From Candidatus Kaiserbacteria bacterium (GTDB taxonomy: Bacteria > Patescibacteriota > Minisyncoccia > Phycocordibacterales > UBA918): 64,000 nt of DNA. The stretch spans positions 67,725-131,724 of the forward strand of contig JAHQWD010000003.1 of the NCBI GenBank assembly GCA_019634005.1, read 5' to 3'. A model generated the notes under the pieces. The model did no database searches, was not told the origin of the DNA, and saw only the letters and a list, made by a program, of their open reading frames with translations. Below are positions 1 through 64,000 of the stretch, piece after piece (position 1 is the stretch's first letter; every line of letters begins with the position of its first letter). A program made the translations under genes and the position numbers.

Positions 1-52
1 TGTAACCCTTGCCGCTTCGACGAGTAACGCCTCTCCATATCTCTTCAAACTT

Positions 53-1672
53 ATGATCGATGGAGTTGCGGGTGGAGCAACGCATGCGGATCAGGTAGAA
101 GCATTGATGAAATGGGGGACACTCTATATTGGACTTATCATTCTTATGTGGGTGCTTTGGCGTGCATCTGGATTTATAGGAATGGTATGGATTGTGAGAG
201 CACGTACGGAGGGGTACCAGCGTCTTTATACATACATGACGCGACACAGTCATAGTTATTTCTCTGACCGATTCGCGGGCTCAGTCTCTGCGAAAGTCAC
301 ACACGCTGCAGAAGGCACGTCCAAGTTTATCGAACACATAATGTGGGGATATTACGAGCGCATCATCGGACTTATTATATCTGCGGTGCTCATGTCACTC
401 ACTAATGTATGGATTGGTGCGATATTTGTAGGCCTCATCATCCTGCTGGTGCTCATTAATATTCCGTGGGTGAAGCATCGACGACCCTATGTGGTCTCGT
501 ACACAGAGACACTCTCGGCATTTAAAGGGTTTGGCGTCGATATGGTTACCAATATTGCTGCAGTTCGACAATACGCACGAACAAATCGGGAACTGGAAAA
601 CCTTGCGGGAAGGTTAGAAACACTGGAAGAAAAAGACTTCAAGCAATGGAGACTTTCTGAATGGTCGTTGGTCTTTAATAATATTCTCATTGTGGGCGCA
701 CTGGGAGCGATCATGGGTATGATGATCATGCTCTTTAGTAATGGATCTATCAGTTCTGGTGATGTGGTGCTGGTACTGACACTTATTTTTGCCTCATCTG
801 GATCCCTTACATTTATTGGTAATGCTATGGCGGGTGCGACACGGCAATATGGAGAAATTGAAGAAGGGCTTGATGCCATACTGATTCCTCATGAGGTTGC
901 TGATGGAGCAAAGGCAAAGACGTTAACGGTTACCGAAGGTGCTATTGAATGGAAGGATGTTGATTTTTCTTTTGAAAGTAATAAGGTGTTTGATCATTTC
1001 AGCCTCACCATCAAACCAGGAGAACGTATTGGTCTGGTTGGTCCAAGTGGTGCAGGGAAGACGACGTTTGTCTCACTACTGCTTAGGCAGCATGATGTCC
1101 ACGCAGGAGAAATCCGTATAGACGGACAGAATATCGGAGCAGTAACTCAAGATTCACTTCGCGAAAATATTGCCGTTGTGCCGCAAGAGCCATTGCTATT
1201 CCATCGATCTATTCGCGAAAATATTGCTTATGGGAATCCGCATGCAACGGAGGAGGAAATCGTTGCTGTGGCAAAAAAGGCACAGGCACATGATTTCATC
1301 ACCGCACTATCTGATGGATATGACACTCTTGTCGGGGAGCGAGGTATCAAACTCTCGGGAGGTCAGAAACAGCGTGTTGCTATTGCGCGCGCAATGCTGA
1401 AAGATGCTCCAATCCTCATTCTTGATGAAGCAACGTCAGCACTCGACAGTGAAAGTGAGGTTGCAATTCAGAAGGCGCTTCATGAGCTTATGGAAGGAAA
1501 GACGGTAATTGCAGTCGCACATCGTCTCTCAACACTCCGTGAGATGGACCGCATTCTTGTGCTTGAAGGAGGAAAGATTGTCGAAGATGGGAATCACATG
1601 GAATTAACACAATCGAGTGGTACGTATGCACGACTATGGGAGCATCAGGCGGGAGGATTCTTGCAGGAATAG
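53..1672 (+). CDS. ABC transporter, fused permease/ATP-binding exporter (MsbA-like)
   Basis: N-terminal ~300 aa with multiple hydrophobic helices. C-terminal NBD has Walker A GPSGAGKTT, ABC signature LSGGQKQRVAIARA, Walker B ILILDEAT and H-loop AHRL. The frame is open to the window start, so the true start may lie upstream. Confidence 0.85.
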   Translation: MIDGVAGGATHADQVEALMKWGTLYIGLIILMWVLWRASGFIGMVWIVRARTEGYQRLYTYMTRHSHSYFSDRFAGSVSAKVTHAAEGTSKFIEHIMWGYYERIIGLIISAVLMSLTNVWIGAIFVGLIILLVLINIPWVKHRRPYVVSYTETLSAFKGFGVDMVTNIAAVRQYARTNRELENLAGRLETLEEKDFKQWRLSEWSLVFNNILIVGALGAIMGMMIMLFSNGSISSGDVVLVLTLIFASSGSLTFIGNAMAGATRQYGEIEEGLDAILIPHEVADGAKAKTLTVTEGAIEWKDVDFSFESNKVFDHFSLTIKPGERIGLVGPSGAGKTTFVSLLLRQHDVHAGEIRIDGQNIGAVTQDSLRENIAVVPQEPLLFHRSIRENIAYGNPHATEEEIVAVAKKAQAHDFITALSDGYDTLVGERGIKLSGGQKQRVAIARAMLKDAPILILDEATSALDSESEVAIQKALHELMEGKTVIAVAHRLSTLREMDRILVLEGGKIVEDGNHMELTQSSGTYARLWEHQAGGFLQE

Positions 1673-1683
1673 GGATACAAAAA

Positions 1684-1705
1684 AGCGCCGAGAAGGCGCT
1701 TTTTT
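1684..1705 (+). terminator. Intrinsic terminator hairpin (agcgcc-gaga-ggcgct) plus T-run, after the ABC exporter gene
   Basis: GC stem followed by TTTTT, visible directly in the sequence. Confidence 0.5.
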
Positions 1706-1711
1706 GTGGCA

Positions 1712-1783
1712 TGATCCCACGGGGAATCGAACCCCGATTTCCAGGATGAAAACCTGACGTCCTAACCATTAGACGATGGGACC
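1712..1783 (-). tRNA. tRNA-Glu (anticodon UUC), CCA not encoded
   Basis: Cloverleaf by eye: acceptor ggtccca/tgggatc, D-arm tcgtctaatggttaggacg, anticodon loop ttTTCat, T-arm cgggg-ttcgatt-ccccg. Resembles bacterial tRNA-Glu. Confidence 0.8.
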
Positions 1784-1907
1784 GTGACGCATATACTACA
1801 GAAAAAGTAACGAAAATGCTAGTAGCTAGATTGTAGATTGTTTTGTATTAATACAAAAAAGGCCCCGCAAGAAAGCAGGGACCCCTTTGTACTGGTTGAT
1901 ACTGCAT

Positions 1908-2126
1908 TCAGAGTCGCTTCACTGGGTACGTCGCTGCTTTGGGACCTTTCCGCCTTCTTCTGGACATCCAGAAGAAACAGAAAACCGCAACGGTAAGCGC
2001 ATACAAAGGCCAGAAGTCTCTCGCCATCAACGTGATGGGCTCAGGTATGAACTCCGGTGGGAAATACGCAACTGAGGCGGGTGCTCCAAGTAGTATCATG
2101 GAACAAATTAATTTCACCATCAACAT
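1908..2126 (-). CDS. Small (72 aa) membrane protein, hypothetical
   Basis: Strong Shine-Dalgarno GAAAGGAGGA 4 nt before the ATG. Two hydrophobic segments and a basic RRRRK stretch. Sits in an otherwise gene-free 435-nt gap. Confidence 0.35.
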   Translation of the reverse strand: MLMVKLICSMILLGAPASVAYFPPEFIPEPITLMARDFWPLYALTVAVFCFFWMSRRRRKGPKAATYPVKRL

Positions 2127-2218
2127 GGCATCCTCCTTTCAAATAAAGGTTGTGGTGATTTTTTATTGTTTCCTCCCCTCTACATCTATACCATAGAAGG
2201 AGGGGAAAGGGCAAAGCA

Positions 2219-3142
2219 CTACTTTGCCTTCAATGTCACGTAGATATCTTCAAGCGCACGCACACCATCTCCTGCAGAGATATTATTCTGATGATATCGT
2301 ACGTTGGTACAGTCTCCAGCGGCCCATATTCCAGGAGTATTAGTCTTTTGTGTCCATGGATCGATCTCAATACGATTATACGCATCGAGTTCAACAACAT
2401 CCTTTAGGAATCCTGTGTTTGGCACAACACCAATCTCTACAAAGACGCCAGAGACATCGAGTGTTTTTTCCTCACCACTTTCTATGTCTTTATACTTCAC
2501 GCCATTTACAAAAGACTCTCCAAGAATCTCTGTCGGCTCTGCGTTCGTAAGTGCAGTCATATTCTCGTGTGCAAGCACTTTCTCAACAGTTACTGGATCT
2601 GCTTTGAATTCCGCAGAACGATGGAGTAGTGTCACACTTTTCGCGTACGCAAGAAGTTGCGCTGCGGTTTCAAAACCAGCATTCCCACCACCAACGACTA
2701 CAACATCTTGTCCTGCAAAGAGTGGTCCATCACATGAGGCACAGTAGGTGAGTCCTTTGTTATCAAACTCTTCTGCACCAGGCACCTCGAGCTTCCGTCT
2801 ACCACTTCCTGTGGTAACAAGTACGGCTGTACTTTTGTGCACCTCTCCATCATCAGTAGTCACCTCGAATCCCTCATCGGTCTTCTCTATATCAGAGACA
2901 AGTGCACCTTCTTTGATGGTAACGATGTCACCAGCATATTCTTTTAGGTGTTCTTCAAACGTCTTTGCAAGATCTGCACCACTAATATGTGGAGTACCGA
3001 TCCAGTTCTGGATATCTTCAGAGACAACACTCTGTCCACCAAACTCTTTGGTAATAAGAAGAGATTTAAGTTGCTTTCGTGATGCATAGACACCCGCTGC
3101 CACACCTGCAGGTCCACCACCGATGATAATGAGATCGTACAT
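2219..3142 (-). CDS. trxB: Thioredoxin-disulfide reductase
   Basis: FAD motif IIIGGGPAG at the N-terminus, redox-active CASC motif, NAD(P)-binding motif VVVVGGGNAG. About 307 aa, typical TrxR length. Confidence 0.9.
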   Translation of the reverse strand: MYDLIIIGGGPAGVAAGVYASRKQLKSLLITKEFGGQSVVSEDIQNWIGTPHISGADLAKTFEEHLKEYAGDIVTIKEGALVSDIEKTDEGFEVTTDDGEVHKSTAVLVTTGSGRRKLEVPGAEEFDNKGLTYCASCDGPLFAGQDVVVVGGGNAGFETAAQLLAYAKSVTLLHRSAEFKADPVTVEKVLAHENMTALTNAEPTEILGESFVNGVKYKDIESGEEKTLDVSGVFVEIGVVPNTGFLKDVVELDAYNRIEIDPWTQKTNTPGIWAAGDCTNVRYHQNNISAGDGVRALEDIYVTLKAK

Positions 3143-3180
3143 AGAGAATAATATTAACTAATTGAGGGTCATTGTAACAC

Positions 3181-3215
3181 AAAAAGCGACATCGCTTAGA
3201 TGTCGCTTTTTGGGG
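3181..3215 (-). terminator. Intrinsic terminator downstream of ftsZ (agcgacatc/gatgtcgct hairpin plus T-run on the minus strand)
   Basis: 10-bp inverted repeat flanked by an A-run and a T-run. Confidence 0.5.
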
Positions 3216-3224
3216 TCTCTGCTA

Positions 3225-4430
3225 CTACTTTAACTTCGATCGACGGAGAAAGGCAGGTACTGCACCCCAATCATCATCGTCTTCCTCGTCCATAGGATCA
3301 ACAGGAGTTGGCTCCGCAGGCTTCTCTACCTTCTTTGCCGCTGCCTTCTTCACAGGCTTCTCCTCCTCTTTATCCTTGGAAGAGCCAATGGAGTTAAAAA
3401 TGTGTCCTCGTGCAGGCTCTTCTTTCTCTTCAGTCAAGCGTGCATTCTCTGCAAGTTCACCGCTCATAGCCTCAGACTCTGGGAAGCCTGTTGCAATAAC
3501 GGTCACCTTGATCTCATTCTTCTTGAGTTTGTCATCTTTGATAGTACCGAAGATAACCTTTGCGTGTGGATCGATAGACTCGGTGATCACTCGAGCCGCA
3601 TCCTGCACCTCAAGCATTCCAAGATCATCTCCTCCTGCGATTGCAAAGAGGACACCCTTTGCACCATTGATAGATACCTCAAGAAGAGGGGAGTTGATCG
3701 CAGATTGTGCCGCTTCTTCAGCGCGCTTCTCTCCAGATCCCGCACCGACACCCATAAGTGCGCTTCCTGCATCCTCCATAACACTTCGGATGTCCGCGAA
3801 GTCTACGTTCACGATACCTGGCATAGTGATGAGGTCAGAGATACCTTCAACAGCCTGCTTCAATACATTGTCACAGATCTCAAATGCGTTCTTAACACTT
3901 GTCTCTTTATCGACAATAGCAAGGAGACGGTCGTTTGGAATGATAATAAGTGCGTCTACTTCTTTCTTCAGCTCTGCAATTCCTTGGAGTGCAAGGCGCA
4001 TGCGCTCCTGTCCTTCAAAGAGGAATGGCTTAGTGACCACACCAACGGTAAGCGCTCCTGTCTCTCGTGCAATTTTTGCAACAACGGGTGCCGCACCTGT
4101 TCCTGTACCACCACCCATACCACCTGTGATGAAGATCATGTCAGATCCTTTGAGCGAATTTGCGATCTCTTCACGAGTCTCTTCTGCAGCACGGCGTCCC
4201 ATATCTGGATTTCCTCCTGCACCAAGACCTCGGGTGAGGTTCTTACCGATGTTAATTTTCTTTTTTGCAAGCGAATGATGCAAGTCCTGTGCATCACTGT
4301 TTACTGCAATGAACTCCACACCTTTTACTTTAGAGTCCACCATGTGGTTGACGGCATTTCCTCCAGAGCCCCCAACACCTACTACACGAATCCGCGCGAA
4401 TGATTCCACTGCTGTCTTAATGTGTTCCAT
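3225..4430 (-). CDS. ftsZ: Cell division GTPase FtsZ
   Basis: Tubulin signature GGGTGTG, N-terminal [16 protein letters not shown]7 loop region, and an acidic/lysine-rich C-terminal tail. Confidence 0.95.
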
Positions 4431-4541
4431 ACAATCTAAAAATTATTACCTCCAAACGTCGTTCCCACATCATACCGCGGTACAAAAAATCTGTCACCAT
4501 ATTGACAGATTTGTGTTTCGTGCGATCGTTTCTATTGAAAT

Positions 4542-5711
4542 CTAGGGCAGAAATTGTTTTAACCACCGAAGAAGGGTACCTCCTGTCTTCCGCGCAACGG
4601 AGACTCCACTCTCATCTTCGTCTTCAGAGATGCCCCACATACAGAGTCCATAGGCCACTGCCCACGAAGCGTCCTTTACCTTTCCATTTTGCTTCGGATC
4701 GAGGGTCGCAATCTTTGAAGGAAGCCTGAGTGCTGCACGTGCGAGGTCTTGAATAGTAGCAACACCAGAACCGCCACCAGTGATGATAATACCAGCAGGC
4801 AAAAGACCGTCTCGTTTTATATTCTTGAGGTGTGCATCAATGAGTTCAAAGATGTCATTCATCCGTGCAGCGATAATTTCATCGAGTTTCCGCTTGGAAT
4901 ATGAAGCGCTCAGCATTGCACCTTGCTTGATCTTCTCTGCCTCCTCAAGCGGGATCTTAAATCCAAGTGCGATATCGTTCGTGATATCACTTGAGCCAAT
5001 AGGGAAGACTTTGAGAGAGATGGGAATGTTGTTCTCAAAGACAACAATGGAGACTGTCTCTGCACCAATATTTGCGAGCACACATCCCGCACGCTTCTGT
5101 GCCTTCGTGAGCATCACCAGGCTCCCTGCAAGTGGGGAGGCCATCACATCGTCCACAACAATCCCAATACCTTCTACGGTGGAAACAAGGTCATTGAGGT
5201 GTTGCTCCTGCGAGATAACAAAGAGACTCTCTGCTTCCAGTTTTGTCCCTTTCATGCCATGGGGGCGTCCCAGTACCTTTGTGCCATCTACAGTGAAGGA
5301 GAGAGGGATGGCGTGGAGAATCCTGCTGTTTGGAATATTTTCCATGACACGTTCCTCACTGTCCTGCATCACCTTCTCGACGTCAGTCTGGGTGATCTCA
5401 GAATCCGCACGAGAGGTGATCACCTCACCATGTGAACGGATCTCATCAAGTCCAATACCACCCATAGAGAGGTATGCATGCTTTACCCGTACGCCAGCCT
5501 CTTTCTCCGCCTGTGCGACTGCGTTCTGCACACTCCGTGCTACATCTGCTTCATTGATGATGTATCCATTCCGAAGTCCACGAGACTCAGAATATCCTGT
5601 ACCCAGAATCTTCGGGAGCACCCGTGAAGATCCTTTCTTCGGACGCAGGGCAACCACTACCTTTACTTGGTAGGTACCTACATCTATTCCTGTAACAATA
5701 CGGTCTGCCAT
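4542..5711 (-). CDS. ftsA: Cell division protein FtsA (actin-like ATPase)
   Basis: N-terminal GIDVGTYQVKVVV, actin-fold phosphate-binding motifs (IITGGGS). Lies directly upstream of ftsZ and is start-coupled to the ybeY stop (TAATG overlap). Confidence 0.9.
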   Translation of the reverse strand: MADRIVTGIDVGTYQVKVVVALRPKKGSSRVLPKILGTGYSESRGLRNGYIINEADVARSVQNAVAQAEKEAGVRVKHAYLSMGGIGLDEIRSHGEVITSRADSEITQTDVEKVMQDSEERVMENIPNSRILHAIPLSFTVDGTKVLGRPHGMKGTKLEAESLFVISQEQHLNDLVSTVEGIGIVVDDVMASPLAGSLVMLTKAQKRAGCVLANIGAETVSIVVFENNIPISLKVFPIGSSDITNDIALGFKIPLEEAEKIKQGAMLSASYSKRKLDEIIAARMNDIFELIDAHLKNIKRDGLLPAGIIITGGGSGVATIQDLARAALRLPSKIATLDPKQNGKVKDASWAVAYGLCMWGISEDEDESGVSVARKTGGTLLRWLKQFLP

Positions 5712-6145
5712 TACGTTATATATGAGCGCATAAGAGCACGCTCCTTTCGTTCCATTGTACCGCCATGGTCGTATCCCTTCAAATGGAGTAATCCGTGGAT
5801 AAACAAATATCCGACATATTGTCTATAGGTCATTGAAAACTTGTGTGCCTCACGTTTTGCTACTTTTGGACAAATGTATATCTCGCCGCTTACCTTATCT
5901 AAAGGGAAGGAGAGTACATTTGGAATGTACGTCTTCTTTCGATACTTTTTATTCAAACTCTGCGCACGGTCTTCACCCACAAACACGAGGGAGAGATCGT
6001 ACTTTGTACCAAGTACCCCTTCTGCAATCTTTTTGTATGCGTGCTTTGGGTATTCTTTTACCGTGCTGGATATGGTGGTCATTGAAATAGTATACCTTAA
6101 ACAAACAAGCACCTGCGAGATTAGTTTCTCGCAGGTGCGGCACAT
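5711..6145 (-). CDS. ybeY: rRNA maturation endoribonuclease YbeY
   Basis: Zinc-binding H-x3-H-x5-H motif in FIHGLLHLKGYDH. About 144 aa. Confidence 0.85.
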   Translation of the reverse strand: MCRTCEKLISQVLVCLRYTISMTTISSTVKEYPKHAYKKIAEGVLGTKYDLSLVFVGEDRAQSLNKKYRKKTYIPNVLSFPLDKVSGEIYICPKVAKREAHKFSMTYRQYVGYLFIHGLLHLKGYDHGGTMERKERALMRSYIT

Positions 6146-6157
6146 TAGTAGGGGGCA

Positions 6158-6586
6158 CTACCTTTCCATAAGGAACTCAAAACACGGCGTCTCGTCTTGG
6201 TCGAGGACATGCTCACGGATGTGGGCGTTATCCCACTCATTATATTGTCTCTCGTACCAGCGACGCATACCCTTTCGCATGTATGCAAAAGAAACCACAT
6301 CATGGTTCATGAAATCATATGCCACGCTTTCAAATTCATACGGCACAAAAGGGTAGCCAAGGTGTTCTTTGTAGAGCACCATGAAGACTTTTCGGATCGT
6401 CACGTACCGTCTAGTATTAGCGTCCAGACCACTGTACTTTATGACAACACGAACTCTTTCGTTACCGATCTGTTCCGGAGCACCAATCTCGGCAACTCCA
6501 TCAGAACTGAATCCTGCTTTAACGGCATGGTAAATTGCCAGGTTTTGTGCCTCTGTCAGAGAACAAGGTTTCTTCTGCTTTGACAT
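6158..6586 (-). CDS. Hypothetical protein (142 aa)
   Basis: Clean ORF between ybeY and rpsU. No motif recognised. Confidence 0.45.
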   Translation of the reverse strand: MSKQKKPCSLTEAQNLAIYHAVKAGFSSDGVAEIGAPEQIGNERVRVVIKYSGLDANTRRYVTIRKVFMVLYKEHLGYPFVPYEFESVAYDFMNHDVVSFAYMRKGMRRWYERQYNEWDNAHIREHVLDQDETPCFEFLMER

Positions 6587-6688
6587 TTTTTCCTCCTTCG
6601 GAAACGGATCTGCGGGATTGCAGTACCGACCACTCCTTTGTGGATTTATTCAGAATATACAACTCTATCTATATCGTGTCAAGATAAC

Positions 6689-6716
6689 AAAAAACCTCCC
6701 AACGGGAGGCTTTTTG
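6689..6716 (-). terminator. Bidirectional intrinsic terminator (cctccc-aac-gggagg flanked by A-run and T-run) at the rpsU stop
   Basis: Seen in sequence. Confidence 0.5.
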
Positions 6717-6986
6717 TTATCGTCGACGTCCGCGTGGACGTTCCTGTATCTTTCCGAGTTTCAAAAGTTTCTCGTACGCTTCCTTTCCAGCAAGTTTCTT
6801 GAGACGTGCTTCTTTGCGTACATTCTCAGACTTGGTGCGGCTGTAGTATCGGTTTCCGCGCATACGTGGAATGATGCCTGCGCCCTGTACTCGACGAGTA
6901 AAACGCCGAATAAGATTCGCAGTGCTCTCCTGATTATTTTTTTCTACCTGAACGTTATGTGCCATATGTGACGGAGAGCATACCAC
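6717..6986 (-). CDS. rpsU: 30S ribosomal protein S21
   Basis: 89 aa, very basic. The pattern RRFxRxVxxxGI...R...Y.....R matches the S21 family. Confidence 0.65.
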   Translation of the reverse strand: MVCSPSHMAHNVQVEKNNQESTANLIRRFTRRVQGAGIIPRMRGNRYYSRTKSENVRKEARLKKLAGKEAYEKLLKLGKIQERPRGRRR

Positions 6987-6994
6987 AGTGGGTA

Positions 6995-8173
6995 CTATCG
7001 TGCAATGCGCTTGAGACGTCCGAGAAGTTGGTCCGCAGGAATAGTCTCTTGCGTCTCGTTCGAGAGGTTGCGAAGCATTACGGTGCCTTCAACAAACTCC
7101 TTTTGTCCTACGATAACCGCGACCTTCGCACCGCAGTTCTTTGCTGCAGAAAGCTGTCCTCCGAGAGAGTCGCTGATGATATCTTGTGTTGATGGAATAC
7201 CCGCTCGCTTTAATTCATTTACAAGGAGAAGGGAGCGTACCTTCGGCGCAAAACCAATCTGTACTACAAACACAGAAGGATTCTTTGCCTTCGGCGCACG
7301 CGGTGTCCGTGCAGGCACCTTCTTGTTTCGGAGTACTGCGACAACTCCCGCTGCAGGGACTGGGTTACGTGCCATACGAGAGACAAAGGAATTGTAGCGT
7401 CCACCGCGGATGTAAATAGGTTGTTCCTCAAGTTTCTCGTAGTTGTCGTCGGTAATGTCGATAGCAAAGAGGGTGTCAGAGTAGCAGTTTGGGTGCCCAA
7501 TGAGTTTTGGATCGATCTCGTAGAGCGCTTCTGCCATGTCCAAGAACTCTACGATCTCACGAAAGTGCTTGCGACTTGGATCACTGAGATACTCCAGAGA
7601 GTTTGGTGTCTTGTGTGCAAGTTCGTGTTCCTTTTCAATCAGTCTACGGAACGCGAGGAAGGGGTGTTCCTTCATAAGTTCACGTGCGTCTGGCGGAAGA
7701 AGGTCGATACGCTTGCGGAGGAAGGCGGTCAGTTCTCGCACGTAGCGTGCGGTAGAGTCAGGATCCCCGATAGAGTTAATGCGTACGCTGTGGTGTGGAA
7801 GTCCTACTTCTTCAAGCAGTGTACGCATGGTCTGGATCAGCATGGTCTCTGCAATACTTTTCTCAACGTTGAGGATTTGGAAGGAGAATGCAGTTTCACC
7901 GCTTCGAGGAACAGATTCCATACTATAGAGAAGTACTGGTCCTTCGATATTATTCAACTTCTGGTCATAGTACGCACAGGCTCCCTGGGTGAGCATCCCG
8001 TGGAGTGCGTCCATCTTCCGATCCGCCGCACTGTCATTTTTGGTTGCCGCTTTCTTCTTGCATGCAGTACAAGCAGGATCTTTTTTAAGCACTTCCATAT
8101 CTTTGAAACCAAAGTACCGTGCGGTCTCTGTCGCTGCTTTAATAAAATCTGTTGCTGAAATATTGGTATTCAT
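6995..8173 (-). CDS. Histidyl-tRNA synthetase-like protein (HisS/HisZ family) with class-II anticodon-binding domain; motif 2 looks degenerate
   Basis: GGRY motif (RGGRYNSF...PAAGVVAVL) and a C-terminal anticodon-binding domain (GAKVAVIVGQKEFVEGTVMLRNL). The insertion-domain region INSIGD is present. The motif-2 arginines (FRYE/RYREF) are not recognisable. Confidence 0.6.
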   Translation of the reverse strand: MNTNISATDFIKAATETARYFGFKDMEVLKKDPACTACKKKAATKNDSAADRKMDALHGMLTQGACAYYDQKLNNIEGPVLLYSMESVPRSGETAFSFQILNVEKSIAETMLIQTMRTLLEEVGLPHHSVRINSIGDPDSTARYVRELTAFLRKRIDLLPPDARELMKEHPFLAFRRLIEKEHELAHKTPNSLEYLSDPSRKHFREIVEFLDMAEALYEIDPKLIGHPNCYSDTLFAIDITDDNYEKLEEQPIYIRGGRYNSFVSRMARNPVPAAGVVAVLRNKKVPARTPRAPKAKNPSVFVVQIGFAPKVRSLLLVNELKRAGIPSTQDIISDSLGGQLSAAKNCGAKVAVIVGQKEFVEGTVMLRNLSNETQETIPADQLLGRLKRIAR

Positions 8174-8183
8174 ATACTGCTCA

Positions 8184-8807
8184 TTACTCTGTTAAGACGG
8201 GGACATCGTACGCTCCAGGGAAAAGATCAAGTGCTCCAAGAGGGAAGAGTCGGACGAATGCTCGCCCTGATATATTCTCCCGTGGAAGAACCCCCCACAG
8301 GCGGGAGTCCGAACTCTCGTCACGGTTATCTCCAAAGACCACGTATTCTTCATCTTCAAGCACAAATGTTTGGTCAGTTCGAGGAGACTGCTTTTCGACA
8401 TACGGTTCATTAAGCGCGACTCCTTCAGGATACTCCTTATTGATAAGCGTTATCTTGTTCCCTGTAATGGTTATGGTGTCTCCAGGAATGCCGATGACAC
8501 GTTTAATAAAGAAACGCGATGGGTCATTTGGATATCGAAAGACCACTACATCACCACGTTGCGGCTCTTCAAAGTGGTAGGTAAGTTGATCCACAATGAG
8601 GTAGTCTCCGTTTTGGAACGTACTCTCCATAGAGGCACCTGAGACAATAAATGGCTGTGCGATAAAGACACGTATAGGGACGACAATAACGAGTGTGATA
8701 AGAACAAAGCGGAGGAGTTCTTTTGCCCAGTGTTCATTTTGTGGAGCGTCGGACACAGAAGGGGTGTCAGTCGGTGTGTCCTTTGTAGTATCAGTAACGT
8801 GCTCCAT
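8184..8807 (-). CDS. lepB: Signal peptidase I (S26)
   Basis: N-terminal TM helix, catalytic GASMESTF (Ser) box, GDNRDESSDSRLWG box and the K-containing RVIGIPGD box. Confidence 0.85.
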   Translation of the reverse strand: MEHVTDTTKDTPTDTPSVSDAPQNEHWAKELLRFVLITLVIVVPIRVFIAQPFIVSGASMESTFQNGDYLIVDQLTYHFEEPQRGDVVVFRYPNDPSRFFIKRVIGIPGDTITITGNKITLINKEYPEGVALNEPYVEKQSPRTDQTFVLEDEEYVVFGDNRDESSDSRLWGVLPRENISGRAFVRLFPLGALDLFPGAYDVPVLTE

Positions 8808-8894
8808 AGTATAAGTTAGTCACCATTATAGTCTGGAGTACGACTCGACACAAGTTTCATTATATTGCATGAATGAAAATGCTATACTCTCTCC

Positions 8895-9476
8895 ATGATC
8901 ACCGTAGTTGGACTACAAAACCCAGGGGCAGAATATACAAACACTCGACATAATGTGGGAGAGATGGTCGTGCGTGCATTCCAAGAGAGACACAACCTTC
9001 CTTCCTTTGTTCCGTCATCACAATACGCAGGAGAAATCTCCGAAGGAGTGGTTGACGGACAAGAGGTACGACTTCTTCTCCCAACTACGTATATGAATAA
9101 AAGCGGAAGTGCGGTTAAGAAGGCACTTCATCTTCCCGAAGGTCTCATTGTTGTCCATGACGAACTGGCGCTCCCGCTTGGGGAATTTAAAATTGGATAC
9201 AACCAGGGAGCAGGGAGCCACAATGGCGTGCAATCTATTATTGATGCACTTGGCATGAAAGCGTTCACAAGACTTCGTGTTGGTATCTCACCAACTTCAT
9301 TCTTTGGAAATATGAGACCACCAAAAGGAGAGAGGCGAGCAAAGTTTGTATTGCAGACGTTTTCTAAGAAAGAGATGTCTACAGTTGAGGCAATGCTGCC
9401 GGAAGTACTTACTGCACTTGAGACAATACTTACACAGGGGAGAGAGAAGGCGATGAATCAGTTTAATGTGTCATGA
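8895..9476 (+). CDS. pth: Peptidyl-tRNA hydrolase
   Basis: N-terminal [18 protein letters not shown] and the HNG catalytic region (GAGSHNGV). 193 aa. Confidence 0.9.
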
Positions 9477-9964
9477 ATAAGACCAAAGGATTTACACTCA
9501 TAGAACTACTTGTTGTTATAGCGATTATAGGTATTTTGGCGAGTGTTGTTCTTGGTTCGTTGAATGCAGCACGCGGTAAAGCGAGAGATGCACGACGTGC
9601 TGCGGATATGTCACAAATTATGACAGCGCTCAATCTCTTCTATTCCGATTACGGCTGCCTACCTCGAACATCAGGGTCGTCCTGTGTTGGAGGGTATAGC
9701 GAATCCAATACTGGTGGCTGGGATGCAAGTGGAGAAGGAGATTTTATGACATTCCTCTCCGACAATGGCTACATGCCTTCAGTACCAGTCGATCCTATTA
9801 ATGATGGAGGCGGAGGAAGTTCTCATAGTTATCGATACTATTGTTACGTCTCTGGTCAGAGTTATACAGGGCTACATCTTGGGTACTGGGACGAGTCTGG
9901 GGCATATATACGCTACGCAACGTCAGGTGGCGCATGGACGACACAAGACTACTTGTGTAGATAA
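9473..9964 (+). CDS. Type IV pilin / pseudopilin with N-terminal prepilin cleavage-methylation motif
   Basis: [22 protein letters not shown] is a class III signal peptide with G-F-T-L-I-E. The C-terminal region is Gly/Ser-rich with Cys residues. Confidence 0.7.
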
Positions 9965-9984
9965 AAAGAAAAGGAGAGTGTTTT

Positions 9985-10299
9985 TCAGCACTCTCCCTGA
10001 GGGGGTATCTGTACCAAAACGTGGTACTCTTTTGCAAGTTGTTCCGGTAGCCGTGCATTCTTGTGGAAGTCTTTTCTTTTTCTATACGTAAAGACATTCC
10101 CTACGACTTTTCCTTCTGAGTCCACTATATTTTCACATTTCTCGAGTGTGACAAGTGGGTGTTCTGAGAAAGAAAAAATACAGAGCCAAAGAGAAGTCTC
10201 TTCAACAGTTAGATCACATTCTCTTGCAAGTGTGCCGGCAGTGAATGTTTCAGTGTCTCGCACAGTCTCTAAAAGTCGCCTGTGGTTATAGATGTTCAT
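9985..10299 (-). CDS. Hypothetical protein (104 aa)
   Basis: Strong SD GGAGGATGAA before the ATG. No motif recognised. Confidence 0.5.
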   Translation of the reverse strand: MNIYNHRRLLETVRDTETFTAGTLARECDLTVEETSLWLCIFSFSEHPLVTLEKCENIVDSEGKVVGNVFTYRKRKDFHKNARLPEQLAKEYHVLVQIPPQGEC

Positions 10300-10355
10300 T
10301 TCATCCTCCTATATCTGTACCCATTATTCATATTTTTAGGATTTTTTCAATTCAG

Positions 10356-10383
10356 TTGACTTCACGAGGAAACATAGTAGTAT
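10356..10383 (+). promoter_or_regulatory. Candidate sigma-70-like promoter TTGACT-16 nt-TAGTAT for a plus-strand ncRNA
   Basis: Hexamers read by eye with 16-nt spacing. No protein gene lies downstream on this strand before the terminator at about 10615. Confidence 0.25.
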
Positions 10384-10400
10384 CTTTTTGGACTTCAGGA

Positions 10401-10451
10401 GGCGTAGACGGGTATCCTTTCGGGGAGAGAGTTCGATTCTCTCGTACGTCT
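10401..10451 (+). ncRNA. tRNA-like minihelix (acceptor stem plus perfect T-arm, no anticodon arm) at the 5' end of a putative ~225-nt ncRNA
   Basis: T-arm gagag-TTCGATT-ctctc at 10427-10443. The 3' acceptor strand gtacgtc (10444-10450) pairs 6/7 with ggcgtag (10401-10407). A 19-nt linker sits where the D region would be. No G3:U70 pair, no CCA. Confidence 0.3.
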
Positions 10452-10584
10452 TTACACGGATGCAAAGGATTCATAGATGCTAAGCATAGATAGGAGGCAT
10501 TGAAACTTCAGTTCTGGCTGAGGTGGAGCCGTCAGTGAGATACTATCCCCTAGAGTAATCTTTTCTTCTCGTACCCTGAACCAA

Positions 10585-10619
10585 CCCCTTCTCGACGCAA
10601 GTTGAGAAGGGGTTTCTTT
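10585..10619 (+). terminator. Intrinsic terminator (ccccttctc/gagaagggg 9-bp stem plus TTTCTTT) ending the putative plus-strand ncRNA
   Basis: Seen in sequence. Confidence 0.45.
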
Positions 10620-10620
10620 A

Positions 10621-10652
10621 TAAAACCACCCAGCGCACGCTGGGTGGTTTTA
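10621..10652 (-). terminator. Bidirectional terminator (ccacccagcg/cgctgggtgg stem flanked by AAAA/TTTT) downstream of rpsA
   Basis: Perfect 8-10-bp inverted repeat with flanking A-run and T-run. Confidence 0.55.
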
Positions 10653-10663
10653 TAAAGAGGGAA

Positions 10664-11845
10664 CTAATCCTTCTTAAATGCCAGTGTCATCTTCTGTTCA
10701 TTTGGCTCAAAGAGCGTAATGGTGAACGGATAACTCTGTCCAAGTGAGAGGGTGTTCTTAAGGTCCTCCTCACTCTCAAATTCGGAGATGTGTACGAGAC
10801 CCGCAACACCTTCCTCGATAGACACAAGCGCACCGTGCTTGTTGTATTTAATAACTGCACCGTTAACCTCTTGGTCCTTCTTGTATTTCTTCGCTGCGCC
10901 AACCCATGGGTTTTCACGAAGCTGCTTGATTGAGAGTGAAATCTTGTCATCCTTCACTTCAATAACTTTCACCTGCACCTTGTCTCCAACTTTAAAGCGA
11001 GATCGTGTGTCTTCTACGAGACCCCAATCAAGTTCAGAGATATGTACGAGTCCTTCAAGTCCTTCCTCAAGTTTGACGAAGATACCGAAGTCCACTGCGC
11101 CAGTCACTTCTCCATCGAGCACATCACCAACTTCGTACTTGCTGACCTTTTCTTCCTTCTCTTCTTTCTCCTGAGGTCCCTTCTCTGAGAAGATAAGCTT
11201 TCCTTCGTTCTGGTCTGCGGTGATGATAATCACTGAAAGGAATGTACCAACAAGATTCTGAAGCTCTCCGAGGATACGATCCTTATCTCCATCTTCAACA
11301 CGTGGATAGTGCTCTGATGAAAGTTGTGATGCTGGAAGGAATCCCTGGATACCCTGCCAATCAAGGATAAGACCACCCTTGTTTGCTTCTTTCACTTCAA
11401 GTGAGAGCACCTTCTTCTGCTTCACTGCCTCTTCTGCGTCACTCCAGATAAGTGCCTGGCGTGCCTCACGGAGTGAGAGCTCGATGTAGCCATCTTCGTT
11501 TGATGCATCGACTACCTTTGCAGCGATTGCATCTCCGACAGATACCTTGCGAAGGATATCACGCGCATTCATGTACTCTCGTCCGTAGATGATTCCAGAA
11601 CCAAATGGTGGAAGATCTATAAAGACACGCGCACGTCCAAGCGCTGATACCGTTCCTTCAATAATTTCACCTTCCTGAGGGGGAAGGGGACTTTCTGCAA
11701 CAAATGCCTCCATGGTACCTGGCTTTGCATCTACCGCAGGGGCTTTTTTCTCTTTCTTGGGCATTTCTGCACCAAGTTCTTCTGCTTTTCCTCCAGAAAC
11801 AGCAGAAACAATTCGGTCTAATACCGATGCTTTTTCTTCTGACAT
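10664..11845 (-). CDS. rpsA: 30S ribosomal protein S1 (short, about four S1 domains)
   Basis: Repeated S1-domain signatures (GxV..I...G.FV.L..g..GL.HISE), for example GEIIEGTV...GIIYGREY and GDVLDGEVTGAVDFGIFVKL...GLVHISEL. Confidence 0.85.
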   Translation of the reverse strand: MSEEKASVLDRIVSAVSGGKAEELGAEMPKKEKKAPAVDAKPGTMEAFVAESPLPPQEGEIIEGTVSALGRARVFIDLPPFGSGIIYGREYMNARDILRKVSVGDAIAAKVVDASNEDGYIELSLREARQALIWSDAEEAVKQKKVLSLEVKEANKGGLILDWQGIQGFLPASQLSSEHYPRVEDGDKDRILGELQNLVGTFLSVIIITADQNEGKLIFSEKGPQEKEEKEEKVSKYEVGDVLDGEVTGAVDFGIFVKLEEGLEGLVHISELDWGLVEDTRSRFKVGDKVQVKVIEVKDDKISLSIKQLRENPWVGAAKKYKKDQEVNGAVIKYNKHGALVSIEEGVAGLVHISEFESEEDLKNTLSLGQSYPFTITLFEPNEQKMTLAFKKD

Positions 11846-12041
11846 ATAATGTTATTTCCGACGATACGTATTCGTACAACTGTGTCTCATGGCCGTGTCC
11901 GTGAGTACGAGGTTACGCGTATGCCGTTAGAACTAATAAACCTTAGTAGGCGAAGAGAGTATAGTATAAAAGCTATATATTGTCTATAAAAAAAGCCAAG
12001 ACGAAATGTCTGGGCTTGACGCAAAGAGGAACAGTTGGAAT

Positions 12042-12175
12042 GACCCGACCGTGGTTCGTGCGGAAGGCGCACAGGGGGTGGGGTGAAGGGCCTTCGCGAA
12101 CCTACGGTCGGGTCTAGCAGGAATCGTCACGGGTGTGTCGAGGTGGGTAACGATTCCTAACTGATCGGTATCCTA
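12042..12175. ncRNA. Highly structured RNA element of unknown class in a 450-nt intergenic region
   Basis: A 19-bp near-perfect helix: gacccgaccgtggttcgtg (12042-12060) pairs with cgcgaacctacggtcgggtc (12095-12114), with only two GU wobbles. A second 8-bp helix aggaatcg/cgattcct (12119-12126 / 12151-12158) follows. The enclosed loops are GC-rich. Strand unresolved. Confidence 0.3.
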
Positions 12176-12297
12176 CAGGGCTCCTCTTCCTTTGTCAACA
12201 GAAACAAAGATTGGACTCAAGACTATTTATAGAGCATACAAAGCATCTATTGCTGTCAACATACAGATACGCATACTTCTGATATACTCTAGTCCAT

Positions 12298-12921
12298 ATG
12301 GTAATCACACATCACGGTGGGCAGAGTTTTAAAGTCTCATTTGGAGACACAACACTCGCCTTCGATCCAACATCAAAAGCGTCAAAGACGTTTGATGTAG
12401 CTAAGTTTGGTGCAGATGTTGCACTTATCTCAATGAATCATCCAGATTTCAATGGGGTGCAAGAAGTGACGTATGGGAGCAAGGAGCCGTTTGTCGTATC
12501 GGGTCCTGGAGAATATGAGGTAGGAGATGTGACTGTGCGTGGATACGGAGTTGAGACAATCTATGATAAGGAAAAGCATTTCAATACCATTTATCAAGTG
12601 ATGCTCGAGGGCATGAATCTTGTATTCTTGGGAGCACTTGGGGATGCAGCCATTGATCCAAAGATACTTTCAGAATTTGGTGATATAGATGTCCTCTTTG
12701 TTCCTGTCGGAGGTGGGGACGTTGTTGATGTTCCCGCAGCTTCGAAATTGGCAACAAAGCTTGAGGCGAAGGTCATTATCCCGATGCATTATGACAAGAA
12801 AGCGCTTGATGCATTCCTTAAAGAAGAGGGCAGCAAGAATGGAAAGCCGCAGGAGAAACTGACACTGAAACGGAAAGATCTCAGCACACTCTCGGGAGAG
12901 ATTGTTGTCCTTGCACAATAG
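12298..12921 (+). CDS. MBL-fold metallo-hydrolase (about 207 aa)
   Basis: HHGGQSF at the N-terminus, followed by a histidine/aspartate pattern typical of the small metallo-beta-lactamase fold. Confidence 0.7.
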   Translation: MVITHHGGQSFKVSFGDTTLAFDPTSKASKTFDVAKFGADVALISMNHPDFNGVQEVTYGSKEPFVVSGPGEYEVGDVTVRGYGVETIYDKEKHFNTIYQVMLEGMNLVFLGALGDAAIDPKILSEFGDIDVLFVPVGGGDVVDVPAASKLATKLEAKVIIPMHYDKKALDAFLKEEGSKNGKPQEKLTLKRKDLSTLSGEIVVLAQ

Positions 12922-12935
12922 GGTACAATAGGAGC

Positions 12936-13331
12936 ATGTCATTACTCCAACATGTACGAGAGCGGTCTGATGGAACAAAAAGACATATCGCAACGGCGAT
13001 CGCAGGAACAATAACTGCACTCGTTGCGATCGTATGGATATCAGCACTCCCTGCTCGTCTACAGACCGTCGCTGAGGCACCTGAACAAGAGGTGATACCA
13101 ATAGAACAATCTGGAACATCATTTTCAGATCTTGTATCTGATGTACGGAGTCAGGTGGGTGCAGTCACCAAGGCAATCCCCGATCAAGATCCTGTAGAAG
13201 AGGTTCCTGCAACCCCTTCGTCGGTGCGTATAAAGACGATCGCACCTACTGAAGAGAAGAAAACTACCTCATCAAATCGTGTTGTTCGCATTGCAACAAC
13301 CTCACCAGAGGTGGTGGAGAATGAGGAATAA
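12936..13331 (+). CDS. Hypothetical membrane-anchored protein
   Basis: One TM segment (IATAIAGTITALVAIVWISAL), then a Pro/Glu/Thr-rich low-complexity tail. Confidence 0.4.
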   Translation: MSLLQHVRERSDGTKRHIATAIAGTITALVAIVWISALPARLQTVAEAPEQEVIPIEQSGTSFSDLVSDVRSQVGAVTKAIPDQDPVEEVPATPSSVRIKTIAPTEEKKTTSSNRVVRIATTSPEVVENEE

Positions 13332-13352
13332 TTTGCTATACTTGAGCACACT

Positions 13353-15815
13353 ATGCCGAAGAAAAAGAAAGTAGAAACTCCAGAACGGGTCAGTATCGCA
13401 CCGCAGAATATTACTGAAGAAATGCGTGCGGCGTATCTCGATTACGCGATGAGCGTGATTACCTCCCGCGCGCTCCCTGATGTACGCGATGGGTTAAAGC
13501 CAGTACATAGACGTATTCTCTACTCCATGCGTCTTAATGGACTCACGTCTACTGCACGTTTCAAGAAATCTGCGACAGTAGTGGGAGACGTACTTGGTAG
13601 TTTCCATCCACACGGTGACACCTCTGTGTACGATGCGATGGTGAAGATGGCGCAGAATTTCAGCATGCGTTATCCGCTTGTCATTGGACAGGGTAACTTT
13701 GGTTCTATCGATGGAGATGGTGCTGCGGCGTATCGATACACTGAGGCAAAGATGTCGAAACTTTCTGAAGAAATGCTTCGAGACCTCGAGAAAGACACCG
13801 TCAACTGGCGTCCAAACTTTGATGGCACCAAGAAAGAGCCTGAAGTACTTCCGTCAGGAGCACCAGGACTTCTTCTTAATGGAACGCTTGGTATTGCGGT
13901 CGGTATGGCGACCAATATTCCACCGCACAACCTTGGTGAGGTGAACGATGCAATCGAGCATCTGATTGATAATCCGAAAGCATCGACCGACGATCTCCTT
14001 CAGTTTATTAAAGGTCCAGATTTCCCCGTGGGAGCGGTTGCCTTCAACCAAAAAGATATTGCGCATGCCTACGCAAACGGAAAGGGTGGTGTTGTTGTGC
14101 GTGGTGAGGCGGAGATCACGGAGGATAAAAAGGGAGCCTTCTCTATTGTGATCACCTCACTTCCGTTCCGTGTGAATAAGGCGGACATGCTTGTGAAGAT
14201 GGCGGATTTGGTGCGAGACAAGAAGGTGGAAGGAATTAAAGATCTTCGTGATGAGTCCACCGATGATATCCGTGTAGTGATTGAGCTTAAAGGAACAGCA
14301 AACCCACAGACGGTGCTGAACAAGCTCTACAAGCACACGCAACTTGAGGAGACTTTCCACTACAACATGGTGGCACTTGTTGATGGTGTACCACAGACAC
14401 TTTCTCTGAAGGCAATTCTTGAAGAATACATCAAGCACCGTGAGGATGTGGTAAAGCGTCGTACACAATTTGATTTGAATAAGGCGCAGGACCGAGAACA
14501 CATTCTTCTTGGTCTGAAGAAGGCGCTCGACCATATTGATAAGATCATTAAACTGATCCGCGCTGCAAAGGATGTGCCGACCGCACATGCGCAGTTAATG
14601 AAGACCTTTAAGTTCTCTGAAGTGCAAGCACAGGCCATTCTCGATATGCGCCTCCAGAAACTTGCGGGACTTGAGCGCAAGAAGATTGAGGATGAGCTCA
14701 AGGAGATTCAGAAACTTATCAAGGAGCTTGAGGCTATTTTGAAGAGTCGTGCAAAGCGTCTGACACTCATTAAGAATGAACTCAGAGAGATTACTGAGAA
14801 GTTTGGAGACGAACGTCGTACCAAGATTGTGAAAGGTGGCGTGAAGGAACTAAAGGCAGAAGATCTTGTGGCTGATGAGGAGAGTGTGCTCGTACTCACA
14901 AAGGGTGGATATGTAAAGCGTACCAATCCTAACGAGTACAAGACACAGAAGCGTGGTGGTGTCGGGGTTATCGACCTTAATACAAAGGAAGAAGATGTGG
15001 TAACCACACTCCTTACTACTTCGTCACATAGCGACCTCCTTTTCTTCACTGACAAAGGAAAGGTCTATCAGACAAAGATGTATGAGATTCCTGAGGGTCG
15101 TCGAGCAACGAAGGGGAAGAGTATTATGAACTTCCTTTCACTGACTGCAGAAGAGCATGTCACCTCTGTACTTGCGGTTCGCAAAGATGACTGGGAGGGG
15201 GACTGGGGACTCTTAATGGTGACCAAAAATGGTGTCGTGAAAAAGTCTGATGCAAGTGCCTTCAAAGACGTACGCCGCAGTGGACTCATTGCTATTAATC
15301 TGAAGGATGGTGATTCGCTGGTATCTGCACGATTTGTTGGTAAGGGAGATGAAGTAATGCTCGTATCCCGCGAAGGACAAGCAATCCGTTTTAAGGAGAC
15401 CGATGTACGTCAGATGGGACGTACTGCAACAGGTGTTGCGGGAATGAAACTAAAGGGAGATGATCGAGTCATCACCGCTGACGTCATTAAAAAGGGAGAA
15501 ACGGGACGAGAGGTGCTCGTGGTCTCTGCAAATGGATTTGGAAAGACGACAGAAGCAAAAGAGTACAAAGTACAGAAGCGTGGTGGGTCAGGCATCAAGA
15601 CCGCAAAGCTTTCCGAGAAGACTGGAAAACTCATTGGTGCAGCCATTATTCGTGAAGAAGAGAAGGAGGAGGGAGGACTTGTCATTATGAGCAAGAAAGG
15701 GCAGGTGATTAAGCTTCCACTGAAGGATGTGCCAGCACTTGGACGTCAGACACAGGGAGTGAAGGTGATGAAACTTCGTGCTGGGGACTCTATTGCATCA
15801 GTGGTATACCTCTAG
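13353..15815 (+). CDS. gyrA: DNA gyrase subunit A
   Basis: Active-site region [11 protein letters not shown] (catalytic Tyr), QRD-like region, and a C-terminal beta-pinwheel with repeated GxG motifs. 820 aa. Confidence 0.93.
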
Positions 15816-15830
15816 GGTATAATACGAAGG

Positions 15831-16382
15831 ATGGTTGTCATTCCCACAAAGACACGTTTTGTCCACCCTGACATTATCTGCTCACACTTTCATCTTCGAG
15901 AAGGTGATATTGTTGCGGATCTCGGAGCGGGAGTAGGCTTCTTCACACCCGCACTCTCACGGGCAGTTGGGGCATCCGGCCGAGTGTACGCATGTGAAAT
16001 CCAGAAGAATCTCCTTGAGAGACTGGGTGTTGAGGCGCGCGACCATCGGCTTCCAAATGTCGAACTTCTTTGGTGTGATCTGGAGAAGGAGGGAGGGACG
16101 GAGCTCGCTGATGGGATTATTGATACAGGTGTTATGATAAACACGTTTTTCCAGTTGGAAGATAAAAAGACTGCGATCAAAGAGATGGCACGCATTATAC
16201 GAAAGGGAGGGAAGTTGTTTCTTGTAGACTGGTCAGAGAGTTTTGATGGACTTGGTCCTCGTTCGGATCTTGTGGTACAGGAATCCGAGGCAAGGCGACT
16301 TTTTGAAGAAGGAGGTTTCCGCTTCAAACGGAATTTTCCCGCAGGGGAACATCATTATGGGTTAGCGTTTTGGCGAGATTGA
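15831..16382 (+). CDS. Class I SAM-dependent methyltransferase
   Basis: Motif I ADLGAGVGFF and an acidic motif II. Confidence 0.65.
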   Translation: MVVIPTKTRFVHPDIICSHFHLREGDIVADLGAGVGFFTPALSRAVGASGRVYACEIQKNLLERLGVEARDHRLPNVELLWCDLEKEGGTELADGIIDTGVMINTFFQLEDKKTAIKEMARIIRKGGKLFLVDWSESFDGLGPRSDLVVQESEARRLFEEGGFRFKRNFPAGEHHYGLAFWRD

Positions 16383-16385
16383 CCT

Positions 16386-17687
16386 ATGAATAATATACGA
16401 CCATTCCAGATTATCTTACTCGGTGTTTTCGGCCTTTTTGCTGTTTTCGGCCTTATATATTTTGGATTGTACAAGGGATCAGGAAGTGGAGACCCTGCAT
16501 ACGCAGGAGGTGTTGAGATATGGGGGACAGTTGATGGAGGAGCGGTACGCAGCGTTATTGAGGGGCTGACGAGTACTGTTGAAGGATTTGGCCAGGTGCG
16601 ATACATAGAGAAGGATCCTCAGAGTTTTAATTTAGAACTCCTGAATGCTATTGCAGAAGGGAGAGCTCCCGATCTTATTGTGCTTGCAAGTGATCAGATG
16701 CTTACACATCGTGCAAAGCTCTTTACGATGCCGTATGAGACGCTCTCAGAACGTACCTACAGAGATATCTATGTAGATGGTACAGACATATTCCTCTTTC
16801 CAGACGGTATTTATGGATTGCCGTTTGCAGTAGATCTACTTGTCATGTACTGGAATCGTGACATGTTTGCTTCATTTGGGATCCCAAATGCACCGAGAAC
16901 ATGGGAAACTCTTGTGAGCGAGGTGGTGCCAAAATTGACGCGTGTAGGGAGTGATCTTACGATCTCTCAGAGTGCAATTGCGTTTGGGGAGTATGCAAAC
17001 GTCTCTCATGCAAAAGAGATTCTTTCAATGCTCTTTCTTCAGTCTGGAACAAATATTGTGGAAGAGAAGAGCGGCTCCTATACTGTGACGATTGGAGAAC
17101 GAAATGAACAAGGACTTCCTCCAGCTACGGCAGCCCTTTCGTTCTACACACAATTTGCGCTTCCAACAAGCGCAACGTATTCATGGAATAGAGCGTTTGC
17201 TTCTGATCGAGCCGCCTTTACTGGAGGGGTTCTTGGTACGTATTTTGGCTTTGGCAGTGAGTACGATTCTATAGAACGTGCAAATCCTAACCTTAATCTC
17301 GATATTCAATCAGTACCACAGGGTGTGACAGCAAATACATATCGTGGGTACGGTATCTTCTATGCATTCTCCATACCGCGTGCGGCTGGAAATCCCGAAG
17401 GAGCGTACGCGGCGATGCAGGTGTTAACCGAACAAACCACTGCAAACAAATTGGCACAGGCATTGCGCATGGCTCCAGTGCATCGTGCGACTATCGCGGC
17501 AGGAACGACAGATGTAAATGATCAAGTGCTCTATCAAGCGGCGCTTATCTCTCATGGGTGGCTTGATCCAGATAGTGTGGGGAGCACAGAGGTCTTTAGA
17601 CTTATGGTGGAAGATGTCACCTCTGGGAGATCACGGGTGAGTGATGCTGTGGAGGACGCCATTGCTCGATTACGATTATTATTCTAG
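16386..17687 (+). CDS. Membrane-anchored extracellular solute-binding protein-like (SBP family 1-like)
   Basis: N-terminal TM anchor. Has the motif cluster DLIVLASDQ...DLLVMYWNRDMF...P.TWE typical of MalE-like binding proteins. Confidence 0.45.
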   Translation: MNNIRPFQIILLGVFGLFAVFGLIYFGLYKGSGSGDPAYAGGVEIWGTVDGGAVRSVIEGLTSTVEGFGQVRYIEKDPQSFNLELLNAIAEGRAPDLIVLASDQMLTHRAKLFTMPYETLSERTYRDIYVDGTDIFLFPDGIYGLPFAVDLLVMYWNRDMFASFGIPNAPRTWETLVSEVVPKLTRVGSDLTISQSAIAFGEYANVSHAKEILSMLFLQSGTNIVEEKSGSYTVTIGERNEQGLPPATAALSFYTQFALPTSATYSWNRAFASDRAAFTGGVLGTYFGFGSEYDSIERANPNLNLDIQSVPQGVTANTYRGYGIFYAFSIPRAAGNPEGAYAAMQVLTEQTTANKLAQALRMAPVHRATIAAGTTDVNDQVLYQAALISHGWLDPDSVGSTEVFRLMVEDVTSGRSRVSDAVEDAIARLRLLF

Positions 17688-17690
17688 GGT

Positions 17691-18218
17691 ATGCATATGA
17701 AACAAATTGGATTTTGGACAGTACTACTTACGGTTTTCTTTCTAGCACCGCAAGTTTCTTTTGCGCAGAGTTGGCTCACTGAAGATGAGAATCCGCCATT
17801 CACACGTTTTGAGAACCAAGAATCTGGTGATACTTCAGGAACAACGGTAGGTGGAAATCCTCCTGCTTCGGGTGAGGGCACCACAGTAGGTGGGAATCCT
17901 TCTGCTACAGGTGATGGTACTACAGTAGGTGGAAATCCTTCTGGTCAACCAGGTCGATTGTCAAACCCGCTTGGTGATGATACGAACTCTCTTCCAAAAT
18001 TCCTTGAATCCATTCTTGATATTATCCTTGTATTTGCCGTACCTGTCATTGTCTTCTTCATTATTTACGGTGGATTTCAGTTGGTAACAGCACGAGGGAA
18101 TGAGACGAAAATTAGTAATGCTCGGGCAACCATTACTTGGGCGGTTGTCGGTGGAGTCATCATTCTTGCTGCAGAACTCATTCTCAGTGTTATTGTAGCA
18201 ACTATAAATGCCTTGTAA
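17691..18218 (+). CDS. VirB2/TrbC-like mini-pilin paralog 1, with 3x G-T-T-V-G-G-N-P repeats
   Basis: Signal peptide (AQVSFA|QS), a repeat-bearing spacer, then two hydrophobic helices separated by a short basic loop (VFFIIYGGFQLVTARGNETK...), which is the VirB2/TrbC topology. Confidence 0.45.
   Translation: MHMKQIGFWTVLLTVFFLAPQVSFAQSWLTEDENPPFTRFENQESGDTSGTTVGGNPPASGEGTTVGGNPSATGDGTTVGGNPSGQPGRLSNPLGDDTNSLPKFLESILDIILVFAVPVIVFFIIYGGFQLVTARGNETKISNARATITWAVVGGVIILAAELILSVIVATINAL
17835..17950 (+). repeat. Tandem approx. 45-bp repeats (3 copies) encoding GTTVGGNP(S/P)A(S/T)G(E/D)
   Basis: Seen in sequence inside CDS 17691..18218. Confidence 0.6.
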
Positions 18219-18540
18219 TATGCGATATCTTCTTCTCTTTCTTCTCCCGACCTTTGCATACGCTGCGACATTTAAAGATATTGTCGGGGAAATTCTTGAG
18301 TTTAACCAATTACTTGTCGTCGTTATCTTTACGTTGGCATTTATTGTAACCATTTGGAAGATTGTCGATACGTGGATCATTCACTCGGGGGATCCAGAAT
18401 CAATCAAAAAAGGAAAAAAGACAATCATTATTGCAATTATCGTGCTCGTTATTATGTCAGGGTTATGGGGGATTCTTGAACTACTCACGAGCAGTTTCTT
18501 CTCGGCTGTTTCGGTGAACAATAGCTCTATTTCTATCTAA
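18208..18540 (+). CDS. VirB2/TrbC-like mini-pilin paralog 2
   Basis: Signal peptide, then two hydrophobic helices with a basic loop (HSGDPESIKKGKK). Start is probably the second Met at 18220. Confidence 0.45.
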   Translation: MPCNMRYLLLFLLPTFAYAATFKDIVGEILEFNQLLVVVIFTLAFIVTIWKIVDTWIIHSGDPESIKKGKKTIIIAIIVLVIMSGLWGILELLTSSFFSAVSVNNSSISI

Positions 18541-18623
18541 TCCACAGACCACTCGTCAATAGAGGGTATTTTAGGTACAATAGGGATACTGAACAACAGT
18601 TAGTTATAGGTATAAATAAATAT

Positions 18624-18986
18624 ATGAAATCTTTAGTCAAAATATTTTCCTTCTTGTTGGTGATTGCACCGGTGGTTGCGCAGGCACAGTTTGGAGGGAT
18701 AGACACATTTATCGGGAGAATAATCGAATTTATCGACACAACTCTCGTTCCTCTTGTGTTCGCTCTTGCGTTTATCGTATTCCTTTGGGGAGTCTTTACG
18801 TACTTCATTCGTGGTGGTAATGATCCTGAAAAACAAAAAGAGGGAAAGAACCTCATGCTCTACGGAATTGTTGGTTTTGTAATCATGGTTTCTGTGTGGG
18901 GTATTGTAAACCTTATTGCTAATGGTCTTGGGTATACTACCGAGCAAATCTACGTACTTCCTGACGCACCGTACACAAATCCGTAG
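18624..18986 (+). CDS. VirB2/TrbC-like mini-pilin paralog 3
   Basis: Signal peptide VVAQA|QF. Core FLWGVFTYFIRGGNDPEKQKEGKNLMLYGIVGFVIMVSVWGIV. Confidence 0.5.
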   Translation: MKSLVKIFSFLLVIAPVVAQAQFGGIDTFIGRIIEFIDTTLVPLVFALAFIVFLWGVFTYFIRGGNDPEKQKEGKNLMLYGIVGFVIMVSVWGIVNLIANGLGYTTEQIYVLPDAPYTNP

Positions 18987-19006
18987 TAATTGTTCTAATC
19001 GTTAGC

Positions 19007-19288
19007 ATGATTGCTTATGCACAAAGTGCAGAGGTACTTGCTCGTTCAGCGCTCGACCGCTTGAACGATGCGATACTCTTCCCGCTGATAACATTGCTCA
19101 CCTCTGTCGCAATTGTCATATTCCTCTGGGGCGCTTTTGAGTTCATTTCAAAAGCGGAGAGTGATGAGGCACACACAAACGGAAAGCGGCATATGCTGTG
19201 GGGTATCATTGGACTGTTTGTGATGCTCACTGCATATACAATCCTTCGTCTTGCTGCGAATACGGTCGGTGCACCAGTGCCGTCCTAG
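19007..19288 (+). CDS. VirB2/TrbC-like mini-pilin paralog 4
   Basis: Core FLWGAFEFISKAESDEAHTNGKRHMLWGIIGLFVMLTAY, the same architecture as paralog 3. Confidence 0.45.
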   Translation: MIAYAQSAEVLARSALDRLNDAILFPLITLLTSVAIVIFLWGAFEFISKAESDEAHTNGKRHMLWGIIGLFVMLTAYTILRLAANTVGAPVPS

Positions 19289-19301
19289 GCGATCGTGTCA
19301 T

Positions 19302-19345
19302 AAAAAAAGAGCGGACGTTCCCCGTAGGGAGCGTCCGCTTTTTCT
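19302..19345. terminator. Bidirectional intrinsic terminator between convergent genes (gagcggacgttcc/ggagcgtccgct, flanked by A-run and T-run)
   Basis: Seen in sequence. Confidence 0.55.
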
Positions 19346-19358
19346 AGTCGGAAGTTCG

Positions 19359-20300
19359 TCATGAGTAGTTGCACTCCTTGTACGGAAGGAGCTCAATAAC
19401 CACTTGTCGTTTCTGACCTGTTTTGTTGAACAGGAAGCCGAAACGGGCCTTGGCCCGCTCTCCCTCCAGCACGTCAGAGCCGATGTGTTCTTCATCGGCA
19501 CCGAAATACTTGAGACAGTATCCTTCTTTTATGAGGACGTAATCGGTGACCTCATGGGGCTCAAAGGCAAGTGTGAATTTGGCTGGTGGCTCGGTGAGCC
19601 CATTCAGCTGTTTCACGGTCAGGGGGGTGTCTGAAGCCTCTTCGGATGCTTTTTGCATCTCGGCGACAGCCTCTGCCACGGCTCTGTCAACCCGTCGGGC
19701 GACATATGCCCTGGTGACTGTCTGTTGAGTGTTCGAGGCAGCCTTTTCCTCTTCCAAGAATTCGGAGAAGGGGATAGTGCTCAAGATGTTGACGAAGATG
19801 GTGTAAACGGCGTAGGCCGTCACGACCCATTTCAGATACTTCTTGGATCCTTCGCCCAGCCAGATGGTGAGCAGGCCGAGAACGATCCCCATAAGAGCGA
19901 TTACCCAGAAGGCACCGGGATTTTCCTCAAACGACCAAGTCGACAAGACACTTGCCGAAAAGGTGAAGAAGAAGAGGATGCCCAGAGCTCCCTTGTAGAG
20001 GATCTGAGCACCTTCAACGGCGCCTTGGGTGATGTCCTCGTCATTCAGACCTTGGACAATCGCCCCAAGCCCCATTGCCGTGAAGACAATGGTGGTATTT
20101 GTCAGATGTAGCCCAAGGGCAATGAGCCCGATAAAGGATAGGGCTACATTGACACCCAGAAAGCCAGCCAGGTTGATGGACCACATGACGGTTGTTGCGA
20201 TCAGAGTGTAGAACGCAAACTTAAAGAGGATAAAACGTACATCCTCTCCCTTCTCGTGAGCGTATGCCCCGAGCTGATTTACTAAGTTTGTCATAGACAT
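19359..20300 (-). CDS. Hypothetical integral membrane protein (313 aa; 4-5 N-terminal TM helices plus a soluble C-terminal domain)
   Basis: Hydrophobicity pattern only. No motif recognised. Confidence 0.5.
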   Translation of the reverse strand: MSMTNLVNQLGAYAHEKGEDVRFILFKFAFYTLIATTVMWSINLAGFLGVNVALSFIGLIALGLHLTNTTIVFTAMGLGAIVQGLNDEDITQGAVEGAQILYKGALGILFFFTFSASVLSTWSFEENPGAFWVIALMGIVLGLLTIWLGEGSKKYLKWVVTAYAVYTIFVNILSTIPFSEFLEEEKAASNTQQTVTRAYVARRVDRAVAEAVAEMQKASEEASDTPLTVKQLNGLTEPPAKFTLAFEPHEVTDYVLIKEGYCLKYFGADEEHIGSDVLEGERAKARFGFLFNKTGQKRQVVIELLPYKECNYS

Positions 20301-20317
20301 GACTATTCCTTTCTAGT

Positions 20318-21124
20318 CTAGCCCCAGACAGCATTGAAAAACTTACGGAGAGGCCCGTGGTCTTTCTTGCTGTCTGCGATCTTTTGTTCGATTTGGTTGG
20401 CAAGACGATTAGTCGCCTTGTCATATCGTTGCGGCAATGACCGCACCGAGTTGATAGCTTTTGCCACCAAGTCTTTGGTCTTCTGATTCGGATGTATTGG
20501 AAGCAGGATACCTTGGGACTTGAATTGTTTTGCGAGTCTTTTATAACCCGCGAGTGGCGTAGGACTTTCTTTGATCGTCCTGATCACATATTCCATGAAG
20601 ATGACACCCTCGTGGACTTTTTCGGTCCGACGTGGCGGCTCCTTCATCTGGAAGTGGATGCTTTCGTTGCCGAACCTTGACTTCAACTCCGTCTGTACAT
20701 CGGCAGATTCCCTCGCCGTGACGGAGAAAGAAGAACCGTTACGTCCTTCCATACTGAAGGTCGCCTCAGCAACTTTTGGTTTGATTGTTCGGGGTCCTCG
20801 TTTCACCACAAACAGGCGAAACTCGTTCCAACAGAACAGATTGATCAGGTACTCCTCGAGGGTACCTCCCTTAAGCGATGCCCATTTGTGGAATTCCGCG
20901 AAGATGTCGAACGCATCTTCGAGCCCAGGTATCTCCGATACCTTTAGCATGATCGAGTTGAACTGCCGTTCATCCTCGCCACCACGGAGACCATAGACTC
21001 CTTTTGCAATTGCTGAGGCGTCATTGGCTGGTTTTTCCCCACGAAACGCAGAGAGAACATCAGCCGCGGAGTGCATATGGCTAAGAAGGCCCAGCATCTC
21101 ACCAATCTTGTCAGCTATTTTCAT
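20318..21124 (-). CDS. Hypothetical protein (268 aa)
   Basis: Clean ORF, co-oriented with and 17 nt from the previous gene. Confidence 0.5.
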   Translation of the reverse strand: MKIADKIGEMLGLLSHMHSAADVLSAFRGEKPANDASAIAKGVYGLRGGEDERQFNSIMLKVSEIPGLEDAFDIFAEFHKWASLKGGTLEEYLINLFCWNEFRLFVVKRGPRTIKPKVAEATFSMEGRNGSSFSVTARESADVQTELKSRFGNESIHFQMKEPPRRTEKVHEGVIFMEYVIRTIKESPTPLAGYKRLAKQFKSQGILLPIHPNQKTKDLVAKAINSVRSLPQRYDKATNRLANQIEQKIADSKKDHGPLRKFFNAVWG

Positions 21125-21262
21125 GACTTATTACTCCCTGTCAAAGGACATGTGTTGCAGGGAGGCCAATCCTCCCATTCCTGTATATTATATCATATAT
21201 AAGATATAGAGTCAAGTATATATCTTGCGACGAGGGCTATTGTTCGGTATCATTGTTCCACC

Positions 21263-22285
21263 ATGAAAACAAGCGTTATTTCTCGGGTAGAAATGAAGAA
21301 GAAGGTGAAAAAAGACGGTGTATCACGTACGACACTTTCTTTCTATCGCTATGTGCATATTCCAGATCCAAACGTGTTTAGGGACACTCTTTTTGCAGAA
21401 CTGTCAGCGCTTGGCTGTCTGGGGCGTATATATGTAGCTGAAGAAGGGATTAACGCGCAAATGAATGTACCGAAACAGAATTTTGAAGCATTCAGGACAT
21501 ATCTTAACTCCGTAGAAGCATTAAAGGATATGCCGCTAAAAATCGCTGTTGAAGAGACTGAAGCGCCATCTTTTTATAAGCTCACCGTCAAGGTGCGGAA
21601 AAAGATTGTTGCTGATGGTCTCGATGACGCCTCCTTTGATGTAACAAACACGGGTGCGTATCTTTCTGCAGAAGAGATGAATGAGTACATCAATGATCCT
21701 GAAGCAGTTGTGGTAGATATGCGGAATGGTTATGAAAGTGAGGTAGGTCATTTTGAAGGAGCGGTTACGCCTGATGTTGATACCTTTCGGGAGGAGCTTG
21801 TAGTGGTTCCAGAGATGCTTCGGGTGCATAAGAATAAAAAGATTGCACTCTACTGTACAGGCGGCATTCGTTGTGAGAAGGCGAGTGCGTGGCTAAAGCA
21901 TAATGGTTTTGAGAATGTTCGACACCTTAAGGGGGGTATCATAGACTACAAGCGACAAGTAGATGAGAAGGGGCTAGAGAATAAGTTTAAAGGCAAGAAC
22001 TTTGTATTTGATGAACGTCTTGGAGAGAGAATTTCTCCTGAGGTTATTGCAACGTGTCATCTCTGTAATGAGATTTCGTGTGATACCCACTACCACTGTA
22101 AAAATCAAGCATGCCACGTGCTTTTTATTGGATGTTCATCATGTATGGAGAAGAAGAGGGGATATTGCTCTTACAAATGCATGACCTTTGATAAGCTTCC
22201 AGAGAGTATAAAGAGGCGTCTTACGCGGAACAATTATAAAAAAGACCTTGAGCAATTTAAAAAGAATCGTCTGAAGGCACGGTAG
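21263..22285 (+). CDS. trhO: tRNA uridine(34) hydroxylase (rhodanese-domain protein, YceA/TrhO family)
   Basis: Near-colinear similarity to E. coli YceA: SFYRYVHIPDP, GRIYVAEEGINAQMNVP, the rhodanese active site YCTGGIRCEKASAWLKHNGF, GKNFVFDERLGERIS, and a Cys-rich C-terminus. Confidence 0.85.
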   Translation: MKTSVISRVEMKKKVKKDGVSRTTLSFYRYVHIPDPNVFRDTLFAELSALGCLGRIYVAEEGINAQMNVPKQNFEAFRTYLNSVEALKDMPLKIAVEETEAPSFYKLTVKVRKKIVADGLDDASFDVTNTGAYLSAEEMNEYINDPEAVVVDMRNGYESEVGHFEGAVTPDVDTFREELVVVPEMLRVHKNKKIALYCTGGIRCEKASAWLKHNGFENVRHLKGGIIDYKRQVDEKGLENKFKGKNFVFDERLGERISPEVIATCHLCNEISCDTHYHCKNQACHVLFIGCSSCMEKKRGYCSYKCMTFDKLPESIKRRLTRNNYKKDLEQFKKNRLKAR

Positions 22286-22356
22286 CGAAAGAGGCCGCAG
22301 GTGCGGCCTCTTCAGAAAAGTTACAGACGAGAACGGGCATGCGTTGTTTTTACCAA

Positions 22357-22635
22357 TCAGTTTTGGACAAGTGCCTCGAAGAAATCTCTTTGGTGAGAGA
22401 GAAGTAGGAACGTGTCCTCCTCCGACAACGCTTTGATCTTAGCATAGCGTGACAGTATACCGACGAGTCCTTGCTCGAACTTGTCTGAAGGTATCTCTGT
22501 ATCCGCCAGTCTGACGAACTGAGGACGAAGAGACAGTAGGACATCCTTCCCGTGATTTATTGTTGTGCAGACATCGATGAGTCTCATCTCGATATCCCAT
22601 TGTTCTCGCATTTTCAAAAGAACAAGTTCCCCCAT
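22357..22635 (-). CDS. Hypothetical protein (92 aa), start reassigned
   Basis: The listed ORF begins at a TTG. The internal ATG at 22635 is preceded by AAAAAGGAGGAGGAATGCT, a strong SD. Confidence 0.4.
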   Translation of the reverse strand: MGELVLLKMREQWDIEMRLIDVCTTINHGKDVLLSLRPQFVRLADTEIPSDKFEQGLVGILSRYAKIKALSEEDTFLLLSHQRDFFEALVQN

Positions 22636-22715
22636 AGCATTCCTCCTCCTTTTTTCTATATGGTGGTTTGGAAAGATTTTGTCATATATGAATATGTCGG
22701 TCAATAGCGCTTTCT

Positions 22716-22805
22716 TGGTGCCGAGGGCGGGATTCGAACCCGCGCGAGCAAGGAATGCTCACGACATTTTAAGTGTCGCGTGTCTACCAACTCCACCACC
22801 TCGGC
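22716..22805 (-). tRNA. tRNA-Leu (anticodon UAA), long variable arm, CCA encoded
   Basis: Acceptor gccgagg/cctcggc, anticodon stem-loop cgaca-ctTAAaa-tgtcg, long extra arm, T-arm cgggttcgaatcccg. Confidence 0.8.
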
Positions 22806-22869
22806 ATGAGGCGCATAATAGCATAAAACATTTGTTCTGGAAGGTGCAAGATGCTACAGTATTCCACAC

Positions 22870-22944
22870 GTCCTGGTGGCGAAGTGGTAACGCTGAGGTC
22901 TGCAAAACCTCCATGCGCGGGTTCGATTCCCGCCCAGGACTCCA
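22870..22944 (+). tRNA. tRNA-Cys (anticodon GCA), CCA encoded
   Basis: Acceptor gtcctgg/ccaggac, anticodon loop ctGCAaa, T-arm gcggg-ttcgatt-cccgc. Confidence 0.8.
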
Positions 22945-22995
22945 CGTAAAGTGCTTGTTTTTACAAGCACTTTTTAGTACACTCTGGTCTGTTAC

Positions 22996-23068
22996 CCGCC
23001 CATAGCTCAGTTGGTAGAGCAGTTGCCTCTTAAGCAAATGGTCCTAGGTTCGAGTCCTAGTGGGCGGA
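22996..23068 (+). tRNA. tRNA-Lys (anticodon CUU), CCA not encoded
   Basis: Acceptor ccgccca/tgggcgg, D-arm tagctcagttggtagagc, anticodon loop ctCTTaa, T-arm ctagg-ttcgagt-cctag. Confidence 0.8.
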
Positions 23069-23102
23069 CAAAAGACACCAGTCATGGTGTATAATTGGGA
23101 CA

Positions 23103-23480
23103 ATGAAAAATATTTTCCTGAAGACATTCAAATGGATACTACTGACCATTGTTGCATCAGTAATTACTGTTATTGTGCAAGGTATTGTTGAGGAGCAGAA
23201 TCGTTTCAATGCATCAGCAGAGGCATATTTCTCATATGAAAAACTTTCCGAGGAAGAGATAGATGGTATGTATCGCACAGAGTTCCTTCTCATTCTCCGT
23301 GGGTTTGCACCACTTGCGGATACATTACAGACATTCGTATATCCAGGACGATATTGTAGTGTCCCAGAGATACGTCCTGAAGATCTAGAAAACGAATGGC
23401 ATTACGTATCTGTGTGCACGACAGACCTTCCAATCGCAGAGCGAGGAGCGCTCTTTCAGATTGTACAGGTGGCGAGGTAA
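23103..23480 (+). CDS. Hypothetical membrane-anchored protein (125 aa)
   Basis: N-terminal TM helix. Sits between tRNA-Lys and tRNA-Leu. Confidence 0.4.
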   Translation: MKNIFLKTFKWILLTIVASVITVIVQGIVEEQNRFNASAEAYFSYEKLSEEEIDGMYRTEFLLILRGFAPLADTLQTFVYPGRYCSVPEIRPEDLENEWHYVSVCTTDLPIAERGALFQIVQVAR

Positions 23481-23523
23481 CTTTCTGGAAATCATGGACA
23501 CAATAGTGTACACTCTAGTCCAC

Positions 23524-23607
23524 GCCGGGGTGGCGAAATGGTAGACGCGCTAGTCTTAGGAACTAGTGGAGCAATCCGTGCTGGTTCGAGTCCAGTTCCC
23601 GGCACCA
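23524..23607 (+). tRNA. tRNA-Leu (anticodon UAG), long variable arm, CCA encoded
   Basis: Acceptor gccgggg/tcccggc, anticodon stem-loop ctagt-ctTAGga-actag, T-arm ctggttcgagtccag. Confidence 0.8.
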
Positions 23608-23610
23608 AGA

Positions 23611-23641
23611 ATAAAACCGAGACAATGTCTCGGTTTTATTC
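23611..23641 (+). terminator. Intrinsic, potentially bidirectional terminator (aaaaccgagaca-atg-tctcggtttt) after tRNA-Leu; it overlaps the rbfA stop codon
   Basis: Seen in sequence. Confidence 0.5.
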
Positions 23642-23974
23642 TTTCCCTTCAATATCTCGTGCAATCTCATCGATGTGTTGTCGATGTCGCTCTCCGTAAT
23701 CTACCTCGAACTCTATATGAGGGATACGTTTAAAGGCACTCTTTTTCTTAAGAAAATCTCTGAAGTGGCTGGCACTTCGCTTGAGGAAGATGAGTGCGTC
23801 TTCCTGTCGATTATCGGGGATGGTGGTGAAACGAATTGTCGCTTTTCGGTAGTCTGGAGAGATGGTTGCGTCTGTTACGGTAATCATCGGGTCTGTGTTT
23901 GCCTCATTTCGAATGAATGTTGCTGCAAACTCTTTCAGTTGCGAGCGTACGCGGTCATGTCGGTCAAAATCCAT
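23636..23974 (-). CDS. rbfA: Ribosome-binding factor A
   Basis: RbfA family pattern (DPMITVTDATISPDYRKATIRFT...FKRIPHIEFEVD). Located downstream of infB. Start taken at the Met that overlaps the infB stop (ATGA), not the upstream Met. Confidence 0.75.
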   Translation of the reverse strand: MDFDRHDRVRSQLKEFAATFIRNEANTDPMITVTDATISPDYRKATIRFTTIPDNRQEDALIFLKRSASHFRDFLKKKSAFKRIPHIEFEVDYGERHRQHIDEIARDIEGKE

Positions 23975-23975
23975 A

Positions 23976-25586
23976 CTACGTAATTTCAATAGTAAACGCT
24001 TGGATATAATCTCCTGGTGCAATATCCGCTTTTGAGTCCACTTGCATACCGAACTCGTCGGAAGAGACTTGTTGCACGTCAGACTTCTGCTGCTGGATAT
24101 TCTTCAGTATTCCAACACCAACCTCAAGGTCTCTCCGTAGGATTTTTACCTGTTGTCCGACAGACAAAGTTCCTTCATCCACACGTCCACCGAGAACATG
24201 GGCATCTTTTTGTCGACTAAACGCTTTCAGAATCTTTGCTTTCCCAGTGATGACCTCAGTCTCTTGCTTTGGTGTGCGGTTCTTGAGTGCTCCTTCAAGC
24301 CATTCTGCAAGTTTATAGATGATATCGAAACTCTCGATCTCTACACCAAGACGATCTGCAAGGTCCTGTGCGGCACGTTCTGTCTTTACATTGAATCCAA
24401 CGATGATGGCATTCTCTGTTGCACTGACGTTTTGTACATCACTTGCGGTAATATCTCCTACACCAGTATCAATGACACGTACTGCAATACGGTCTGATTC
24501 GAATTTAGCGAGTTCGTGCTTTACTGCATCAATCGTTCCAAGCACGTCCGCTTTGATGAGAATAGGGACAGTTGGCATGGAATCATCGACGCGTTCGGTT
24601 GTTGTCTCTTCACTCTGATTCTCTGAGACTACCTGCTCTGCCTCCTTCTTATTAGAAACAGTTGTAAACGGAGATCCAACGACAGGTACCTCGTTCCATC
24701 CCACAATTCCCACTGGCTCTGAAAGGCCTGCTTCACGGATATTTTTTCCGAGGAAGTTCTCCATGATGCGTACGGGTGCGTAGGAAGATCCAGAGACAAC
24801 AAATGAGCCGCTCTCAAGCGTTCCGTTCTTGATGATGAGTGTTGCAGTGTTTCCACGCTTGGTATCAAGATGCCCTTCAATCACGAGACCTTCTGCAGGT
24901 GCGTTGGTATCTCCAGTGAGTTCTGCAAGCTCTGCGGAGAGAAGGAGTACGTCGAGAAGCTCATCAACCCCTTCACCGCTCTTTGCAGAGATGCCGACCC
25001 ATGGAATGTCCCCACCCATACCTTCGATATAGATTTCGTTTTCAATGAGGCTACTTTGCGTTTTAGTGATGTTCGCACCTGGCTTGTCTATCTTATTAAT
25101 AGCAACAATATATGGAATCTCTGCCTTCTGAATACACTTCAGTGCTTCAAGTGTTTGTGGCATAACACCATCTTCTGCAGAGACGATAAGGATGGCGATA
25201 TCAGCAACGTCTGCACCACGGTGACGCATCTGCTGGAAAGCCTCGTGTCCTGGCGTATCAAGGAAGGTGATACTTTTCTTCCCGTGCTCTTTGGTCTCAT
25301 GCTCTACTACATACGCAGAGAGGTGTTGGGTAATACCTCCCGCTTCACCTTCCACGACGTTCGACTTACGGATGTAGTCCAAAAGCGTAGACTTTCCATG
25401 ATCGATATGCCCCATGATTACCACGACAGGTGGTCGCGGTACAATATTTGGCTCTGCAGTCTTTTTATTTTTCTTTGCCATAGTTGTGTGTAAAAACGCT
25501 CTTCTGAGCGTTTTTGAGCAATGTTCCGAGTCTAACACAGATTTACTATTTTTCCATCCTGTGACATCATCTGGGTAATGTTTCAA
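23976..25586 (-). CDS. infB: Translation initiation factor IF-2 (short form, 536 aa)
   Basis: GTPase G1 GHIDHGKSTLLD, G3 DTPGHEAF, G4 NKIDK. C-terminal beta-barrel domains. Confidence 0.9.
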   Translation of the reverse strand: MKHYPDDVTGWKNSKSVLDSEHCSKTLRRAFLHTTMAKKNKKTAEPNIVPRPPVVVIMGHIDHGKSTLLDYIRKSNVVEGEAGGITQHLSAYVVEHETKEHGKKSITFLDTPGHEAFQQMRHRGADVADIAILIVSAEDGVMPQTLEALKCIQKAEIPYIVAINKIDKPGANITKTQSSLIENEIYIEGMGGDIPWVGISAKSGEGVDELLDVLLLSAELAELTGDTNAPAEGLVIEGHLDTKRGNTATLIIKNGTLESGSFVVSGSSYAPVRIMENFLGKNIREAGLSEPVGIVGWNEVPVVGSPFTTVSNKKEAEQVVSENQSEETTTERVDDSMPTVPILIKADVLGTIDAVKHELAKFESDRIAVRVIDTGVGDITASDVQNVSATENAIIVGFNVKTERAAQDLADRLGVEIESFDIIYKLAEWLEGALKNRTPKQETEVITGKAKILKAFSRQKDAHVLGGRVDEGTLSVGQQVKILRRDLEVGVGILKNIQQQKSDVQQVSSDEFGMQVDSKADIAPGDYIQAFTIEIT

Positions 25587-26753
25587 ACAAAGCGCATCTA
25601 TCTAGATTATGCTGCTGCAACTCCCGTGCGAAAGGAAGTGTTCTCTGCGATGAAACCGTATTTCACAAAGCACTTCGGAAATGCAGGAGCTATCCACCGA
25701 GAAGGAGTAGAGGTGAAAAAAGTCATTGAAGATTGTCGTACGAGACTCTCTCGACTCTTTCGTACCCGCACAGGGAACGTGATATTCACAAGCGGAGGAA
25801 CGGAATCTAATAACCTTGCGATTCTCGGCACACTCGAGGCTACGGGAAAAAATTGGAAAGATATGGAGGTAATTACGACAAAGCTCGAACATCCCTCGGT
25901 GCTGAAAGTGATGGAAGTATTGGAAGCGCGGGGAGTATCCATAAAGTATGCTCCAGTAAATGAGGATGGACAGATTGTTCTTGCAGAGTTTAAGAAGCTA
26001 CTGTCTCCCAAGACTACTCTTGTAACGTTTGCCTATGCAAACAGTGAGACAGGGGTGATACAGCCTGTGAAAAAGATTACACACATGATTCGTGATTATG
26101 GAGGCAATATCATTTCGCACCTTGATGCAAGTCAGGCACCGTTGTGGCTTTCATGTCGTATTGATTCTCTCGGTGTTGACCTTATGACACTTGATGCAGG
26201 AAAGTGCCATGGTCCCAAAGGAGCGGGTGTGTTGGTATATCAGGGGGACGCAAAACTTACATCACAGCTTCATGGAGGAGGGCAGGAAGGAGGACTCCGT
26301 GCGGGAACTGAGAATACACCCCTTATCGTTGGTATGACCACTGCATTTGAGATTGCGCAGAGAGATTATGAAAAAAGAAGTGAAAGCGTACGTATTCTTC
26401 GCGACCTTCTCACGGAAGAGATTGTGGCAGCAATTCCAGAAGCAGTCGTGAATGGATCTGTTGAGGAGCGACTTGCAAATAATGTAAATATTTCTCTTCC
26501 AGGATTTGATACAGAATATGCGGTCATCGTATTGGACGCAAAAGGGATTGCAGCATCCACACGAAGCGCCTGTGGTGCTGGTGAAGGGATTGGCTCTCAC
26601 GTAGTTCGTGAGATGACAAAAGATGATGCTCGTGCACATGCAACACTCCGTTTTACGTTAGGAGAAGAGACAGGGAAAAAGGATATAAAAAAGGTGGTTA
26701 TCACACTGAAGAATCACATTGACACCATGCGTCAGGGTAACTTACCAACCTGA
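25578..26753 (+). CDS. Cysteine desulfurase (class V aminotransferase, NifS/IscS-like)
   Basis: PLP-fold pattern including SGGTESNN. The C-terminal region with SACGAG contains the catalytic Cys loop. Confidence 0.8.
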   Translation: MFQTKRIYLDYAAATPVRKEVFSAMKPYFTKHFGNAGAIHREGVEVKKVIEDCRTRLSRLFRTRTGNVIFTSGGTESNNLAILGTLEATGKNWKDMEVITTKLEHPSVLKVMEVLEARGVSIKYAPVNEDGQIVLAEFKKLLSPKTTLVTFAYANSETGVIQPVKKITHMIRDYGGNIISHLDASQAPLWLSCRIDSLGVDLMTLDAGKCHGPKGAGVLVYQGDAKLTSQLHGGGQEGGLRAGTENTPLIVGMTTAFEIAQRDYEKRSESVRILRDLLTEEIVAAIPEAVVNGSVEERLANNVNISLPGFDTEYAVIVLDAKGIAASTRSACGAGEGIGSHVVREMTKDDARAHATLRFTLGEETGKKDIKKVVITLKNHIDTMRQGNLPT

Positions 26754-26842
26754 CGTCTGTTGACAGACTTTTGATGAGGAGGGTATACCTATCTATAGGG
26801 TACACAGACAGTACGAATTGAAAACAGCAGGAGGTCAGACAC

Positions 26843-27634
26843 ATGAGCTACTTTTTCTTGCTTGGGGCAGAAGACCCTGAGATGAAAAAAATGGAAGAGT
26901 TGCTGGGCGACTCGCTCCAATATGCCGTTCTGGACGGCAAACGGGTGCATCCAGACTCTGCATATGATGCAGACCCCGTGGTCGTTCCGCGGCAACATCA
27001 ACTGGTGCTTATTGAATGTGAACCGAGTAACATTCGTGAGCATCCCGACGCAATCCGCTTGGACCATCATCGCCCTGGCGATCCAGGATACAACAAAGGT
27101 GCTCAAGATTTCTTGAAGGCATCATCGATCGGGCAACTTCATCAGCTGCTTGATGTCGAACCAACAGCAGAGGTTTTGGTAGTTGCGGCATGCGATCATT
27201 GTATGCCAGATGCCGTCCAAGGACGGTGCCCAGGGGTTTCCCCCGAGGAAGCACTTGCGTTCAGTATCTCTGAGATTGCTCGACACACGCACACTTCGAG
27301 TATGGAAGTGTCAGAACATATCAAGCGATTTCAGATGCTGATAGAGAATGCTCCGAGAGAAGTGTTCGGTGAGCAGGAGGTTCACGATCTTCGGGAACAT
27401 TATCTGGATCCAGGGTATTCACTGAACTTTCTCACTGCACGAGTTGCGGTAGCGCTTGAAGGATGTTGTGCTCTGCTTTGCCACGACGATTGGCATCGTG
27501 GCGGTATCAAGTGGCAGCTATTCGGCAACGCGGCACCAGAAACATTCGTCCTCTTTCAAGGCTGGGCGGTGAAGCAGGGACTCAAGAGAGTGTATGGTGT
27601 TCCGCACCGCGGCTATGCTGGCGGGTACTTGTAA
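26843..27634 (+). CDS. Hypothetical protein (263 aa), noticeably GC-richer than its neighbours
   Basis: Clean ORF, no motif recognised. Local GC is about 55% against about 46% in the flanks (by eye). Confidence 0.45.
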   Translation: MSYFFLLGAEDPEMKKMEELLGDSLQYAVLDGKRVHPDSAYDADPVVVPRQHQLVLIECEPSNIREHPDAIRLDHHRPGDPGYNKGAQDFLKASSIGQLHQLLDVEPTAEVLVVAACDHCMPDAVQGRCPGVSPEEALAFSISEIARHTHTSSMEVSEHIKRFQMLIENAPREVFGEQEVHDLREHYLDPGYSLNFLTARVAVALEGCCALLCHDDWHRGGIKWQLFGNAAPETFVLFQGWAVKQGLKRVYGVPHRGYAGGYL

Positions 27635-27803
27635 GAGTCCTCCTTGTTCCTCTGTTCAATAAAAGCTTTCGGCCTACGGGACGGAGGCTTTTATTCTTGA
27701 CTCGAAGGACACTTTCTTGCATTATGGTGACCCAAAGACGTGGTCTGCATAACTATTTTCTAAATAGGGAGATTGCGCGTATAATGGAGAAAATACTCAC
27801 GAT

Positions 27804-30485
27804 ATGCCAAATTTTCACAATTTTACATCTCGAGCTAAGGAGGCAATACGAAAGGCACATGAACTCGCTATAGAGCGGGGACAAAACCATGTGAGCCCAA
27901 CACATCTTCTCGCGGCGTTGGTTATGCAAGAAGAAAATACGGTCATCACTATTCTCGACCGTCTGGACATTGATGTCATTGTCCTTACAGATCTTCTGAT
28001 TGATGGATTAGAGACGCCACTTTCAGGGCAGACGCTCTCTCCATCACATCAGCTCTATCTCACTCCAGATCTTGCACAGTCGCTTGAAGAGGCGGGACGC
28101 ATCTCTACAGAGTTTGGCGATGCGTATGTTGGTGTCGAGCACCTCTTCCTAGGACTCCTTGAACACCCAGGTCCCGCAGCTGATGTACTAAAACAGGGTG
28201 GTATTAATAAGAAAGATGTTGCAAACGCGCTTGCGGAGATCCGTGAAGGCGGTGCGGAAGACGGTACGCAGCCAAAAAAATATCGTGCACTCTCAAAGTA
28301 CGCACGAAATCTCACTAAGCTTGCACAGGAAAACAAGCTCGACCCAGTCATTGGACGTGATGTGGAGATTCAGCGAGTAATTCAAATTCTTTCTCGTCGT
28401 ACGAAAAACAATCCCGTGCTCATTGGAGAGGCTGGGGTGGGAAAGACTGCTATTGCAGAAGGACTCGCACTTTCAATTGCACAAGGAAATGTTCCAGAAT
28501 CAGTAAAGGAAAAGGAGATTCTTTCTCTTGACCTTGGTCTTCTGATCGCGGGAACAAAGTTCCGTGGAGAGTTTGAAGATCGTCTGAAGGCGGTGATGAA
28601 GGAGGTTGAACAGTCTGGAGGGAATGTGATTCTCTTCATCGACGAACTCCACACCATCGTAGGGGCAGGGCAGGCAGAAGGTGCGCTCGACGCATCAAAT
28701 ATGCTGAAGCCCGCACTTGCACGTGGAGAACTCCGTGTGGTTGGTGCGACAACACTGAAGGAGTATCAAAAGCATATTGAGCGTGACCCTGCATTGACAC
28801 GTCGCTTCCAACCCGTACATGTCAATGAGCCATCCATTGAAGATGCGATTGCTATCATGCGAGGAATTACTGAAAAGTATGAGCTCTTCCATGGTGTCCG
28901 TATTACCGACGACGCTATTGTCGCTGCAGTAGAGCTCTCTGCGCGATATATTACAGATCGGTTCTTGCCCGATAAGGCAGTTGATCTCATTGACGAATCT
29001 GCATCGTCACTTCGCATTTCATTAGAAAACAAGCCTGAAGAGCTTGAGGTGGCAGACCGTAAGGTTCGAAGACTGGAGATAGAGAAAGAGGCACTGAAGA
29101 AAGAAGAGGAAATGACCGAGGGGTCAAAGACGAAGCTTCGTAAGCGACTCAAGGAAATTGATAAAAGCATTGGAGAGCTCAAAGAAAAAACAAAGACTCT
29201 TGAGACAAAGTGGAACAATGAGCGAGAGGCCTTGAGTATTATCCGTGAGATGAAGAAGGATCTCGAGACACTTCGTCTTGAAGCGGAAGCCGCAGAGGCA
29301 CAGGCGGATCTCACTTCTGCTGCAGAGATTCGGTACAGCCAGATCCCTAATCTAGAGAAAGAACTTGAGGAAAAGTCTACCAAGCTGAAGAAGTTACAGC
29401 GAACACGGCGGCTTCTTAAAGAGGAAGTGACCGAGGAGGACATTGCGTCCGTGGTGTCTCGCTGGACAGGTATTCCTGTTGCACGCATGCTTGAAGAGGA
29501 GGCGCAGAAACTTGCACGCATGGATGAGGAGTTAGAGAAGCGTGTCGTAGGACAGCGCCGAGCTGTTGAATTGGTTGCAGACGCGGTGAAGCGTTCACGC
29601 GCAGGTATTGCAGACCCTAATCGTCCCATTGGCTCGTTCCTTTTTCTTGGGCCGACAGGAGTGGGTAAGACAGAGCTTTCAAAAGCGCTCGCGGAATTTA
29701 TGTTTGATGATCCAAATGCCTTGGTGCGTATTGATATGTCGGAGTACATGGAGAAGCACTCTGTATCGAAGATTATCGGCTCACCTCCAGGATATGTGGG
29801 GCATGATGAAGGTGGCTCTATTACAGAGATTGTCCGACACCGTCCATACTCTGTCATCCTGCTTGATGAGATCGAGAAGGCACATCCTGAGGTGTTTAAC
29901 ATCTTGCTTCAGGTATTAGACTCTGGACATCTTACCGATGCAAAAGGACGAAAGGTGAACTTCAAGAATACGGTTATTATCATGACTTCAAATATCGGTG
30001 CAGAACACATCGATAAGATGAGCAAGTTTGGATTCTCCAATAAGGGACAGGATGAACAATATGATGTGGCAAAGGATAAGGTAATGGAGTCCTTGAAGGG
30101 ATATTTCCGTCCAGAGTTCCTCAACCGTCTCGACGAAATTATTATCTTCGATATTCTTTCACAGAAGACGATCCGAGAGATTGTGGGGCTTCAGATTGAT
30201 ATTGTTCGTGAGCGACTGGAGCAGAAGGATATTAAACTGATCATCAGTGCTCCCGTGCTAGATTACCTCGCAGAGAAAGGATATGATCCGAAGTTTGGAG
30301 CGCGTCCGCTCAAGCGTGTGATTCAGTCTCAGATTCTGACTCCCGTTGCTTCTATGATGGTGGGGCAGGGTATGCTCCAGGGTGGCACCGTATCTATCTC
30401 CGTGAAGAAGGGGGAGCTTGCCTTTGATGTGAAGAAGAAAGGGGTACGCGGGCGAACTAAGAAGAAAACTGCAGTTGCTGCGTAG
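27804..30485 (+). CDS. clpB: ATP-dependent chaperone ClpB
   Basis: Clp N-domain repeats. AAA-1 Walker [11 protein letters not shown], the coiled-coil middle domain, AAA-2 Walker [11 protein letters not shown], and the sensor/GAR motif. Confidence 0.9.
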
Positions 30486-30486
30486 C

Positions 30487-30515
30487 AAAAAAGGCGCCGA
30501 TAAGGGCGCTTTTTT
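30487..30515 (+). terminator. Intrinsic terminator after clpB (gcgcc-gataag-ggcgc plus TTTTTT)
   Basis: Seen in sequence. Confidence 0.5.
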
Positions 30516-30704
30516 GATATAGACAGTTTACGGTGTCAAGTATTGGTGCGCCGAAATGCTCAAGGTTAGAACTTCTATATTGGAAAGTGAGTGTGTATTT
30601 TTACCTAGTTTTATAAAAGAAGAAGTTTTTGTTTAAAAAGAAGACAGCCCGCAGAAGTTGAGGCCTCGTTGGGCGTCTTCTTCTGCGAGCTGGTGTTGCT
30701 CACA

Positions 30705-30989
30705 TCATGGTTGGCGGAAGGACAGTTTTCTTTGGCTGCAGAATGTGTTCAGGAAAGCGTAGAACTTTTTCTCGTCGCGTTCGTGCACAGTGACCTGCAC
30801 ATGCCAACCACAACCATTTGGATGATCGTGATAACCATCAACCGCCTTAACCAGCTTGCCATGGATATCGTCGTTGACGGCGAATGCTTCGCCAAACTCA
30901 CGCATGAAATCCCAGACATTTTTTTTGGGAATGACCACATCCAGGCGGACGTGGCGCATGTAGACAATTACGTCATGATCTCTTGGCAT
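30705..30989 (-). CDS. Hypothetical small protein (94 aa; possibly a Dabb / alpha-beta-barrel-like stress protein)
   Basis: The minus-strand ORF has protein-like composition and an upstream GAAAGAGG. The overlapping plus-strand ORF 30669..31085 looks non-coding. Confidence 0.35.
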   Translation of the reverse strand: MPRDHDVIVYMRHVRLDVVIPKKNVWDFMREFGEAFAVNDDIHGKLVKAVDGYHDHPNGCGWHVQVTVHERDEKKFYAFLNTFCSQRKLSFRQP

Positions 30990-31137
30990 TGGAAGACCTC
31001 TTTCAGGTTGTGGGCACGGCCCGTTGAAAAATCAACACATACAATACACTATAAACACTACATTGTCAATGTATCTCCTAAGTAAAATAAGGCCAAAAAC
31101 GGATTTAATTTCAAAAATCCCGTTTTGCCTTGTCTAG

Positions 31138-31220
31138 TGCGCCGAGTTGGATTCGAACCAACGTAGACCGAAGTCAGCGGATTTACAGTCCGCCGCATTT
31201 GACCACTCTGCCATCGACGC
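31138..31220 (-). tRNA. tRNA-Tyr (anticodon GUA), long variable arm, CCA not encoded
   Basis: Acceptor gcgtcga/tcggcgc, anticodon stem-loop gcgga-ctGTAaa-tccgc, extra arm, T-arm gttgg-ttcgaat-ccaac. Confidence 0.8.
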
Positions 31221-31277
31221 GTGACGTATAAGGTATCACAACTCACAGTCTATGGAAAGTAGAGTGTCTGGAATGCT

Positions 31278-31874
31278 ATGATATGGATATCTATGAAATA
31301 CATAGTGCCGATTCTATTTTTTGTTCCGCAGGTTGTGGGCGCACAGGGTCTTGTACCTTGTGGTTTTGAGACAACGCCAGGTAATCCAGCTACATTTGTT
31401 CCGTGTCAGGCATGTCACTTGGTGCAACTGACAAGCAATACACTGACGCTATTGATACAGCTCGGTACAGTATTGGCAGTACTTATGATTGTGGTTGGAG
31501 GTTTCTATCTCCTTTCGTCTGGAGGAAGTGAGGTACAACGATCAAGAGGAAAACGGATCATTACGAATGTCATTATTGGGTTAGTAATTATGCTTACTGC
31601 ATGGTTGTTGGTAGATACGGTCTTCAAACTACTCTTGAGTGATGAGGCACAAAAGTTTGGTGTGTGGAATGAGATCCAATGTGTTGAAGGGAGTAGTAAT
31701 TCTGAATCCGGTGAAGGTGATGGTTGGTCAGATATTGGGAATGATATACAGTCTTGGCTTTTTGGGACTGATACTTCTAAGACAGAAGGAGATTCATCGG
31801 AAGGAAATGGAGGATCTGAGACAACTTCAACTGATGACATTCCTCGTATTGGAGATGGTGTGACTGATATCTAG
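31278..31874 (+). CDS. VirB2/TrbC-like mini-pilin paralog 5, with an acidic Gly/Ser/Glu-rich C-terminal extension
   Basis: Signal peptide VVGA|QG, a Cys-containing spacer, then two hydrophobic helices with a basic loop (SSGGSEVQRSRGKR). Lies between tRNA-Tyr and tRNA-Trp. Confidence 0.45.
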   Translation: MIWISMKYIVPILFFVPQVVGAQGLVPCGFETTPGNPATFVPCQACHLVQLTSNTLTLLIQLGTVLAVLMIVVGGFYLLSSGGSEVQRSRGKRIITNVIIGLVIMLTAWLLVDTVFKLLLSDEAQKFGVWNEIQCVEGSSNSESGEGDGWSDIGNDIQSWLFGTDTSKTEGDSSEGNGGSETTSTDDIPRIGDGVTDI

Positions 31875-31910
31875 AATTATTCTTCGAAGTGCGGTATATT
31901 CTAACTCCTG

Positions 31911-31982
31911 GGCCTATAGTTTAATTGGTAAAACGGCGGTCTCCAAAACCGCTGTTCTAGGTTCAAGTCCTAGTGGGCCCGC
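31911..31982 (+). tRNA. tRNA-Trp (anticodon CCA), 3' CCA not encoded
   Basis: Acceptor gggccta/tgggccc, anticodon stem-loop gcggt-ctCCAaa-accgc, T-arm ctagg-ttcaagt-cctag. Confidence 0.8.
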
Positions 31983-32043
31983 CCAATGAGACTTGAACCA
32001 CGGATTCCTTATTTCGTGGTTCAAGTAAAAAATATCTTCATAA

Positions 32044-32089
32044 AACAAAGTCCAAGTCCTGTTGGGGTGCCCCAGCAGGACTTGGACTT
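32044..32089. repeat. 46-nt perfect palindrome (16-bp arms caaagtccaagtcctg, nested inner hairpin tgggg-tg-cccca)
   Basis: Seen in sequence, 62 nt downstream of tRNA-Trp, inside the N-terminal extension of the listed ORF 31986..32831. Confidence 0.6.
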
Positions 32090-32105
32090 TGGTATACTCA
32101 GAAAT

Positions 32106-32831
32106 ATGAATTCCATAAAAACAGAGAGTTTCAAGCTTGCTATATATTCAGCGGGAGATGAAAAAGCAGAAAAAATGGCTCTTGTCCTGCCTGGACGTCT
32201 GGACACAAAAGATTACGCACACATGCATAGTCTTGTAGATTTTCTTGGACAGAAAGGATACTTCGCAATTTCTTTTGATCCTCCTGGAACCTGGGAGAGT
32301 GCAGGTGATATCAGCCTTTACACAGTGCCAATGTATCTAAGGGCAATCGATGAAGTTATTGAATATTACGGAAATAAGTCGACAGTCATTGCTGGTCACA
32401 GTCGTGGTGGAACGATGGCGCTTTGCGCTGGAGTAACTAATCCATCTATTACACACATCATTGCTGTTATGTCGCACTATGGACCAAGTGAACTGAGCGA
32501 GGAGGCTAAGAGTGCTGGTGTCTCAATTTCATACCGAGATATTCCTCCTGGAACAGAGAGGACAGAGGAGAAGAAACGCTTTGATCTCCCGCTCTCATAT
32601 TTCGATGATCCGACAGAATACAAGGGTCTTGAGACATGTGCAAAGCCAAAATTGTTTTTCTTTGGCACTGAAGACGATCTTGTTTTTCCCGAAGATGTGT
32701 GTGAGACATTTGAAGTTTCTGCTGAACCAAAAGAGTTGCACGAACTGAACTCCGAACATGATTACCGTCTGCATCCCGAAATCATGGAGGAGGTCAATCA
32801 GGTTGTGGAAAGTTTCCTTGAGAGGAACTAA
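32106..32831 (+). CDS. Alpha/beta hydrolase (Ser nucleophile, GHSRGG elbow)
   Basis: G-x-S-x-G in AGHSRGG. The ORF's predicted secondary structure looks like an alpha/beta-fold. Start moved to the ATG downstream of the palindrome. Confidence 0.65.
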   Translation: MNSIKTESFKLAIYSAGDEKAEKMALVLPGRLDTKDYAHMHSLVDFLGQKGYFAISFDPPGTWESAGDISLYTVPMYLRAIDEVIEYYGNKSTVIAGHSRGGTMALCAGVTNPSITHIIAVMSHYGPSELSEEAKSAGVSISYRDIPPGTERTEEKKRFDLPLSYFDDPTEYKGLETCAKPKLFFFGTEDDLVFPEDVCETFEVSAEPKELHELNSEHDYRLHPEIMEEVNQVVESFLERN

Positions 32832-32962
32832 AAGGATTTCATTTTGTAGAAGGTACTTACGTAGAGTACTCAGGTACAGTTGAAGATCGTGAAGTCTTCA
32901 AGACTACCCTTGAGACAAAAGTAAATGAGTTAATCTCTCAGAATCTTGACGTTGCAAAGAAC

Positions 32963-33172
32963 ATGGTAAGTGAAGAAGAGGCTCGTGATCGAGGAATGAT
33001 TGCTCCAGAGGGAAAGGAGGTTCGTACTGTTGGGTTTGAAGGGCACGAACCGTGTGGGTGCGGAGGTACTCATGTACGCAGCTCAAAAGACATTGGTCAT
33101 ATCACGATACGGAAGGTGTCTTCAAAGAAAGGAAGGACAAAGATTTCATACAGTACAGTAGCTTGCCTATAG
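32963..33172 (+). pseudogene. AlaX / AlaRS-editing-domain-like C-terminal fragment (HEPCGCGGTHV zinc motif); probable gene remnant
   Basis: C-x-C-G-G-T-H-V motif. The frame is open back to 32822 but holds no start codon and no N-terminal HxxxH motif. Confidence 0.3.
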
Positions 33173-34051
33173 GAATTTTTGAATCTCTTTAAGAATCTGA
33201 GGATCACCCTTCTTAAACCATCGGATTTCTTTATCTCGTTTCAACCACGTCATCTGACGCTTTGCGAACTTACGTATTTCAGATTCTAGTATTCTCAGCA
33301 TTTCTTCTTTAGAGATCTCTTCTTGGAGGTATTGTGCAACATATCTATATTCCAATCCCAGATCTTCCAAACGCTCCCAAGAAACACCTTCTTCATGAAG
33401 TCGTGCCACCTCCTCGATCATGCCTTGCTCGATACGTTCAAGGAGTCGCACGTGGATGTTGTGGTGGAGTTCTTCCTTAGGAACGTCTATACCGATAGTG
33501 AGTGTATCGTATGGTGTTTCCTTAATCTCCTTGGGAACAGATCCAAGCGCATCAACTATCTCAAGCGCACGTATGAGTCGTACTTTATTGTATTGATCAA
33601 TAGTTTCTGCACGCCGTGGATCTTTTTCCTTCAATATTTTGAAGAGTTCCATAGTGTCTTTTCCTTCCAACTCTTCCCGAAGTGCTTCGTTTGGAGAGAC
33701 TTGTGGTGTACTGATCTTCCCAAGGAGCACATCTATGTAGAAAAAGGTACCTCCAGCAATTACAGGAACCTTTCCGCGAGAAGTTATATCTTCAATTGCA
33801 CCTGTTGCGTCTACTCGAAATTGATCCGCAGTATAGACATCTTTTGGGTCTGCAATATCAAGGAGATGGTGGGGGATGTCGTCCATTTCTTCAACAGTTA
33901 CCTTACCACTTCCGAGATCCATTCCCCGATACACCTGCCTTGAATCTGCGGAGATAACCTCTCCATTGAAACGCTTAGCTACCGCTATAGAGAGAGAAGT
34001 CTTTCCTGAAGAAGTCGGTCCGACGATGATAATGAGTTTTTGTTTCTTCAT
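33167..34051 (-). CDS. miaA: tRNA dimethylallyltransferase
   Basis: P-loop IIIVGPTSSGKTSLS, DSRQVYRGMDLGSGK, and an overall MiaA pattern. Confidence 0.9.
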   Translation of the reverse strand: MKKQKLIIIVGPTSSGKTSLSIAVAKRFNGEVISADSRQVYRGMDLGSGKVTVEEMDDIPHHLLDIADPKDVYTADQFRVDATGAIEDITSRGKVPVIAGGTFFYIDVLLGKISTPQVSPNEALREELEGKDTMELFKILKEKDPRRAETIDQYNKVRLIRALEIVDALGSVPKEIKETPYDTLTIGIDVPKEELHHNIHVRLLERIEQGMIEEVARLHEEGVSWERLEDLGLEYRYVAQYLQEEISKEEMLRILESEIRKFAKRQMTWLKRDKEIRWFKKGDPQILKEIQKFL

Positions 34052-34066
34052 GATGGTATCGTAGCA

Positions 34067-34921
34067 TTAAAGTTCTAGCTTTTCTCCAACGAGTCGTCCG
34101 TGCCGATAAACCTTCTCAAGCTTTTCTTTATCAGTACAAAATCCAGAATAACAGTGTGCATTTTTTATATGTACAACATTATCAAACGTAGATAGGTCTT
34201 TCATTGGATCCTTCCAAAGGTCTTGCACATATCTCTTTCCAAGTCTTTTACTAAACAGTGTTGCGAGCGCTGCTCCTGCAACAAGATGGAGAGGGTACAG
34301 GATGATTTTAGATAACAATGACGTGTATCCTGGCTCGATGTAGATAACGGTCTTGTCTGAGTGCTCTTGTATAATGTCCCGCTCTATATCCGCAGGCAAG
34401 GTACCACCATCAATATATTGGTAATCACCGAGCTGGATTGCTCGTGAAGAGAACGGCCCCGTCTGTGAAGATGCTTTTAATTTATCGAAAAGGTGAGGCT
34501 GTGCAGGAAGATATTCTCCTTTAGCTGTGGTGGTATTTATTGCTTTTATGAAGAATTGTATATCAGTCTGTTCAAGAGTGGGGAGGTCTATTGCACATTC
34601 AGATTCTTTAGCGATCCTTTCAACATACTCTATATCAATATAATCTTGTATCGTAGATTTTTTTAATAAAAATATCTTGAGTGCATAGAGTAGCATGTTG
34701 CCACGGATAAAATCCTTACTCGCTAGGTATTTCTTAAAGAATATATAGGGAACGTTTGGTTGATTACTCAGGAAATAGACACCAACATCTGCACCAGAGG
34801 AACTTCCATAGATGCTATGGATACGACCTCTATATTTCTTATGTATTTCTTCGAGTACCCCTGCGGTGAATATACCCATCATCCCTCCTGCTCTCAAAAT
34901 GAGTACGATGTCTTTTTTCAT
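34067..34921 (-). CDS. Patatin-like phospholipase
   Basis: Oxyanion hole RAGGMMG, the nucleophile elbow GSSSGA (G-x-S-x-G), and the catalytic Asp in the DGG motif (YIDGGTL). Confidence 0.7.
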   Translation of the reverse strand: MKKDIVLILRAGGMMGIFTAGVLEEIHKKYRGRIHSIYGSSSGADVGVYFLSNQPNVPYIFFKKYLASKDFIRGNMLLYALKIFLLKKSTIQDYIDIEYVERIAKESECAIDLPTLEQTDIQFFIKAINTTTAKGEYLPAQPHLFDKLKASSQTGPFSSRAIQLGDYQYIDGGTLPADIERDIIQEHSDKTVIYIEPGYTSLLSKIILYPLHLVAGAALATLFSKRLGKRYVQDLWKDPMKDLSTFDNVVHIKNAHCYSGFCTDKEKLEKVYRHGRLVGEKLEL

Positions 34922-34925
34922 AATG

Positions 34926-35007
34926 TGCCACGGGAGGGAATCGAACCCTCACCCCTTTCGGAACACGATTTTGAGTCGTGCGCGTCTACCAATTCCGCCA
35001 CCGTGGC
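34926..35007 (-). tRNA. tRNA-Leu (anticodon CAA), long variable arm, CCA not encoded
   Basis: Acceptor gccacgg/ccgtggc, anticodon stem-loop cacga-ctCAAaa-tcgtg, extra arm, T-arm gaggg-ttcgatt-ccctc. Confidence 0.8.
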
Positions 35008-35085
35008 ATAGAAAGGAGTCTACCAGAAAATACACGGGTTATAAACATACAGAGAAGAGAGTGTGCGTGGTAGTATAGTGATTAT

Positions 35086-36141
35086 ATGGAAGAACAAGCG
35101 TACGAAAGTAACTCTATTTTCTGGGTGGAAGTGGGCAAGATTGTTCCCAATCCCTTCCAGCCACGACGGGAATTTGATGAAGCAAAGCTGAAAGAGCTTG
35201 CGGAGTCTATTCGTATGTACGGTGTGCTCCAACCGCTCGTGGTTACTCGTAAGGAGGTAACTTCTGCGGACGGTGCCTTTCGTACAGAGTACGAACTCAT
35301 TGCTGGAGAGCGTCGTTTGCGTGCTTCTAAACTTGCGGGAATTGAACAGGTACCTGTGATCATTCGCTCGGGGCAGGAGACAGAGCTCATGAAGTTGGAG
35401 CTTGCCATTATCGAAAACCTCCAACGAGAAGATCTCAACCCAGTGGATCGTGCACTTGCTTTCAAGCAACTTGCATCACAGTTTGGACTTTCACATGCAG
35501 ATGTTGCAAAGAAAGTGGGGCGAAGTCGTGTGTACGTCTCTAACTCTATCCGTCTACTCAACCTTCCCGATACTATCCTCTCAGCACTCTCAAACGGAGA
35601 GATTAGCGATGGACATGCTCGCACGCTCTTGATGCTCTCAGATCGTCCTGAAGAGCAAGATGTCATCTTTAGAGAGATCCTACTTAAGAAGCTCTCAGTA
35701 CGTGAGGTGGAACACCTCTCTCGTCAGATTGCAACGGAGAAGGTACGCAAGAAGAGTCCAAAAGATCTGGAACCAGAACTGAAAGAAATGGAACAGAAGT
35801 TCCAAGAATCTTTGGGTACTCGTGTACAGATCTCAAAGACAGACTATGGTGGGAAAGTGGTCATCGACTACTTCTCTCCTGAAGATCTCGAACAGATTCT
35901 TGCAGTCATCAATAAAAAGAAAGAGGAAGAACCAAACACTGATGAACAGGTTGCGCAAATTACATCAGCAACGCCACTTGATGAAGAGTCACATGTTGAA
36001 CAGAAAGAGCATTGGGTACCTGATGAGGTGGAGCGAGTCATGGAAACACCAGAGCCGATAGAGGAACCCCAGGAAGCTCCTCAGGAGGAAGAATCATCGG
36101 ATGACGATGGTCTCTATTCCATCAAGAATTTTTCTTTGTAG
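35086..36141 (+). CDS. parB: ParB/Spo0J-family partition protein (no adjacent parA)
   Basis: ParB N-terminal box GVLQPLVV...YELIAGERRLRASKLAG. An HTH region and an acidic C-terminal tail. Confidence 0.8.
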   Translation: MEEQAYESNSIFWVEVGKIVPNPFQPRREFDEAKLKELAESIRMYGVLQPLVVTRKEVTSADGAFRTEYELIAGERRLRASKLAGIEQVPVIIRSGQETELMKLELAIIENLQREDLNPVDRALAFKQLASQFGLSHADVAKKVGRSRVYVSNSIRLLNLPDTILSALSNGEISDGHARTLLMLSDRPEEQDVIFREILLKKLSVREVEHLSRQIATEKVRKKSPKDLEPELKEMEQKFQESLGTRVQISKTDYGGKVVIDYFSPEDLEQILAVINKKKEEEPNTDEQVAQITSATPLDEESHVEQKEHWVPDEVERVMETPEPIEEPQEAPQEEESSDDDGLYSIKNFSL

Positions 36142-37672
36142 TTAGATACGTGCGGATGCGTCTCCGTGCAAGTGATGTCTTTGCAAAGTCCAGCCATTTC
36201 TGTGTCGGGTGAGCATTCTTTTGTGTTGTGATCTCTACGATGTCTCCGTTCTTGAGCTCAGTATCCAAAGAAACAAGTTTGCTGTTTACTTTTGCTCCAG
36301 AGGTCCCGTCTCCGATCTCAGAGTGGATTGCGTAGGCAAAATCAAGTGGATATGCACCAACAGGAAGATCGACCACGTCACCTTCAGGGGTGAAAACAAA
36401 GATGCGGTGGGTAAAGAAATCTTGCTTGAGCTCATCCACAAAGGCACCTGCACCGTCATGTTCGGTGTCACCAATTTCCTGAATCCACTGTGGGATACGA
36501 GACTTATGTGGTTCTTTCACAAGTAGCTCAGGTTTCTTTTTCTCATGGGTGCTCTCACGCCACGCAAAGGGACGGAAGAGGCTTGGAATCAAGCTTCCAA
36601 ACCACGTCTGATTTTCTGATTCAGAAGCCTTTGTACCTTGTTGTTCATCTTTATAGATCACGTGAGACGCAATACCGTACTCTGCATCATGATGCATCTC
36701 TTCAGTACGGATCTGTATCTCTAGGATGGTTCTGTTTGGGGTGATGACTGTTGTATGAATAGAGCGGTAGCCGTTTGGTTTCGGGAAGGCAATATAGTCT
36801 TTCACACGTCCTGGCATTGGTCGCCAGATTTCATGGATAATGCCGAGTGTTCGATAGCATTCTTCAACAGAATCAACAACCACACGAATAGCAAGGAAAT
36901 CATGAATCCGATCCATGTCCCAGTCTCTCCGCTTCAACTTTTGAAAGAGACTATACAGCCCTTTCACACGAGAGTATGTATGAAAATCTCGGAGTCCTGC
37001 TTCAGCGAGGCCTTTCTGTAGAGATTTTCGTGCCTTCTCCAATTCTTCCTCACTTCGCTTACGGATCGGCTTAGTGAGTTTGAGTACTTGCTCATACTCC
37101 TTGGGGTAGACGTACGGGAATGCAAGATCCTCAAGCTCTTTACGAATACGTCCCATTCCAAGACGGTGGGCGACGGCAACATAAATCTCCAATGTCTCCC
37201 GTGCAATGCGCTGCTGTTTCTGTACGGGTACGTACTCAAGCGTCTGCATATTATGGAGACGATCCACCAGTTTAATGATCAGTACACGAATATCTCGACT
37301 CGTTGCGACAAAAAGCTTCCGAAGACTTTCATTATGTCGATCACTTCCGTAATAGCGGACAGATCCAAGTTTAGTCACTCCTTCAACAAGGAAGAGTACT
37401 TCATCCCCAAACTGTGTTTGGATATCGTCTGAAGAGATAGAGGAGTCTTCAATACTGTCGTGGAGAATCCCTGCCGCAATAGTCTTTGCACCCATCCCCA
37501 TGTCTGCGAGCTTAAACGCTACATCCAAGACATGACTCATGTACGGTTCACCAGAGTAGCGTTTCTGTCCTTTGTGCGCCTCAGTCGCGACCTGGTGTGC
37601 CTGGGTAATAAGTTCCTTATCCTCAGAGGTGAGGTCACGAATTTTACTGAAGATGCTCTTTAAGGTCATCAT
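36122..37672 (-). CDS. Bifunctional (p)ppGpp synthetase/hydrolase, short Rel/SpoT (HD + synthetase + TGS; no ACT domain)
   Basis: HD motif HDSIED, synthetase motif RVKGLYSLFQKL...DFLAIRVVV, and a TGS domain at the C-terminus. Confidence 0.85.
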   Translation of the reverse strand: MMTLKSIFSKIRDLTSEDKELITQAHQVATEAHKGQKRYSGEPYMSHVLDVAFKLADMGMGAKTIAAGILHDSIEDSSISSDDIQTQFGDEVLFLVEGVTKLGSVRYYGSDRHNESLRKLFVATSRDIRVLIIKLVDRLHNMQTLEYVPVQKQQRIARETLEIYVAVAHRLGMGRIRKELEDLAFPYVYPKEYEQVLKLTKPIRKRSEEELEKARKSLQKGLAEAGLRDFHTYSRVKGLYSLFQKLKRRDWDMDRIHDFLAIRVVVDSVEECYRTLGIIHEIWRPMPGRVKDYIAFPKPNGYRSIHTTVITPNRTILEIQIRTEEMHHDAEYGIASHVIYKDEQQGTKASESENQTWFGSLIPSLFRPFAWRESTHEKKKPELLVKEPHKSRIPQWIQEIGDTEHDGAGAFVDELKQDFFTHRIFVFTPEGDVVDLPVGAYPLDFAYAIHSEIGDGTSGAKVNSKLVSLDTELKNGDIVEITTQKNAHPTQKWLDFAKTSLARRRIRTYLTTKKNS

Positions 37673-37717
37673 ATTGGGATATTGTACTACATTAAAAAAG
37701 AGGCACCATGGCCTCTC

Positions 37718-40066
37718 TTAATTTTGCTTCAGAAGTTCTACTGCATCTTCGACTGTAAACGTCTTGAGATCAGTCCCGTCAGGGAGCATAATGCGTTTAA
37801 ATCCCTTTCGAAGGTATTGTCCAGATTTAGACTCATAGACACGAACGAGCTTATTCGTCTTTGGGTGGAGTCCTAGTTCCTTCACCATTTTCTCTCCAGG
37901 ACGCCCCTTCTTCGGCTCCTTGAGAAGTTCAAGTGCACGTTTAAAAGTAATATCATACGGGTTGTCCTCACCCTTCAGTGAACGATAGTCTCCTGCATGC
38001 TCTATGTATGGCCCAAACCGTCCAGTGTTTGCGACAATCTGCACATCGGTATCTGGATGTGTTCCCAGCTCGCGGGGAAGCATTAAATACTTCACTGCAT
38101 CCTCAAGGGTGACGTCCTCCACACTCTTATCCTGTGGAATGCTTGCTCTCCGTGGCTTTTCTTTTTTCGATCCTTTCTCTGGCGTCTCTCCCAGTTGTAC
38201 ATATGGTCCAAACCGTCCCGTGAGAATAAAGATGGGTTCTCCAGTTTCTGGATGATTACCAATAGGCTCATCTGCTTTAATCTCTGATCCATCGATCATA
38301 CGTGCACCCGTACAATCAGGGAAGGTGCTGCATGAAAGGAAACGTCCACCACGACCAAGCTTAATTACCATGTCCTTTCCACATTCTGGACACGGAAACT
38401 CCTTTGGTCCTGGCCCAAGATTGGTGAGTTTTTCAATGTCTTCTTTTGCGGCGATTGCTTTGGTAAACGGTCCATAGAAATCTTTGAGTGTTTTTGTATA
38501 CTCGCGTGATCCATCTGCAATCTCATCAAGCTCATCCTCCATCTCACTGGTGAAGGTGTCAGAGATATAGTTATCAAAATGTTCTTCGAGAAATGAAGAG
38601 ACCACATCTCCGGTGTCAGTTGGGATGAGGGTCCTTCCTTGTTTCTCTACATACCCACGATCCACAATGGTACGCATGATAGATGCGTATGTTGATGGAC
38701 GTCCAATACCCCGTTTCTCCAGTTCTTTAATAAGTCCTGCTTCAGTGTATCGACTTGGCGGCTGGGTCTGCTTTGCCTCCACCTCAAGTTCCTTGAGTGT
38801 GAGTGCGTCTCCCTTAGAAAGTGCAGGCACCTCTGTGTCATCACGACGTGCGGCGGGATCTGCCTGAAGCCATCCTGGGAAGGTGACCCGTGACCCGCGC
38901 ACAATGAAATCAGGGATCTCCTCTTTTGCATCGACAACATTTGCCGTGATGCGTGTACGTTGCATCTTTGCGTCTGCCATTTGGGATGCGACAGTCCGTG
39001 CCCAGATGAGCTCATAGAGTCGCTGTTGGTCTTCAGTTGTTCCTGCTTTTCGTTTTGTGACATCTGTTGGACGAACTGCCTCGTGTGCCTCCTGCGCAGA
39101 CTTACTTTTAGTCTTAAATGCTCGTGCGCCTACATTTTCTTTTCCATACTCTTTCTCTACCAGTCCAAGAATTTGCTTCTGGGCACCTTTCGCAAGTGCG
39201 GTGGAGTCCGTACGCATATACGTAATGTGTCCTGCCTCATACAGTTTCTGTGCAGCACCCATGGTACGACTTGGAGAAAATCCAAGACGTGTTGAGGCGA
39301 CCTGCTGAAGCGTAGAGGTTGTGAATGGCGGACGGGGCGCGCGCCTTGCTTCGGTTTCTTTGATATTGGTGACCTCCCATTTATTGTTCTCTGCAACACC
39401 TTTGATACGATCTACTTCTTTTTCTTCACGTGGTTCTTCAACACAGACGAACGGAATGTTCATCTTCTGTGCAGTAGTGTGTGCGGTGAGGACAAAATAG
39501 TCTTCGGGATTAAAGGCACGAATCTCTCGCTCGCGTTCCATAACGATGCGAAGGGCGGGGGATTGTACACGGCCTGCAGAGAGTCCATAGCGTACTTTCT
39601 TCCAGATAAGACCTGAGAGATCGTATCCCACGAGGCGATCAAGGACACGACGTGCTTCCTGCGCCTCCTTGAGATCTATATCAATGTCACGAGGATGCTC
39701 GAGCGCCTCTTTCACTGCAGATTCAGTGATTTCATTAAATACAATACGCTTCTGATTCGGGTTGATATCTTTCAAAAGTTCAGAGACATGCCATGCGATC
39801 GCTTCTCCTTCGCGGTCGGGGTCGGATGCAAGCAGTACCTGATCGACCTTCTTCGCCGCAGTCTGTAATTCTTTGATCACCTTCTCTTTTCCAGGAGAGA
39901 TGATGTAGCGGGGGATAAAGCCACCTTCAATATCGACAGCGTCTTTGTTAGATTTTGGAATATCACGAACATGCCCCACCGAAGATTTTACGGTGTAGCC
40001 TTTGCCGAGATATTTCTCGATAGTCTTCGCCTTTGCGGGCGACTCTACGATTACCAGTGTAGACAT
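37718..40066 (-). CDS. topA: DNA topoisomerase I
   Basis: Toprim N-terminus LVIVESPAKAKTIEKYLG, an active-site Tyr region, and C-terminal zinc ribbons (CPECGKDMVIKLGRGGRFLSC). Confidence 0.93.
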   Translation of the reverse strand: MSTLVIVESPAKAKTIEKYLGKGYTVKSSVGHVRDIPKSNKDAVDIEGGFIPRYIISPGKEKVIKELQTAAKKVDQVLLASDPDREGEAIAWHVSELLKDINPNQKRIVFNEITESAVKEALEHPRDIDIDLKEAQEARRVLDRLVGYDLSGLIWKKVRYGLSAGRVQSPALRIVMEREREIRAFNPEDYFVLTAHTTAQKMNIPFVCVEEPREEKEVDRIKGVAENNKWEVTNIKETEARRAPRPPFTTSTLQQVASTRLGFSPSRTMGAAQKLYEAGHITYMRTDSTALAKGAQKQILGLVEKEYGKENVGARAFKTKSKSAQEAHEAVRPTDVTKRKAGTTEDQQRLYELIWARTVASQMADAKMQRTRITANVVDAKEEIPDFIVRGSRVTFPGWLQADPAARRDDTEVPALSKGDALTLKELEVEAKQTQPPSRYTEAGLIKELEKRGIGRPSTYASIMRTIVDRGYVEKQGRTLIPTDTGDVVSSFLEEHFDNYISDTFTSEMEDELDEIADGSREYTKTLKDFYGPFTKAIAAKEDIEKLTNLGPGPKEFPCPECGKDMVIKLGRGGRFLSCSTFPDCTGARMIDGSEIKADEPIGNHPETGEPIFILTGRFGPYVQLGETPEKGSKKEKPRRASIPQDKSVEDVTLEDAVKYLMLPRELGTHPDTDVQIVANTGRFGPYIEHAGDYRSLKGEDNPYDITFKRALELLKEPKKGRPGEKMVKELGLHPKTNKLVRVYESKSGQYLRKGFKRIMLPDGTDLKTFTVEDAVELLKQN

Positions 40067-40080
40067 GAGCCTTACAAATA

Positions 40081-40764
40081 CTAGGTCTTGGTATTTCTGT
40101 CAAATGATAGCGCATCTAAGATGTCGTCTGCACAGGTGACTGGGGTGGCTCCCAGTTTTAAAAATTGATGCGTACCGTGACTGTTCTTTGAAAAAATATC
40201 TCCTGGTACGACGAGTACGTCTCTGTTGTAGTCTGCGGCCATACGTGCGGTGATGAGCGTGCCAGATTTTTCTTCTGCCTCTATGATAAGCACCGCATGA
40301 GAAAGCCCTGCCATGATCCGATTTCGACGAGGAAAAGACCAACGGGTTGCTTTGAAGGTTGGCTCAAATTCTGAGAGAAGTGCTCCACCAGACTCTAGGA
40401 TTCGTTCAGCGAGTCTTCTGTTTGTTTTTGGGTAGAGTACGGAGTCATCAAGTCCACTGCCTGGCACGGCAATAGTATGGAGATTGTTTTGGAGTGCTGC
40501 TTCGTGTGCAAGTGCGTCAATACCAAGTGCTAATCCAGAGACAATACATATATTGTGTCCTCTCAGGTCTTGTATAAGCGTCTCTACGACGCGTCTTCCG
40601 TACTCGGTGTACTTCCGAGAACCAACGACTGCAAGATATGTGGTATCTGAAGGAGGAAGCTTTCCACGTACATAGAGTTGTTCTGGAGGATCTGGTATTT
40701 CACAGAGATATGGGGGACACTCTATAGTACGTATTGGAAAGAACATACCGAGAGTGTAACACAA
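40081..40764 (-). CDS. dprA: DNA processing protein DprA (Smf)
   Basis: DprA Rossmann pattern LAVVGSRKYTEYGRRV...IVSGLALGIDALAH. Has the conserved dprA-topA adjacency. Confidence 0.85.
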   Translation of the reverse strand: MCYTLGMFFPIRTIECPPYLCEIPDPPEQLYVRGKLPPSDTTYLAVVGSRKYTEYGRRVVETLIQDLRGHNICIVSGLALGIDALAHEAALQNNLHTIAVPGSGLDDSVLYPKTNRRLAERILESGGALLSEFEPTFKATRWSFPRRNRIMAGLSHAVLIIEAEEKSGTLITARMAADYNRDVLVVPGDIFSKNSHGTHQFLKLGATPVTCADDILDALSFDRNTKT

Positions 40765-41094
40765 GGAAGGTATGCATAACTGATCTTGCCTGGATAAGTT
40801 TAATGTGGTATATTGCGATCAGTAGCAGAAGGGAGTTTCCGATGAAAAATCCTTACAAGAAGACCTTTGTCACCCTTGTCGAGCGGGACGACGGTGGCGG
40901 CAAAAGCACCTTCCCTATCCTTCTTCTACCTCCCTAGGATAGGACATTCTCTCATTCTTGCTCTTTAGAGCAAAAGCAACGAGCCGAACTTCTATGTTCG
41001 GCTCGCTTTCTTTCTTGACATGAATATGTTGGGAGAGTATACAGAATAGTAGTTTTGAGTTCTGTAAGTCAATTGAAAAAGTGGGGTTAGGAAT

Positions 41095-41556
41095 ATGAAT
41101 GTTCAAGCAAACACGTCCTCTCGTCATGTAGAGGTACAGGAGGTTGTAGACGCAAGCAAAGGAAGACTGGACGAAGAGGCTGTTGTGTCTGTACTACACT
41201 GTACGGGAGCGTGGCCACTGGCGGTCTTCTGGGGGTATGTATTGTATAAGAAAAATGGAGACGTTCCATCCATGTGGACGAGTGGAAGCGATCAGAGTGT
41301 GCATCGCGACTGTGAGCACCTTCTCGAATCCTTGGAGGTGGTCAAGAAGAACCCAGGACGACTACCTGTTCAAATGAAGGATGGAAAAATCCGAAAAACC
41401 TTCAAGGAGTTGGGCGTGTCTCTGCCTGACGTCCTTAAAGACGATCTTCTCCGTGCGGCAATACGAGTGTGGATCGTCTTCTCCGTCGTTGGTGATGCTA
41501 ATGAGGGTTCTGACCGAATCTGTATCCGAGTTGCGAAACAATGGCTTCACCTCTAG
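41095..41556 (+). CDS. Hypothetical protein (153 aa)
   Basis: ORF only. Confidence 0.35.
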   Translation: MNVQANTSSRHVEVQEVVDASKGRLDEEAVVSVLHCTGAWPLAVFWGYVLYKKNGDVPSMWTSGSDQSVHRDCEHLLESLEVVKKNPGRLPVQMKDGKIRKTFKELGVSLPDVLKDDLLRAAIRVWIVFSVVGDANEGSDRICIRVAKQWLHL

Positions 41557-41682
41557 ACTCGAAGAGACATGTTATTTGAAGAAACGAGCATGGGCATGCC
41601 CTAGCTCGTTTTTTTCATGTCTTGTGTTATTCCGTACACATAGTATGCTCCCAAAGGGGGTAGCAAAGAAAGGAGTAGAACT

Positions 41683-41958
41683 ATGCCTGTGTATCATATT
41701 GTACTTCATGTGCATGATGATGTATCTCCTCCAATGTGCGGGGCGCTTGAGATGCGTAGACATACCATCTGTCGCATCACAAGCAGATCGGTCAGCGAAG
41801 AGATTGAGGAACTTCTCGAGTTTGCTCGCCAGAAACTTGGTTTTAAGAATCCCAAGGTTAGACCAGGGGACAGAGCGGTTGAGGAATTGTTCAAGGAGGA
41901 CCTTCTCAGATATGCGGAGGCTGCACGTGAACGTCCGGAACAGGACGCGGCGGAGTGA
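41683..41958 (+). CDS. Hypothetical protein (91 aa)
   Basis: ORF followed by a strong terminator. SD-like AAAGGAGTAG upstream. Confidence 0.4.
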   Translation: MPVYHIVLHVHDDVSPPMCGALEMRRHTICRITSRSVSEEIEELLEFARQKLGFKNPKVRPGDRAVEELFKEDLLRYAEAARERPEQDAAE

Positions 41959-41964
41959 CAAACG

Positions 41965-42000
41965 GAGTCGGATTCCCTACGGGGATCCGACTCGTTTTTT
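41965..42000 (+). terminator. Intrinsic terminator (gagtcggat(t)ccc/ggggatccgactc plus TTTTTT)
   Basis: Seen in sequence. Confidence 0.6.
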
Positions 42001-42030
42001 AATACACATGGGTTATAATCAAAGACATCT

Positions 42031-43290
42031 ATGCTGGATATTAAATTCATTCGAGAGAATCTCGATATCGTAAAAGCAGGTGCGAAGAAAAAACATATCG
42101 ATATAGACCTCGATCGTCTTGTTGCACTTGATGGTGAGCGTAAGGAGAAGCTCACGGCTGTTGAAGAAAAGAAAGCGCGCCAAAACAAGGTGTCTGAAGA
42201 AATCGCACACGCTGATGATGCACGCAAGCAAGAACTTATTGCAGAAATGCAGGTGGTGAAAGGGGAGATCCAGTCTGCTGAGGAAGAATTAAAGAAAGTA
42301 ATGGAGGAATGGCAGGCGCTCATGCTCCAAGTACCACAGGTGCCAGACATGTCTGTGCCAGATGGGAAAGATGATGAGGATAATAAGGAGATAAAGACAT
42401 GGGGAGAAAAGACCTCGTTTCCGTTTGAAGCAAAGAGTCATGTCGATATCATGGTGCAGCATGATATGGCGGATTTTGAGCGTGGTACAAAGGTGCACGG
42501 GTTTCGTGGGTACTATCTCAAAAATGAGGGTGCGCTTCTTTCATGGGCTATCTGGAACTATGCACAGAAGTTTTTCTTAGAAAAAGGATTCTCTCCCATG
42601 ATTCCACCGACTATTGTGCGGAAGGAAAATCTCTATGGTACGGGGCATCTTCCAAACGAAGCAGATGATGTGTACCACACACAGGATGGAGACTATCTCA
42701 TCGGGACAGCAGAGATTCCAACCATGGGGTATTACAGTGATGAAGTGCTTCCAAAAGAGAGTTTCCCGATTAAACATCTCTCATTTTCTCCTTGTTATAG
42801 ACGTGAGGCGGGAAGCCATGGAAAAGACACAAAGGGACTGATTCGTGTACACGAGTTTTATAAGTTAGAGCAGGTAGTACTTTGTGAAGCGTCACACGAG
42901 GAGAGTGTGAAGCATCACGAGTGGCTCAATCGTAATACCGAAGAGTTTATCGAATCACTCGGCATCCCGTACCACACCGTACTGAACTGTGGTGGTGATC
43001 TTGGGCAGGGGCAGGTAAAGAAATATGACATTGAACTCTGGGTACCAGGCGAGGAGAAGTATCGGGAGATCAGTTCGGCCTCATACTTCCATGATTTCCA
43101 AACCCGACGCTTTAATATTCGCTATCGTGACGCCGAAGGCACCTTACGCTACGCACACTCGCTTAACTGTACAGCGATTCCAACACCGCGTATCCTCGTA
43201 TCACTCATAGAGAACTTCCAGCAGGAGGACGGATCTATCAAGATTCCAGAGGTGCTCGTACCGTACTTTGGAAAAGAGAAGATAGGGTAG
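42031..43290 (+). CDS. serS: Seryl-tRNA synthetase
   Basis: N-terminal coiled-coil arm. Class II motifs, including motif 2 around FRSE-like YRREAGSHGKDTKGLIRVHEF, and motif 3. Confidence 0.9.
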   Translation: MLDIKFIRENLDIVKAGAKKKHIDIDLDRLVALDGERKEKLTAVEEKKARQNKVSEEIAHADDARKQELIAEMQVVKGEIQSAEEELKKVMEEWQALMLQVPQVPDMSVPDGKDDEDNKEIKTWGEKTSFPFEAKSHVDIMVQHDMADFERGTKVHGFRGYYLKNEGALLSWAIWNYAQKFFLEKGFSPMIPPTIVRKENLYGTGHLPNEADDVYHTQDGDYLIGTAEIPTMGYYSDEVLPKESFPIKHLSFSPCYRREAGSHGKDTKGLIRVHEFYKLEQVVLCEASHEESVKHHEWLNRNTEEFIESLGIPYHTVLNCGGDLGQGQVKKYDIELWVPGEEKYREISSASYFHDFQTRRFNIRYRDAEGTLRYAHSLNCTAIPTPRILVSLIENFQQEDGSIKIPEVLVPYFGKEKIG

Positions 43291-43299
43291 AATAAGCAC

Positions 43300-44103
43300 A
43301 TGGCATGGAGAAAGTCGCGCAGGCGACGCACGAACACACGATCACTACGACACCAGCTTCTCTTCGGAGGAGGCTTTCTCCTTATATTGGGAGGACTTTT
43401 ATATGGAGTGTGGTATGGCACACACCATGATGCGGTTGCGCTCTCAGAGATAAGGGTCTCTGGTGGAGCAACTGTCTCCCATGAGAAAGTAGAACAGGTG
43501 GCATGGAGAGCGCTCTCTGGTAATCAGTATGGTCTTATCTCAAAACGCTTTGCGTATCTCTATCCACAACAGGAGGTCATAGATGCTGTCTCACATATTC
43601 CACGAGTACACGGTGTGTCCGTAACACGTGATGGAAAAATACTCTCTATACATTTTGAAGAATATATTCCCACCGCACTGTGGTGTGACTCTCTGGCAAG
43701 TATCTCGTGTGTTTTCCTTACTGAAGATGGTTTTGGATTTGATAAAGCTCCACAACTTACGGGTGGTGTATTTGTTCGCTATGTAACAGCACTTGCATCG
43801 TCAACTCCTCATACACAGGCGATTGATCGAGACATCATGGTTGAAAGCACTTCTTTTATTCACGCGGTGCGGGAAGCATATGGTTTTGGAATAGCTCAGG
43901 TGGTGTATACAGCAGATGGTGACGTTGAGTATCATAGGGAAATAGGAGGCGTCATTCTCACAACACAAGAAGAAAGTGTCGAGGAAGCTCTTGAAAACTT
44001 AGACACAGTATTATCATCTGAAGAGTTTTCTCACTTACGTACCGAACCGTTTCTGTATGTAGATCTTCGGTTTGGGAATCGGGTCTTCGTAAAAGAAGAC
44101 TAA
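43300..44103 (+). CDS. Membrane protein with FtsQ/DivIB-like topology (basic N-terminus, one TM helix, POTRA-like region)
   Basis: RKSRRRRTNTR tail, a TM helix, then I..I.V.G......E.V-type beta strands. Inferred weakly from the pattern. Confidence 0.3.
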   Translation: MAWRKSRRRRTNTRSLRHQLLFGGGFLLILGGLLYGVWYGTHHDAVALSEIRVSGGATVSHEKVEQVAWRALSGNQYGLISKRFAYLYPQQEVIDAVSHIPRVHGVSVTRDGKILSIHFEEYIPTALWCDSLASISCVFLTEDGFGFDKAPQLTGGVFVRYVTALASSTPHTQAIDRDIMVESTSFIHAVREAYGFGIAQVVYTADGDVEYHREIGGVILTTQEESVEEALENLDTVLSSEEFSHLRTEPFLYVDLRFGNRVFVKED

Positions 44104-44120
44104 TGTGATACCCTCTGCGC

Positions 44121-45119
44121 ATGTCTTTTTGGCAAAAACTTCCAAAACCTATTTTTGTACTCGCACCGATGGCAGATGTCACCGATGCGCCATTTCGACG
44201 TCTGATTGCAAAGTATTCTGCACATGAGCGTACCGACGGAACTATCGGTGGAGCTGATGTAACCTGGACAGAGTTCGTCTCTGCCGATGGTCTCGCGCTT
44301 GCGCCTGAGAAGGGGAGACAAAAACTGCTCGCAGATCTTATTTATTCTGAAGAAGAGCGACCAATTGTCGCGCAGCTATTTTCTTCTAACCCAGAACATA
44401 TGGAATCCGCAGCACGACTGTGTAAGGAGTTGGGATACGATGGGATAGACATAAACATGGGGTGCCCAGATCGTTCGATAGAAAAGCAAGGGTGTGGCTC
44501 TGCCATGATTAAAAACCCAGAGAACGCACGTGAGATTATCCGTGCCGCAAAACGAGGAACAGGGGATCTCCCTGTGTCCGTGAAGACCCGTCTTGGGTAT
44601 AACAAAGACCAGTTGGAAGAGTGGCTCCCAGAACTTTTGAAAGAGAATCCAGCGGTGGTGACCGTTCACGCACGGACACGGAAGGAGATGTCCAAGGTAC
44701 CTGCGCGATGGGAGCGAATTAAACGAGCAGTAGAAATACGAGACGAGCTTGGAAGCGACACCCTTATCTTTGGAAACGGAGATGCCTTGTCTCTCGAAGA
44801 CGCGAAAAAGAAAGTACAAGAGACTGGAGCAGATGGCGTCATGCTCGGTCGTGCTATCTTTGGTAATCCATGGCTTTTCCACCCAGAGAAGGATCTCTCG
44901 AACGTGTCACTTGAGGAACGGCTTTCTGTCATGGTGGAGCATACAAAGTTGTTTGTAGAACTCTTGCCGCACAAAAACTTTGCGGTGATGAAGAAACACT
45001 ATAAGGCGTATGCACACGGCTTTGATGGCGCCAAAGAACTGCGTATGGAACTGATGGAGACAAATACCCCTGAGGAAGTTGAAGAGATTGTAAAGGGATT
45101 TTTAAAGGACAAGGTGTGA
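44121..45119 (+). CDS. tRNA-dihydrouridine synthase
   Basis: VLAPMADVTDAPFRRL at the N-terminus of the Dus TIM barrel. Catalytic Cys region NMGCP. Confidence 0.85.
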   Translation: MSFWQKLPKPIFVLAPMADVTDAPFRRLIAKYSAHERTDGTIGGADVTWTEFVSADGLALAPEKGRQKLLADLIYSEEERPIVAQLFSSNPEHMESAARLCKELGYDGIDINMGCPDRSIEKQGCGSAMIKNPENAREIIRAAKRGTGDLPVSVKTRLGYNKDQLEEWLPELLKENPAVVTVHARTRKEMSKVPARWERIKRAVEIRDELGSDTLIFGNGDALSLEDAKKKVQETGADGVMLGRAIFGNPWLFHPEKDLSNVSLEERLSVMVEHTKLFVELLPHKNFAVMKKHYKAYAHGFDGAKELRMELMETNTPEEVEEIVKGFLKDKV

Positions 45120-45886
45120 TAATTTATAGCAATATGGATACCTCACTACAATTCAGACCAGAAGACAGACTCCAGAAGACATGGATACCTGAAGGAACTG
45201 AGGAGTACAAGATATTCAAGCTCATTACCCTTGAGAACAGATACCTTGGAAAACTTCTTAAGGATAGATACCAACTTGGAAACGGAGGCCTGGTGCTTGA
45301 TGTTGGGGGACGTAAGGGTGATATTGCACTTGAACTTCAAAAACCTGAGTACATTCACATTATCGACCCAGACCCTACGCTCACATTGGATTTTACCCCC
45401 GCGCAGTTTTGGAATGAGCGTATCCAGGATGTTGAACTTGAAGATAAGTATAGACTGATTATCTGCAGCCACGTACTTGGATATCTCGGAACACAAAATG
45501 TGCAAGACGAAGTATTTGACCAACTCATTAATGCTCTTGCACCTGGCGGCACTCTCGTTCTCTTCTTCAACAGAAATACACGATACGTTGGTGAACTACT
45601 AGAATTCTCAAAAGAACTCGGTGTTGATGGACACTATGACTACTTTGATGAGTCTCTTGTTGAGCGGCTTGATAAGACAGAATTTGATATCTCACACGAA
45701 GATGTAACATTCAATTTAAGCTATGAGACGTTCGAAGATTTGTCCCGCTGTTGTTGGTTTCTTTATGGAGCACGGGATCAAGATATAGAGAAAGTTGCCA
45801 GGATGTTCCTACCACGTCTCAAACAGGATCTAGAAGAGTCTGAAATTGAGATTGCTGAACGAGTGCTACTGATTACTAGGAGGTAG
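45116..45886 (+). CDS. Class I SAM-dependent methyltransferase-like
   Basis: Motif I VLDVGGRKGDIALEL. Confidence 0.55.
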   Translation: MIIYSNMDTSLQFRPEDRLQKTWIPEGTEEYKIFKLITLENRYLGKLLKDRYQLGNGGLVLDVGGRKGDIALELQKPEYIHIIDPDPTLTLDFTPAQFWNERIQDVELEDKYRLIICSHVLGYLGTQNVQDEVFDQLINALAPGGTLVLFFNRNTRYVGELLEFSKELGVDGHYDYFDESLVERLDKTEFDISHEDVTFNLSYETFEDLSRCCWFLYGARDQDIEKVARMFLPRLKQDLEESEIEIAERVLLITRR

Positions 45887-45939
45887 ATTGTGAGTAACTT
45901 CCTCAAGACGCACTCGTAAGTCTTTGGTATACTCTACCC

Positions 45940-46206
45940 ATGAGTGAAGTATTGCAAGCAAACGCATTCTTTATGATCACCTCGGCTGCGGTCATTGTGT
46001 TCACACTCTTTGTATGTGTCGCGGTAATCTATGTGATTCTGATCCTCAGGTCTATCAAACGGATTCTTGGACGCATCGAAGAGGGAACAGAGGTGCTTTC
46101 AGAAGACATGGCGTCTGTACGCAGGGCATTTGCTCGACATGGTCTTATTCGAGGGATTCTTGCTGCTATCTTTAGCACACGAAAGTCTCGTGATGATGAG
46201 GAATAA
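45940..46206 (+). CDS. Small membrane protein (DUF948-like)
   Basis: A single TM helix followed by an amphipathic helix. Commonly paired with YtxH-like genes. Confidence 0.45.
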   Translation: MSEVLQANAFFMITSAAVIVFTLFVCVAVIYVILILRSIKRILGRIEEGTEVLSEDMASVRRAFARHGLIRGILAAIFSTRKSRDDEE

Positions 46207-46221
46207 TAATTTTTTAATTCT

Positions 46222-46647
46222 ATGGCAAAGCGTAAAACAACAAAGAAAAAGGATAATACGATGCGTAATGTAGGTATTGGGCTCGGGACTGCGGCAGTTG
46301 CAGCAGCGGGTGCGTACTTCTTTTACGGATCTCCAAATGCAAAGAAGAATCGTCAGAAGCTAAAGAGCTGGATGATGATGGCGAAAGCTGAGGTGCTTGA
46401 GGCACTCGAGGAGGCAAAGAGCATGACGCAAGAAGAGTACGAAGACCTTGTTGAGGATGTGGCAGAGGCATATGCGGTACTTCAGACTGCTACTAAGAAG
46501 GATATTCTAGACTTCAAGAAGGAAATGAAAGATCACTGGAAGAAAATTGAGAAGAGTACAAAGACAAAGGTGAAGAAGGCAGCGACGAAAGCAACAAAGC
46601 GCGCAAAGAAGGTTGCAAAGAAAGTTGTCGCAAAGCGTAAGAAATAA
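46222..46647 (+). CDS. YtxH-like lysine-rich protein
   Basis: N-terminal Gly/Ala hydrophobic segment, then Lys/Glu-rich helices and a K-rich tail. Confidence 0.45.
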   Translation: MAKRKTTKKKDNTMRNVGIGLGTAAVAAAGAYFFYGSPNAKKNRQKLKSWMMMAKAEVLEALEEAKSMTQEEYEDLVEDVAEAYAVLQTATKKDILDFKKEMKDHWKKIEKSTKTKVKKAATKATKRAKKVAKKVVAKRKK

Positions 46648-47463
46648 ATGCAGGCACGGGTCACCATTGGCGTACTGATAGTGGGAGCGATTCTCTTTGG
46701 GGCGCTCCTCCGTACCGAGAGTGTGACCTCACTGCTCCGTATAGAAAATACCGCTGGTACTGCCAGTGGTATTTTGCCGCCTGCGGTTTCTGCACGAAAT
46801 GTTCTCGTCTATGATGTTACGGCAGACGATGTGGTATATGGACGAAAGACAAAAGAGACTCGTCCCATTGCATCTATTACAAAACTGTTTACCGCATACG
46901 CCGCGTATACAAGTGCAAGGCTTGATACAGTAGGAAATATTACGTGGGCAGACCTCCAAACTGAAGGAGATGCGGGATCGCTTTCATATGGTGAGGTGTA
47001 CACTCCTCGAGAACTTCTGTTCCCGCTCCTCCTCCTTTCTTCAAATGATGCGGGAGCGGCACTCCTTCGTATGATTGGTGAAGGCGTGTTTCAAGAAAGG
47101 ATTGCGACGTTGGTTGCAAATGCAGAACTCTCTCATACAAGTATTGTGGATAGTACGGGACTTTCTTCTCAAAATGTGTCGACGGCAGAAGATCTCAAAA
47201 GGCTTGTTTTGTATCTCCAAGAGTATGCACCGCATCTCTTGGACATCACACGTCTCTCTTCGTATCAGGGTACACACGCGGGGTGGCTGAACAACAATCC
47301 AGGACAAAAGTTTGATGGTTGGGTTGGAGGAAAACACGGGTATCTCCCGTCCGCAGGACGAACCTTTGTAGGGATCTTCGAGCAAGGTCACACATATGTA
47401 GTAGTACTGCTGGGGAGTGCAGATCTGTCGGAGGATCTGGAAGTCGTACTGAAAGAGTTGTAA
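46648..47463 (+). CDS. D-alanyl-D-alanine carboxypeptidase (S11-like penicillin-binding protein)
   Basis: SxxK in ASITKLFT, SxN in LLSSNDAG, and a KxG-like GGKHGY. Confidence 0.7.
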   Translation: MQARVTIGVLIVGAILFGALLRTESVTSLLRIENTAGTASGILPPAVSARNVLVYDVTADDVVYGRKTKETRPIASITKLFTAYAAYTSARLDTVGNITWADLQTEGDAGSLSYGEVYTPRELLFPLLLLSSNDAGAALLRMIGEGVFQERIATLVANAELSHTSIVDSTGLSSQNVSTAEDLKRLVLYLQEYAPHLLDITRLSSYQGTHAGWLNNNPGQKFDGWVGGKHGYLPSAGRTFVGIFEQGHTYVVVLLGSADLSEDLEVVLKEL

Positions 47464-47464
47464 A

Positions 47465-47486
47465 AGTGTAGCATATCTGCTACACT
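47465..47486 (+). promoter_or_regulatory. Perfect palindrome AGTGTAGCA-tatc-TGCTACACT immediately upstream of the antitoxin gene; candidate toxin-antitoxin operator
   Basis: Seen in sequence, 7 nt before the antitoxin start. Confidence 0.4.
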
Positions 47487-47492
47487 GTAGAC

Positions 47493-47717
47493 ATGACTAC
47501 AACTAATCCACGAATTCATATAACAACTGACAATGTTACCCGCACACTTCTTCAGAAGCTGGCGAAGCGTGACGACACATCACTCGCAAGTAAGGCGGAG
47601 GAGTATCTTCGTATTGGGCTTGCACTCGCAGAAGATATGGAACTTTCAGCCATTGCAGCAGAGCGTATGAAGACTCCTCGATCAAAGTATATTTCACATG
47701 ATGCTGTATGGGGTTAG
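47493..47717 (+). CDS. Antitoxin (ribbon-helix-helix/CopG-like) of a type II toxin-antitoxin pair
   Basis: Small, precedes and overlaps the RelE/ParE toxin by 10 nt. N-terminal beta-strand plus helices. Confidence 0.55.
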   Translation: MTTTNPRIHITTDNVTRTLLQKLAKRDDTSLASKAEEYLRIGLALAEDMELSAIAAERMKTPRSKYISHDAVWG

Positions 47718-47998
47718 ACGTCAACTATCATCCGCATGTGCTGTCACACGATATTCCAGATCTTTCAAAGACAATTCGTACGCGAATTAAAAAAGCAATA
47801 GAGAAAAAACTGTGTTCACATCCTGAGATATTTGGCGAACCTCTCAGAGGCTCGCTCGTGCCGCTGTGGAAGTTACGCGTAGGTGATTATCGCATTGTGT
47901 ATGATTTTAAGGGTGTGACTGTTTATATTCATGCAATAGGTCATCGAAAGCATATCTATACGCGTATTGCTCCCAAACGAACGCGGTTAGAAGACTAG
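47708..47998 (+). CDS. RelE/ParE-family toxin
   Basis: PLWKLRVGDYRIVYDFKGVTVYIHAIGHRK is typical of RelE/ParE. Confidence 0.75.
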   Translation: MGLDVNYHPHVLSHDIPDLSKTIRTRIKKAIEKKLCSHPEIFGEPLRGSLVPLWKLRVGDYRIVYDFKGVTVYIHAIGHRKHIYTRIAPKRTRLED

Positions 47999-48017
47999 AT
48001 AATGCTATACTACTCCC

Positions 48018-49049
48018 ATGACAGACCACGTAGCACTGTATCGGAAATATAGACCAGAGGCGTTTAAGGATGTACGGAATCAAGACCACATTGTGTCTGT
48101 ACTGGAAGGCGCAGTGAATAAAGGAAACATCCCGCATGCACTTCTCTTTACTGGTTCACGTGGTACGGGGAAAACGACCGTCGCACGTATTTTTGCACAC
48201 GCTATCGGTGCCAAGGACGTCGACATATACGAAATTGATGGTGCATCGAATCGGAAGATAGAACATGCACGAGAACTGCTCGAACAAGTACATACACACC
48301 CCTATGAGTCTCCATACAAGGTGTACATCATTGATGAGGTACATATGCTCACGAAAGAGGCGTTCAATGCACTTTTGAAGACACTTGAAGAGCCACCAGA
48401 GTATGTGGTCTTTATCCTTGCCACGACAGAGCAGGATAAGGTACTTGATACCATTATCTCTCGATGTCAGGTGTTCCAGTTTCGTGCGCCAGGACGTGAT
48501 GTACTCCGAGATACGGTACTTTCCGTTGCAAAGAAAGAGAAGTTCAAACTTGATGCAGAGGCGGCAGACCTGATTGCAACTGCGGCAGATGGCTCCTTCC
48601 GTGATGCACTTGGTGTGACACAGAAAGTGATCATGGCATCAGATGGTGACAAAGCGTCTGTGGATGAAGTTGCACATATTGTCGGGGCACCAAAAACTGC
48701 ACTGCTTCTTAATCTCATCTCTGCACTGCATGAGAAGGATGTAGAGAAGGGACTCCAAGTGGTGCAGGATGCAGTTGATGCACATGTGGATATGAAACTC
48801 TTCGTGCGCCTCCTTCTTGAAAGAGTGCGTGCGATTATCCTTGCGCGTCATACCAAGAATGACGAGGTACTCTCTGGATACTCCGAGGAAGAACAGAAAT
48901 TGTTTGGGGAATATGCAAAGGACCTCAAGTCCCCGATACATTCGCACTTGTTGCTCCGTCTCCTTTCTGCATCTGCGGAAACGGGGAAGACGTATCTATC
49001 ACACCTTCCGTTGGAACTTGCGGTGGTGGAGTTGTGTGCTCCGAAGTAG
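48018..49049 (+). CDS. DNA polymerase III clamp-loader AAA+ subunit (gamma/tau-like, dnaX; possibly delta-prime)
   Basis: YRPEAFKDVRNQDHIV, Walker A GSRGTGKTT, Walker B DEVHML, SRC motif SRCQVF. Confidence 0.7.
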   Translation: MTDHVALYRKYRPEAFKDVRNQDHIVSVLEGAVNKGNIPHALLFTGSRGTGKTTVARIFAHAIGAKDVDIYEIDGASNRKIEHARELLEQVHTHPYESPYKVYIIDEVHMLTKEAFNALLKTLEEPPEYVVFILATTEQDKVLDTIISRCQVFQFRAPGRDVLRDTVLSVAKKEKFKLDAEAADLIATAADGSFRDALGVTQKVIMASDGDKASVDEVAHIVGAPKTALLLNLISALHEKDVEKGLQVVQDAVDAHVDMKLFVRLLLERVRAIILARHTKNDEVLSGYSEEEQKLFGEYAKDLKSPIHSHLLLRLLSASAETGKTYLSHLPLELAVVELCAPK

Positions 49050-49073
49050 GTTTTGTGGTATAAAAGTGAACAT

Positions 49074-49143
49074 TGCCCGATCGTCTAATGGCAGGACGCT
49101 TGGTTTTGGTCCAAGAAATTGGGGTTCGAGTCCCTGTCGGGCA
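49074..49143 (+). tRNA. tRNA-Gln (anticodon UUG), CCA not encoded
   Basis: Acceptor tgcccga/tcgggca, anticodon stem-loop cttgg-ttTTGgt-ccaag, T-arm tgggg-ttcgagt-ccctg. Hmm, T-arm read as tgggg... by eye. Discriminator G. Confidence 0.75.
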
Positions 49144-49316
49144 GCTGTCAAGGAGGGGACACCGTCTAGGGTGTGACATCCGCCTTTATTTTGAGTCATA
49201 TTTTACGAGCAAAAAGTTCTGAACTTTTGTGGTTTTTATGCACACCCCAAAGGTATTTCCGAACTCTCTTCAGCATGTGATTATGCAGGTGTTCTATAAG
49301 CATAATCACCGCACAT

Positions 49317-49505
49317 ATGCAGAAACGTAGAGTGGTCGTCAGAGACCCCAAAGATCTCCCACACATCGATCCCAAGGATTACGTCTTCTCTGAAGAAACG
49401 GTCAGGTCACTGACCGAACTCGCACTGCTTCTCAACGATATTGAGATGGAGGAGAGGGCTGAGGCGGAGAAGGGAAACAAGAAACATATTAACCATAGAC
49501 ACTGA
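49317..49505 (+). CDS. Small hypothetical ORF (62 aa) preceded by an 11-bp inverted repeat
   Basis: The ORF is immediately downstream of gtgattatgc-N13-gcataatcac. There is no clear SD. Confidence 0.2.
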   Translation: MQKRRVVVRDPKDLPHIDPKDYVFSEETVRSLTELALLLNDIEMEERAEAEKGNKKHINHRH

Positions 49506-49595
49506 CACCCAGTTTCGCCATCGGTAGCTTCTATACATCTTTAGGTGTAGAATTCAGTTATTACCAACTCATATTGCAAATTAAGGCGAGCATGT

Positions 49596-52241
49596 ATGGC
49601 CGCAGACCCCATTGATGATATCGAAAAATGGTCCCAAGACCTTGTCCCTTGGAAACGAGACGTCTTGAGGCGACTAGCAACAGGCGCAGAGTTTTCTGAG
49701 GCTGACTACAGTTCGACGCTTTCAATGGTCAAAGAAATTGCAGGCTTTAAGCTCTCCTCCAAGCCACCGGCCGCCATACCTTTTACGAAAAGCCATTTTG
49801 CTGCAGGCGCTACTACACCACTTACCCTTAAGGGCATCACCAACATCCAGAACATCAATCAACTTACCGCTAATGCCCAGCTAGATTTTTGCCCTAAAGC
49901 ATTGACGATTATTTATGGTCGGAACGGAAGCGGAAAGAGTGGCTTTGCCCGCATCTTAAGGACTGCATGTCGGACGAGAATAGAGAACCCAGCAAAACTC
50001 AAAGTTCTATCTGACGTATATGGAGACAGCTCGGGCCCCCAAGCCGCTGATATCGTAATAGACAACGGTAGTGGTGACACATCAATAAAATGGACACCAG
50101 GCCAAACTGCCATCGCAGAGCTGATGCAAGTTGCGGTATTCGATACAGTCTCTGCACAACTGTATGTGGACAATGGAAATCAAATCCGTTTTCTCCCGTT
50201 CGGGCTAGCGTTGCCGCATAGGCTCAATACCGTATGTTTGCAGTTGAAAGAAATACTGGAGGCTGAGCGAAAATCTGAAGTTGGTAACAAGGTGAGTATG
50301 ACGGCAATTAACTTCGACGTCACGCAAGATACTAAGGCACAGAAATTTGAAAGATCGTTAAGTCAAGCTACTACTGATACCGCGATTGCTACAGCAGCAA
50401 AGTTTACCTCCGACGACGAAGCTCGGCTGGAAGAAATTCGGAAGGCTCTATCTGCAGGAGACGCTGCGCTTGCCGATCTGACGGCATTTGAGAAATGGTT
50501 AAGGGACTTAGCGACAGAATGCGAAGAAGCGGAAAAAGGATTCTCAGATAAAGAATTAAAGGCACTTGAAAAGATATACGAAGAGGCACGGTCTGCCCGT
50601 ACCGCGGCAACTGTTGCTGCAAAAGCAATGTTCACTGATGAGCCATTGCCCGGCGTGGGAAGCAAGAGCTGGAGAGCTCTTTGGCATGCTGCTCGCGATT
50701 TCTCTGTACAAGAAGCCTATGTTGACCGCGATTTTCCAATAACCCTTGAAGACGACGCTGCAGCGGCATGTGTACTGTGTCAACAGCCTTTAACTTCTGA
50801 TGCCTCTGCTCGCATGAAGCGCTTCCAGAAGTATTTAGACGACACACTCGGCGTGGCCGCTACCAAAGCTGAAGGAATTGTATCCGAAGCGCAGAAGAAC
50901 CTTAAGACGATTGAATTGCTGGAAGCGTCCGACTTTGAGGCTCGCGTCGAACAGGTAAGGAAACGAAACAATTCTCTCGCAGATGCGCTGGCAACTTTTA
51001 AAACCACGGTAAAGAAACGGAGAGCAATTGCGTCCTCTTACTTATCTGGTGAAGAGGCCGAAACCGCGCCATTGCTGGTGAGCGTTGTTAAAGCACTTAC
51101 AGAACTGCTACAAAAAATTCAGAAGGAGAAAGAAGCGCTAGAGAAAGCAAACAATGCCCCCGATCGGGCGCTACTTGTTGCGGAAAAAGCGGAGCTGGAA
51201 GATCTAAAAACACTCGCAGCGAATAAGGACCGCCTCACAACCCGACGAGACCTACTCCGCCTAGATCATGCATATGCCAAGGCACTTACTCAAGTTGGGA
51301 CTACGGGTATTACTCGGCGCGCAAACGATCTTATCGATACCCACCTTACAAGCGCGGTTGTAAAGCAGTTTGATACAGAGCGTGAACGTTTTGAAATCAT
51401 GCACCTTAAGATAGGTCTGGCTCGACGAAGTGGGCAAACAAAAGCAGAGTTTGATGTTAGCCCGCAGACCAAATTGACGAGGGTCACCTCCGAAATACTT
51501 AGTGAGGGAGAACAGCGGGCGTTGGCACTAGCTGGTTTTTTGACTGAAGTCGAATTGACTGATGGTAAAGGCCCAATTGTAATTGACGACCCAGTATCTT
51601 CGCTGGACCGAGATAGAAGTATCAAGGTTGCTGAACGAATTGCAGAAGAAGCGACTAAACGTCAGGTGATTGTCTTTACCCATGACATGGTCTTTTTCAA
51701 TGAGTTAAGCAAGGCTGCAGACTCGCTGGGTATTGAACCCGTAACCGTTGGCCTTTTCCGAGATAAGGACGCAGCAGGGAAAGTAGACCCAGCGGGGGTA
51801 TCTTGGAAGGGTCTAAATGTTTCCAAGCGCATAGGTAAAATTAAGAATGATTCTGCATCACTGGCCAAATTGTACAAGACGAGTCCTTCTGACTACGAGA
51901 TGCGAGTAAAGGGCCTGTATGGTCGATTACGCGACACCTATGAGCGCGCTGTTGAAGAGGTGATCTTTAACGATATCGTGCGCCGAGGAACGGATGTGAT
52001 CCAAACACAGTTGCTTCGGAAAGTACGTTTGTCTGATGGGCTAGCAATTCGCTTTTATGAAGGGATGACCAAGGCAAATACGCACAGTCATGACAATCCC
52101 GCTTCTGACACCGTGCCAGTCCCCACGCCAGACGAATTCAAAAATGATATCGCTGCTTTTGAAAAGTTGATTGTTGATCTCAAGGCAGAGGGTGTGGCTG
52201 CCGAGGCCGCACGACCTCAAATGAAACCCAAAAAGGATTAA
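49596..52241 (+). CDS. Rad50/RloC-like ABC ATPase with coiled-coil CxxC zinc hook and a C-terminal R-x3-E...H module (putative anticodon-nuclease-type defense protein)
   Basis: Walker A IIYGRNGSGKSGF (about aa 105). A roughly 500-aa insertion with heptad-like Ala/Glu/Lys-rich stretches. CVLC at about aa 392 in its middle. ABC signature LSEGEQRALALA, Walker B IVIDDPVSSLD, H-loop VIVFTHD. The C-terminal 190 aa contains GRLRDTYERAVEE and THSH. Confidence 0.6.
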   Translation: MAADPIDDIEKWSQDLVPWKRDVLRRLATGAEFSEADYSSTLSMVKEIAGFKLSSKPPAAIPFTKSHFAAGATTPLTLKGITNIQNINQLTANAQLDFCPKALTIIYGRNGSGKSGFARILRTACRTRIENPAKLKVLSDVYGDSSGPQAADIVIDNGSGDTSIKWTPGQTAIAELMQVAVFDTVSAQLYVDNGNQIRFLPFGLALPHRLNTVCLQLKEILEAERKSEVGNKVSMTAINFDVTQDTKAQKFERSLSQATTDTAIATAAKFTSDDEARLEEIRKALSAGDAALADLTAFEKWLRDLATECEEAEKGFSDKELKALEKIYEEARSARTAATVAAKAMFTDEPLPGVGSKSWRALWHAARDFSVQEAYVDRDFPITLEDDAAAACVLCQQPLTSDASARMKRFQKYLDDTLGVAATKAEGIVSEAQKNLKTIELLEASDFEARVEQVRKRNNSLADALATFKTTVKKRRAIASSYLSGEEAETAPLLVSVVKALTELLQKIQKEKEALEKANNAPDRALLVAEKAELEDLKTLAANKDRLTTRRDLLRLDHAYAKALTQVGTTGITRRANDLIDTHLTSAVVKQFDTERERFEIMHLKIGLARRSGQTKAEFDVSPQTKLTRVTSEILSEGEQRALALAGFLTEVELTDGKGPIVIDDPVSSLDRDRSIKVAERIAEEATKRQVIVFTHDMVFFNELSKAADSLGIEPVTVGLFRDKDAAGKVDPAGVSWKGLNVSKRIGKIKNDSASLAKLYKTSPSDYEMRVKGLYGRLRDTYERAVEEVIFNDIVRRGTDVIQTQLLRKVRLSDGLAIRFYEGMTKANTHSHDNPASDTVPVPTPDEFKNDIAAFEKLIVDLKAEGVAAEAARPQMKPKKD

Positions 52242-52277
52242 TCAATACATAAATCAAGCTTTCAGCCCCGAAACCAA

Positions 52278-52868
52278 ATGACTTCATTCTTATATTTTGC
52301 ATACGGCTCAAACATGTTGACTGAACGTCTGGTTAGACGTTGCGAGAGCGCTTCTGTGGTAGGTGTTGCCGAGGTTTCTTCATGTCAGTTGCGCTTTAAC
52401 AAGATCAGCAAGTCTGATGGCTCAGGTAAAGGTTCTATAGAGAGCACTGACCAACAGTCTGATAAAGTCTATGGGGTTGTCTTTCGGATTAATTCCGACG
52501 AATTAGACGATCTAGATAAGTTTGAAGGATATGGTAGCGGCTATGATCGTGACGACAAATTGCCAGCCACACTAGTCGGTAAAGGTCTGCCCATTGAAGC
52601 AACAACGTACGTTGCTACGGATATTGATGACAAGTTATACCCTTATGACTGGTACCTAGCGCTAGTTATTGCAGGAGCTAGAGAACACCATCTTCCTATA
52701 GAATATGTCGCAGCGGTTGAAAATGTGACCCATGTTCCTGATCCTGATGAAAATCGCAGATCACGGAAGGAAGCACTTGATATCCTAAAGGCAACAGACA
52801 ATTGGGATCTATATCTCAGGTTGGTAAAGGCTGCTAACCGAGGAGTGGGAACCGGGGTGGGGTATTAG
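52278..52868 (+). CDS. Gamma-glutamyl cyclotransferase (GGCT/AIG2)-like protein with an approx. 80-aa C-terminal extension
   Basis: N-terminal LYFAYGSNM...RL..R, downstream VYGVVFRI...LD..EG....Y.R. Only 36 nt after the RloC-like gene, on the same strand. Confidence 0.65.
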   Translation: MTSFLYFAYGSNMLTERLVRRCESASVVGVAEVSSCQLRFNKISKSDGSGKGSIESTDQQSDKVYGVVFRINSDELDDLDKFEGYGSGYDRDDKLPATLVGKGLPIEATTYVATDIDDKLYPYDWYLALVIAGAREHHLPIEYVAAVENVTHVPDPDENRRSRKEALDILKATDNWDLYLRLVKAANRGVGTGVGY

Positions 52869-53040
52869 CTCTCCTCAAGCAACGCCTTCAATTCCACAAT
52901 GCTTTCCTTAATCTCGCAAGGATTGACAAGTTCTGAAATCCATGCTGTGGGGCAGCAGCTTAGAGGTAGGTTCGGTTTCCGAACTGCATCGAAAGTCACC
53001 ATACAGTTATTGAAGACGCCGCAGGCGAATCCAGACAGAA

Positions 53041-53067
53041 AGACCGTCCGAAAGGACGGCTTTTTTG
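53041..53067 (+). terminator. Intrinsic terminator (ccgtcc-GAAA-ggacgg plus TTTTTT) after the GGCT-like gene
   Basis: Seen in sequence. Confidence 0.6.
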
Positions 53068-53106
53068 TTAAACAAATTATGCCAAGTTAGACATTCTTTG
53101 ATTGAA

Positions 53107-53467
53107 ATGGAAAATACGAAATCGCTCGAAGATTTTACACCTGAGTTGAGAAAGAAGATTCTCGAGAAGGATGGTTATAGATGTGTTGTATGTGGACGGG
53201 GGAGAGATGAAGGAGTGGAACTTCATGTGGACCACATCAAGGCAAAAAGATCTTGGAGGGAAAGCAACGTATGAGAATGGTCAAACACTGTGCGCGCAAC
53301 ATAATTTCTTGAAAAAGAACCTCAAGCAGACAGAAATGGGGAAGAAACTCCTTATAAGACTCTATGAACTTTCACAGACAAAGAGAGATAAAAAGTTGAT
53401 GGAATTTACTACAGAAATCCTTGCGGTCTTTGAGAAGAATAATATTGATGACCAGATAAAATGGTAA
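53107..53467 (+). pseudogene. HNH endonuclease, disrupted by a +1 frameshift at an A5 run (about 53245-53249)
   Basis: Frame 1 reads CVVCGRG...ELHVDHIKAK. Frame 2 continues DLGGKATYENGQTLCAQHNFLKKN. The two halves form one HNH motif. Confidence 0.6.
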
Positions 53468-53476
53468 GATAGACCA

Positions 53477-54553
53477 ATGACAAATGTACTCATTGTGGGA
53501 GCGGGTCCTACAGGACTTACGACTGCTTTAGAACTGACGCGGCAAGGTATTGTGCCAGACATCGTTGATGCGAAGGAGAGTCCCTCGTGGAAATCTCGAG
53601 CAGTTGCAATCCTTCCGCGAAGTATCGAGATATTAAATCGAACGGGAGTGGGTGACCACCTCATACGGGAAGGTGTACGGATCACAAGAGCACATATTCG
53701 ACGAGGGAAGCGATCGCTCCTTGATATTGATCTCTCAAAACTTTTAGATAAAGAAGAGCAGGTCATCGCGCTCGCACAGAATCGAACGGAAATACTCATG
53801 AGCAAACAGCTTGAATCTATGGGTGTCTCTGTCCGATACGATACTAAAGTCACGTCAGTGGCTACATCGGAGACATCTGCAACAGTGACCTTTGCAGATG
53901 GAACAACAAAGACCTATGACTGGGTGGTTGGTGCAGATGGCGTCTTTTCTACTGTTCGAGATTCCGTGCATATTTCATATAATGGATACGAACTTGATGA
54001 AGAGTGGTCTATTGCAGATGTGGAGGTCGCTGAAGAACAGCATCATGGCACTATTAATGCTTGGCTACTTGAAGGTGAGCATAAAACACGAGACGCACTC
54101 GTGATGATCCCTATTGAACGGAATCGGATCCGACTTATCTCTTCAACATCTGATAGCCTTGCAGCACTCCCACTTACTCTAGATGTACAAGATATACGTC
54201 GCACAGGTACATTTAAGATCTCAGTCAGACAGGCAGAGCAGTACATAAAAGGAAGGGTGATTCTTGCGGGAGATGCTGCACACACACATTCTCCCGTCGG
54301 TGGACGAGGTATGAATCTAGGTATTGAGGATGGGCAAGCGATAGCAGATGCGTTGGTGCACAATACCGTGCATACATATGAGGGTAAGAGAAAGCCAAAG
54401 GCTACGAGGGTGATGCGTGGTACTGAGAAGGCACGTAAACTAATCACATCAAACAATCTAGGCATTGTCTTCGGTATCTATGTTGTGACATGGTGTATTC
54501 AACATAGTTATTTTTTACAAAAAAAGTTCGCGAAGAATCTTGCAAAACTCTAA
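53477..54553 (+). CDS. FAD-dependent monooxygenase (UbiH/PheA-type flavoprotein hydroxylase)
   Basis: GxGxxG VLIVGAGPTGLTTALEL, the DG motif VVGADGVFSTVR, and GD-x6-P ILAGDAAHTHSPVGGRGMNLG. Confidence 0.8.
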   Translation: MTNVLIVGAGPTGLTTALELTRQGIVPDIVDAKESPSWKSRAVAILPRSIEILNRTGVGDHLIREGVRITRAHIRRGKRSLLDIDLSKLLDKEEQVIALAQNRTEILMSKQLESMGVSVRYDTKVTSVATSETSATVTFADGTTKTYDWVVGADGVFSTVRDSVHISYNGYELDEEWSIADVEVAEEQHHGTINAWLLEGEHKTRDALVMIPIERNRIRLISSTSDSLAALPLTLDVQDIRRTGTFKISVRQAEQYIKGRVILAGDAAHTHSPVGGRGMNLGIEDGQAIADALVHNTVHTYEGKRKPKATRVMRGTEKARKLITSNNLGIVFGIYVVTWCIQHSYFLQKKFAKNLAKL

Positions 54554-54705
54554 TAAAATAGTTCCTCTTCAAGAAAACTTGACGAAAAGATAAACTTCGA
54601 TACACTAAGATCACACTATGATTTCATTTACACATTACATGCCAAAGCGATGGACAAACCTCGGGAAGGTGTGTTTTGTTGGTATGTAATCTGGAGAAAC
54701 TACAA

Positions 54706-54750
54706 GAACCAAAAATGCCCTTCTCACCCGAGAAGGGCATTTTTGGTTCT
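54706..54750. terminator. Perfect 44-nt palindrome / bidirectional terminator (aaccaaaaatgcccttctc-accc-gagaagggcatttttggtt)
   Basis: Seen in sequence. Confidence 0.6.
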
Positions 54751-54846
54751 TGTATCTCCGTTGTCGATAGGCTGGTGGCGTCTAGAATCCACCAGCCTGG
54801 CGCCAGCGGGGCGCCATTGATCTTTTACAGGAGAGGAGAAGGGCAT

Positions 54847-55908
54847 ATGCCTATCGTTATTGAGAATAACTATGGATCGGTGTCACTTGCCGATCTAGTT
54901 GCATTGCAAAACCAAGGTTTTTCAGTGTTGAAATCTCCACATGTGGGGAACCAGCATCCGAGCAATCTTGTCTGTGCGGCACTCAAGATACCAATGGAAA
55001 TGGTCTCGTTCACACAAGGTGTACGAGACACCAACTTTCATCCACACCTGCTCATCAAAGATGGTGTTGGCAAGCCACTCTATGAGGCAGAAATATGGAC
55101 ACCATTCGGAGTGCTCTCTTGCGGAACATCTGTAACGGAGTTTCATCAGGAATCTCTGAAGACAGTGTTCCCACAAACAGATATCTGCACGGACATCGAA
55201 CGTATGCAGTCTGCACCAGAGCTTGCTGAGATTGTGTTACGGGAGACGAACCAGGCGGTAAAGCAACTCTGGTATCGTAAGACATGCGCCGAGGGCATCG
55301 TTACATCTGTGAAGGGTGTCAATCACTTGTCTGAGCAGGCTTTGGAAACACAGGTATTTCAGATCACGAATCCTACAGATGGTTGGATTATACCGAATCG
55401 TGTACATGCACTCTTTGATTTCGTATGGCAGTCTCTTAGCTCGGGTCGCGACACGATATATCATCTATCTGGTCCACAGATGGTTGGCTATATCGGCGGC
55501 ATCAAAAAAAGCCTCTGCGCAGGCTATGATGCGATTCGGAAAGTTATACCAGATCTTCCAGAGGTATTGATTGTCCGTGTTGTGCCTGTGGCGCCATGTC
55601 GTTTTGTGACACTCTGCTCACGTGCGGGAGCGCTTGCGGCGATCAGTGATGTGGTCCGTTGGTATGAGGCATTGCCGAACGAAGATCGTCGGTATGCACG
55701 AGACCGTTTTACGGAAGTGGTGACAGCATATCCAGAATTTACGCAACCAATCACTTCGGGTGCGTATATTTCTCAGCATGACATCGCCTCGGCGGGTGAC
55801 CTACTTCTCGACTCGTGGATGCTTGAGACGCCGCTATCTCGAGTTGGAGCAATCTACCAAAATCTGATGAAGGCACAAGAGATATGTGCGCATCGGAAAG
55901 CGGCTTAA
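54847..55908 (+). CDS. Hypothetical protein (354 aa), start reassigned downstream of the palindromic terminator
   Basis: The ATG at 54847 is preceded by GGAGAGGAGAAGGG. The listed ORF start at 54676 would read through the terminator. No motif recognised. Confidence 0.45.
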   Translation: MPIVIENNYGSVSLADLVALQNQGFSVLKSPHVGNQHPSNLVCAALKIPMEMVSFTQGVRDTNFHPHLLIKDGVGKPLYEAEIWTPFGVLSCGTSVTEFHQESLKTVFPQTDICTDIERMQSAPELAEIVLRETNQAVKQLWYRKTCAEGIVTSVKGVNHLSEQALETQVFQITNPTDGWIIPNRVHALFDFVWQSLSSGRDTIYHLSGPQMVGYIGGIKKSLCAGYDAIRKVIPDLPEVLIVRVVPVAPCRFVTLCSRAGALAAISDVVRWYEALPNEDRRYARDRFTEVVTAYPEFTQPITSGAYISQHDIASAGDLLLDSWMLETPLSRVGAIYQNLMKAQEICAHRKAA

Positions 55909-55909
55909 C

Positions 55910-55947
55910 AATTCCAGCGCTACGTGCGCGTGGCGCTGGAATTTTAA
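55910..55947 (+). terminator. Intrinsic terminator (aattccagcgc-tacgtgcgcgt-ggcgctggaatt plus T-run)
   Basis: Seen in sequence. Confidence 0.5.
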
Positions 55948-55964
55948 TACTAAATTAAAACACT

Positions 55965-56903
55965 ATGAAAATTTTTGATCTACACCAAGACCTGCTCATG
56001 CACGTACGCTTTAGAGATCAGTTTGGACAGACTGACCAGACGAGCTTTGAAGCTATAGAGGAAAGCGATATTGATCTCGTGGTTGCGACTGCGTTTCCAA
56101 CTCCACCAAATGATGACCACACCCACGAGAGTGTTCCGGCACTTATCACAGAGGAATTGGAGATGTATCAAGAGTTTATAAAGAGAAACCCAACATGGCA
56201 GCTAGTCTTAAATGCGGCCGATCTTGAAAAGGAAGGACAAAAGATACTACTCCACCTTGAGGGGCTCAACGTATTTGATGGCTCTTCTTCAGCATGGGAA
56301 CAGCTCGATGCATGGAGGAATCTTGGTGTCCGCTCCATCAGTAGTCACTGGATTATTCAAAATGATCTCGGAGGCGGCACGCTACAACCGGAAGAGGGTC
56401 TCACGGAGCTTGGGAAGGAACTTATCACCTATCTTGAGAAGAACAATGTGGTGTTTGATATGGCGCACATGAGCAGGACTTCTTTCTGGAACGCTGTTAA
56501 AGTTATACGTCGTCCAATCTACATTAGTCACGGGAACGCTGATGCGGTGTGTAACAATGTGCGCAATTATACTGATGAGCAACTTAAGGTGGTAGCAGAG
56601 ACAGACGGTGTGATCGGTGTTTTCTTCCCGAATACTTTTGTTGTTGGAAAAGAAAAAAAGAGCACCGTTTTGGATGTCGTTATGCACATCAACTACATTA
56701 AGAATCTTATTGGCATTAGGCACATCGCGTTAGGTAGTGATTTTGGAGGCATCATTACGGGCTGTGTAGAAGGATTATCACACGTACGTGATTATCCAAA
56801 TCTCATTACAGCACTTTCCGATGCAGGGTATACGGATGAGGAGATAGAACAGATTACCTACAGAAATGCAAAGAGAGTCTTAAGAGAACACTTGGAGGGA
56901 TAA
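55965..56903 (+). CDS. Membrane dipeptidase (peptidase family M19)
   Basis: DLHQD N-terminal metal motif, FDMAHMS, ISHGNA, ALGSDFGG, the M19 pattern. Confidence 0.7.
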   Translation: MKIFDLHQDLLMHVRFRDQFGQTDQTSFEAIEESDIDLVVATAFPTPPNDDHTHESVPALITEELEMYQEFIKRNPTWQLVLNAADLEKEGQKILLHLEGLNVFDGSSSAWEQLDAWRNLGVRSISSHWIIQNDLGGGTLQPEEGLTELGKELITYLEKNNVVFDMAHMSRTSFWNAVKVIRRPIYISHGNADAVCNNVRNYTDEQLKVVAETDGVIGVFFPNTFVVGKEKKSTVLDVVMHINYIKNLIGIRHIALGSDFGGIITGCVEGLSHVRDYPNLITALSDAGYTDEEIEQITYRNAKRVLREHLEG

Positions 56904-56932
56904 GGGAATCCAGTACGTGCTACACTACAGCT

Positions 56933-57325
56933 ATGAAAATACTTCTCATCGCACTCGCTATCTTCGCACTCTTCATTATTTTAGACCTCATCTGGTTCTC
57001 TGTTGCAGGAAACTTCTTTAAGAATGAGGTTGGTAGTATTGCACGTCTGGCAGCAGATGGTTCATGGAATGTGCGGTATCTTCCTGCAGCTCTCGTGTAC
57101 ATTCTTATGACCATCGGTCTCTTGGTTTTTGTGCTCCCGCAGGCACCGACATTAGTCTCCGCGTTTCTTTTCGGAGCACTCTTCGGATTCATTGCGTATG
57201 GTATCTATGACCTCACCAATCTTGCAACACTCTCCGCATGGACGGTTAAGTTTGTCGTTGTTGATATGGTGTGGGGGGCGTTTCTTTGTGGAATAGTCGC
57301 ACTGTGTGCAAGAGCGTTATCGTAA
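56933..57325 (+). CDS. Small integral membrane protein (DUF2177-like)
   Basis: 3-4 TM helices. Confidence 0.45.
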   Translation: MKILLIALAIFALFIILDLIWFSVAGNFFKNEVGSIARLAADGSWNVRYLPAALVYILMTIGLLVFVLPQAPTLVSAFLFGALFGFIAYGIYDLTNLATLSAWTVKFVVVDMVWGAFLCGIVALCARALS

Positions 57326-57334
57326 AATATAGGT

Positions 57335-57733
57335 ATGGAAAATGCAGCAACGTGGTATGAGATGTTAGTGCGTCCATCATGGGCTCCTCCCGCATGGCTC
57401 TTTGGTCCCGTGTGGACAGTACTCTATGTAATTATCGCAGTTTCATTTGCATATGTCCTATATTTGGGAATTACCAAAAGGATTCCTCGTATAGTCCTCC
57501 TCCCGTTTACACTAAACCTCATTTTTAACCTCCTCTTCTCTCCGATACAATTTGGATTACAGAATAATCTTCTCGCGACGGTAGATATCCTCCTTGTACT
57601 CGGGACGCTCATTTGGTCACTTATTGCCATCTATCCATACGCACGGTGGGTAAGTCTTGTGAATATTCCATACGTACTATGGGTCTCGTTTGCAACCGTG
57701 CTCCAGGTGACCATCACAGTACTTAATTTTTAG
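57335..57733 (+). CDS. TspO/MBR-family tryptophan-rich membrane protein (short)
   Basis: WYEMLVRPSWAPPAWLFGPVWTVLY motif. Confidence 0.7.
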   Translation: MENAATWYEMLVRPSWAPPAWLFGPVWTVLYVIIAVSFAYVLYLGITKRIPRIVLLPFTLNLIFNLLFSPIQFGLQNNLLATVDILLVLGTLIWSLIAIYPYARWVSLVNIPYVLWVSFATVLQVTITVLNF

Positions 57734-57775
57734 TCTCCCTGTACACAGAGGGTGTGTTAAAGCCATTTTGAGTGG

Positions 57776-58993
57776 GTGGTATACTATACGCATATGCATA
57801 CAATAAAAAATCTTATTCCGTACAGTATTATCGGTTTTGTCGCAGTGTTTTTCTTTGCCGTACCGACACAGGCAGCGGTGCAGTGCACCTTTGATCGTGA
57901 CCTTGAAATTGGCATTGATGGAGAGGATGTGCGCTGTCTTCAGCGATACCTCAATGATGCAGGGTTCACTATTGCATCAAGCGGTGTCGGGTCTCCAGGA
58001 AATGAGACGACACTCTTCCGTACACTTACAGAAGAGGCTGTTGTACGTTGGCAGCAGGCGAATGGAATAAGTCCTGCAAGTGGGTATTTTGGCCCTCTCT
58101 CTCGTTCTAAATATGATGCACTCTTAAGTGATGCTCCGAGTAGTTCAACAACAGAAGTTTCCACACAGACGTCACAGGTACAGTCCCTTCTTGATCAGTT
58201 GGCGCTCCTTGAAAAACAGGTGGCAGAAGCAAAAGAGGAGACAGAGGTAGATGAGGATGAAGCAAAGGACATGTTGTTCCGTGCAATTGAGCAAATGAAG
58301 GAAACAGACGAACAGGTCGAAGATGCAGAAGATGATGGGGAAAACGTAGAGAACGCAGAGGATGATGCAAAAGATGCACGGGAGGATCTCTATGAGGCAA
58401 TGGAGGCATATTTAAACAAGCAGTTTGAGCGAGCACTCTCATATGCAGAAGATGCGTTTGATGGAGCGCTCGATGCTTATGAAGATGCTGGCGGAGAGAC
58501 TGAGGAGGATGAACTCGAAGAGGAGTTAGATGAGCTCGATGATGATATTGATGATGCGTGGGACCAGATTGAAGAAGCCGAAGATGACGACAAAGAGGTG
58601 GACGAATCTGAGGAAATCCTTGAAGAAGCAGAAGAGCTACTTGAGCAGGCGGAAGACGAGTTAGATAGTGGAGATTACGATGATGTTCGCGATCTCATTG
58701 AGGATATTGAAGATCTCATTGAGGACGCTATTGATGCAATCGGGGAGTCTAAAGAATCTCGTGCTGAGGATGCTATTGAAGAAGCTGAAGATCTTATCGA
58801 CTACGTAAAGGGACGTATAGAAGACGCTGAGGACGATGGGGATGATGTAGACGAGGCAGAGGACTTAATCGAGGAAGCCGAGGACCTGCTTGATGAAGCC
58901 GAGGATGCCTTTGATGATGAGGATTACGAAGAGGCTGAAGAACTTGCAGAAGATGCTGAGGATGCAGCTGAGGATGCACTTGAGGAGCTTTAA
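57776..58993 (+). CDS. Secreted protein: peptidoglycan-binding-like domain plus approx. 270-aa extremely acidic (Glu/Asp/Ala) helical tail
   Basis: Signal peptide (AVPTQA|AVQ). A PG_binding_1-like region (RCLQRYLNDAGF...WQQANGISPASGYFGP). The tail is built from EDAEDDG-type repeats. Confidence 0.55.
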   Translation: MVYYTHMHTIKNLIPYSIIGFVAVFFFAVPTQAAVQCTFDRDLEIGIDGEDVRCLQRYLNDAGFTIASSGVGSPGNETTLFRTLTEEAVVRWQQANGISPASGYFGPLSRSKYDALLSDAPSSSTTEVSTQTSQVQSLLDQLALLEKQVAEAKEETEVDEDEAKDMLFRAIEQMKETDEQVEDAEDDGENVENAEDDAKDAREDLYEAMEAYLNKQFERALSYAEDAFDGALDAYEDAGGETEEDELEEELDELDDDIDDAWDQIEEAEDDDKEVDESEEILEEAEELLEQAEDELDSGDYDDVRDLIEDIEDLIEDAIDAIGESKESRAEDAIEEAEDLIDYVKGRIEDAEDDGDDVDEAEDLIEEAEDLLDEAEDAFDDEDYEEAEELAEDAEDAAEDALEEL

Positions 58994-59000
58994 AAGAAAA

Positions 59001-59030
59001 AGACCGCTTGTGAAGGCGGTCTTTTTATTA
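59001..59030 (+). terminator. Intrinsic terminator (gaccgcttgtgaaggcggtc plus TTTTT)
   Basis: Seen in sequence. Confidence 0.55.
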
Positions 59031-59043
59031 AAATGAAAGAAAT

Positions 59044-59460
59044 ATGGAGATTAATTACACAGTTGTACTAGGGCTTGCGGTGATTGCTTTAATAGTGAGT
59101 GCCATCTGGTATGGTCCGCTCTTTGGAAAAGCATGGATACGCACTCACGGCGCAGATGCAGACGATCTTAAAAAGCGTAAAGAAATGCAAAAGAAAGCGG
59201 GACCACTCTACGTCATTCAGTTCTTACTCGTGCTCTTTCAGATCTATGTACTTGCACACTATGTAAAAGGGTGGGATACGGTTTCAGGTATAGAGAATGC
59301 ATTATGGCTCTGGGGTGCGTTTATCATGCCAACAGTTGCTGCGTCGTCTATGTGGACGAATGACACCGCTGCAGTGAAATGGGTACGATTTCTTATCCAA
59401 GCTGGATGTCAGCTCGTCCTCTTTATTCTCTTCGGATATGTACTTGGAGTGTGGGGGTAG
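59044..59460 (+). CDS. Integral membrane protein (DUF1761-like)
   Basis: Four hydrophobic helices. Confidence 0.45.
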   Translation: MEINYTVVLGLAVIALIVSAIWYGPLFGKAWIRTHGADADDLKKRKEMQKKAGPLYVIQFLLVLFQIYVLAHYVKGWDTVSGIENALWLWGAFIMPTVAASSMWTNDTAAVKWVRFLIQAGCQLVLFILFGYVLGVWG

Positions 59461-59483
59461 GTGATCTGGTATACTAGATTTCT

Positions 59484-60014
59484 ATGAAGAAAGTGGCTGT
59501 TGGTTCAGAAAATCCAGTAAAACTCGAGGCAGTGGAGAAGGCTTTTTCACAAGTTTTTCCCAATGAGATCTGGCAGGTTGAAGGGGTACATGTATCTTCA
59601 GGGGTGTCAGACCAGCCAATGTCTGATGTTGAGTGTATTGAAGGAGCAACAAATCGTGCAAGAGGAGCAAGAGATACACAAGACGCAGATTTTGGTGTTG
59701 GCATAGAGAGTGGGTTGCAAGAAGTTAATGGTGACTATTTTGAGGCTGGGTGGGTGGTCATTCTGGATCAGAAAGGCAAAATGGGCATTGGCTCGAGTAT
59801 TCGAATCATGGTTCCAGAGAAGATGGTGGAGCTTGTCCGTAAAGGACATGAGGTCGGAGAGGTGAATGATATGCTTTTTGATCTTGAAAATAGTAAACAG
59901 GGAGACGGACACTTTGGTCTCATGACAGGCGGTGCAATTACTCGTATGCACGGACTCCGTGATGGAGTTATTTCGGCACTTGCACTTTTTATCAATCCAC
60001 AGTTAGATGAGTAA
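59484..60014 (+). CDS. yjjX: Non-canonical purine NTP phosphatase (inosine/xanthosine triphosphatase, YjjX family)
   Basis: Colinear with E. coli YjjX: VAVGSENPVKLEAVEKAF, QPMSDVECIEGATNRARGAR, ADFGVGIESGL. Confidence 0.7.
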   Translation: MKKVAVGSENPVKLEAVEKAFSQVFPNEIWQVEGVHVSSGVSDQPMSDVECIEGATNRARGARDTQDADFGVGIESGLQEVNGDYFEAGWVVILDQKGKMGIGSSIRIMVPEKMVELVRKGHEVGEVNDMLFDLENSKQGDGHFGLMTGGAITRMHGLRDGVISALALFINPQLDE

Positions 60015-60016
60015 GT

Positions 60017-60481
60017 ATGAAAATAACTATTTGCGGTAGCATGGCATTCCATGCAGAAATGGAAGCAGCGCGGGACACATTACTTGCGCATGGACACGAG
60101 GTAAAAATCCCAGAGTTGGCAAAAGAAGCGCCTGAAGAATTCGGAGGGGATAAGAAAGTATATTTTGGCAAGTATATTGAAGAGCATGGTGGTATTGATG
60201 CTTTTCCACCAGAACATGCTGTCTGGGAGCACAAGCGCGGTGCAATCATTGATCACTTTGAGAAGATAGAGTGGGCAGATGCTATTCTTGTGGTGAATCC
60301 AGAGAAGCGTGGTATCCCTGGATATGTAGGGGGAAACACGTTGATCGAGATTGGTGTTGCTTTTTGTAAAGAGCGGGACATTTACATTCTTAACAATATT
60401 TCTTCGGAGCTCTCGTACAAACAAGAAATTATTGCGATGAAGCCCGTGATGCTTGAGGGGGATATAACGAAGATAGCATGA
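60017..60481 (+). CDS. SLOG-superfamily Rossmann protein (LOG / nucleoside 2-deoxyribosyltransferase-like)
   Basis: N-terminal ITICGSMAF and a PGYVGGNTLIEIGVAF motif resembling the LOG PGGxGTxxE. 154 aa. Confidence 0.45.
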   Translation: MKITICGSMAFHAEMEAARDTLLAHGHEVKIPELAKEAPEEFGGDKKVYFGKYIEEHGGIDAFPPEHAVWEHKRGAIIDHFEKIEWADAILVVNPEKRGIPGYVGGNTLIEIGVAFCKERDIYILNNISSELSYKQEIIAMKPVMLEGDITKIA

Positions 60482-61053
60482 GTATCCGAACGTACATACC
60501 AAAAGATGCAAAAGTAATACCAGGGCATGCTGAGAAAGTTTTTTCTGGAGTTATCTTTGATGTGTATCAGTGGCCACAGGAAATGTACGATGGGACTACT
60601 GAAACCTTTGAGATGTTGAAACGTCCAGATACAGTACGTGCCATTGCGATACGAGACAATAAGCTGGTGGTTCTTGAACAAGAACAGCCTGTTGTAGGAG
60701 CATTCTTTGATGTGCCTGGTGGTCGACATGACTTTGAAGGTGAGACAGAGCTTGAGGCCGTACAACGAGAGACCAAAGAAGAGTGTGGCATGCAATTTGG
60801 AAATTGGAGACTACTTAAAGTAGATCAACCACACACAAAAATAGACTGGCTTGTCTACACGTTCCTCGCTACGGATTTCATAGATGAGGTTCCCCAAGAA
60901 CTCGAGTCTGGAGAAAAGATTACGGTGCATCTAAAGACATTTGACGAGGTGAAGATGCTTCTGAGAGATCCTCGTGCACGATCTCTTGGCGCAGATATTT
61001 TGGAACATGTTGATTCAATTGATGAACTCCTCGAGCTACCTAGTATAGAATAA
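60478..61053 (+). CDS. NUDIX hydrolase
   Basis: Nudix box GGRHDFEGETELEAVQRETKEECGM. Confidence 0.8.
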   Translation: MSIRTYIPKDAKVIPGHAEKVFSGVIFDVYQWPQEMYDGTTETFEMLKRPDTVRAIAIRDNKLVVLEQEQPVVGAFFDVPGGRHDFEGETELEAVQRETKEECGMQFGNWRLLKVDQPHTKIDWLVYTFLATDFIDEVPQELESGEKITVHLKTFDEVKMLLRDPRARSLGADILEHVDSIDELLELPSIE

Positions 61054-61060
61054 TGAATTA

Positions 61061-61165
61061 TGAAAACAGTGACACTTTGCGGAAGTAGAAAGTTTAAACC
61101 AGAAATGCGTGCGTTTGCGCAGGTGTTGAGTCTTGGGTTTGTCGAAACACATGAAGAAGTATAGA
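61061..61165 (+). pseudogene. 34-codon remnant of a second SLOG-family gene (MKTVTLCGSRKFKPEMRAFAQVL...)
   Basis: Its N-terminus is paralogous to that of CDS 60017..60481. It ends at a TAG after 34 codons. Confidence 0.3.
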
Positions 61166-61173
61166 CTGGAATC

Positions 61174-62310
61174 ATGAACGTGACAGCGAAATGGATCATA
61201 GGACTTAGTATTGTCATTGCACTCGGGGCCTATGTAGTATTAGGTGACATAGCTAGAGAAGATACCCAAGGAGAGTCTATTGTAATTGGTTTCATTGCGC
61301 CGCTCACTGGAGATGCTTCAGTATATGGGATCCCAAAACGCAATACAGTTGAGCTTGCTGTCTCAGAAATTAATAAAACGGGAGGTGTTGATGGACATCT
61401 GTTACGTGTTATCTATGAGGATGGGAAATGTACAGGAGGAGGTGCGGTTGATGCTGCACACAGGCTCGTCGATGTTAAGGAGGTCGAAGTAATTATTGGA
61501 GGTTTCTGCAGTAACGAATCCGTCTCTGCAGAGCCGATTACTACCGCTAATGATATCTTCCTTGTCTCTGCAGGATCAAGTAGCCCTGACCTTACTGATG
61601 TGAGTCCGCTTTTTGCACGTACGTACCCAAGCGATGCTAGTCAGGGAGCCGTACTTGCAAATGCTGCATTTGAGCGAGGGTGGAGAAAGATTGCTTTTAT
61701 ACAGGAACAATTAGACTATCCGCTTGGTATTTATAGAGCATTTGCACAGCGATTTGAAACATTGGGTGGGGCAGTTGTGGTAGAGGAATTTCAAGCTACT
61801 GAGACGGAATTTCTCTCTTACCTTATGAGACTTCAGGTCACAAACCCAGATGCCTTATTTATTGATACGCAGACGGCAGCCTCTGCATCGCGTGTTGTCG
61901 AACAAATTACAGAGCTTGAATGGGAGGTGCCACTCCTTATCTCAGATGCTCCCGCAACAGATCTCAAGTTCACTTCAGCGTATGCAGAATTCCTGGAGGG
62001 GGCTCTTGCCGCTGTTGTTGATGTAGATAGCAATAATGAGATATTCCAACATCTCAAGACGCAGTATGAGATGCAATATGGGTCCTTGCCGTATGCTAAC
62101 TATATGCAGGTTGTATATGACACCGTGTACTTACTTGCAGATGGTATTGCAGATGTGGGATATGATGCAACCGCGCTTGCTGCGTGGGTACGGGAGACAG
62201 AAGGATGGAGCGGAGCATCAGGAGTCGTTGATATTGGAGAAAATGGGGATCGTCTTGGAGGACATCATCTTAAGAGCATCTCGGACGGTATGCTTGTTAA
62301 CATACAGTAA
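61174..62310 (+). CDS. ABC transporter substrate-binding protein (type 1 periplasmic binding fold, LivK-like), membrane anchored
   Basis: N-terminal TM anchor. GFIAPLTGDASVYG...GGV pattern of branched-chain amino-acid-type binding proteins. Confidence 0.7.
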   Translation: MNVTAKWIIGLSIVIALGAYVVLGDIAREDTQGESIVIGFIAPLTGDASVYGIPKRNTVELAVSEINKTGGVDGHLLRVIYEDGKCTGGGAVDAAHRLVDVKEVEVIIGGFCSNESVSAEPITTANDIFLVSAGSSSPDLTDVSPLFARTYPSDASQGAVLANAAFERGWRKIAFIQEQLDYPLGIYRAFAQRFETLGGAVVVEEFQATETEFLSYLMRLQVTNPDALFIDTQTAASASRVVEQITELEWEVPLLISDAPATDLKFTSAYAEFLEGALAAVVDVDSNNEIFQHLKTQYEMQYGSLPYANYMQVVYDTVYLLADGIADVGYDATALAAWVRETEGWSGASGVVDIGENGDRLGGHHLKSISDGMLVNIQ

Positions 62311-62918
62311 TGACTTATTATATTTTGCACAATTACAGACGCTGCCCGTTTTGTATTCGGGTGCGCATCATGCTCTATCTCAAAGGTGTGGAGTATGAAG
62401 TTGTTGAAGAACCGCTTCGTGTTTGGACAGATTGGATGAGAGAGTGGAGCAAAGATAATAATGAACGGCCACGTGTCCCTGTGCTTCGTATTGATGATGT
62501 GGTCTATACGGAATCCAATGAGATTAATCTGATGTTGGATGAGGATAAGGAGTATACACCTGAAGATATTACTGAAATGAGAAAATGGTTCTCATGGTGT
62601 GATGATGTACTGAAGCCACAGATAGATCTGTATAAATATGGAGCGAATCTACAGTTTGATACAGAAGAGAATAAAGGACACGAGAAAAAACTACGAGAAA
62701 TGCTCCAGAAGTTAGAAGACACCCTCAAAGAGAAGACATACCTTATGGAAGAAAGACTTACGGTGGTAGACATTGCTATCATTCCGTTTGTTCGGCAAAT
62801 CATGCGCACACGAAACGGTGTCTTTGATTTCACTTCATTTCCGCATATTGTCAGTTGGGCAAATACAGTTCTAGAGACCGATTGGTTCCAGAATGAGGTT
62901 ATGAAGAAAAGGCAATAG
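62310..62918 (+). CDS. Glutathione S-transferase / Grx2-like thioredoxin-fold protein
   Basis: CPFC active-site motif at the N-terminus, followed by an alpha-helical GST-C-like domain. Confidence 0.55.
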   Translation: MTYYILHNYRRCPFCIRVRIMLYLKGVEYEVVEEPLRVWTDWMREWSKDNNERPRVPVLRIDDVVYTESNEINLMLDEDKEYTPEDITEMRKWFSWCDDVLKPQIDLYKYGANLQFDTEENKGHEKKLREMLQKLEDTLKEKTYLMEERLTVVDIAIIPFVRQIMRTRNGVFDFTSFPHIVSWANTVLETDWFQNEVMKKRQ

Positions 62919-63849
62919 TGAAAGTTGACCCTTCTCCAAGAGTACTCTCTGCAGCAATCGTTCCATTATGCTTTTCCACAATACGTTTTGTGATAGCAAG
63001 CCCAAGTCCGTTTCCTGTCTTTCTAGAAGCTTTCACTCTATAGAAACGGTCAAAGACATGAGGAAGATCTCCCTCTGCAATTCCAATACCTGTGTCAGAG
63101 ACAGAGAGGAGTACATCGTCAGTCTTGCTGAGTGCAAATGAGAGTTTCTTTTTACCATCTCCCATATATTTCAGGGCGTTACTTGCAAGATTCATAAGTA
63201 CGGCACGAAGCTCTGCCAAATCTCCCTGAATATGGATATTAGGAGTTATGTTTGAAGTAACAACAACATCGTCTGCCGAAGCAATCGTCTCCACCTCTTC
63301 AACAACGTCGGCAAGAAGTTCTGAGAGGTTTACGGACTGGTGTGTCGTTGGAGTGGTTTCAAGACGTGCAAGGGTGAGGAGGTCATCTATGAAATGAGAA
63401 AGGTCCATGAGTGACCGATTAAGTGTCTCCGCGTTCTCCATTTGGTCTACGTTGTTTTTAAAGACTGCGAGAGGAGTCTGCAACCCGTGTGCAATATCGA
63501 GCATCATTTGGCTTTGATTCTCATGAAGCGCGCGAACCTCTGCAGTACGTTCTTCTACCTTATCCTCAAGTTCGCGGAAGAGACGCGCACGTCCAAGTGC
63601 TGTCGCTGCGTGATACGCAAACGTGGTGAGTAGGTGCTTATCCTCCTCGGTATAAGGATCTCCAGATTTTTTCTCACACACCACAATGTGACCAATGGTC
63701 TCGTCATTAAGGATAATTGGTTGCCGAAGTTCGACATGCTCCGCATCGCATCCTTTTGAGTTGTCGGTGAGCTCAATAGTCACGCTACTCGCACGAAGGG
63801 TCTCTTGAAGTGTTGTTTCAATACTTTTCACTAGGGCGTTAAAGTCCAC
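62899..63849 (-). CDS. Sensor histidine kinase (GAF C-terminal part + HisKA + HATPase_c), probably 5'-incomplete in this annotation
   Basis: H-box DIAHGLQTPLA, N-box LMNLASNALKY, G1 DTGIGI, G2 GNGLGLAI. The GAF-like N-terminal part is truncated at the listed Met. The gene may extend upstream toward the window end. Confidence 0.8.
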   Translation of the reverse strand: MDFNALVKSIETTLQETLRASSVTIELTDNSKGCDAEHVELRQPIILNDETIGHIVVCEKKSGDPYTEEDKHLLTTFAYHAATALGRARLFRELEDKVEERTAEVRALHENQSQMMLDIAHGLQTPLAVFKNNVDQMENAETLNRSLMDLSHFIDDLLTLARLETTPTTHQSVNLSELLADVVEEVETIASADDVVVTSNITPNIHIQGDLAELRAVLMNLASNALKYMGDGKKKLSFALSKTDDVLLSVSDTGIGIAEGDLPHVFDRFYRVKASRKTGNGLGLAITKRIVEKHNGTIAAESTLGEGSTFTIAFSS

Positions 63850-64000
63850 ACTGGTGTGGAGAATGGCACTGAGGGACTCAAGTGCTTCAGGATAGTCATA
63901 GTGGTCTTTGAAGAAGAAACGGTCTGTCCATTTCGTAAAGAATCGTTCGATGACTGGAACGGTATAGATGCCAACGATAAGGAGTAGGAGCGCAGAGACT

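Follow-up and report, generated by a model that had tools for sequence, protein, structure and literature searches.

The locus raises the question of which enzyme is encoded by a gene whose deposited annotation reads 'AAA family ATPase' only. A preliminary description of the DNA had read the product as a Rad50/RloC-like ATPase with a zinc hook, and had added that its C-terminal domain could be a diverged or different nuclease. The gene was analysed within a 64-kb window, the whole stretch of DNA under study, from a Candidatus Kaiserbacteria genome. The results pointed to a single polypeptide that is probably an RloC-type abortive-infection enzyme of a 'long' class, within the PADLOC candidate family PDC-S06. 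Within this catalogued phage-defence family the protein is unexceptional, and PDC-S06 itself is a computational candidate without an assigned mechanism.

Gene and domain architecture

The ORF (49596-52241, + strand) starts with ATG, is complete and encodes a protein of 881 aa. The AAA_13 profile search suggested in the preliminary description returned a Pfam match with an E value of 1.4e-26, and the PADLOC PDC-S06 model PDLC04891 matched with an E value of 7.7e-180, residues 5-863 corresponding to profile positions 3-854 of 858. Considering these two matches and the hundreds of full-length homologues of the 881-aa protein, the motif set of the ORF is not a matter of chance. The features are listed below.

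49596..52241, + strand: complete ORF, 881 aa, long-form RloC-like ABC ATPase (PADLOC PDC-S06; Pfam AAA_13)
49596..49811, + strand: N-terminal helical domain, residues 1-72 (long-class-specific; AlphaFold model)
49821..50210, + strand: ABC head N-lobe, residues about 76-205 (AAA_13, model, structural matches)
49917..49940, + strand: Walker A GRNGSGKS, residues 108-115 (motif; K114 invariant)
50211..50720, + strand: ascending helical/coiled-coil arm, residues about 206-375 (AlphaFold helices; heptad score 261-345)
50769..50780, + strand: CVLC, residues 392-395, putative zinc hook (motif; both Cys invariant)
50796..51395, + strand: descending helical/coiled-coil arm, residues about 401-600 (AlphaFold model; heptad score)
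51396..51761, + strand: ABC head C-lobe, residues about 601-722 (AAA_13, PDB sequence search, model)
51498..51515, + strand: ABC signature LSEGEQ, residues 635-640 (motif)
51576..51608, + strand: Walker B/D-loop IVIDDPVSSLD, residues 661-671 (motif; D664 and D665 invariant)
51681..51683, + strand: H-loop histidine H696 (motif; invariant)
51801..52211, + strand: C-terminal all-helical domain, residues about 736-872, putative HEPN-like RNase effector
51930..51956, + strand: R779-D-T-Y-E783-R-A-V-E787, proposed Arg-x3-Glu of the anticodon-nuclease triad (R779, E783 and E787 invariant)
51984..51986, + strand: R797, alternative candidate catalytic Arg (invariant; low-confidence hhalign stretch)
52071..52094, + strand: K826-A-N-T-H-S-H832-D833, H832 being the proposed catalytic His (conservation; resembles HEPN Rx4-6H)

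Among the homologues, Swit_4992 from Sphingomonas wittichii RW1 (881 aa) shared 61% identity with the protein over 880 aa with zero gaps. Davidov & Kaufmann (2008) list Swit_4992 among the RloC orthologues, and its gene adjoins a carbamoyltransferase gene, in agreement with entry 30 of Table S1 in that paper. A PDB sequence search with the full protein gave marginal Rad50 matches only (E about 0.07), and no solved structure of RloC or PrrC was among them. Conservation was assessed on 68 diverse representatives, which share 27-65% identity with the query in the C-terminal domain; K114, C392, C395, D664, D665, H696, R779, E783, E787, R797 and H832 were invariant in 68/68.

ATPase head, putative zinc hook and N-terminal domain

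RloC was defined by the ABC motifs, a CXXC and the triad Arg-x3-Glu-x36-52-His, often with Ser before the His (Davidov & Kaufmann 2008). The ABC motifs of this definition (Walker A, signature, Walker B/D-loop and H-loop) are all present. Every motif listed in the preliminary description was recovered (GRNGSGKS, LSEGEQ, VIDDPVSSLD, the H-loop, CVLC, RDTYE and THSH), and Walker A and the signature, placed there about 530 aa apart, are separated by 527 aa. Its placement of Walker A at the N-terminus needed correction, as the motif occupies residues 108-115 and a helical, conserved domain (about 72 aa) comes before the ABC head.

The two lobes of the ABC head are separated by a helical insert, about 390 aa in length, that runs from about residue 205 to about 600, and CVLC (392-395), the sole CxxC in the protein, lies near the midpoint of this insert as described earlier. 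In the AlphaFold model the CxxC occupies a low-confidence loop between long helices, and the heptad score, a crude, custom-written one, was high on either side of it (261-345 and 401-520), in line with the anticipated heptad-like coiled coil capped by an invariant CxxC. The hook consensus in the family is C-[VP]-L-C-Q-Q, and full-length hhalign paired CVLC with CxFC in short-class RloC. In structure, the full-length model came closest to SMC/Rad50/JetC/MukB heads with coiled coils, which, together with the gapless 61% alignment to a listed RloC orthologue, supports the reading as a Rad50/RloC-like ATPase. As modelled, the protein has the split ABC head, coiled coil and apical CxxC of Rad50/SbcC, with a putative zinc hook, and the helical insert with central CXXC of RloC, for which zinc binding and antiparallel packing are likewise putative.

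The domain ahead of the ABC head comprises about 72-75 aa, is helical and conserved, and had no Pfam match. W12, W19, D22 and L24-R25-R26-L27 were conserved in it among close homologues. Short-class RloC is without this domain, and its Walker A lies near residue 36.

C-terminal domain and candidate catalytic residues

The ABC head leads into a helical domain, about 140 aa in length, in which R779, E783, E787, R797, H832 and D833 form an invariant or near-invariant polar set. As read from the sequence, R779-x3-E783-x48-S831-H832 conforms to the published RloC triad, with the Glu-to-His gap of 48 residues falling within 36-52 and a Ser preceding the His; the spacing had seemed too long in the preliminary description and is normal for RloC. 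The 'His cluster' THSH held in part: H832 is conserved together with D833, which was kept in 66/68 relatives, but H830 varied. Position 826 was K or R in 61/68.

The domain was modelled as a confident four-helix bundle, which is compatible with HEPN, the superfamily to which the RloC and PrrC nuclease domains have been assigned (PMC3710099), yet not diagnostic of it. HEPN toxins gave the best TM-scores, albeit with non-specific fold scores, and no HEPN family was matched by sequence search. Searches with the domain alone against Pfam and against PDB sequences returned noise only, matching no family and no solved structure, and hence no non-nuclease family. When the C-terminal domains alone were compared with those of short-class proteins, represented by proteins with the JGI name 'wobble nucleotide-excising tRNase' rather than by Geobacillus RloC itself, hhalign gave a probability of 0.5% (68 vs 113 sequences) and 1.7% in a smaller test, and no signal appeared in local, greedy or global mode. 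By these profile comparisons, the likeness to the anticodon-nuclease (HEPN) domain of short-class RloC appears to lie at the level of the motif, and homology between the two domains was not detected.

A similar picture was obtained for PrrC. The PADLOC PrrC model matched residues 659-706 only, within the ATPase, and reached residue 710 in a short-class protein; PrrC similarity in the C-terminal domain was not detectable with this model. A PADLOC scan of 32 C-terminal domains found models 04891 and 04893 in 32/32 and 04888 in 31/32, with other families as isolated weak matches and PrrC absent. The earlier caution about a diverged or different nuclease is upheld by this lack of profile similarity to both the short-class RloC nuclease and PrrC.

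The identity of the catalytic Arg is ambiguous: the motif would favour R779, whereas the full-length hhalign alignment, in a stretch of low confidence, would favour R797. The end point of the AAA_13 match roughly agrees with R797 as the equivalent of the short-class Arg, the match ending at profile position 645 of 713 here and spanning 5-712 in the short-class protein. Since the domain is without profile similarity to the short-class nuclease and its model is not HEPN-diagnostic, tRNA cleavage is suggested by the conserved motif.

Two classes within one family

Based on its size and the extra N-terminal domain, the protein is assigned by sequence to a 'long' class of about 860-900 aa. PDC-S06 contains 13 models and covers both this class, through 04891, 04893 and 04888, and the short RloC-type class. 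Full-length hhalign against short-class proteins gave a probability of 99.5% (E 4.9e-23) with the zinc-hook region aligned. The single family of the 2008 paper and of PADLOC thus resolves, at profile level, into two classes that have the zinc-hook ATPase in common and C-terminal domains not detectably related. All RloC biochemistry concerns proteins with the dimensions of the short class (804 and 826 aa). The literature was searched for PDC-S06 and for a cryo-EM structure of RloC, and no experimental study of the long class came up.

A possible though doubtful alternative is that the RloC-type sensor is joined here to another effector, the long-class C-terminal domain having been acquired independently and its R-x3-E...H likeness being convergent or coincidental. 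Such an effector could be an HEPN-like RNase of another kind, with mRNA, rRNA or a different site in tRNA as its substrate, or could be other than a nuclease. The C-terminal domains fail to align while the remainder of the long and short proteins aligns at 99.5%, and both the PrrC model and the AAA_13 match stop early. In addition, the automatic names of JGI give only the short class as wobble-excising tRNase and the long class as generic ABC ATPases, and several long-class entries are flagged 'poor ACNase triad?' in the table of Davidov & Kaufmann (2008). Against this, R, E and H are invariant throughout the long class, the published RloC motif is matched in spacing and in the Ser-His pair, and the all-helical fold resembles HEPN, with HEPN toxins on top by TM-score. 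Moreover, long-class members of greater divergence have 'RF..GHSHSD' or 'RY..GHSQP' in this place, similar to the short-class 'RF..THSHP'. An RloC-type nuclease is the preferred reading.

Genomic context

The gene stands alone in the window, without a restriction-modification system and without an SbcD partner. No SbcD/Mre11-type ORF was found in the 64 kb with the GNH[DE] motif or by tblastn with the SbcD-like neighbours of the homologues, which agrees with the preliminary description, and no hsd-like ORF or restriction-modification partner was present among the large ORFs. That description had named a missing coiled coil, a C-terminal domain of a non-nuclease family, and best hits to canonical SbcC with an adjacent sbcD elsewhere in the genome as evidence against its reading; none of them emerged, sbcD having been sought within the window. 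None of the window neighbours (a GGACT-like gene, orf62 and HNH fragments) recurs beside homologues, and therefore no partner is inferred. The homologues occur in variable, defence-island-like settings without an obligatory partner, and no neighbour was conserved across their loci, as expected of PDC-S06 as a single-gene system.

The closest relatives (59-66% identity) are alphaproteobacterial almost throughout, and the gene adjoins a tRNA-Gln gene with a frameshifted HNH gene nearby, both of which would suit a relic of horizontal transfer that is no longer active, or contamination introduced at assembly or binning, in either case without function in the Kaiserbacteria genome. This explanation is highly improbable. 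The ORF is intact with all invariant residues present, and its GC (0.484) and GC3 (0.444) are like those of the neighbouring housekeeping genes and not those of the alphaproteobacterial homologues (0.59-0.68 and 0.67-0.85, respectively). In base composition the gene fits its Kaiserbacteria host. The source contig spans 379 kb, with housekeeping genes flanking the gene on both sides. The surroundings of the tRNA-Gln gene and of the putative island were scanned for att-like direct repeats, with two 17-mers at chance level as the only result.

Metallophosphoesterase (SbcD/Mre11-like) and AAA_27 or SbcC-like ATPase genes were directly adjacent in about 15/55 homologue loci, co-directional with the homologue in several of them, and such neighbours are also listed in the 2008 table. 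Combined with the Rad50/SMC-like architecture, this could indicate an SbcC/Rad50-type DNA-repair or processing ATPase whose nuclease acts in trans, the C-terminal domain being a partner- or DNA-binding module. Such a role is unlikely. The adjacent pairs carry their own SbcC-like ATPase and therefore represent complete systems rather than missing partners, about 40/55 loci have no such neighbour, and a metallophosphoesterase ORF is absent from the window. Furthermore, an invariant set of R, E and H is what active sites typically show, and the gene context is one of defence islands rather than repair operons.

On a more speculative note, the long class may be a distinct defence enzyme and not a diverged RloC. 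In that case an RloC-type sensor would have gained a new N-terminal domain together with a C-terminal HEPN-like effector that has no relationship to the nuclease of RloC and is directed at another RNA. The enzyme would then perhaps form, in about a quarter of genomes, a three-gene DNA-end-sensing module with the adjacent SbcCD-like pair (metallophosphoesterase and AAA_27 ATPase). This proposal is held only tentatively.

Proposed mechanism

For the preferred reading as a long-class RloC-type abortive-infection enzyme, a working scheme can be borrowed from the characterised Geobacillus and Acinetobacter RloC, which excises the wobble nucleotide (PMC2610378, PMC3458546, PMC3874168). By this analogy, two protomers would dimerise through their ATP-bound heads and a Zn2+ bound by the four hook cysteines, and in the resting state the C-terminal RNase would be held silent by the hook and the ATPase. 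Enhancement of the growth arrest has been seen for the C291G mutant of Geobacillus RloC. DNA ends or breaks arising from phage attack would stimulate ATP hydrolysis and rearrange the coiled coils, following which the nuclease would be released. This metal-independent, HEPN-like nuclease would cut tRNA anticodon loops, and the resulting halt of translation would abort the infection.

If so, a gene annotated as 'AAA family ATPase' becomes readable as a long-form RloC-like abortive-infection enzyme, and a likely phage-defence gene is added to a small genome of the Candidate Phyla Radiation (Kaiserbacteria). An assay of one long-class member would tell whether the anticodon-nuclease mechanism holds family-wide.

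Comparison with known systems

HEPN RNases (HEPN-MNT toxins, Csx1/Csm6 and LsoA) resemble the C-terminal domain in the four-helix bundle, as modelled here, in a basic residue placed 5-6 positions ahead of an invariant His ([KR]826-x5-H832), and in [DE]780-x3-R784, which recalls the HEPN Ex3[KR] motif. Unlike in HEPN Rx4-6H, the basic residue here is Lys and not Arg, and the domain differs further in giving no HEPN sequence match and non-specific fold scores.

With Rad50/SbcC, the protein shares the split ABC head, the antiparallel coiled coil and the apical CxxC zinc hook, putative here. It differs in a far shorter coiled coil, the added C-terminal effector domain, weak sequence similarity and no Mre11/SbcD partner in the window.

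PrrC of E. coli likewise fuses an ABC ATPase regulator to a C-terminal RNase (here putative), with an Arg/Glu/His triad and the logic of abortive infection. However, PrrC has about 400 aa without coiled coil or zinc hook, compared with 881 aa and a 390-aa insert here, its Glu-to-His gap is 31 residues instead of 48, and it always lies within a type I restriction-modification locus. The size, the insert, the lack of an hsd-like ORF among the large ORFs of the window and the restriction of the PrrC profile to 659-706 of the ATPase set the protein apart from PrrC.

RloC of Geobacillus kaustophilus and Acinetobacter baylyi (Davidov & Kaufmann 2008; Klaiman et al. 2012, 2014) differs from the present protein in its Walker A (GWNGSGKT, here GRNGSGKS) and in lacking the extra N-terminal domain, the 881-aa protein being about 80 aa longer; between the C-terminal domain here and the nuclease domain of the short class, profile comparison detected no similarity. 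The two nonetheless have in common the ABC head with coiled-coil insert and central CXXC, a C-terminal helical domain bearing R-x3-E-x(36-52)-(S)H, and a single-gene organisation in variable islands, with full-length profile homology at 99.5% to the short class and 61% identity to a listed orthologue.

Family assignment and motifs of the window protein

The ORF at 49596-52241 (+ strand, ATG start) encodes an 881-aa protein that is very likely a long-form RloC-like protein of the PADLOC family PDC-S06. The PDC-S06 model PDLC04891 matched it over essentially its full length (E 7.7e-180, residues 5-863), and this profile match places it in what PADLOC lists as a candidate defence family. The preliminary description proposed an RloC/Rad50-like ATPase and named AAA_13 among the profiles to compare, and the Pfam search indeed returned AAA_13 at 1.4e-26 over residues 103-798, together with weaker matches to SMC_N, AAA_21, and AAA_23. 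The NCBIfam search gave ABC matches alone, all sub-threshold, and the PADLOC PrrC model covered only ATPase residues 659-706.

Table S1 of Davidov and Kaufmann (2008) contains many RloC orthologues of 860-897 aa, and its entry 30 is an 881-aa protein of Sphingomonas wittichii RW1 (YP_001260375) with a carbamoyl transferase as flanking gene. By tblastn, plasmid pSWIT02 (CP000701.1) was recovered from the plasmid collection; on it, Swit_4992, an 881-aa 'hypothetical protein', lies immediately downstream of the carbamoyltransferase gene Swit_4991. Swit_4992 and the window protein aligned with 61% identity over 880 residues and zero gaps; judged by alignment, the window protein is an RloC orthologue by the founding paper's own delimitation. 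The family itself is already known from the 2008 list and from PADLOC. A database entry identical to the window protein exists on a 379-kb contig under the name 'AAA family ATPase [Candidatus Kaiserbacteria bacterium]'. Homologues listed in the protein search had lengths of ~880 aa and identities of 59-66%, and all those with an organism name were alphaproteobacterial. The literature search found neither experimental work on PDC-S06 nor an RloC structure.

Motifs of the window protein located by motif scan (residues)
108-115, Walker A, GRNGSGKS
392-395, CVLC, the sole CxxC
635-640, ABC signature, LSEGEQ
661-671, Walker B/D-loop, IVIDDPVSSLD
696, H-loop His
779-783, RDTYE
829-832, THSH

All motifs in the preliminary description were recovered, with the 'His cluster' reduced to H832 as its one conserved histidine. 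The Walker A motif was likewise confirmed, though not its N-terminal placement, as a conserved helical domain of ~72 residues precedes it. The spacing between R-E and H had been thought longer than in PrrC; R779-x3-E783 is followed by 48 residues before the histidine of S831-H832, which is within the published RloC range and removes this worry.

Conservation and predicted structure

The C-terminal 182 residues were searched against 1.84 billion representative proteins, yielding 1127 representatives at E up to 1e-3. Nearly all full-length matches had a length of 855-900 aa and were matched at their C-terminal end, which points to a single and uniform architecture for the long class (RloC-like proteins of ~860-900 aa with an extra N-terminal domain). 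Among 68 full-length representatives, whose C-terminal domains were 27-65% identical to the query, K114, C392, C395, D664, D665, H696, R779, E783, E787, R797, H832, and P843 were invariant (68/68). T804 (67/68), D833, and Y775 (66/68 each) were near-invariant, and position 826 was Lys or Arg in 61 of the 68.

The full-length AlphaFold model (mean pLDDT 76.9) displayed an N-terminal domain of three helices, an ABC head interrupted by long helices 202-374 and 401-599, a low-confidence loop carrying the CxxC between these helices, and an all-helical C-terminal domain. A crude, author-written heptad score rose at 261-345 and 401-520, flanking the CxxC. Among PDB entries, Foldseek matched the full model best to the coiled-coil-bearing heads of SMC, cohesin, Rad50, MukB, and JetC, with E values as low as 1e-7. 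The three-helix domain (residues 1-72, window 49596-49811) is conserved in the long class, with W12, W19, D22, and L24-R25-R26-L27 invariant among close homologues, and gave no Pfam match.

Gene neighbourhood in the window

Features around the RloC-like gene
49074-49145, tRNA-Gln(TTG), ~450 nt upstream of the RloC-like gene
between the tRNA-Gln and the RloC-like gene, 62-aa ORF (orf62), unconserved
52278-52868 (+), GGACT/AIG2-like (gamma-glutamylcyclotransferase-like) gene, starting 37 nt past the RloC-like stop codon
53044-53059, terminator-like hairpin
53065-53467 (+), HNH/Endonuclease VII (EndoVII), two overlapping ORFs of 69 and 98 aa

No terminator-like site was found between the RloC-like and GGACT-like genes, the next being at 53044-53059, and the two genes may be co-transcribed. 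The ORF pair at 53065-53467 looks like one frameshift-broken HNH/Endonuclease VII gene, probably a pseudogene or a sequencing error. The non-housekeeping stretch 49146-53470, directly after tRNA-Gln(TTG), comprises orf62, the RloC-like and GGACT-like genes, orf63, and the broken HNH gene. It looks island-like in layout; no integrase, flanking direct repeat, att-like repeat, or compositional shift was found there. Contamination or very recent transfer is unlikely, since the GC (0.484) and GC3 (0.444) of the RloC-like gene resemble those of the flanking housekeeping genes; the alphaproteobacterial homologues have GC of 0.59-0.68 and GC3 of 0.67-0.85.

The earlier remark that an SbcD partner is lacking holds within the 64-kb window, where neither a calcineurin-type (SbcD/Mre11) ORF nor any obvious hsd gene is present. 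Elsewhere in the window, a two-gene pair at 47493-47998 (+), just upstream of dnaX, encodes a 74-aa product with no Pfam match, likely an antitoxin, followed by a ParE_toxin match (3.7e-08). The gene at 57776-58993 (+) encodes a 405-aa protein with an N-terminal PG_binding_1 domain and then ~270 extremely Asp/Glu-rich residues that are repetitive, helical, and DUF4398-like.

Neighbourhoods of homologues

Across 55 loci encoding long-class homologues (named by L handles), the neighbourhoods look varied and defence-island-like, with serine recombinases, type III restriction-modification genes, and an Mrr-nSTAND3 protein nearby. None of the window neighbours recurred beside homologues, and the GGACT-like pairing was found beside none. 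In ~15 of the 55 loci, a gene pair for a metallophosphoesterase (Metallophos, ~380-425 aa) and an AAA_27 or SbcC-like ATPase (902 or ~1160-1190 aa) directly adjoined the homologue (L004, L007, L008, L024, L025, L027, L039, L052, L059, L061, L062, and L065; further loci given with the pair are L032, L040, L003, and L084). In L025, L052, L059, L061, L062, and L065 the pair has the same orientation as the homologue and ends <300 nt upstream, so that the three genes could form an operon. This SbcCD-like pair is absent from the window. On pSWIT02 (L084, CP000701.1 99873-112512), Swit_4992 lies within a defence-like cluster beside an HD phosphohydrolase and an 'Abi family protein'; a metallophosphoesterase, with a large hypothetical protein after it, is also a neighbour.

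Proposed mechanism

The analysis itself showed how the domains are ordered, which residues are invariant, that the predicted fold is Rad50/SMC-like, and that the window lacks a partner gene; the mechanism is borrowed from characterised RloC proteins (PMC2610378, PMC3458546, PMC3874168). By this analogy, the protein would dimerise via its heads and zinc hook and keep its nuclease silent at rest. DNA ends or breaks would stimulate ATP hydrolysis and activate the nuclease, which would cut tRNA anticodon loops and shut down translation in the infected cell. We consider it somewhat probable that the window protein works as such an ATPase-gated RNase or tRNase.

Comparison with short-class RloC proteins

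The distant matches in the genome scan included 728-797 aa proteins of the short, RloC-type class. In these, Walker A is GWNGSGKT (around residue 36) and CxFC lies around residue 280; the C-terminal tail has the form 'PNxARKxLExFLxFR ... RIxRFxxTHSHP', and the long-class N-terminal domain (residues 1-72) is absent. The Glu-to-His gap is 41 residues by hand count in the short-class ORF of L079 versus 40 in Geobacillus RloC, whose published key residues are K44, C291, D572, R692, E696, and H737. Further CPR lineages in which short-class RloC is present are a Patescibacteria group bacterium, Peregrinibacteria, and Magasanikbacteria (L082). JGI gives homologues of one short-class protein the name 'wobble nucleotide-excising tRNase', whereas long-class homologues appear in JGI/IMG as 'EcfA2' or 'ABC-type ... 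ATPase', including 'ABC-type lipoprotein export ATPase', indicating that the long class is missed by automatic annotation pipelines.

Both classes fall in PDC-S06 under different sub-models. Full-length profile comparison of the long (68 sequences) and short (113 sequences) classes gave a probability of 99.5% (E 4.9e-23) and covered the heads and hook region, with CvLCQQxL..RLxRFE opposite CaFCnQxI..RLxxLE. In contrast, the C-terminal domains alone gave 0.5% (E 0.11), and 1.7% in a smaller earlier test. Three observations agree with this split. AAA_13 spans positions 5-712 of 713 in a short-class protein but ends at 645 in the window protein. In a short-class protein, the PADLOC PrrC model extends to residue 710, within the C-terminal domain, but it does not enter that of the long class. 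As sole query, the long-class domain had no Pfam or PDB sequence match. The putative nuclease assignment is thus supported by the invariance of the motif, by the helical fold and shared architecture, and by the 2008 list, not by demonstrable homology of the domain. By the motif, the candidate catalytic Arg would be R779; the hhalign alignment, in a stretch of low confidence, sets the short-class Arg opposite R797, which is also invariant.

The residual interest of the long class lies in a C-terminal domain without a sequence link to the characterised nuclease, in its N-terminal domain, and in its recurrent SbcCD-like neighbour. Either 'RF..GHSHSD' or 'RY..GHSQP' is found in more divergent members of the long class, and the resemblance to the short-class 'RF..THSHP' hints that the two classes are continuous.
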